A stretch of DNA of 56,897 nt, the filler included, from Platydemus manokwari (lineage: Eukaryota), in NCBI GenBank assembly GCA_037951405.1. It is 5 parts of 5 records of this genome, joined end to end, with 100 filler letters (N's around TTAATTAATTAA, not from the genome) between each part and the next. Parts side by side here need not be neighbours in the genome. Positions count along the whole stretch, not along the records: positions 1 to 9,096 come from JBBMOY011299983.1; 4 more parts are not named here. The stretch is one strand, 5' to 3'. Below the pieces are notes generated by a model, which had not been told where the DNA came from, did no database searches, and was given only the letters and a program-made list of their open reading frames with translations. Shown one piece after another: positions 1 through 56,897 of the stretch; the stretch's first letter is position 1; each line of letters opens with the position of its first letter. Made by a program: the position numbers and the translations under genes.

Positions 1-90
1 TTTATAAAATATTTTATTGATTTATTGATTATCTAATTATTTATAGAATATTTTATCGATTTATTGATTATCTAATTATTTATAGAATAT
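1..90. repeat. 39-bp AT-rich tandem repeat (~2.3 copies, degenerate beyond)
   Basis: Unit TTTATAGAATATTTTATCGATTTATTGATTATCTAATTA is repeated from position 1; related fragments (ATTATCTAATTA) recur to about 195. Confidence 0.7.
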
Positions 91-737
91 CTTGTTGATA
101 TATCATAATATTTATAAAATCATTGTTTAATAATTTATCGATTATCTAATTATTCATGAATTATTGATCAACATAATTGATTTATCTAATTACTCATCAA
201 TTATTATTTAAAATTTCGTAGCACACAATTATTTTTGAATTTTGGTTTTATAATACACCCGATATTGATAAATATTTGTCTTCTCCGTTAAATTAAAGAA
301 CTCCATTAATTGATCGATTAATATCGATGATATGAATTAGCTGAAAATCTAATATTGAATCTTATCTCTGATATGAATTGATTGATGGATGATGTTTATC
401 ACAAATAATACATGTTATCATTTATATATATAATGTTCTACTTATCTATCTGAACCAATAAATATGGGAGAATCATCATGTTTCCCACTAGCCATGTATA
501 ATAGTTGTAAAACATTACGAAATTCTGTTGATGTACTTTTATCAACAAAATCCACAGACCTTAGTTTCATTATACACACAATGTTGGATTGGAATAAATA
601 TTCTAAAATTAAATCACCACAACGTAATTAGTATAAAATAATATCGACAGAAACAAGTGTGTGCGACGGAAATAAAATATAAAATTATTTAATATAATTC
701 TATCAAATCCCGACAGTTATCAATGATTGAAACTCAC

Positions 738-1568
738 CTGAGTGTATACCAAAGGCACGTTAAACTCATTATAAATATGCAAGCTTTCTAGACTAGCTGT
801 AAAGGTTTGTATCATTGAAATGACACTGGAATCCGATTTTAAATATCCAGCTTTCGAGGCTCTTTGAATCAGTTTCGTTGACCACATCAGCGGTATAAGA
901 TAATTGGGCTTCATTGAATTCTTCTCAAAATGTTCAAACACTTCGATTTCTTCATCCATGATCAATTTTCCGTGATATTTCACAACAACTCCATCAGAAT
1001 TTATCTTGTTCATTCTCTCCCTGACCGTAACTGGTCTCGGTTTCTTGAATTTTGGAGTGTGTAGAAATCCAGTTTTATGGCCACCAACATTCACAGAAAG
1101 TCTGTCTTTGATTTTTTTACTGAGACTCATCATGGCCAATATCCAAGATAAATTCATGTAGCGAAGTAATGTTGAGCGAACACTTTTGCATTTCTCAGGA
1201 TCTCCTTCAGTGATAGTTGCTTGACAAGCAAAAGCTGGTTTCGTCATCCATGGAATAGAATTTACAATCGTCCACCATCTACCTAATACTGTGGACACAA
1301 AGAAACCAAGCAGAAAAGATAGCGGTACAATAGCTGCTGCTTTATTCATATATGCTACAAAAGCTTCGAATCTCTTCTTGTGAACAGGATGATCGATTAA
1401 ATAAAACTGATAGAGCATTGTGACGCCGACGTATGCCAGAACGAACCAAACGAAATCGGCCCATAATAATTTCCAAACACTGCTTTTCCAACAAATTAAT
1501 AACTTCAAGAATTTTATTCTCTCATTTAACGAGACAGCGGATAAATATTTCACGGCTTTCGTGTTCAT
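738..1568 (-). CDS. BEST: Bestrophin-family Ca2+-activated anion channel, first coding exon (277 codons); remaining exons lie beyond the left edge
   Basis: From ATG 1568 the translation has LLICWKSSVWKLLW, VPLSFLLGFFVSTVLGRWW, LLRYMNL, IPLMW and VPLVYTQ, all bestrophin hallmarks. The exon ends at CAG|GTGAGT (738/737), directly after PLVYTQ. The 28 codons upstream of 1568 in the ORF track are probably non-coding. Confidence 0.92.
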
Positions 1569-1979
1569 TTGCAGGAAAATTGTGTCAGCATCATAGTTAA
1601 AACTAATCCAATTATTCACATTTCTCTCATTGGATGTTATTTTTAGTAACAAATTCGGACAAATAGGATTTTAATTTTAAAATTTTAAAATTGTAAAAGT
1701 GTTGACTAAAGATTTTTGTTGAGTTTTCTGTACTTGTGTAATCGATTAATGTGAAGATTTGACGAATATTTGACATTACCGGATAATTTTGAAATCGATA
1801 GGGCTTGTATTGAAAAGAAACATTAAAAAAAACCACGTAGTCATAAATGGAGAAATCGTCTTTGTTGTTTTAATGCATCAATGCTAATTATGTTATTGGA
1901 AATATTAATAAAAATTCTTTGAATTAGAATGATTTTAAAAAATTTTCAATGTCGATTGAACTAGTGAAAAATAATAAAT

Positions 1980-1980
<1 letters not shown>

Positions 1981-2016
<36 letters not shown>
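1981..2016. repeat. (AAT)n microsatellite
   Basis: About 12 perfect TAA/AAT units. Similar tracts occur at ~2795-2840, 10230-10320, 11590-11640, 43542-43576 and 56790-56860. Confidence 0.9.
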
Positions 2017-2017
<1 letters not shown>

Positions 2018-3179
2018 TGACGAACAAACATAACCGAAACGAACATAAAATCTTATTGTAATTCTTATTATCTGGAATGGTTTCTTGATGCTTATGGTAG
2101 CTCTATAAAAATAATAACATTTGCCTACTATAATAATATATTATCATTAATTATAGCAATATAAATATAATTATAGTATACATAATAATAATAATTATAG
2201 TATACATAATAATAATAATTATGAAATCACTAATTTTAGTCAATTTTATAAAACACAGGACATTTCCATCTTACTTTAAAATGGATTCTGATGATAATTT
2301 TGCCAGTCGATATTGTTGACCGAATTTAAGAAAACATTTAATCGACGCCACCTCTCCATAATTTGATTTGATAACAAATATAATTCTAAATAAATTAAAA
2401 AAAAATAATAATCAAATGGAATTATTATTATAGACGAATTGGTTAACATAAATATTAGAGTAACATTTTGTTCTTGTTATTGGCATTCATGTACCAGATA
2501 AAGTGGTGACAGTAAAACTGGAACGAGATGATTTTTGTCTGTGAAGATCATGATAATATGAAAACAAATTGAAAGTACATTTTATATCAATGTGAGTAAA
2601 ATAGCCATGGGTTCAAATCATCCCAGAGCGAATTGTCGTGTCATGGATTTGTGATTCTAAAAGTCTCTTTTAAATCAGTCCATTGGTGATTTAATGGCGG
2701 TAATGATGATGTTAGAAATTTTAAAAATGATGATGATGATTTTCTATTGATTGATTAGCCGATTGTTTATTTTACTGGTTGGTTGGTTGATTGATGATGA
2801 TAATAATAATAATAATATTAATAATAATAATAATAATAACTACTTGAATTTACTGCAATGCTTCACGCAGAACAATTGTTTTTGTTTCCTTAAAATTAAT
2901 ATTTTCAAGTATAATTAGAGTTATTTTATTTCATTGGAATCTCAAAGATTAACTAAAGCATTTGTCCATTCATGTAGCTCCATTTATGTTAAATAATTTT
3001 AATTTGAGTTTTAATCTAAAAGGTTTCTTTATAAATTTATCATTGAAGTTTTCCCAGTGAATTCCCATTAATATAAATATTGCGGAAATTTCCTCGAATA
3101 ATATGATGCAAGAAAAATGTAATAAAATCTTTTATAAATCGAAATAAAACTCATAACAAGCATAAAAAATACAACAGTA

Positions 3180-6100
3180 ATGCATTCAAATGATCAGCAA
3201 TTCCTTGATGAGACTGCACTAAATGTTGAACATATCGTTGATGAATCTTCAGATGATTTAGAAATTATAGATTTAAGCAAACACAAATTCGATACTATCG
3301 ACTGGTTATATTCGGCACAAACAAGTTCACCAGGAGAAGAATTTGACTTAGATTTGACTTTTTCATTTAAAAATTTGAACTTTTCCAATACTAATTTGGA
3401 AACATTGATTTCAAAACTCAGTAAACATGGTGATAACAATAATAATGATCGATTAAGATCTATTGATCCACAAGACGAAAATACACTGAATAATTTCACT
3501 GAAATCTTACCGATCACATCTTATGAGCAGACTTCGAAATCATCAATCGGAAATACGAATAAATTTGTTGACGATACAGCAATTAATTCTATTTCTGAAG
3601 AACCAATGGAAGATTATGGAAATACACCGAAACCATTGGAGGAAGGCAATAACTCTAAAACGCATAACTCTAGATACTTCACTTTACTTGCTAGTATCAG
3701 TGAATCTATGGAGTCATTAAATGATTTTCTTTCTCACGAAGACCTGCTCTCAAAAGAAATCAAAGTTATTGAAGAATTCGTTCCATCAAATACAAATTCA
3801 ATCGACATTATTGAAAAAGAACAAGAAGAGCCAATTGATTGTCCGCAAATCGGTTTACCTTTTATAATTATGAGAGAACAATCAAAAGATAATGATCTTT
3901 ACCTCAATGAAAAAGATTCCGAATATGTTGAATTCATTTCTGAAGCTTTGGAAACAGAGCAGAATACAATGCAAACCATTGAGGAAGCCCATAATTACCC
4001 AGGACAAAATCAATCAGAACAGCATCGACATCAACAACAATCTGAAATAACTTGTTCAAGAGTCGACGATCTGATGAAAATTACTGATGAACTGCAAAAC
4101 AAGACAAATAATTGTTTGCCTTTCAAAATTCTTCATAAAGAATCAATAAATAACAATGATTTCAATGAAGAAGTCGTTTTCAAAAATGTTGAAGAATACA
4201 TGATATCAGCATACGATATAATGAAGACAATGGATGAACAACATGCTGAAAATAATTATATAGGAATTGGATTGCCATTCATAATTCTTCGTAAAGAATC
4301 AATAAATGACAATGATTTCAATGAAGAAGTCATTGTCAAAAATGTCGAATATTCTGAAGAAGTCGTTTCCGACAATGTTGAACATTTTGAAGAATACATG
4401 ACATCAGCATACGATATAATGAAGACAATGGATGAACAACATGCTGAAAATAATTATGTAGGAATTGGATTGCCATGCATATTTCTTCGTAAAAAATCAA
4501 TAAATGACAATGATTTCAATGAAGAAGTCGTTGTCAAAAATTTTGAAGAAGTTGTTTCCGACAATGTTGAAGAAGTTGTTTCCGACAATGTTGAACATTT
4601 TGAAGAATACATGACATCAAAATATGATATAATGAAGACAATGGATGAACAACACGCAGAAAATAATTATATAGGAATTGGATTGCCATTCATAATTCTT
4701 CGTAAAGAATCAATAAATGATAATGATTTCAATGAAGAAGTCATTGTCAAAAATGTCGAATATTCTGAAGAAGTCGTTTCCAAACATGTTGAACATGTTG
4801 AAGAATACATGACACCAGAACACGATGCAATGAGAACTATTACCGAACCACAACACATGACAAATAATAGTATAGGAATTGACTTACCTCGTAAAGAATC
4901 AATAAATGATAATGATTTCAATGAAGAAGTCGTTTTCAAAAATGTTGAAGAAGCTGTTTCCGACAATGTTGAAGAATACATATCATCAAAATACGATCAA
5001 ATGAAGACAGTGGATGAACAACACGCAGAAAATAATTATATAGGAATTGGATTGCCTTTTATAATTCTTCGTAAAGAATCAATAAATGATAATGATTTCA
5101 TTGAAGAAGCTTTTGTCGAAAATGTTAAAGAAGTTATTTCCGACAATATTGAAGAATACATGGCATCAAAATACGATCAAATGAAGACAGTTGATGAACT
5201 ACAAAACACGACAAATAATTTTGTAAGAATTGAATTACCTTTCACAATTCCTCGTAAAGAATCAATAAATGATAATTATTTCAATGAAGAAGTCGTTTTC
5301 AAAAATGATGAACATTTTGAAGAAGATATTTTCGAAAATGTTGAACACGTTGAAGAATACATGACACCAGAACACATTGCAATGAGAACTATTACCGAAC
5401 CACAACACATGACAAATAATTGTATAGAAATTGAATTACCGTTCATAATTCTTTGTAAAGAATCAATAAATGATAATGATTTCAAAGAAGAAGTCATTTC
5501 CAAAAATGGTGAGCATGCTGATCGAAACATGGAATCAGAACATGTTGTAATTGAAACTACTGATGAACTACAATACAGGACAAATAATTGTTCCAGAATT
5601 GAGTTATCTTACAGAACTCTTCCTAAAGAATCAATAAATGGAAATAATTTCAACGAAGAAGTCGTTTCCAAAAATGTTGAACATATTAACAAATACATGA
5701 CACCAGAACGCGATATAATGGGAACTATTGACGAACTACAACACATGACAAATAATTGTATAGGAATTGAATTACCTCTCACAATTTCACGTAAAGAATC
5801 AATAAATGATAATGATTTCAATGAAGAAGTCGTTTCCAAAAACAATGAACATGTTGAAGAAGATATTTTTGAATATGTTGAAAAATACATGACACCAGAA
5901 CAGGATGCAGTGAGAACAATTGACGAACCACAACTCATGACAATTAATTGTATCGGAATTGAATTACCTCTCACAATTTCTCCTAAAGAATCAATAAATG
6001 ATAATAATTTTAATGAAGAATTTGTTTCTAAAAATCTCGGCCCTGTAGAAAAATCAAATCTAACAGCACAGGATTCCATTGAAAATATTCAGGATACACT

Positions 6101-7520
6101 GCATCAAGAAATCGATTTTTCCAAAATTGACAAACCCTTCACAGACATTCCTAAAGAATCAATGCGTGATAATCTCACCGACGATGATTTAACTTCCAAA
6201 GATATTGAACTTTGTGAAGAAATCATCTCATCACACCCCAATACAACGCAAAATATCGATGAAGTGCAACAAAAGGTGATTGAAGTTTTAAGAGATGATT
6301 TACCTTCGATTGTTCCTCATCAAGAATCTGTTATATTTATTGAAAATCAAATATCAGCAGAAAATCTTAACTCTACCACAATTAAAAATTCAGAACATCA
6401 TTTACCTCCTGCTGTGAATAAATCAGCACAAATAAAGAATATCGCCACAAATGATCCCATTACATTAAATATTCCTTCCAATATGGATAAAGAAATAAAT
6501 TCAGTTAATGTACATCTTCATTCACCAAAGTCTCAACTAATTAGCTCAAATATGGAAAAAGAAAATTATTTAACGAAATCCATGAGCTCCAATCAGATAA
6601 ACAGTCAGACAATAAAAGAAACAACTAGAGATGAATCTCTGCCCAAAGAAGCTTCAACACGTCTACTGAATTCTCAAATTAATCAAAGCAAATCTCAAAC
6701 AAGAAAACCTCTAGAATTACCAACAATAAAATCGGGTTTGAAAATGCCTTCTGTCTATCCGAAGAATTCAAGTATTTTATCTAGAGATAAAATGATGACT
6801 AACAAAGAAGGAGTTTTAAGACAACCTCATAGTAATAATAACAATGTGAACGGCAATTTTCAGAATGCTTTTAGTGAAATATCCACCACAGATTCAAAAT
6901 ATTCTTCGACTGAAACATCCAGATCTTCTAGCATAATACAAGTTACAAGTTGTAATCAGCAGTATAGCATTTCTAAAACAATGGAATCTGTTGGCACATC
7001 AATCCCAGATGTGCAAAAACCTTTTGAATCAGTTTCCAAGGTCGCTAAAATAAAATCAGGGCTTAAACAACCGAATAACTATCAAGCAGGTGTTAAAAAG
7101 TCAAATCAAAACCATATCCCATCGAAACAAATCCAAACAACTCAATCGAAAAACCTCTCACATATCGCAACTATAAATAATAACCACACCAATTCTGTCC
7201 ATCATACATACAATCGAAAAGCCTTCAATATAGCTGTTTCCAACAGCAACAGTAATTCGTTAAAGATCTCCAACCAAAAGTTGAATAGTATGCAGTCAGA
7301 TAGCAATAACAATACGTTATCTAGTCAATCTTTGTTGTGGAAAGACCCTACCAAAATGGGTGTTTATCGAGCTGTTTTAGAAAAGGAAGAAAAAACAAAT
7401 AAGCTTATGGGTACTGGTCTAATTAACCAATCCATAACCCATCAAAGCATAAAAGCACCCTTTCAAAGAACAAAGCTTCCTCAAGCTAGATCCTTTGGTA
7501 TTCCTAAATCGAAAAAGTAA
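3180..7520 (+). CDS. Uncharacterised 1446-aa intronless protein: acidic N-terminus, 11-14 tandem 52-71 aa repeats, basic Ser/Asn/Lys-rich C-terminal tail
   Basis: A 4341-nt uninterrupted ORF in very AT-rich DNA, from ATG to TAA, with a downstream AATAAA (~7730). Repeat indels are all frame-preserving. No family is recognisable to me. Confidence 0.85.
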   Translation: MHSNDQQFLDETALNVEHIVDESSDDLEIIDLSKHKFDTIDWLYSAQTSSPGEEFDLDLTFSFKNLNFSNTNLETLISKLSKHGDNNNNDRLRSIDPQDENTLNNFTEILPITSYEQTSKSSIGNTNKFVDDTAINSISEEPMEDYGNTPKPLEEGNNSKTHNSRYFTLLASISESMESLNDFLSHEDLLSKEIKVIEEFVPSNTNSIDIIEKEQEEPIDCPQIGLPFIIMREQSKDNDLYLNEKDSEYVEFISEALETEQNTMQTIEEAHNYPGQNQSEQHRHQQQSEITCSRVDDLMKITDELQNKTNNCLPFKILHKESINNNDFNEEVVFKNVEEYMISAYDIMKTMDEQHAENNYIGIGLPFIILRKESINDNDFNEEVIVKNVEYSEEVVSDNVEHFEEYMTSAYDIMKTMDEQHAENNYVGIGLPCIFLRKKSINDNDFNEEVVVKNFEEVVSDNVEEVVSDNVEHFEEYMTSKYDIMKTMDEQHAENNYIGIGLPFIILRKESINDNDFNEEVIVKNVEYSEEVVSKHVEHVEEYMTPEHDAMRTITEPQHMTNNSIGIDLPRKESINDNDFNEEVVFKNVEEAVSDNVEEYISSKYDQMKTVDEQHAENNYIGIGLPFIILRKESINDNDFIEEAFVENVKEVISDNIEEYMASKYDQMKTVDELQNTTNNFVRIELPFTIPRKESINDNYFNEEVVFKNDEHFEEDIFENVEHVEEYMTPEHIAMRTITEPQHMTNNCIEIELPFIILCKESINDNDFKEEVISKNGEHADRNMESEHVVIETTDELQYRTNNCSRIELSYRTLPKESINGNNFNEEVVSKNVEHINKYMTPERDIMGTIDELQHMTNNCIGIELPLTISRKESINDNDFNEEVVSKNNEHVEEDIFEYVEKYMTPEQDAVRTIDEPQLMTINCIGIELPLTISPKESINDNNFNEEFVSKNLGPVEKSNLTAQDSIENIQDTLHQEIDFSKIDKPFTDIPKESMRDNLTDDDLTSKDIELCEEIISSHPNTTQNIDEVQQKVIEVLRDDLPSIVPHQESVIFIENQISAENLNSTTIKNSEHHLPPAVNKSAQIKNIATNDPITLNIPSNMDKEINSVNVHLHSPKSQLISSNMEKENYLTKSMSSNQINSQTIKETTRDESLPKEASTRLLNSQINQSKSQTRKPLELPTIKSGLKMPSVYPKNSSILSRDKMMTNKEGVLRQPHSNNNNVNGNFQNAFSEISTTDSKYSSTETSRSSSIIQVTSCNQQYSISKTMESVGTSIPDVQKPFESVSKVAKIKSGLKQPNNYQAGVKKSNQNHIPSKQIQTTQSKNLSHIATINNNHTNSVHHTYNRKAFNIAVSNSNSNSLKISNQKLNSMQSDSNNNTLSSQSLLWKDPTKMGVYRAVLEKEEKTNKLMGTGLINQSITHQSIKAPFQRTKLPQARSFGIPKSKK
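4110..6170 (+). repeat. Coding minisatellite within the 1446-aa ORF (unit ~156-213 bp)
   Basis: AAAGAATCAATAAATGA(T/C)AATGATTTCAATGAAGAAGTC-like anchor (KESINDNDFNEEV) recurs 11 times; a 12th copy (KESMRDN) is degenerate. Confidence 0.95.
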
Positions 7521-9096
7521 ACAATGATCAATAGTTCAGGCCAGATTCTCTAAAATAATGTTTAATCAAGACAATCATGATTAATATTATTCTTTAATAT
7601 ACAAGCTGAAATTGAATTGAACACAACGTATTTTTCAGTTTAATGTTTCTCAATATGTCTGCGACGAAATCTTAAATCTTATTTTAACATTGTTTCATAA
7701 ATACTAATACAGTATGAAGTATTAATAAGAATAAAATGCACGAACGATCTGTACATTGATATTGGTTTTATTTTGTATTGCCTTTCCTCTTAAAATAATG
7801 GTTTTCGTAGCTTATTTTAACGATTAATTGTGAGGAACATGTTCGTATGAAATCACGTGATGTTTTAAACTCCAAATTTATCTACTAGACTGATATTAAA
7901 GTTTAGTGAAATTATCTCGGGTTCCAATCAACCAATAATATTGGCAACGGTACCCAGCTTTTAAATAATTTTCGGTTTTTACCGGTTTTTTTAAATTCCT
8001 AAGGATTTGATTTGTTAAGTAATTTTAATATTTATTGTGCATAACTTCTAAGGTGCAATAATAGAAACAATAATAATAATTTAAATATAAATAAATAAAC
8101 AGTAATAAACAAAAATATATAATTGTAAAATGATGTAAAAATAATGATCAGTAATTGATTAGATATAAATTAACAAATATTCAATAAATAGTAATTATTA
8201 TTTGAGAAATAACCCGACTTTATTAATGTTTTAATTAAAGGCTATTTTTGTGAACACAAATTTTAATAGTCCCTTGAGCGGAGAGCTGCAAGACCCTTGA
8301 ATTTTAACTTATGATTGTTAGAACCCACAAAATCCGGCAATTGTATAGTTAAGAGAATCGAGCTTACACTAGATTTTAGGGGATTAATAAAAGAGTGATA
8401 GGACGAGCTCCAAGTCAGTATTAATTTAAACGTTTCGTAAAATAATCATTGAAAAATCCATATTAAAATAAATCCGTTAAAATAAGAAAAATTAAATTTA
8501 ATTTAGGACGATTGCCTTGAAAATAACTCCCCTTTTCTCGTTGTGATGATTTTGATAAATTAAAATTGATCATATATAATAGTTCTTATCTTGATTGGCA
8601 GAGTAGTGTCGACAATGATCTATTAACTGTGGATTTAGTTTAGTAGAACGATTATAAAATAATCAATATCTTGAAATAATTGTGGGCGCTTTTCTGACTA
8701 ATGTTTTCTTTTATAGGGATTCTTTTCTTCATTTTTAACGACATATCTTTTTTTATAATTTTTATATTTTATGTTTAGATTCTCAAGCCTTTTTCTCCTA
8801 ATCTTGGTACCCTCTCATTATTTTTCTATTTTTGGTATTAATATATTCAATTTATGTAATTTCTATTTTTGGATGCCTTTGATGCCTGGTTTTCTTGAAA
8901 TTTTTTTATATTATTGTATTATTATTTATCATGGGGTATTTGGTACCCAACAATATTATCACTATATAAACAATATGACAATGCATAATCAAAATCATCT
9001 CACCAACTACTAACAAAGATCATTTTGAAGCTCTATTCATAAGCTATCAAAATCAGTCAACATTGTTTGATTTGTTTATACGCATCATATTTGTTT

Positions 9097-9196
9097 NNNN
9101 NNNNNNNNNNNNNNNNNNNNNNNNNNNNNNNNNNNNNNNNTTAATTAATTAANNNNNNNNNNNNNNNNNNNNNNNNNNNNNNNNNNNNNNNNNNNN
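9097..9196. other. Artificial contig-joining spacer 1 (44N-TTAATTAATTAA-44N)
   Basis: Exactly 100 bp; the central 12-mer has stop codons in all six frames; identical to three other spacers. Confidence 0.97.
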
Positions 9197-9982
9197 TGTC
9201 TTTTGTGTAATGTCTGTTATGTAATCTGTAAGTTGCTTGAAAGTCACTTATTTGTTTGTCTCGTATGTAATATGTAGATTGCTTGGGAAAATGAACCTGG
9301 CTTTATGATCCTTACATGCCTGAGTAACACGCTCAATCCGCAATCTTTCTTCTTAAAATTTGAACTAATGATTTTGTTAAAACAAACATTTTTAGGAATG
9401 CATTTGATGTAAATTTTTTTGTTAACACTACAAGAAACCCACAAGTCCATCAAGCACTGGATATAAAGCTCATCACTGAAAACCTTCATGTCAGCCAAGT
9501 GATAGACTTTGGCTTCACATTACGTCAAATATTGTAGCTTTCTATATTTGTTGAAGGCAGCAACGTTTATTTTGATCGATATAACATCAGAGGTTAACAT
9601 TGCGATATAATATATATGAGATTATCTTATTGAATGTTTCACAGGAGTTTTCTGAGGATTTTAATAAAGATATAAACTAATAGCTACATACACGCTAGTT
9701 GATTTGATAGCCTGAACATTTCATTGGTCTCTAGAACGCAATTTGGCGTATTTAATTAATTATTACAAGTAAGCCATTGTTTGTCGTGATTATATGCTGG
9801 TGATTAAAAATGTTGGATTTGTAATTCATTCCAATGATAAATTTGTTGCTCGACATCCATTCGATGTCATTCGATTACACAGATCGCGAGTCAGCACAAT
9901 GTTTAGATCATAATGTTTATGATAATGAAATATTTTTAGAGATTATTTTTGATGATTAATATCGACTGATTAACATTGACAG

Positions 9983-23343: not shown

Positions 23344-24471
23344 ATGGGTAAAGACTATTATTCGATATTAGGAACTCAAAAAGGAGCAAGCGATGATGAA
23401 ATTAAAAAAGCATACCGAAAAATGGCTTTAAAGTATCATCCTGATAAAAATAAATCACCAAATGCAGAAGCTAAATTTAAGGAAATCGCAGAAGCTTATG
23501 AAGTAAGTTCGATTTGAAAAAGTAATGTTTTAAAATTGATTAGGTCTTAAGTGATCCTAAGAAGAAAGAAATTTATGACAAATATGGCGAGGAAGGTCTA
23601 AAAGGTGGTTTAGGAGGAGGCAGTGATGGTAGTGGTGGGCCAGGAGGATTTACCTACACTTTTCATGGGGACCCACGAGAAATATTTAAAAATTTTTTTG
23701 GTACAGATGATCCTTTTGCAAATATATTTGGAAGTCACTCTAGAAGAAGAGGTGCTGATAACTTTATGGACATTGATGATGATTTTCATCCAGGAATATC
23801 AATGTTTTCAGTAATTCAGTTAATTTTGCTTGGATGTAATTTTAATAATTTTCTAGGGATTTAATACTGGTGGGGGATCAGTTTTTCCTCATGGACAAAT
23901 GAAACAAGATCCACCTATTTATCATGATTTATCAGTTGCTTTGGAAGATGTGCTATCTGGTTGTTTAAAAAAAATTAGAATAACAAGAAAGCGCCCGTCA
24001 CCAGCGGGTAATTCATTAATCGATGAAGAAAAGATACTAGAAATAGATGTAAAGAAAGGGTGGAAAGCTGGTACAAAGATTACATTTCCTCGCGAAGGAG
24101 ACAAATACTTAACTGATAATATACCAGCAGATATAGTATTTGTTATCAAAGATAGAACTCACAAATATTTTAAACGGGACGGGTGTGACATACGACTAAA
24201 AGTGAAAATTAGTCTGAAGGATGCTCTATGTGGAATCACAAATCTTCAAATACCATCATTGGAAAATCAAATGATACCATTGTCTATTAATAGTATTATC
24301 AAACCTGATACACAAAAGCGTATTATTGGTAAAGGATTACCTGATAATAAAAACCCACAACGGCGCGGTGATATTATAGTAGAATTTGAAATCATTTTTC
24401 CGGATTCTATCAGTGACAATGCCAAAAAAGCTCTAAAACAATTCTTACCTGATTTTTCTCCTACCTACTGA
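23344..24471 (+). CDS. DNAJB: Class B DnaJ/Hsp40 co-chaperone (DNAJB1/4/5-like), complete, 346 aa
   Basis: Exons 23344-23502, 23544-23810 and 23857-24471, with 41- and 46-bp phase-0 introns. J domain MGKDYY...KYHPDKNK; G/F-rich linker [18 protein letters not shown]; C-terminal domain [42 protein letters not shown]. Confidence 0.97.
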
Positions 24472-24854
24472 ATTTTGTAGTTATTGAATATATATTCTAA
24501 GATTGTAATATTAGCTCCGCTTTTATATTCTTATGGCAAATAGCATGATTAAATTTTCAATAAAACCGGTGATAAATTTTTGTTATTTTAAAATTGTAGT
24601 TATTTAATCTTAATAAGAAAATAAATTTTAAAATCTGCTAAATTTAAAAAACTAATTTTAAGATTGATTAATTTTTCTAAAATTACACTTTGAAGTTAAT
24701 TTTGATGGAATGTTACTTGTTATTGGTTACAAGTTCTATTTGATGCAATGATGGATTAGATTATGTTCCTGTCAGTAATAATGATGTAAACAAATAGGCT
24801 TTATTAGCACAACAATTACGTAAATTGAATTCGAATGTTATGTTCTGTTTTTAA

Positions 24855-25075
24855 CCCTTTCAATACGACTTGGTCAGTGAAAATATTTTTGTATAACTGA
24901 ACTATATATGCTGCAAATAAATAAAGGAACGTAATTTCAGATTTTTAGAACATATGGTTTTTTGAAAGAATGCCTTGGGACACATGTCCCTGCAGTAGTT
25001 TAATGCGAATATTTTTCGCATCAGTAATTTTTGAACATTCTCTGGGACTTATATATCCCTGCAGTATTGAAAGGG
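24855..25075. mobile_element. piggyBac-like MITE (221 bp)
   Basis: TTAA|CCCTTTCAATAC ... GTATTGAAAGGG|TTAA: perfect 12-bp TIRs with CCC/GGG ends and TTAA duplications (24851-54, 25076-79). A subterminal GGGAC...TCCCTGCAGTA motif is present twice. Confidence 0.85.
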
Positions 25076-28000
25076 TTAAGGTTAAGGATGTTATCCAAAG
25101 ATTGATTATATAAAAATACTAGTGTCAGGGTAATGGTATCTACTCGAAAGAGCAGAAATTTTTTCTTGATGTATGTTGGTAACTTGTTTACGCAAGTTTC
25201 AAAATATATTTGATAGTAACTAATCAACTCCATAGCAGGCCATGATTTTTGAAGCATATTTTTATAATTATGAAGATTATTTGATTATAATTAAAAATGA
25301 AATACCCATGTGAAGATCTAATAATTTCTTTCTGCTTTCATTTAATTTTTCTGGTTTTATCAGCAGTATTTATAATATCGACCATAGTGTGCCGATGTCC
25401 GACACTACTGGCCAAAATTAAGTGTATTGACATTTAAATGTCGTTTTAATATTGAATTTAGTTGGTATTTAAACGCTAAAGTCAATTTCAAACGCCATTT
25501 TTCATTTTTAAATTCCTACAATTCTTGGGAACAATTATGGATGAATGTAAAATTTCATTGAATTGATTATTTAAATATTCTACAAGCTATTAAATAATCC
25601 ATCCTAAATTTATAATTCTTAATTTCCGAGAATATAATATAGACATAAGATAGCATTAATTTTTTCTCAGTTTATTTTGAAAAATATCTTATTCTTAAAT
25701 GAATTAATATAATTTTAGTGTTGAATAATAATCGTAATATTACTTAAATAATTATGAAGTTAGAACCACGCCGTTTCCCTTGACTATATGTGGATGTTGT
25801 CCATAATGACTCTTACTAGATTTAAAGTAATAGAATAGCATGCTTTGAATAAGAGGTATTAAGATTAAATTTTTCTATTTCCAATAAACTAAGATTTTGT
25901 TTAATGTTAGTTTTGTCTAAAGGTAATGTGAATACTGTTGCTATGACTTCCAATATCATTACGTGTTCTCCTTTGTCCCGCAGATTTTTAGACTTAGTTT
26001 AAATATTAGGTAAGATTTAATTCGATAGCAGTGATTTTGTGAGTTTAATTATTACATTCAAACGTCTTTGTTAAAATTCACTTAATATCAATTGTATTTG
26101 TTTGAATAGTTATAGATTGTAAAACTATATGATGATTATGTATTGTTTCGTGATGATTTATGAGATTATAATGATAAGATTTTGTTAGGTTTTAGCGAGC
26201 AGATATTGAGAACTAAAAAAATTTATTCATCAGAAAAACAGAATAGAATAAAATATGATTGACAATAGGGTTGTTTTTAGGCCCTTATAATGTGTGCTCA
26301 ACGTACTAAGCTGTTATCATTTCGATAGCCTTAGAAAATCAATGTTAATTGCACTTTAGATATCCACTGTAGCATGGGTAATAACAATAAATAACATGAT
26401 TCAATTACTAAGCTTAACTCTCAGTGGGCAAACTGGTAATTGTTAATTAAATTTTGAACTATTAAGGTGAGATTATTTAAACCTGTTGTTGTAGGAACCA
26501 GGATAAGTCATGTGACGCTGTTAATCGCCATCTGGATGTTTCAAGTAGTAATCTGGAGTAGGATTGAAGAACAATCTGAGGCCGCATTGATAACGTCACC
26601 TGAATGAAAATCAGGAAATCTATAGGCTCATTTACGTGTAAATCAAAAATATTTAAGTCAAATTATAAGAACAACACAGGGTTCTGTATGGAATTCATCA
26701 ATTACTTTGGCATTTTGATCATGTGTATATAATATGAACATTAAATACCACAGCTGTACCTTTATAAAAAATTATGCATTTATAGATCTGTAATAAGGTA
26801 TAACACATTGTCGTAATGATGTAACAAAATGTACGTGGTAATTTGATTATATAATATACTTATATAATTAGTGCTAATGTTGTTCAAGAGAATGATAAAT
26901 TCTTGATATACCAAAGGAAAATAACTGATAATGACAATTTGTGTGGAATTAATAATTGTAGTAAATTGAAATAGTATGATAATAACACATCTGACATTAG
27001 CGATAATCATATATGATAGTCCTCAAAATGAAATTAAAAAAGTAATTAGTAAAACAAGCATTAATAAAGATAAATAAAAAATATAAATAAAGAAAAATCT
27101 AGTTAGTTGCACATATACTTGTTTACACAGTCATACAAATTAAGACAACCAAGCAGTCAGTATTGAGCAAATATTTCAATTAAGCAAAACATATATCTAC
27201 ATAAAGACACATACAAAGGAATTAACCAAACTCAAACACGATAAATCATTAAATTCAATTGGAATATTGAAAATCAGAACATTGAAGCACAAGTAACATA
27301 ACAAACTATTGGTTATAAATTTCATAGGAAATATTGACTATTGCCAGTTGAAACTAATTGAAGATAATGAAATAGGTTTTAGGCTTTTACTGAGATTTTA
27401 AGGTTAGATAAATATCAACACAAGAATGTTGATAGCAAAGCGAAGATCAGAGAATGATGAAGGTTGTAATTTATAAAAGTTGGTAGAATTAAAGATAAGA
27501 CAATCGAGATAAGTTCAACAAGGAGAAAAATTAAGTAATCATTTCTGAGTTAGTTCATAGATAATTTGACATAGAATTTTCTGTGAGAATTCGTCTTTAA
27601 TTATTAGCGTGTTCTTAACAACGCCTTTTGTTGACCCGATGATATTCTGTAAATACATATTAAGATGAAGGAAAACTCATGTAAAATTTGAAAAATTACA
27701 AATAATTGGTTGGATACACATGTTTAAATTTGAGTTTGTAGGGTGGGGTTATAACTGTTAGTGCTTCCTTATAGGTAGATATCATAAATTTAGCAACAAC
27801 CTACTGTTTTTGGCCATTTTTTCCTAACTTTGGTTGGGGTATTTTTTAATTTTTCTTCGATGACCTTAAGGTCGATTAAAAAATGGAAACAAATAATTTT
27901 TGCAATTACTTGATTCTTCAGACACCTAAGTCAAATTTAAAATTTTCTATTTGAATAATTTGTAAAATTTTTACTTCTTCCCTTTTTTGGAAATTTAAAA

Positions 28001-28695
28001 TATTCCTGATATTGTAATCTATTTAACTTTTGTTACAATTTAAAAATTTTTTAATCTTCTTTTGGTCAAATCTAGTAAGTTAATCTAACTCATGCATGTG
28101 TTACTTTACTGTATTGTGTTATATTGCTTGCATTATATAGTGACTGCATTTATATGATGTCGTGTGTACAGCTAAAGATCTCGATTTATATATTTATTAT
28201 ATAGTTTTATAAAATTGTGCACACAAAATAATTTAAATAAAGTAATACGATTAACAATTCTTGAAAATATATTAAAAATCCATAAAAATGAAAAGTCGAA
28301 ACTGACCACCGAATATCTGTTTGAAGAGATAGTGATATTTGTTTATTCAATTACATAGAACGAAAATGTTAAATCAGACTGAGTGTTAAATAACGCTTTC
28401 GTTGTAAGTGATCGAATAAACACACATCTAATTAAAAATAGTGGGAGTTTTCCATTCATTAAATGTGGGAGTAATAACCAAATATGGAAATTACTAACCC
28501 ACGTAACCAAATTTAGTCACTTAAAATGATTAAATTTAGACATCGAACTTACTCATTCCACGTACGCCCACATAGATAGAAAATATAAATATCCAAATCA
28601 ATCGGCAAAAAACAATACAATTTCGTCAGCCATAAATTTTACCAGCTATAATTTCTAGCCACAATTTGTCATTGCAAAAATTCTCGACATAAACT

Positions 28696-28696
<1 letters not shown>

Positions 28697-28772
<76 letters not shown>
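28697..28772. repeat. (AAT)~25 microsatellite
   Basis: Long perfect AAT run. Confidence 0.95.
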
Positions 28773-28776
<4 letters not shown>

Positions 28777-28899
28777 TTAACAGGAACCCAAAAATAACAT
28801 AGATACTGTCTGAAATGCATGACAAACTAGCGAATAATCGAAAAATATTTGTTTGTCATGTATTAGTGACTTGTCAAGAACCGCCATCCATAAGTAATT

Positions 28900-29260
28900 A
28901 AAACTTCCAATATGATTACTGTAATATGACTTAGCACTGCACCAACTACTCCAAAAATTGCGTATAAATAAATGATCTGTTTTATCGAGGATAATCCGCA
29001 ATTGGTGCTTCACACAAACCTATTTTCAATTTCATAAAACTTTCTCGGTATGCTTCGATAAATCTTTGTCATTTCCAGATGTCGAGGCATATAGGTGGAG
29101 TAATTTGTAAGACCCAAATCATCTTAATTGTTATGTGCAAAGCTGGTTCCTGAGCATTTGTGATTTGAGCAATTTCAACGGTGTTTGTTTTCACATCTTT
29201 GCTTAGTACGTGACCCAAAAATCCTCTCTATCAAAACTTTCGCTTTCCGCTCAGAAGATA
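28900..29260 (-). pseudogene. Ty3/Gypsy pol remnant (RT thumb-connection-RNase H start)
   Basis: Minus-strand fragments in canonical order: FLGHVLSKD, SFMKLKIGLCEAPIADYPR*NRSFI, GVVGAVLS; stops and frameshifts between them. Confidence 0.72.
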
Positions 29261-29535
29261 ATTCTTATTATCAATGTGGGAATAAACTCCGAATGCCAAT
29301 ATTGTCTTTGGATATTTTTAAAATAAAAATAGGTATTCTACTGCAAGGTATTCGTGCTTAATTGCAAATATTCATTCAAGAATGAATTTCACGTAAATTA
29401 AATTATAGTAACAATAAGTATTGTCAATAAAATTCATAACAAAGTTTTTAATCGATAAAAATTTATTCTGCATCCAAATACTGAACAAGTAAACATACGA
29501 AAAAGTATAACTATTCATTGTTTTAACTATTGGGC

Positions 29536-30543
29536 TTATACTTCAATACCAACTCCAAAATTATCCGAATCAAACCAATTTTCTTTATTTTTCTTTCGTT
29601 TATCATTCAACTTTGTTGACGTCTTTGATGGGGTTTTTCTTACGTTACTAAGCTACAAAAGGGTAAATCTAATAATCACAAAAATAATTACTCTTCCAGT
29701 GCTTTTAGAATCTGTTAGATTCTGAATTAATATAAATTATTTATAAGTTTTATCACATATATAAAGATCTTACTAGTTTATTCGACAAATTCAGTTTTTG
29801 AGGAGTTGCGGTAACATTAATATTTCTTGTTCTTTCAGATCTTATTCCAAATTCTTTATATTCATAACTAATGTTTTCCAAATCAATATCAACGCCATCA
29901 GAATGAACTGATTCAATATCTGTGATTTCCATTGTGTTTTTGATGACATCATTTTCATTAAATAAAACCTTTCTTCTTTTGCTCGCCGATCCTGGTTGGC
30001 GAAGTATTCCCTTTGGGGTTTTTTGAGGAGTTTGTTTTCCAATCAATACCTAAATAAACGTTACTATTATCAAAAAGGAATATAACTAACATTTGAATCC
30101 AAATTATTTAAATCAATAAGTGATTCCAATTTTGATGATAATCTTTGACTTTTAGGTGTCGCTATGCTTGCTCGTTTGATATATTCAGGAATTTGAGTAC
30201 ATATCGGAGGCGAGTTTGTTATTAGTTTATTTTTCAGGTCTTCGTATTCTGATTCAATATATCTTAAATTTGAAATTATACCTATTTTCTCTTCAATATC
30301 TTTAGTTAGTAATGTAATTTTAGCCTCATTATTTTCGGATTGCTGCTTATATAGTTTTTCCGAGTTAGTTAATTCGTCAATTAAAATTTCCTAAAATCAA
30401 ATGACATTAAATAAAGATGAATATGATAAACACCATAAATAAATAATAAATTAATATTATTTATAATATACCATTTCATTATTTTTCTCATTCAGCTCAT
30501 TTATGGAAGATTTTGCTTTGATTAAAAGTTCTTGAATTTGATT
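29536..30543 (-). CDS. 3' exons of a coiled-coil protein with a basic S/T-P-rich tail; probable SYCP1-like synaptonemal complex protein
   Basis: Exons 30543-30472, 30390-30091, 30049-29774, 29721-29692 and 29652-29536 (TAA), with phase-0 GT-AG introns of 81, 41, 52 and 39 bp (264 aa). Heptad-like segment, then TPKS, TPQKTPKGILRQPGSASKRRKVLF, TPQK, TPSK, ending NWFDSDNFGVGIEV. The gene structure is well supported; the identity is tentative. Confidence 0.7.
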
Positions 30544-30595
30544 CTAAATATATAAATATAAATGTTATAACCCTGTCTTTTTTAAAATAATAATC

Positions 30596-30695
30596 NNNNN
30601 NNNNNNNNNNNNNNNNNNNNNNNNNNNNNNNNNNNNNNNTTAATTAATTAANNNNNNNNNNNNNNNNNNNNNNNNNNNNNNNNNNNNNNNNNNNN
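30596..30695. other. Artificial contig-joining spacer 3
   Basis: 44N-TTAATTAATTAA-44N. Confidence 0.97.
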
Positions 30696-33600
30696 TATTG
30701 AAAAATTTCAAAAGAAATATTAAATTTATTTTTTATTTTAATTAAATTTTAATTAATTAATTAATGATTAAATTAATTAAAATTATTTCAAACGAAAGTT
30801 GAGCTGAATAAACTAATGAATGAATGAAAGATTTATCAAACTTGATAATTAATTAATTAATATTTAAAAAATTGCATGAGAACCAATGAGATATTTTAAA
30901 ACTAAAAATAATTTTACTGTCCTTTAATTTTTTTTTAATTCTTTACAAATGTACCCATGGAACACCAAGCTTAAACTTTTCAAAGAGCGTGCCTCTGATG
31001 TAAGGCTTTAAGTATTTTATATTATATTTGTGATTGTTACGAGAGTTTTACTGATCGATCCAGTGACGAATTCAATACAGTCCATCAATAAATTGATTTC
31101 ACGATTTTTTCTAATCATCAGTAACGAATAATGCCTCGAATCACTTCTAATACGCATCATTGAATTGTTGAAATCATTGTTAATATTCACTGACAATGAG
31201 ATCCAAGTTTCTTTTATGTTTTCTCTTATCATTTTTCAAATTTCTCTCTGCCTATCAAAATTGATCGATAATCCTCAACAATATATATTGTTGAAATCAA
31301 TAATTATCATCTCGTCCATTCAAGGAAAATTTGTTATTTTCATTGATTCAACTATATTGAAGATACAAATGAATCGATAAATGATGAAAAACAAGTAAAT
31401 TGAACACAAAGAGTATAATGCCGTCACCAGTTGTAATTATTCTTTCTAGAACTGTCAATTAATCTTTAAATGTTCTTTGAAATTGGAAATAGATTTTTCT
31501 AAATTATACAAAAACCTTTTTTCTCCTATCTAGCCAATCCAATATGTTCACAATTTTTTAAAATGTTCGCAGAGGTTTTCAAAAACTAAATTTGAAATTT
31601 TTTTCGTCTAATTAAAGGAATGTCGATATGAAGCGAGTTGATATGCAACGACATAAATTACTAGTAACCAATAGTAAATGGTGAATGGATATTCCATTAC
31701 TGCGATATTGGCCGACATCATCTGCGTTAAATAAAAATTCAATAATAATTTATTAAGAATTATTATAATTATTATTGAGAATAATTAATAAGAAGATCAG
31801 TATTAATTAAAACATTAATTAATTAATTAAAAATAATAAATTGAATAATAATTAATTAATTTTTTTATTAAAAACTTTTCCTGATTAATGTTCCTAAGCA
31901 CTTTAAAACTGAAAATGAAATAATTTTACATTTATATTGATATAATTGAGAGCCAATACTTATTGCACTTATGCTTTACTTGTCTAATAATCGAATATAT
32001 GTGATTCTGCTTCGAGCATCTGATGCCGGCACATATTTTTCATAACATTTCAATTTTATACAAATTGGTCACTACAAGTTTTTAAAAATAATTCCCCGAT
32101 ATTAAATCACGGCATCAAACATACTGATTGAATCCATGCATGCACATGTATATACATGTATCTTGTGATTTCATAAGAAATCTATCACTCACACTATATG
32201 ATGATGACAGAATTGAGTATGAGAACTTGTAGCACAATACTGATCATTACACACTTTCTTACTAATGTCTGAAAACCAATTATGCAATAAGCTTAATATA
32301 TTAAGTAATGTTCTGTAAGTCTGAAGAATTTTTCGGGGCTGAATTTCTTAACACGAAATATTTTTCAATTGGTGCCTGTTTATTTTTCTCATACACGCAC
32401 ATAAATGACTATCAATCACACAATTTAGACGAATTATTTCTTGTAACCGTTGATCTAAATAATTAATAACAATTATTGCCACAATCTCATTAATAATTGA
32501 TTTATTGTTCCGTTTATATTTTTATTTATTTGTCATTGATAATGAAGGATCAAACAACAGTTTCCACTAATTATTGGTAAACTTTTTTTTTACCAAATTA
32601 TTCATAATACGTATTTGACTGATGATAAATGTTTCTGAATTCTGTTGGTGAACATGATATGAAAAAAACAATTTTAATTACATAATTCACAATTTGCTTT
32701 ATTTGCATTACATAGTTGCTTTATCGATCATTATAAATTGGGTGTAACCTAGCTAGGAGAATATCATTTGTCGAATTATTATTTATTATGATATCGAAAC
32801 CATTTTAGTTTGTAGAGAAGACATTTTCAAAATCATATTAAAAAATAATTTATAACGATTTTTTTTTCTGTATTCCACAATTTTTCAAATAGTTCTCACC
32901 AAAAACTGAATCACAGTCAACATAATAATGTTAGTATCAAATTTACTTTTATGTACTCAGTCATAGAGTGGTGGTAGATTTGATATATCAACAATTTACA
33001 TTGAGAATTGTTGTCAATATTTTTTGATACAATATAATTTGTAAAATGCTCTGTGAGTTTAACTTTATGTTTATTTTGTAAACTATCAGGAAATTTTAAT
33101 GATTTTTACATTGAATTTAATTGGTTATCGAATTTTCGATAGATATATTTATGGTTTTGTTATCGAGAAAATTTTATGAACTTCTTAAATATAATTTGAG
33201 TTTCATTGGTGAAAATTAATATTAATAAATAATTTGAACCCATACCAACAATTGCAAAACAGAATCTAATTTAATTGTTGACAGTTTTTCAAAGAAAATC
33301 AATGATATCGAGTTAGAAACATGCGCAATTTACCAATAGATTTCTCTCACAGAGGTTTGCTGTCATCTTGACCATGTTCATGTTTCAAACTTATAATGAC
33401 AAAATTATTGATAGCATTGATTGCATTTTGTGAATTCTTTCTTTAACAGTATTGGATTTCAAAAACATGTTAAAGAATATCAACAGATAGAATTACTGTT
33501 CATTTAGAGTTGTAGGAAATGTAAAAACCATAAATGAATTATTAAGAATATAAATATTAAATAAAATGCTTCTGAATACATCTGAATGTTGAAAATTAAC

Positions 33601-33989
33601 CGAGAGTTAAATTAATCAGTTATATCAGAAGTAGCATTGAAATTAGTTAGAACAAATAGTGGATTTTTTGTAAGCTGAGAATAATTGATATTTTTGATTA
33701 CTGAGCTGAACTGTTTTCTGATCTTGCAAACATAATTTTAAGATAAATAGGCAAATAAAATAAAATAATGGCACATAATAAATTTCTTCGATATCCCGGT
33801 GATAATTATGGAATTGATTATGAATTTTAATTTGAAGAAATAAAAAATCTATTCTAGGAAACAAGCGGATTTATTTATTTTTGAAATCGTAATAAACTAA
33901 GAGCACTATCTCCATAAATATCAAGCGATCATTGATGAATTTTAATATTGATTAATTCTCTTCAAACGACTTATCTAGGCTATACAAAG

Positions 33990-34259
33990 GCCTCATCAAT
34001 GGCTCTGGACTAAAGCATATATGAATGAAGAAATTTTCGCAAACAGCAATTTATTTGTACGGCTGAGAAAAGCATTACCTAGCAATAAATATAATAATCC
34101 AATGTTCAAGACTACTATATTGTTGTTGAAATTCTTAAACATTTTTCAATGGATATACCAGAAGTCGCATTAGAACCGAGTTACTAATAAATTAATTCTG
34201 TGGCGACTAAAATTGAGCTGCGCTTTTGAAAGTTGATCAGAACTCAGTGATTTAATATT
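33990..34259 (+). pseudogene. Ty3/Gypsy RNase H remnant
   Basis: Fragments KFSQT../TAEK.. and NKLILWRLKLSCAFE resemble the Gypsy RNase H motifs SRKL...Y...EKE and RL.RWRL.L.EY.F; disrupted. Confidence 0.45.
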
Positions 34260-34422
34260 NNNNNNNNNNNNNNNNNNNNNNNNNNNNNNNNNNNNNNNNN
34301 NNNNNNNNNNNNNNNNNNNNNNNNNNNNNNNNNNNNNNNNNNNNNNNNNNNNNNNNNNNNNNNNNNNNNNNNNNNNNNNNNNNNNNNNNNNNNNNNNNNN
34401 NNNNNNNNNNNNNNNNNNNNNN
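34260..34422. other. Within-scaffold sequencing gap (163 N)
   Basis: Plain N run without linker. Confidence 0.95.
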
Positions 34423-36752
34423 ATTATAATGCACATAGTTATTTATAAATTTCTGTTTGTTATGGTTTTCCGATATTTTCCTATAAATATACAATGAATT
34501 AATGAATAAAGGAATACCATATTTTCATTTCAACAGCATAAATATTTCTAATTTCTGAAAATTCTCAAATCGCCAGATGTTATTCTTTAATTTTATTGGA
34601 TAACGTTTTTCGATTAATAAAATCCATAAAAGAATTGTTGAAATCAAAGGTAATTTTGTTTCTATTCCCAGTTAATTATAATACAGTTGTTTTTTCATTT
34701 AGATTTTAAATAAATAATTATCGATTTAAATTTTTCAATAAATTAATCCGTATTTGCTTTTACGTGAAAGTTTTCTGACAGTAGCCACAGTGGACTGGTC
34801 AAATGTTTCTCATAAAAGCTAAAATTTCATATCGTTTCATTTTCTCATATAAACTATAGAACAATGGAATTGCTGTTTCTAGGATACTAAATTTATTTTG
34901 ACTTTATGATCTTTTGTTTTTGCTTTGTCCTTATGTGGAAATATTATTATTAAATGAGCGATAATTTTGGTTGACTTGGAAATAATATATTCTTAAAATC
35001 TTCAAATAATTTTCGCATCACTTTAAAAGCGATGTTTCTTTTGGGATAGACGTTTTCGAATCACGTAGTCTAGCTTTTTTGTAACTTTAAACAAAATAAA
35101 TGGCTTTCCTTTACCACATACATTCTACTTTTTCGTTTTCACAACATACGTTATAGATTACCAATCCTGCTACCTTGATGATCAACACATTTCCATTAAA
35201 TGTGATAATGATATTTTCCAAAATATAAAATCCAATTGTAGTAATAGTGCATATAACCCAAACAAACCACTTATATTCTTGCTCTCGCCGAGAAAAATAC
35301 TATCATCAATATTCATACTCTAATTTATTCAACATCTTTGTGATTATTATTATTACTATAGAATTCAATAATGAAAATGAAAAGATTTATTTCGAAACAT
35401 AAAAATTTTCTTTTGAAAATCAAAGTCCGAAATTCTGGTTTTGTAGTCCAAATTTTGCAAGTCGAAGCCGGTTTTTATAGGCATGAATATGTTCACTGTG
35501 GGCTTTTCTTAAGTCTTATATACTCATTCCGCGATCACTCCGTTTTTCATCAATTACCAGGCTAAAATATAGAAAAACAGAATATAGTTATGCAACAATA
35601 ATAAAACTCATCTGCGTGGCGAAATTTTTTTCTGATATGGTTTTCTTCATGCTATGTGTGTGTATGTGTATTACCTATTTTTATATGTTTCGTTTCTCTG
35701 GTATTAATCGAATTTGAAGGCAAAATAAATTTATTTCATTTTAATGTATTCATATTAATGGAAATTTTTAATGAGTTTTTTGTAAATTAAATTTTATATT
35801 GATCGAGAAAAATCAAAATACTTCTCGTTTGTAACATTAAATTCACTATCGATGTATTTTAAAATCGTTAAAAAATGGTTTTGATAAAATTGAATTGTGC
35901 ATTTTAAAATGAAAAATATTTTTTGACATTGTCGTTAGCTCAACAGATGACTTATATTCCCCAATGTATGATAAGCTTGATGCTGATATAATTATAATTT
36001 TAATGATGGTAATTTTTACATTAAGTTTTTTAATGAATATGAACATAATACTTTCTTTTTCTTCTGATTTCTGCATTGATATCATTTATTGATTTTTATG
36101 ATGTGAATTTCTTGATTCAGTTATAAACAATAGTAGTGATAATTATATTGGTTTAGATTCCGAGTTGATCAAAAGCAGCAACGAAAACAATCATATATTG
36201 AAAGTGGATCTGAATTGGCATTGAACTATTATGACACTCAAAAAATACCAAAGAGATTGAGCTTTTTTAAATCAAATGACAAACCGAAATTACACGAAAG
36301 TCGATCCAAAGCGAAATCAATGGCCAACATTCATGTTATCGAAGGTAATCCAACGATAGTTATATATTATGACAAAAATTATATTATCTTTGAAAATATA
36401 AATTCAATTTTTATCGCTTTTTGATAATTATTATTCCGATTACACTATGAAGTACTTGAATTGAAATAATCACAGATCACTGTGTAAAATCAATAAATAT
36501 TTCTTAATAATTATGATTCCCCTATAAATTTACATGGATTAATTAGTTGGTTCTTTTCACAATTGGTGTAAATTGACTTAAATTTGAACGAATTTTTGTT
36601 TGGGAAATAAGATATGGCAGTAATATTTCATATGTTACTGATTGATTGCTCTAAACATGATTGATTTTCAATATTTTTACCACTTTTTTATTAGAAATAT
36701 TTTTAATCATTTTATCTTTATTATAAGCGATCTATAAAAAAATAATTTCAGC

Positions 36753-36918
36753 ATTCCTTCTCCTAACCGCCACCTTTGAGGAAATGGAAAAATGTGGCGG
36801 CTAAGAGGAATTTTTTTATAAGAAAAATAATAAAGAAGAACAATCCAATGAACTTTTTAATCTAGTTATTATCCAAAAATGTGGTGGTTAAGAGGAATTT
36901 GCGGTTAGGAAGAGGAAT
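36753..36918. mobile_element. Small MITE-like element (~166 bp)
   Basis: ATTCCTTCTCCTAACCGC ... GCGGTTAGGAAGAGGAAT form near-perfect 18-bp inverted ends; internal direct repeats GTGG(C/T)GG(C/T)TAAGAGGAATTT at ~36794 and 36881. Confidence 0.6.
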
Positions 36919-39310
36919 AATGTATTATGTTTATAATTATAAATCCATTGCATTGAAGGAGGTTTCATTGGTATTGCACTGCATAAACATTCCAATAACG
37001 GTTATCATTATGTTGATAAGAAATGATGATTTAATTGATCCGTGTATATTTATCTTCCAATTGATTATGTGAATGAATTAAAGAGATCTGATACTGCCTC
37101 TACATGTAATAGAATAGTGTGGGCAAGGAGTTGAAATCTCGATGATGATATACGATTTGTACTGAAAGATTTCTTATTTGATCTGTAAAGAGTACCGGCA
37201 AAACAGCCCTTTGAAATCCTTAACAGTATTTAGCGATTAACCACATTATCTTAAGGAAAAGTTTTCCAAATGTATTTGCAATTTTTAATCCGCATAATAC
37301 TACTGCAAATATTTATTCAAAAACACCGATAATCGAATTATACATACATTAAAATATGGAATGTGCGTGGTTCTTTCCTTCGATCGTTCCATGAATCACA
37401 GTTCAATCGCTAGTTCAATCATTTAATAAATTCTGTCTCCGCTTTTCAGTCGATCTTGTCTGGGATATCCTCTTCAAGTGACAATGTAAATAACGATTGT
37501 AAAATCAATCATAAAAGTATAAATGAAGTGATATCAATTGGAATATTTGATTTTATATTAATATATTATAAAATTATCTTGGATATTGTTGATCTTAACT
37601 GTAAGTAAGGACACCTTTTATAATTGTAAAATGAATTTGATTTTATTGGTTTATAATAATAAGAAAATCATTCTGAAATGTAATGATTATTAGTTTAAAT
37701 GGCGAAAATTCTGATGTTTGAAAATGAAATGAAATTAAATAATTCGTATGGAATCACATTATTGATTTACTCAGGTTATGCAACTTTTAGAGTTTAGATT
37801 ACTAGAATTTGCTGATAGACCCATTGATGTTCTATTCAAATATTTCATTAATATAGCCGGTTTCATAATTACATAGAAAGTTTAAACAGGAGATCCAATA
37901 CGACTTATGATCGATAAATAAATTCTTATAGGCTTTATCGATTACACCTAATTCCAGAAAATCTATTGTGATTCCGTCCAGTTTCCACAACAACAAGCAT
38001 CTCATTAATAATAAACAATAAAAATAAAAAAATTTAGATAAGATTATTAATTGCTGATAAAGGATTTTTAAAAATCCGTTAATTTTGTGTTATGATATTA
38101 GATTTATGTGTGGGAATTTGAAATAAAGGAAATGTGGCAGTTGCAAATCTTTTAACTAAAATTAAAGGTGATTTATTGTAGTTCTAAGCAGATCTGAAAT
38201 ACATTCCACCGAGTACATTTCATTATTATCTTTTCTTACCATTCAATATCGATTTTAATATTTATCGGCGTCGCCATTTTATTTTTGGAGTTTTAGAATC
38301 AAATTATTTATCTGTATTTAAATATCTCGATGCCATCATTTACAAAACCATCCAATATTACATCATGTTTGCATTTATATTGTTCTTAAATCTACAAGGG
38401 TATGTGAGATTGAATATTCCAGGTAATAAGTATTGGAACCTATGTATATATATTCTAGAAATCGTTTATTTTTTCAATTTATGACGAACGAATCAAGTTA
38501 GTTGCCAAATATTTTGTCATTAGATACAATTGCAAATAGTTTTTCTTCGTTATTTGAGTATCTCTTGAGTAAAATGGCATGCATAATTAAGTGAGCAGTT
38601 GTGTTGCCGACTCTTGACATCGAGACCTCATTGTGTAATTGAAGACTGATTCTATATTTTCTTCATTTGATATTTGTTTTTCAAAGCGTTTAAACCATTA
38701 TCTATTGAAATTTATTTGGTATTTCATCAAGTCATTTGTAGCAATCAATCCAAAATGGGAATCATATTCGTGGACTTGGTTTACCTTTGTTTAACTTTGC
38801 TTTTCTATTCTATTTATTTTAAGAATTTTTGAAAATTTCCTCGATTTTATTTTTGAAATGATCGAAATCTTGAAATAAACACTCTTACCGGAATCCATAC
38901 TACCCGATCCAATATATATTTTTAGATGAACACAGATTATTCAATAGCTTCAAATTAAGTTCACTTCAAAAGAGACAAATTATTATCATGATTTATTAAT
39001 TATTATTTATTAATTTTTTATTAAACAATAATAATAATTGCCCTGAATGTTTCATTAATATCTAATACATTCGGCAGAAGAACATAACCAGATTATTATT
39101 GAATAGATAACAGTCATTTATTAATGTTCTCAAAACTTCATTGTTCCAATATAATTTTGTTCGTTATCAATAAACCTATCAACAAAGAATGGTACTCTTT
39201 CTTTATCCTCATCATGTATCCTAACCCCGTAGCTACACCACTACTGTATTCACAAATAATTCTTATCGCTTATTTCTTTTACAATAATATGATATTGTCT
39301 CTACTTACAG

Positions 39311-39535
39311 ATGTCGATCACAGCTTATCTTCAGAATCGGAATACCAGAAACCATATATACCTCCCGATGATGTCTATGATCAAGTCACTCGAAACCACG
39401 GATGGGTGCGAGTGTCAGATGTTTCAAATAACAATTATGGTAAAATGAATCTTGATGATTCGTACAGTACTCAGGAGTTTGAACAAGAAAAGGTTCAATT
39501 ATTCTCAGTTCAACCAGATAACGGACCAATCACAG
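39311..39535 (+). CDS. Isolated internal exon ending in the start of an IPT/TIG-like domain
   Basis: ttacag|ATGTC...ATCACAG|gtttt; 225 nt, phase 1-1, GC-richer than its flanks. Reads DVDHSLSSESEYQKPYIPPDDVYDQV...VQLFSVQPDNGPITG; compare the IPT consensus I..I.P..GP..GG. Confidence 0.55.
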
Positions 39536-40889
39536 GTTTTGAAAATTTTGTTATTGTTTCCATAATACATTCCTCATTTCATAATGTTATTTGTTGTTGG
39601 TTCTGTATTCTAATTGATTTATAAGATTATATTGATACAAATAACATATTCGAGAGGGACCAAACAGATTTCGAAAAGTGCCAATAAGATATTCTATTCA
39701 TAATTTCGCTCACCTTTCATTGAGAGCAGGCAAAATCTCTTTAATTTGATAACTAATTAAGAATCAATATTCCGAAGATTCGCAGAAATCAATCCTAATT
39801 CTTTATTATTTATCAAATTTATAATTAGCTACAGCTTGAAACTGATCTAATGTTAATTTTGAGATTGTATTGGCGTGTTTTTAATTTATTTATTATTGGA
39901 TTTTAATTTGCGAAATCTATAATTTTACATAAGAAATAAATAGTAACAAAATGTCAGCATAAACAACCTCGAAAATCAAATTTAAGATTGTCCAAGTATT
40001 TATTATTGTTCGGACCAATTAAAAATTCTTGAACCTGTCAGAAACTATAAATAAACAATGGTGTGTATTTATGTGGATTGGTGTGTGCCTGTGTGTATGA
40101 TGGGTTGAATTCCGCAACATAAATTTAGTTCATAAAACAATAAAACAACATCATTAAAATTTTTAAGAATGAGATTTTTATAATCGAAATGTCAGAAATT
40201 CTGCGAGAATTATGATTGGCTATTTTATTGGAAATATTAACGATTTTAATTCTAGTTGATTTTGTATATTATTATGATTTTCTCCGACGTCAACAACAAT
40301 GCACTTATTAAAATTTCTTATTTTCAATAAAATTAATTTTTTCCTGACCGTTAATAATAATGTAAATAACTAAATATAATTCTGTACCATGTGATATCGA
40401 GTAACTTCATACAAATCTAATAAGATATTTTTAAAATTTTGTTTTCATTAATATTGACCTTAACGCAGTCAAATGTTTACGATTACTAGATCTTATAGAA
40501 ATTTGACCTTCCATTGTGTAAATCGGAGCCGTAGTCTGAACTTTGTATTGACTCTCAGTCTACCTAATTTAATATAAAAATTCTTTTTAAAAGCAATTCT
40601 GGTCACCATTAAATTTATCTATTTGATAACATGCTGGAATGAAATCATCAAAATTGTGTTTATATAAACTATATACTTTGGATAGAAGAGGTTTATTCTC
40701 TGTGACATAGGATTTGATAATTGTGATTAATACAAAAAATTTATAATAAACATTTTTAATAGCTATATTTATATAACAAATATTCACGATTGAAATTAAT
40801 TAGAAAAATCTCTTGTTTTAATGTTGTGAAATAAATGCAATTTTTGGGAACTTTAAACATTAAAATGAATGGGTAATATTAATTACATT

Positions 40890-41477
40890 TTAAAGGGGGT
40901 ACTTTGACCTACTTCCGTAACAATGAATTGAGATAATTTTGTAACTTAATTTTATACATAATTGCGATGCTTGATTTAATTGGATAATTCAGTTAATATC
41001 TCACTTTTTAGGATGTCTAATGTGGACAAGACAGCTTTTAAAACCAAACACCTATTCTAATCACAACATTTCTTTAAGATTATTTGAGTTTTTAAATTAA
41101 AATTTTATTAATTATAAATCGAGTTAGTTAATTACAGATATGTTTAATAATATCATTGCTTATCTTTATAAAATAATTGTAAAAATTGCGAATATCTCTC
41201 AATTTGCTTCTAATGTTAAAAAAGGAGTCCTCATTAATTTTCAATAAATTGCAATTTGACCTACGTTTTTTTTTTATTTTTTCAAATAATAAAATTTCAT
41301 GAGATTTTGAAGCTCTAGTCAGTTTAATATTTGATTTCAAACAACTAAAATTCTAAAGTACTTAAATAAAAAATTTAAAATATTTTTAAAGAATATAATT
41401 AAATAAACTATATATAATATTGCAATACACTCAACAAATTTAAAATTTCATTTTAGGACCATTTTTTAACTTTAGCC
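40890..41477 (-). mobile_element. ~590-bp non-autonomous DNA transposon (MITE), copy A
   Basis: Colinear reverse complement of 54988-55565 (e.g. TTGCAATACACTCAACAAATTTAAAATTTCATTTTAGGACC); ends ...TTAACTTTAGCC. Confidence 0.8.
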
Positions 41478-41639
41478 GAAAACTTTTTAATCAAAATATT
41501 GAAACAAATTATATTGATAATTTTATTTAAAATAGTTATTTGGAATTATTTGGAATTATCCTCACTCAATGTAATCAATATAATTAATAATAATAATAGC
41601 AATAATAATAATGATAATAACAGCAATATACTAGTATTG

Positions 41640-42200
41640 TCAAATATGAAAGGTCAGAAAAGCCAACCGTGCTTGAGACATTGGATTATCATGATACAAA
41701 ACCACAGACTTTTCCACTTTGCAACAATCGCAGACAATTGTTACCGTGACTTTGATCTCTTTTCGGCTTTGACGTTTTTTCTCGATAAATGCTATGTTGG
41801 TAAAATGTTTCCAAGCATCATTTCCTGTAATGATAAATAATCTGACATCTGGGTGGTCTGATGTCAACGTTATCACGACACACATTTTCAGAAATACGGA
41901 ATACAGTTTTCGGTACCAATTGAGATTTGACTCTTTTGATGCATTAAACATCTTTTAAAATGATCTAGACTTATCGAAATAAAATATCTACGTCAACATC
42001 AAGTTTTCTAATTGTCGATTGACGATTTTCGAGAACAAAAATCATGTATTTTCATTGCGTGATATTTGTCCGTTGATGTTTTGTCTTCAAAGTGTTCTTG
42101 ACCTTTGAACATTTTATACTATTCCTATGCTCTTGTTTCTCAGATGACCTTTTCAATGAAATCTTTCTGTAACATTTTCAGTATTTCTCTAGCAGAAATT
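41640..42200 (-). pseudogene. piggyBac-type transposase C-terminal remnant
   Basis: MFNASKESNLNWYRKLYSVFLKMCVV resembles Y...RK..KWYRKL.F..L. RL...G..KHF and RK..KVT..VCDCCK resemble the piggyBac cysteine-rich tail. Internally deleted. Confidence 0.55.
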
Positions 42201-43137
42201 TAATTCCACCTAAAAAGATTAATTTAACTTCTTAGTTCGACAATATTAGATAAAATCAAATAAAAACATTGTTTGTTGTGAGAAAGGCAAACATGACCAT
42301 TTAATTACTGAGTACATCCACGTGAAACCTGACTTTTGTATCATAGATCAACCAAAAGGTATATTATTTACATGAATTGAAAACCCGCGAATTTAAAATT
42401 GAAATATAATAGTAATACAAGCGATGATATAATGACACTAATAAAGTTGATAATATAAGCCACAGTAATTCTGACAATAAATATGATACCATGTTTGTGC
42501 CTGATGTGGTTTATTATCAACATCGTTTTTTATATTTTTAATCATTCTCTACTTAACTCGCATCAGTGTGTTCTTATTAAAACCGCAGGTATAATCTATC
42601 TTATTTAGTTTATTCTTCTCCTTGCATAACATAATTGCTTGAAGACAATAGGTTTGGCAACAGTGACATAATTTATAATTTCCATTTCCATTACTGCACC
42701 TGTATCCTTAATATCATTACTATTTACATTTAATAACGAAATAAGTGAGTTTTAACGTTGTTAAAACTTAAAGGAATCTTTATAAAAATTATTAACCACA
42801 AATTATTATTAATACTACTTACGTATGAAATTATTATTACTGCTATTAAATGTCATAACTATTAACGAATAAACATCAAATGAAAAGTCGCGTTTAAATA
42901 CCAAAGATTTTTTATTAAAACGACAAATTATGCAATTTTTACAATTTGGGGCAATAGTTGATTTTTAAAAATTGCAGAGAAGTAAAATGCCTTTTGTAAT
43001 ATTGTGGTTTTCAAGATTGAGCAACAGCTCGGTAAATAGGAATATTACATATAATTTAAAATATGTTTTGGATTATTTCAAACGTTTACATGATGTAGAT
43101 ATTAACTAACAATGCAATCTGTAAATTATTATTAAAG

Positions 43138-43356
43138 CAGCCGGCCTACTCGCCTGAAACAAACCTCATGGATCGCTTTATCTTCAGAAACTACAAGTGC
43201 TACCGATGTGGAAAAAAATTCAGTAATTCAGGAGAGGTGAGCAACGATTTTCGTCAATATTTGTTGTCAACATTGGAGTCCAAGCTCATAAGCGTGTTTC
43301 AAAGTCTTACATGTCAGCTGCAGAGTGTCATTGAAGTTGATGGAGACTATGCTTAG
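43138..43356 (+). pseudogene. Tc1/mariner transposase C-terminal fragment
   Basis: In frame with ORF 43168: QPAYSPETNLMDRFIF (cf. PPYSPDL.P.D..LF), GKKFSNSGEV and terminal LQSVIEVDGDY. Confidence 0.7.
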
Positions 43357-43542
43357 GCTCTGTTATGGTTTGCTAGCACCTTTGGTATAATTGCGCATGC
43401 GATTTTCACAAATAAATGTTTTTAAATTGTATTTTCTTTAGATTTTGATAAGATTTCATTGACAGAGAAAAACATAAATTTTTTGATGGTTCCTATGTAT
43501 TATTATTTTGTTATACATACCATATGGAAACAAAATATTATA

Positions 43543-43578
<36 letters not shown>

Positions 43579-44396
43579 TTACTCCTAAATATTTACAGCA
43601 ATTTATCCGATAATTTCGTACATCAATACACAATAAATATCAGATCATTGTCAGATAGACTGTTTTGGAATTGCATTGTCCTCCAAACCCCGACAAATGC
43701 AATCATATAATGAATGGAACAATTATAACATTGCGGCTATAGTGACAATATTAATAGTGATAATAATATAAAAATAAATTGTTAAAACAAGTAATAACTG
43801 TTCCCGCTTCCTTATACTTGCGTTATTCTAATATTCGTTAATGATTAAAAAATTAATTAATGCGTAATCCCCCAAAATCTCTGATCTTATTCAAGATTAT
43901 TTGACATCGAATAACTTTTTTTATATCTTGTATAAAAGTCAAACGTTTTAGTTTTCTCTCAAAACATTAATGTCAAAGATAATCAATATATATATATATA
44001 TACATATTCCAGTAATTTAGAGAAAAAATATTTTATTCTGTAATTCGATATGTAGGATTGATAAATTCATTCTCATCCATTTAAAATCTTTCTTTAAAAT
44101 ACTTGAATCTTGCTTCAGTATAGTTCAGAAATAAAACGAATAATTAATTTCGAAACAAAATGAGCAAAAAATCAGACATTTAATAAAATCAATAAAAGAG
44201 ATTATAAGTTGTCGCCTGATTATTATTTTTAATATTCATTTTTGATAATAATATAAATGATTTCTGATATTATGTGGTTGGACTTACACAGTGGGTTAAT
44301 ATTTAATATCAGTGAGTCGATCAATCACTCATAAAACTAAATAAAAAAATAATTTGCTATAAGGTGTAATTCCAAATAGATTTATCATTAGTTATT

Positions 44397-44945
44397 TTAT
44401 TCAAAGTACAACCCATAAACAGTTCCTATACCATATATCGAGTCCCCTTCAAAAGCTGCTTCGACAACATTATCACCATTTGTTGGATGCCACAGACATC
44501 TGCTTGCAATGGTCGTATTTGCCCCAGATTTATCACCAACGAAAACTAAGCAAACCAGTTTGAATCTATTGCAGCACATATCTCGCACAAGTCCTTTGAT
44601 CCGATCTGCAATAGACTTAGTAAGTTCCGGCATAAGTGAATTGTCATAATTCAATCCAAACAGGAAATCGCTGAGAACGTCTTGAATAAGTGTTCGTACA
44701 GATTTTACCATAAATTTATCATTTATTTCTGGCATAATTCGAAAGGTATTTTCATATTGAACTGGCATTACTACCAATGATTTCTTTCCACTCATTGGCA
44801 TATTCCATATACTACCACGCGATCGATGAACATTGACCAATGTTGAACGACGTCCACGAATTACAGACACTCGTCGATCGTTATTAGGTTTGAGTTTAGG
44901 CATCTCGAATTCTATAATACTTGTTCTCTTCGGTTCAGTTGACAT
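44397..44945 (-). CDS. Tctex1-domain dynein light chain (TCTEX1D1/DYNLT5-like), intronless, 182 aa
   Basis: Basic RRxS-rich N-terminal extension, then YENTFRIMP, and Tctex-1 core IADRIKGLVR..RFKLVCLVFVG..IASRCLWHP..D....F....YGIGTVYGLYFE. Confidence 0.93.
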   Translation of the reverse strand: MSTEPKRTSIIEFEMPKLKPNNDRRVSVIRGRRSTLVNVHRSRGSIWNMPMSGKKSLVVMPVQYENTFRIMPEINDKFMVKSVRTLIQDVLSDFLFGLNYDNSLMPELTKSIADRIKGLVRDMCCNRFKLVCLVFVGDKSGANTTIASRCLWHPTNGDNVVEAAFEGDSIYGIGTVYGLYFE

Positions 44946-45264
44946 TGTATTGATTTCTCAAAACAGACTGGGAAATGAAAAAAGATTTCCTGTGAAGTAA
45001 AATCAGCTTTAATTTACTATTGTTAAAATAACAGTGAAGAAATGTGGTAAATAACATTGGTTGTACTTCATCTCCAAATTTATTCTCTACTTCTATTTGC
45101 TTCTACTAACCACCATAAGCCAGAAAATCATAACAATACACTTTTCCCATTGTACCATCTAGATGCATATGCCTTTAATTTCTCTGTTTACATTTAGACA
45201 TTTATTTCTGTAGTCATGGTTACAAGTTATAGATGGTTGCGATTTAGACTGTTTAGCAATATAT

Positions 45265-45364
45265 NNNNNNNNNNNNNNNNNNNNNNNNNNNNNNNNNNNN
45301 NNNNNNNNTTAATTAATTAANNNNNNNNNNNNNNNNNNNNNNNNNNNNNNNNNNNNNNNNNNNN
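45265..45364. other. Artificial contig-joining spacer 4
   Basis: 44N-TTAATTAATTAA-44N. Confidence 0.97.
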
Positions 45365-47758
45365 TAAATGGTACCAAATGTTGCGTAGCTATGTTATGTT
45401 TAAATGATTTGGTAAAACAAAAACTTTAAACAACTAAAAAATATGAATAACTTTTGACTCAGCCTAATAGATATAGACAACCACACAACTGGATAAAAAA
45501 CACCTTGCCAGCTTTGCAATGACCAAACTCATCAAAAACCTTAATTCATTCACAAATATATCATTTTTTATAAGTCAGTAACAGAGCATATCCCAAAATT
45601 TAATCCATAGCACTCATGGTCGGCATATCAGAAGGTTAATTTGGATGCAAATGATCTTTGTTAAAAACACAATATGGAAGATAAATTCAGCATCAATCTA
45701 ACTTAAACTAAATTCTCAAACATTTCATTCGAAATAATGAACATTGGTACATGTCAATCGAAGACAAAAAGAGAGGAAAGAGAGGAAATGCTTTTTGAGT
45801 TCTAACATCTACGATTACAGGGTTACCTGATCATGTAAATAAAGGAGAGGAAAGCAATAGATTTCACTAACGAAGAGAAGAAAAAATTAAAAGAAATCCA
45901 ATCCCATGTAATTTTGTCATTATTTATGTCATCAATGTAACATTAATATTTATTCTCATTTCATCTTAATGCTATTGTTTTATGTGTTTATTTTTACATT
46001 TGGTATTTTTGATTTATCATTTTAGGAATTAACGATTACATTGTATTACAATGTTATTTATATTTACATACAACTAACTACCCATATTTGATGGGTAAAT
46101 CTTAACATTCAAATGAAATTAACACACACACACACACATATATATATGTGCATCTTTTGTAATTAAATACGAGTAAATACCATAATTTATAGAAGAAAAA
46201 TTACCAAAAATGCTTGGATCAATAATTCATCTAGCTATATAGCTTATACGGGAATGCTCGATCTTTTAATCAGAAATCTTACTTAAAAAGCATTTGGATT
46301 TTAAAGAAAATCTGTAATGGTTAGAAAATTATTGAAAAAGTCAAAGTTAAAATGGATTGAATAATATTTGTAACTTATGTATCGCGGTACAATATTAAAA
46401 ATTCGCTTTCTGTGACATTTCATTCTTTCAAAAATTTGTTGAAAACGGTATTTTCTTCCATTACAAGGTAGGTATTGGTAGATTGAAATTTAAAAACAAT
46501 TCTCTCCACTCTGCATTGTATTTGCAAACTTACTGAACTATAAGAGGAATCAAGTCACGACACAGGCTTAACTAGGCAAAAAAGTTGTGAAAGTTTTGAA
46601 AATGTTTAAATTCACAGATAATCGGAACCCCATTTAATATCATGATAAAGATAATTAGAGAAAAAGAGGATTCAAATTATGGGATATTCAATAAAAATAC
46701 ATAAGATGATATTAAGAATCACTCAGTGAAATCCAATGACTAAAAGTTATCAAATATAAATCCTGGAAAAGAAATTGTGAAATATAAATCACTACACCAC
46801 AAATATCGAAATCCTAAATTATTTTCTTTATTTTTCTATAAAATAAAAATGAATAAAGAAGAAATTGACTGGTATCATCTGTATATAAAACATAAGTGAT
46901 GGTATATGAAATAAGATAGGATTTAGATAAGTTGGGATATTCTGTCGATTTCTTTCATGTAGAAGTTGTATATGTTATATTTTGATAATTAATGACGGAG
47001 AATATTCAGTTTGGGGAGGGGAAATTAAACAAATTGTTATAAATGATGTGCAAATTCGACATTATATGGATTTGGATATGACGAGTTGAAGAGAGCGTTT
47101 CAATTTCTGAAAAGTAAATTCCATCTTTTGTATGGAAGCTGTGTGTGTTACAAAGTTGTAATTAAGGGAAATAATTATTAGATTCAAGGAAAAATAGGAT
47201 AAATTATAATAAATCGCGTTCCGCATTGAGTAAATATGATGGTTTATGTAAAATAAAGAAACTGATGGAGATGTAATGATCATGGGAATTATTGATTGGA
47301 ATATTTATCTACTTGACATCTTTTTTCCAAAATTATTCAATATCAGGATATGTTTTCAAATATTTGAGAAGCTTATACTTCTTATCAATAAAAGATATTT
47401 TTTCGATTAAATATGTTTGAAATTTCAACTCTTTGGTGGTTTCAATAACTACGTACATATACTTATGATATTTGCTACAATAATGACTTTTCCCACTAAT
47501 AAAATTATTATTTGATTTGTATTATTAGATACTTTAAGGGTCCATATGTAATAAGTGAAATTAATTCTACTTCATACCTATCTACCTACCTACATACATA
47601 CATATGACTATCATCAAACATTTATGGGAATTTTCAATTTAAAATTCGTTGGTTTATCGATTCTTGCTAATATTTTGTTTAGGTGAATATGACATCAATG
47701 TCAAATTTCATCTCAATATTTTCATTGTTAAAACAAGGTGTTTTTTCCGATTTGTACA

Positions 47759-48130
47759 ATGTCTGAATTTATTGAGCATAGAAGTTGTGTTAAATTCTGT
47801 TTACGGAATGAAATTTCTGCTGTGAAGACGTTGAAGATGCTGCGCAAAGCATTCTGTGATCGGCTATGTTGAAAATAAAGCACATAAGTAGTTTATAATG
47901 TTCAAATATGTATTGAAGACGAACCATAGCCGAGACGACCACAAACATTAACTGATACACGTTAAGAAAATCAAAGATTTGATCGACTGACGATTGCAAA
48001 CTCCTTGCTGATGCTGTAACCATTTCGTTTGGGTCAGTTCATACTATTTTAAAAGATAATTTGTGCTTCAGACGAGTCAAATCTTGTTTGTTTTTTTTTA
48101 CCAAAAATATTCATTTCTTTAGAAAAAGTA
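47759..48130 (+). pseudogene. mariner transposase N-terminal (HTH) remnant
   Basis: ATG 47759 gives [34 protein letters not shown] (mariner EQR..IKFC...L..AFGD), and later ISFGSVHTILKDNLCFRRVKSCL (second HTH leading toward the W/LVP linker); frameshifted. Confidence 0.8.
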
Positions 48131-51100
48131 CGACGTACGAAAGAATGATGATTTTTGAGCACTTTTTGGAGTTCATTGCAATCATTCTCATTGTTAATTA
48201 ATTCTCACCATAAATAAACTCTAATATTTAAATAACCACTATTAATTTAAAATGTGATGCTTTTTTATATTTTCCTCTCAAAAGCCAATTGAAAATTTCG
48301 AATTAACTTTCTCATTTCGGAGTAGTTAGAAATATTTTTGGTCAGAAAAATATATATTTTCAGAGTATTGATTTTAATATTTATCATTTTCAAGACGAGC
48401 TTCCTTTTCGACTGGATTGAAAATTGAAATTTCAATGTTTTATTGTATGTCATTGATTAACTGGATTATGAATTTATATTTCAGTCATTCAGAAATGTTT
48501 ATCAAATTATGTTATTCGTAATTGTTTGCTTTATGAATTTAAATCTAAAACTAACGCTGTGGAATCTTAGACAAATTGAATGAATATATCGAAATCTTCT
48601 AAAGAAGAACTCGAGTAATGGAATCAACGAAGTTATGATATTTGCAGATTCACTCTGAAACATATGGTTGTTGACGAGCTTTTGACGTGTGCCAAATAGA
48701 AATTTTACAACATGGGATTAACTTCATATTTATCTCTGAGAATAAATTAGAATGATAATATTTGCTTTTAATCGAATAGTTTTTTGGAGAAAAATGTGTG
48801 ATATGAAAGTCGATATGAAATTTATACAGAAACAAAGAAAGTACCCATTATCATTAATTGATGAAAATAGTCTCCCAGAAATTCTTTGAGTTTCATTCAA
48901 ACCCCAGAATAGACTTGCAATTTTAAAGATTACAAGACAAAGAAGTCAGCAAGCTTCGATTTCCATAAGTTAATATTCGGAGTGACATCTGATAAATGAA
49001 ATTCAATTATTCCATCATTCGTGTGCTCCTAATTGAATCACCACTATTATTTATTGGAATGAACTTATGAATGAATAACAAAATGCCATCTTAAAGGGTG
49101 GAATAATACAATCGAAAATGCATTAAAAATTGCCTTTGTAATAGGAAAGTGAGATATTGATAATAATTTAATTATAATCTCATTATTATTATTATTATTT
49201 AAAAAAAATATGATTGTAACTAATATAATATTCGATATTATTTTATTAAAACTTGTATATTTCCATATCAAAAATAATAATTCTGCCTATCATTTTTTTT
49301 ATATTTGAGAATGATTATAATTGAATTATATTTGAATTGAATTGATGATAATTTGATAATACTGATATGTTTGTTATTCCCAGGTTAACAAATGGCTGCA
49401 ATGGCTCAAAAATGAAGAATGTATCGAAATGAATTGCGACTGAATGAAATCATTCATTTGATAAAAAAAATTCGATTCTTAATTCACTATATCTACTTCA
49501 TGATCTTTGGCACAATCGTTATAATATCGTATTGGTATATATTATCATACACTTTGGAAATCAATATTAGATAATAATAATAAACAATAATCATTTCTTT
49601 ACCCAATTTTTTGTTATAACTTTCCTAGTCATATTTTGAGTGTGATTTTCTATTTTTTGGTCAATAACTGATTGATTCAATTATCGTGACAATAATTTTA
49701 TTATTCATATTAATATATAATTTTGTATGTCTATTATAATGACGCCATCACTCTATCTGTCGATGATACACATAATATTCACATCTGCATAACTGTTATG
49801 TGCTCGCTGCTTTCTGTTTATTATTATTATTATTATTATTTTATTTTCATGTGACTTTATATTTGGTAGAAATAAGACAATGATAAATTTGTCTTGTAAA
49901 TTTAATGATTTATTATTGATAATAATATTTGAAATTGTTTATAAAATCAATGGGTTTTTCATTTTTATTTATTTATTTAATTATTTAAAAATTATCATTA
50001 CATTGATTGATTGGATTGTGATAGACATTTGGTTTATAATATCGATAAAGGCAATTTTTATTCTAAGATTTTGGACGAATATTATTTGAATGGGTTGGGA
50101 AACTGTGAGCATTTCGTTAAAAATAAGATATTCTGTAAATGTATTCGATGGAAATGATTTTAATATCTTTGAATTAATTTAATAAAAAATTTATTAATTT
50201 TTTAAAATATTATTTCAAATTCTCAACGAATCTTTTCTAATTGATAATACAATCATTCATATTAATCATCGATTTTCCTTTCATAATATTTTTATAATAT
50301 TTGTTCTATCTACGCGAAACACACAATTAATCGATAAGCATAAATATTACAGTCGCCTTAGTCAGAGAAGAAAAATATCAACCTAATTTGCGGATTATAA
50401 CGTTACTATGGTAATAATTAGAAATATATCTCATCTGTTCATGTCCCATTGGTTTTCGTTTCTAAAATTCTTTGTCTATTATTGTTTTTGCCTCACTTTC
50501 GAAACTCATGGATACGGAATATAAATCGATATCGATTTACTTTTAGATTTTGTGCTAGATTGTTTGATCGATATTCGTTATAATTAAGGCAACTTTTGAT
50601 TTTAAAATTTTGCAAATTTATTAATACTATGGTTACTTTATTAATGTACGATGAATCATTTTGATATGATTTATTGTCGTCTATGAAATATAATCCAAGT
50701 ATAAAAACAAACTCATTCATTGTGACAATCAATATTCATTATTCTATTTAATGCAGCTATTTTAAATGCGCAACATTAATTTCCTGAATAATAGGCCAGC
50801 AGAAATAAAATTGTCAGAAAATATCATTCAACTGAAAACAAATCCGGTTTTTTAATGAGAATTATAAATTACGCTTTCGAGACAAAGCTGATAAATACGG
50901 TGATTACGTAATCAATTCATGATATCAATTCTTGATTGGTGGGATTGAGATTGTCTTTGTTCTATATTGATTTCGCTGGAGCCGTAAATTATTCGCACAA
51001 AGAAGTAAAGATCATTAATCATTGCTTCATTGAATAAGTTTATTTGGTGGGAATATCATTATTCTTATTGTTCTAATATCTAATTTTATATACTAATTTT

Positions 51101-51641
51101 GCCACATTAAAAACTTCAACGATCTTAAGATTAATTTTGTAAAAATCCAGAACATTGTATAATTCGATTATAATTTTAATGCATTTCCGTGTTTTTGTTC
51201 AATAAAATAATCAATTTCTAAAATAATCTTAAGCTTAGTTTTTAAATTTTTTTTACCACATACGTTCTTTCATTCCGTTAAAACACATAAGCTATTTGTA
51301 AAAATCGACTGAATTTTCATGAAATATATATAAATCTATTTATTTAATAACAAATGTAATTGACAAAATTGTCTGTTAATAAGAAAATCCAGAAAAAAAA
51401 TAAATCAATCATATGAAAATGAAAATCGATAGATATATTTATAGAGATTAAAAATATCCCCAAAAATTATGAAATCATTAAAAATATTCTATTGAAACAC
51501 CGTGCTAATGTTGTGATGAATTGATTTTAAAATGGAATAAATAGTCAGATTTCACGGATCAATTTTATACTGCAGAGATCATATTTGGTGCATATGATGA
51601 TCAAATTATGTGACTAAGTTTGTGATGGTTTTTTTGATCAT

Positions 51642-56897: not shown

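Follow-up and report, generated by a model that had tools for sequence, protein, structure and literature searches.

A tandem-repeat protein with an acidic array and a basic tail, from a small family of predicted disordered proteins in a Platydemus manokwari assembly

Analysis of the repeat-bearing open reading frame indicates that it is probably a real coding gene of a small, restricted family of disordered proteins, built as a two-block chain with a long acidic part and a basic C-terminal tail (a probability of roughly 0.7 is given to this joint statement). The window, the whole stretch of DNA that was analysed, is 56,897 nucleotides long, filler included, and joins five parts of the Platydemus manokwari assembly GCA_037951405.1; the gene lies in the part taken from JBBMOY011299983.1. 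A bestrophin exon neighbours it. The cox1 sequences in the assembly come from several animals mixed, one of them with the flatworm mitochondrial code, and the contig of the repeat gene is not tied to the latter.

The reading frame extends over 1460 stop-free codons in DNA of 30% GC; the longest frame in 500 shuffles reached 153 codons. The two other forward frames of the array contain 49 and 109 stops. The 1446-residue protein given in a preliminary description of this DNA is thereby confirmed, and the term "intronless" used there is right for the frame itself, UTRs and upstream exons lying outside the claim. That description had also seen no signal peptide or transmembrane segment, in agreement with a best 19-residue Kyte-Doolittle mean of 0.84 and a hydrophilic N-terminus (mean -0.51 over the first 30 residues). 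Among public sequencing runs, one only contains the frame; it is DNA-like and probably the assembly's own source, and no RNA run contains it. The features of the gene are collected in Table 1.

Table 1. Features of the repeat gene, in positions of the window
Feature	Position	Strand	Basis or remark
Complete reading frame of the repeat protein	3180..7520	+	1446 aa from ATG plus stop
Conserved N-terminal acidic block IVDxSSD...DLxxHxFDTxDWLYS...FDxDxxFSF	3222..3380	+	alignments, tblastn; common to C1742509 and P0001
Degenerate upstream units (2-3), about aa 187-319	3738..4136	+	first one aligned with the only C1742509 unit
First copy of repeat D3	3855-3931		repeat detection; inside the degenerate upstream units
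Array, 11 well-conserved units of 52-71 aa	4137..6152	+	core I.LPFxIL.KESINDN(D/N)F
Submodule duplications of 24/33 nt, EEVVSDNV type, example	4322..4595	+	repeat detection, unit alignment
Further 24/33-nt submodule duplications	4733-4805, 4922-4976, 5100-5156, 5285-5362	+	repeat detection, unit alignment
Degenerate last unit, aa 992-1049	6153..6326	+	aligns to the single unit of paralog C1742509
Basic C-terminal region, Ser/Asn/Lys-rich, aa 1100-1446, charge +25	6477..7517	+	conserved throughout the family
First KSGLKMP motif, aa 1184-1190	6729..6749	+	KSGL(K/R)xP in paralogs (alignments)
Second KSGLKQP motif, aa 1292-1298	7053..7073	+	alignments
Conserved amphipathic helix MGVYRAVLEKEEK...	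7356..7418	+	aligned C1742509 helix, pLDDT 76-86
TKLP, SxIP-type motif with strict context	7470..7481	+	motif scan, rule of PMC4834103
C-terminal GIPKSKK	7497..7517	+	GIP(K/T)xKK-COOH in 4/4 family members

The array is built of acidic units opened by KESIN(D/N/G)N, which is found 11 times (aa 320, 372, 438, 509, 572, 632, 693, 760, 816, 872 and 936). With about three degenerate copies at the edges, the gene holds some 14 units, all in frame, as the unit alignment confirms for the tandem organization first described. Both Tandem Repeats Finder and a second repeat search recover the array, with periods of 168-213 nt, and a 77-nt core is present in 12 copies at 78-91% identity. At the protein level, the sharply conserved part of the unit is a short stretch of 18 residues, first hydrophobic and then acidic, which is common to the paralogs (core peptide LPFIILRKESINDNDFNEE). 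Unit lengths range from 156 to 213 nt and are a multiple of three in all 11 units, so the claim of frame-keeping length variation holds; this variation originates from the 24/33-nt EEVVSDNV-type submodule, inserted at a single site. Two subtypes do exist: type A consists of units 1, 2, 3 and 5, unit 6 being intermediate, and type B of units 4 and 7 together with the variant units 8-10. Their description as interleaved is only partly apt, as a single B unit stands within the A block. Likewise, the most similar units, 1-3 and 5 (pN 0.05-0.09), are the central ones only when the upstream degenerate units are counted. A dispersed satellite or mobile element was considered and rejected: the unit DNA is confined to the family genes, and neither inverted nor terminal repeats accompany it.

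The same assembly contains three paralogs, intact or partial, as well as several fragments that are broken (on C1433769 and C1619295, and an inverted piece on C137788). The paralog C137788 has 521 residues and four units, C1779662 is 68% identical to it, and C1742509 is open for 1020 codons with one unit. An assembly search finds the unit DNA only in the repeat gene and two paralogs. Outside the assembly, a profile search run exhaustively over 1.84 billion protein representatives returned a single relative, P0001 (UniParc UPI0006070AF3; E 1.9e-21), the profile match being limited to the non-repeat C-terminal part. Because C1742509 and P0001 both carry one unit at the position of the array, the array must have grown from one ancestral unit; the first and the last degenerate units of the repeat gene both align to that single unit. 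Family members carrying 1, 4 and about 14 units display the steps of array growth and make the family unusually readable for an orphan one. The single-unit paralogs, the in-frame indels and the very long open frame agree with the earlier proposal that unequal crossover took place while selection kept the frame open.

No known family could be recognized. The best Pfam match of the whole protein was Imm39 (E 0.6; 10.8 bits, the cut-off being 25), below the gathering threshold, and P0001, the paralogs and the tail gave nothing better than E 2.2. A PDB sequence search with the family profile and with the last 60 residues returned no matches at E up to 10, and with P0001 chance serpin matches only (E 0.2). 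Word-index protein searches with the whole protein, P0001 and the 521-residue paralog found no relatives; scans of viral and metagenome contigs with the array and P0001 were empty, and nothing relevant was found in the literature on planarian acidic or intronless repeat proteins. The Pfam and PDB results agree with the earlier description, which recognised no known repeat family, and together with the single outside relative and the empty word-index searches and contig scans they support the view of it as lineage-specific and undescribed. Neither the repeat unit nor the family is represented in curated libraries of families and structures, both are nearly missing from public proteins, and their description is new. 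The family is very small and taxonomically restricted, probably to flatworms.

Structure predictions point to proteins that are mostly disordered. AlphaFold, which the preliminary description had proposed for the units, gave a pLDDT of 32.6 for three of them and 37 for the paralog C1742509, both models being too uncertain for a fold search; the N-terminal acidic block reached only 50-60. In the charge-hydropathy plane, every region of the repeat protein falls on the disordered side of the boundary. The sole confidently predicted element of the family is the amphipathic helix in the tail. The division into two blocks is apparent from the net charge, which is -151 over aa 1-1100 (-99 in the array) versus +25 over aa 1100-1446. 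The KSGL(K/R)xP motif of the tail resembles KPSGLKAP, a sequence from the N-terminus of CLIP-170.

Purifying selection on the gene is weak. Among the units, pN/pS is 0.74-0.9, a sign of little constraint on their sequence, and between paralogs dN/dS is 0.35-0.55. The non-repeat tail is under purifying selection. The conserved columns of the unit are also conserved at synonymous sites, so part of the "conserved core" may result from homogenisation rather than from selection on the protein. Nucleotide-level selection on the AATAAA inside the KESIN codons was considered as well and discarded, as synonymous sites are no less stable in other conserved columns.

One rival reading is a decaying or never-functional frame, a recent duplicate whose array expands neutrally on its way to a pseudogene. 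The pN/pS of 0.74-0.9 among units, the broken family fragments and the lack of the frame in public RNA runs are in line with such decay, which is nevertheless quite unlikely given the 1460 open codons at this GC content, the 11 unit lengths in frame and a dN/dS of 0.35-0.5 in the tail against the paralogs. Alternatively, the gene could be real and the number and order of its units an artefact of short-read assembly. The assembly is indeed highly fragmented, with 1.99 million contigs, and k-mer contigs of the sole public run break inside the array, between 4184 and 5806. However, exact repeats within the array reach 62 bp at most, less than the length of an ordinary short read, DNA divergence between units is 7-35% and the frame is intact across every junction, which makes this unlikely too.

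The family follows one plan, in which an acidic N-terminal region is followed by at least one acidic unit of ~52-56 residues and by the basic tail, where two KSGL(K/R)xP motifs, a short helix and an SxIP-type motif are found besides a terminal GIPKxKK. In the repeat gene, unequal crossover has probably amplified the single ancestral unit into the 11 good and about three decayed copies, and small internal duplications of 24/33 nt have produced the length variation, the frame being kept at every change. In the resulting two-block chain, the basic tail may dock to a partner or surface, from which the long polyanionic array would project; the array would serve as a spacer and offer its core motif in many copies for multivalent binding. 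The predicted disorder and the repeated short core on an acidic chain are compatible with the structural, spacer or multivalent scaffold role suggested earlier.

A more specific version, the one we prefer, can be put forward only tentatively: with its SxIP-type motif and its basic region, the tail may attach to EB proteins or to microtubules, in the manner of structural MAPs and SxIP +TIPs. The three nearest look-alikes of aa 1000-1446 in a protein language model are MTUS2-like, AMER2 and NCKAP5, with scores of 0.81-0.82, a range into which shuffled sequences come in a third of cases. AMER2 is included among the SxIP +TIPs (PMC4834103), and NCKAP5L/Cep169 has been reported as an EB1-binding +TIP (PMC4613824). 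Motifs of the form [S/T]-x-[I/L]-P are found as TKLP at aa 1431 of the repeat protein, SQLP/TQLP and SGIP in C1742509, SGIP and SKIP in C137788, and SKIP in P0001. Under the strict context rule, which demands surroundings free of acidic residues and one or more basic residues among the preceding four (PMC4834103), exactly one motif passes per basic tail in all four family members, against a chance expectation of 0.04-0.17 per protein (2000 shuffles per tail); the joint chance of a strict motif in four members is low, but the members are related and thus not independent. The tail, with 17% Ser and 11% Lys, also forms a predicted disordered stretch of the Pro/Ser/basic-rich kind associated with such motifs, its Pro content of only 4% being below typical. 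The passing motifs stand at non-aligned positions among the members, and the conserved terminal GIP is preceded by F, R, S or R, fitting SxIP in one member only. Searches of Pfam and the PDB gave no similarity to a solved or curated microtubule-binding domain. The full form of this proposal, a flatworm-restricted family binding microtubules or EB proteins, in which the SxIP tail would anchor a polyanionic projection of more than 650 residues and copy number would tune spacing or recruitment, is doubtful.

Two other functions were weighed against docking of this kind. A nuclear acidic protein, that is, a chaperone of histones or other basic proteins or a nucleolar scaffold whose polyacidic array would take up basic partners and whose Lys-rich C-terminus would serve as a nuclear-targeting or nucleic-acid-binding tail, would account for the strongly negative array, the basic tail and the predicted disorder, and acidic nuclear chaperones and nucleolar phosphoproteins have a similar composition. 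It is rather unlikely, as Pfam searches gave no domain of the nucleoplasmin, NAP, nucleolin or any other family, the terminal KSKK/KLKK by inspection misfits the classical K-(K/R)-x-(K/R) signal, and the look-alikes of the tail are cytoskeletal, not nuclear. Most units of the repeat gene end in LR before KES, placing a dibasic RK between units, and peptide precursors typically separate their repeated peptides by acidic spacers; a secreted repetitive antigen, or a polyprotein cut at this RK into many peptides, could therefore be imagined. Such a product is very improbable and largely refuted by the hydrophilic N-terminus, which lacks a signal peptide in a protein lacking a transmembrane segment, and by the lack of conservation of the dibasic site (HK, CK, PK, HN or CE in other units and paralogs), which has no Gly before it for amidation.

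In comparison with the SxIP +TIPs (MTUS2/TIP150, AMER2, NCKAP5L/Cep169), the putative docking tail has the disordered, basic and Ser-rich character in common, as well as a single [ST]x[IL]P per family member that is free of acidic neighbours and has a basic residue just upstream. The family differs in having no detectable homology to them, variable motif positions, a terminal GIPKxKK mostly without Ser/Thr and a long acidic array that has no counterpart there, and its own EB binding is putative. Structural MAPs of the tau/MAP2/MAP4 type have a long disordered acidic projection part and a basic C-terminal part. The charge profile of the repeat protein follows the same overall logic, although it contains no Pfam Tubulin-binding repeats and its own repeats sit in the acidic part. 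Animal genomes commonly encode disordered repeat proteins that are restricted to one lineage, and the present family is a modest addition to them rather than a surprise. As in other taxonomically restricted proteins of this kind, a fast-changing in-frame array formed by unequal crossover is combined with weak constraint, copy-number differences between paralogs and an absence of homologues beyond a narrow lineage. It is set apart from them by its long unit (52-71 aa), the 18-residue core and a conserved, non-repetitive tail, whose candidate docking motifs offer a handle on function that is rare among such orphans.

The window piece at 1-9096 is AT-rich (GC 0.21-0.39) and holds a single very long open reading frame (ORF) at 3180-7520 (+), encoding 1446 aa from its ATG, with 1460 codons open. 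By comparison, when these bases were shuffled 500 times, stop-free runs reached 153 codons at most. Cutting the protein at the KESIN(D/N/G)N anchor delimits 11 units of 52-71 aa, starting at aa 320, 372, 438, 509, 572, 632, 693, 760, 816, 872 and 936. They are flanked by decayed repeats, with one unit from aa 992 and degenerate material at ~aa 187-319 upstream. The array was independently recovered by Tandem Repeats Finder (periods of 168-213 nt) and by a second repeat search, which returned a 77-nt core in 12 copies of 78-91% identity. The unit lengths (156, 198, 213, 189, 180, 183, 201, 168, 168, 192 and 168 nt) are all divisible by three, and across the array the two alternative forward frames are interrupted by 49 and 109 stops. 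Their variation is confined to one site, an EEVVSDNV-type submodule of 24 or 33 nt present in zero to two copies. The in-frame tandem repeats with degenerate edges reported in the preliminary description are therefore confirmed. Its two subtypes also exist: subtype A comprises units 1, 2, 3 and 5 (unit 6 is intermediate), and subtype B units 4 and 7 and, as variants, units 8-10; their arrangement, however, is blocked more than interleaved. The most similar units, said to be central, are units 1-3 and 5 (pN 0.05-0.09), all within the 5' half of the well-conserved array.

The longest exact repeat within the array is only 62 bp, so that a short-read misassembly is unlikely, though possible. One public run contains the ORF sequence. 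It is DNA-like (14-17x), is probably the assembly's own source, and has short contigs that are broken within 4184-5806. The sequence was absent from the RNA runs among the public runs searched.

The window piece is ordinary animal nuclear DNA. A bestrophin exon lies head-to-head with the repeat gene, ~1.5 kb upstream of its start, and neither inverted repeats nor mobile-element hallmarks were found in the gene's surroundings. In a search of the 911-Mb assembly, the unit DNA was confined to this gene and two paralogs.

Features of the window and of family fragments on other contigs of the same assembly (G000)
Feature	Position	Strand	Remarks
Bestrophin, first coding exon	window 720-1652	-	Pfam PF01062, E 2.8e-51
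Simple AT-rich tandem repeats (39-nt and 24-nt units, AAT/ATA runs)	window 1-152, 1970-2017, 2167-2222, 2800-2839		intergenic and contig end
C-terminal-region fragment	G000:C1433769:819-1220	+	2 stop codons inside
C-terminal-region fragment	G000:C1619295:5012-5392	-	8 stop codons inside
Inverted partial duplicate of the C-terminal part of the 521-aa paralog	G000:C137788:3311-3774 (loci L014/L018/L020)	-	71-82% identical

Several relatives are encoded in the same assembly. The 521-aa protein encoded on contig C137788 has four units and shares the tail of the window protein, and C1779662 carries a partial copy with 68% identity to it. The C1742509 paralog (1020 codons open) has an N-terminal block, one divergent unit and the tail. 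Two further fragments, on C1433769 and C1619295, are likely pseudogenes, as stop codons interrupt both. The inverted duplicate on C137788 sits just upstream of the 521-aa paralog's own start and indicates local rearrangement within the family.

Outside the assembly, the family is nearly orphan. No family member, the window protein included, has a Pfam-A match, and a PDB sequence search with the family gave none either, in line with the early impression that the repeat was not recognisable as a known family. Zero matches were returned by a word-index search of 5.8 billion proteins with the window protein, by word searches with the 521-aa paralog, and by viral and metagenome scans. A profile built from one unit together with the non-repeat parts (family alignment A2), scored against all 1.84 billion representatives, retrieved a single protein, P0001 (686 aa, E 1.9e-21). 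This protein, recorded solely as UniParc UPI0006070AF3, shares ~42-44% identity with the C-terminal part of the C1742509 protein and also has one unit-like stretch; word searches with it likewise gave zero matches. Both P0001 and the C1742509 protein carry an N-terminal extension of 190-290 aa with a conserved block for which the window gave no match. Either the window gene is without this extension, or a distant upstream exon exists. Directly 5' of the ATG (3163-3179), the sequence is polypyrimidine-poor and ends in AG (...tacaacag).

Both the first and the last degenerate unit of the window protein can be aligned with the lone unit present in C1742509 and in P0001 (alignments A2 and A4). The simplest reading of these alignments is that the array arose by in-place amplification of one ancestral unit. 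The edges would then carry the oldest copies and the interior the youngest, as expected from unequal crossover, and paralogs of 1, 4 and about 14 units are snapshots of array growth.

Selection clearly retains the open frame, the acidic character and the tail. For the window tail, dN/dS is 0.35 against C1742509 and 0.51 against C137788; it is 0.55 between C137788 and C1779662. Unit pN/pS is 0.74-0.9 within and between arrays, and 0.47-0.59 for position-matched units of the two close paralogs. Only I.LPF, the Leu three residues downstream and KESINDN persist in almost every one of the 20 units from three genes. As these core columns also keep their synonymous sites, homogenization may contribute to their conservation, and no strong protein-level selection on the core is claimed. 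The 26-nt stretch coding for (R)KESINDN (repeat family D5, window 4132-6173; 12 copies, 85-100% identical) contains an AATAAA hexamer. Its Ser is TCA in 20/20 units from the three genes, but among the remaining Ser codons of the ORF, TCA accounts for only 25%. A special nucleotide signal was considered and rejected, since other conserved columns are equally invariant synonymously, which looks like general homogenization.

The net charge is -151 for aa 1-1100 (-99 for the array alone) and +25 for aa 1100-1446, and by the charge-hydropathy boundary every part of the protein classes as disordered. AlphaFold gave a pLDDT of 32.6 for three units (11-row alignment of unit triplets) and a mean of 37 for the C1742509 protein (5-row family alignment), values that are limited by the shallow alignments and agree with the composition. 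The single confident element of the latter model is a helix (pLDDT 76-86) corresponding to window aa about 1393-1413.

The protein would be a two-block disordered chain, whose basic tail could serve for docking while the long polyanionic array projects from it, presenting a hydrophobic/acidic motif of ~18 residues repeatedly. For the tail, binding to microtubules or EB proteins is a tentative proposal (probability about 0.2). In a language-model comparison, aa 1000-1446 lie nearest to MTUS2-like, AMER2 and NCKAP5 clusters, the top three look-alikes (0.81-0.82); AMER2 is listed among the SxIP plus-end tracking proteins (PMC4834103), and NCKAP5L/Cep169 is reported to be an EB1-binding one (PMC4613824). 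Such motifs follow a published context rule, [S/T]x[I/L]P flanked by no acidic residues, with at least one basic residue among the four before it (PMC4834103). Exactly one passing motif occurs per tail in all four family members, against a shuffle expectation of 0.04-0.17. However, shuffled sequences often reach the range of the look-alike scores, the passing motifs lie at non-aligned positions among members, Ser precedes the conserved C-terminal GIPKxKK in one member only, and homology to microtubule-binding domains was not found. A nuclear role similar to that of acidic chaperones is slightly less probable still. A secreted protein or a peptide precursor is all but excluded: as previously noted, the protein is without a signal peptide or transmembrane segment (best 19-residue hydropathy mean 0.84), and its N-terminus is hydrophilic.

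Four different full-length mitochondrial cox1 genes were found in the assembly (C1514745, C1389203, C1344449 and C1440324; L029-L032), with 64-85% identity at the protein level. Three of the four have ATA at conserved Met sites (invertebrate code), and in L032 the invariant Asn of GGFGNW is encoded by AAA (flatworm/echinoderm code). Because of these distinct genes and their differing codon usage, the assembly is a mixture of several animals, e.g., a worm together with prey or hosts. The L032 reading places a flatworm among them; the window contig is not directly tied to it.

The repeat unit is genuine and previously undescribed, its gene family is equally genuine, and how the array arose is clear. 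The general kind to which the protein belongs, the lineage-restricted disordered tandem-repeat proteins, is a common one.
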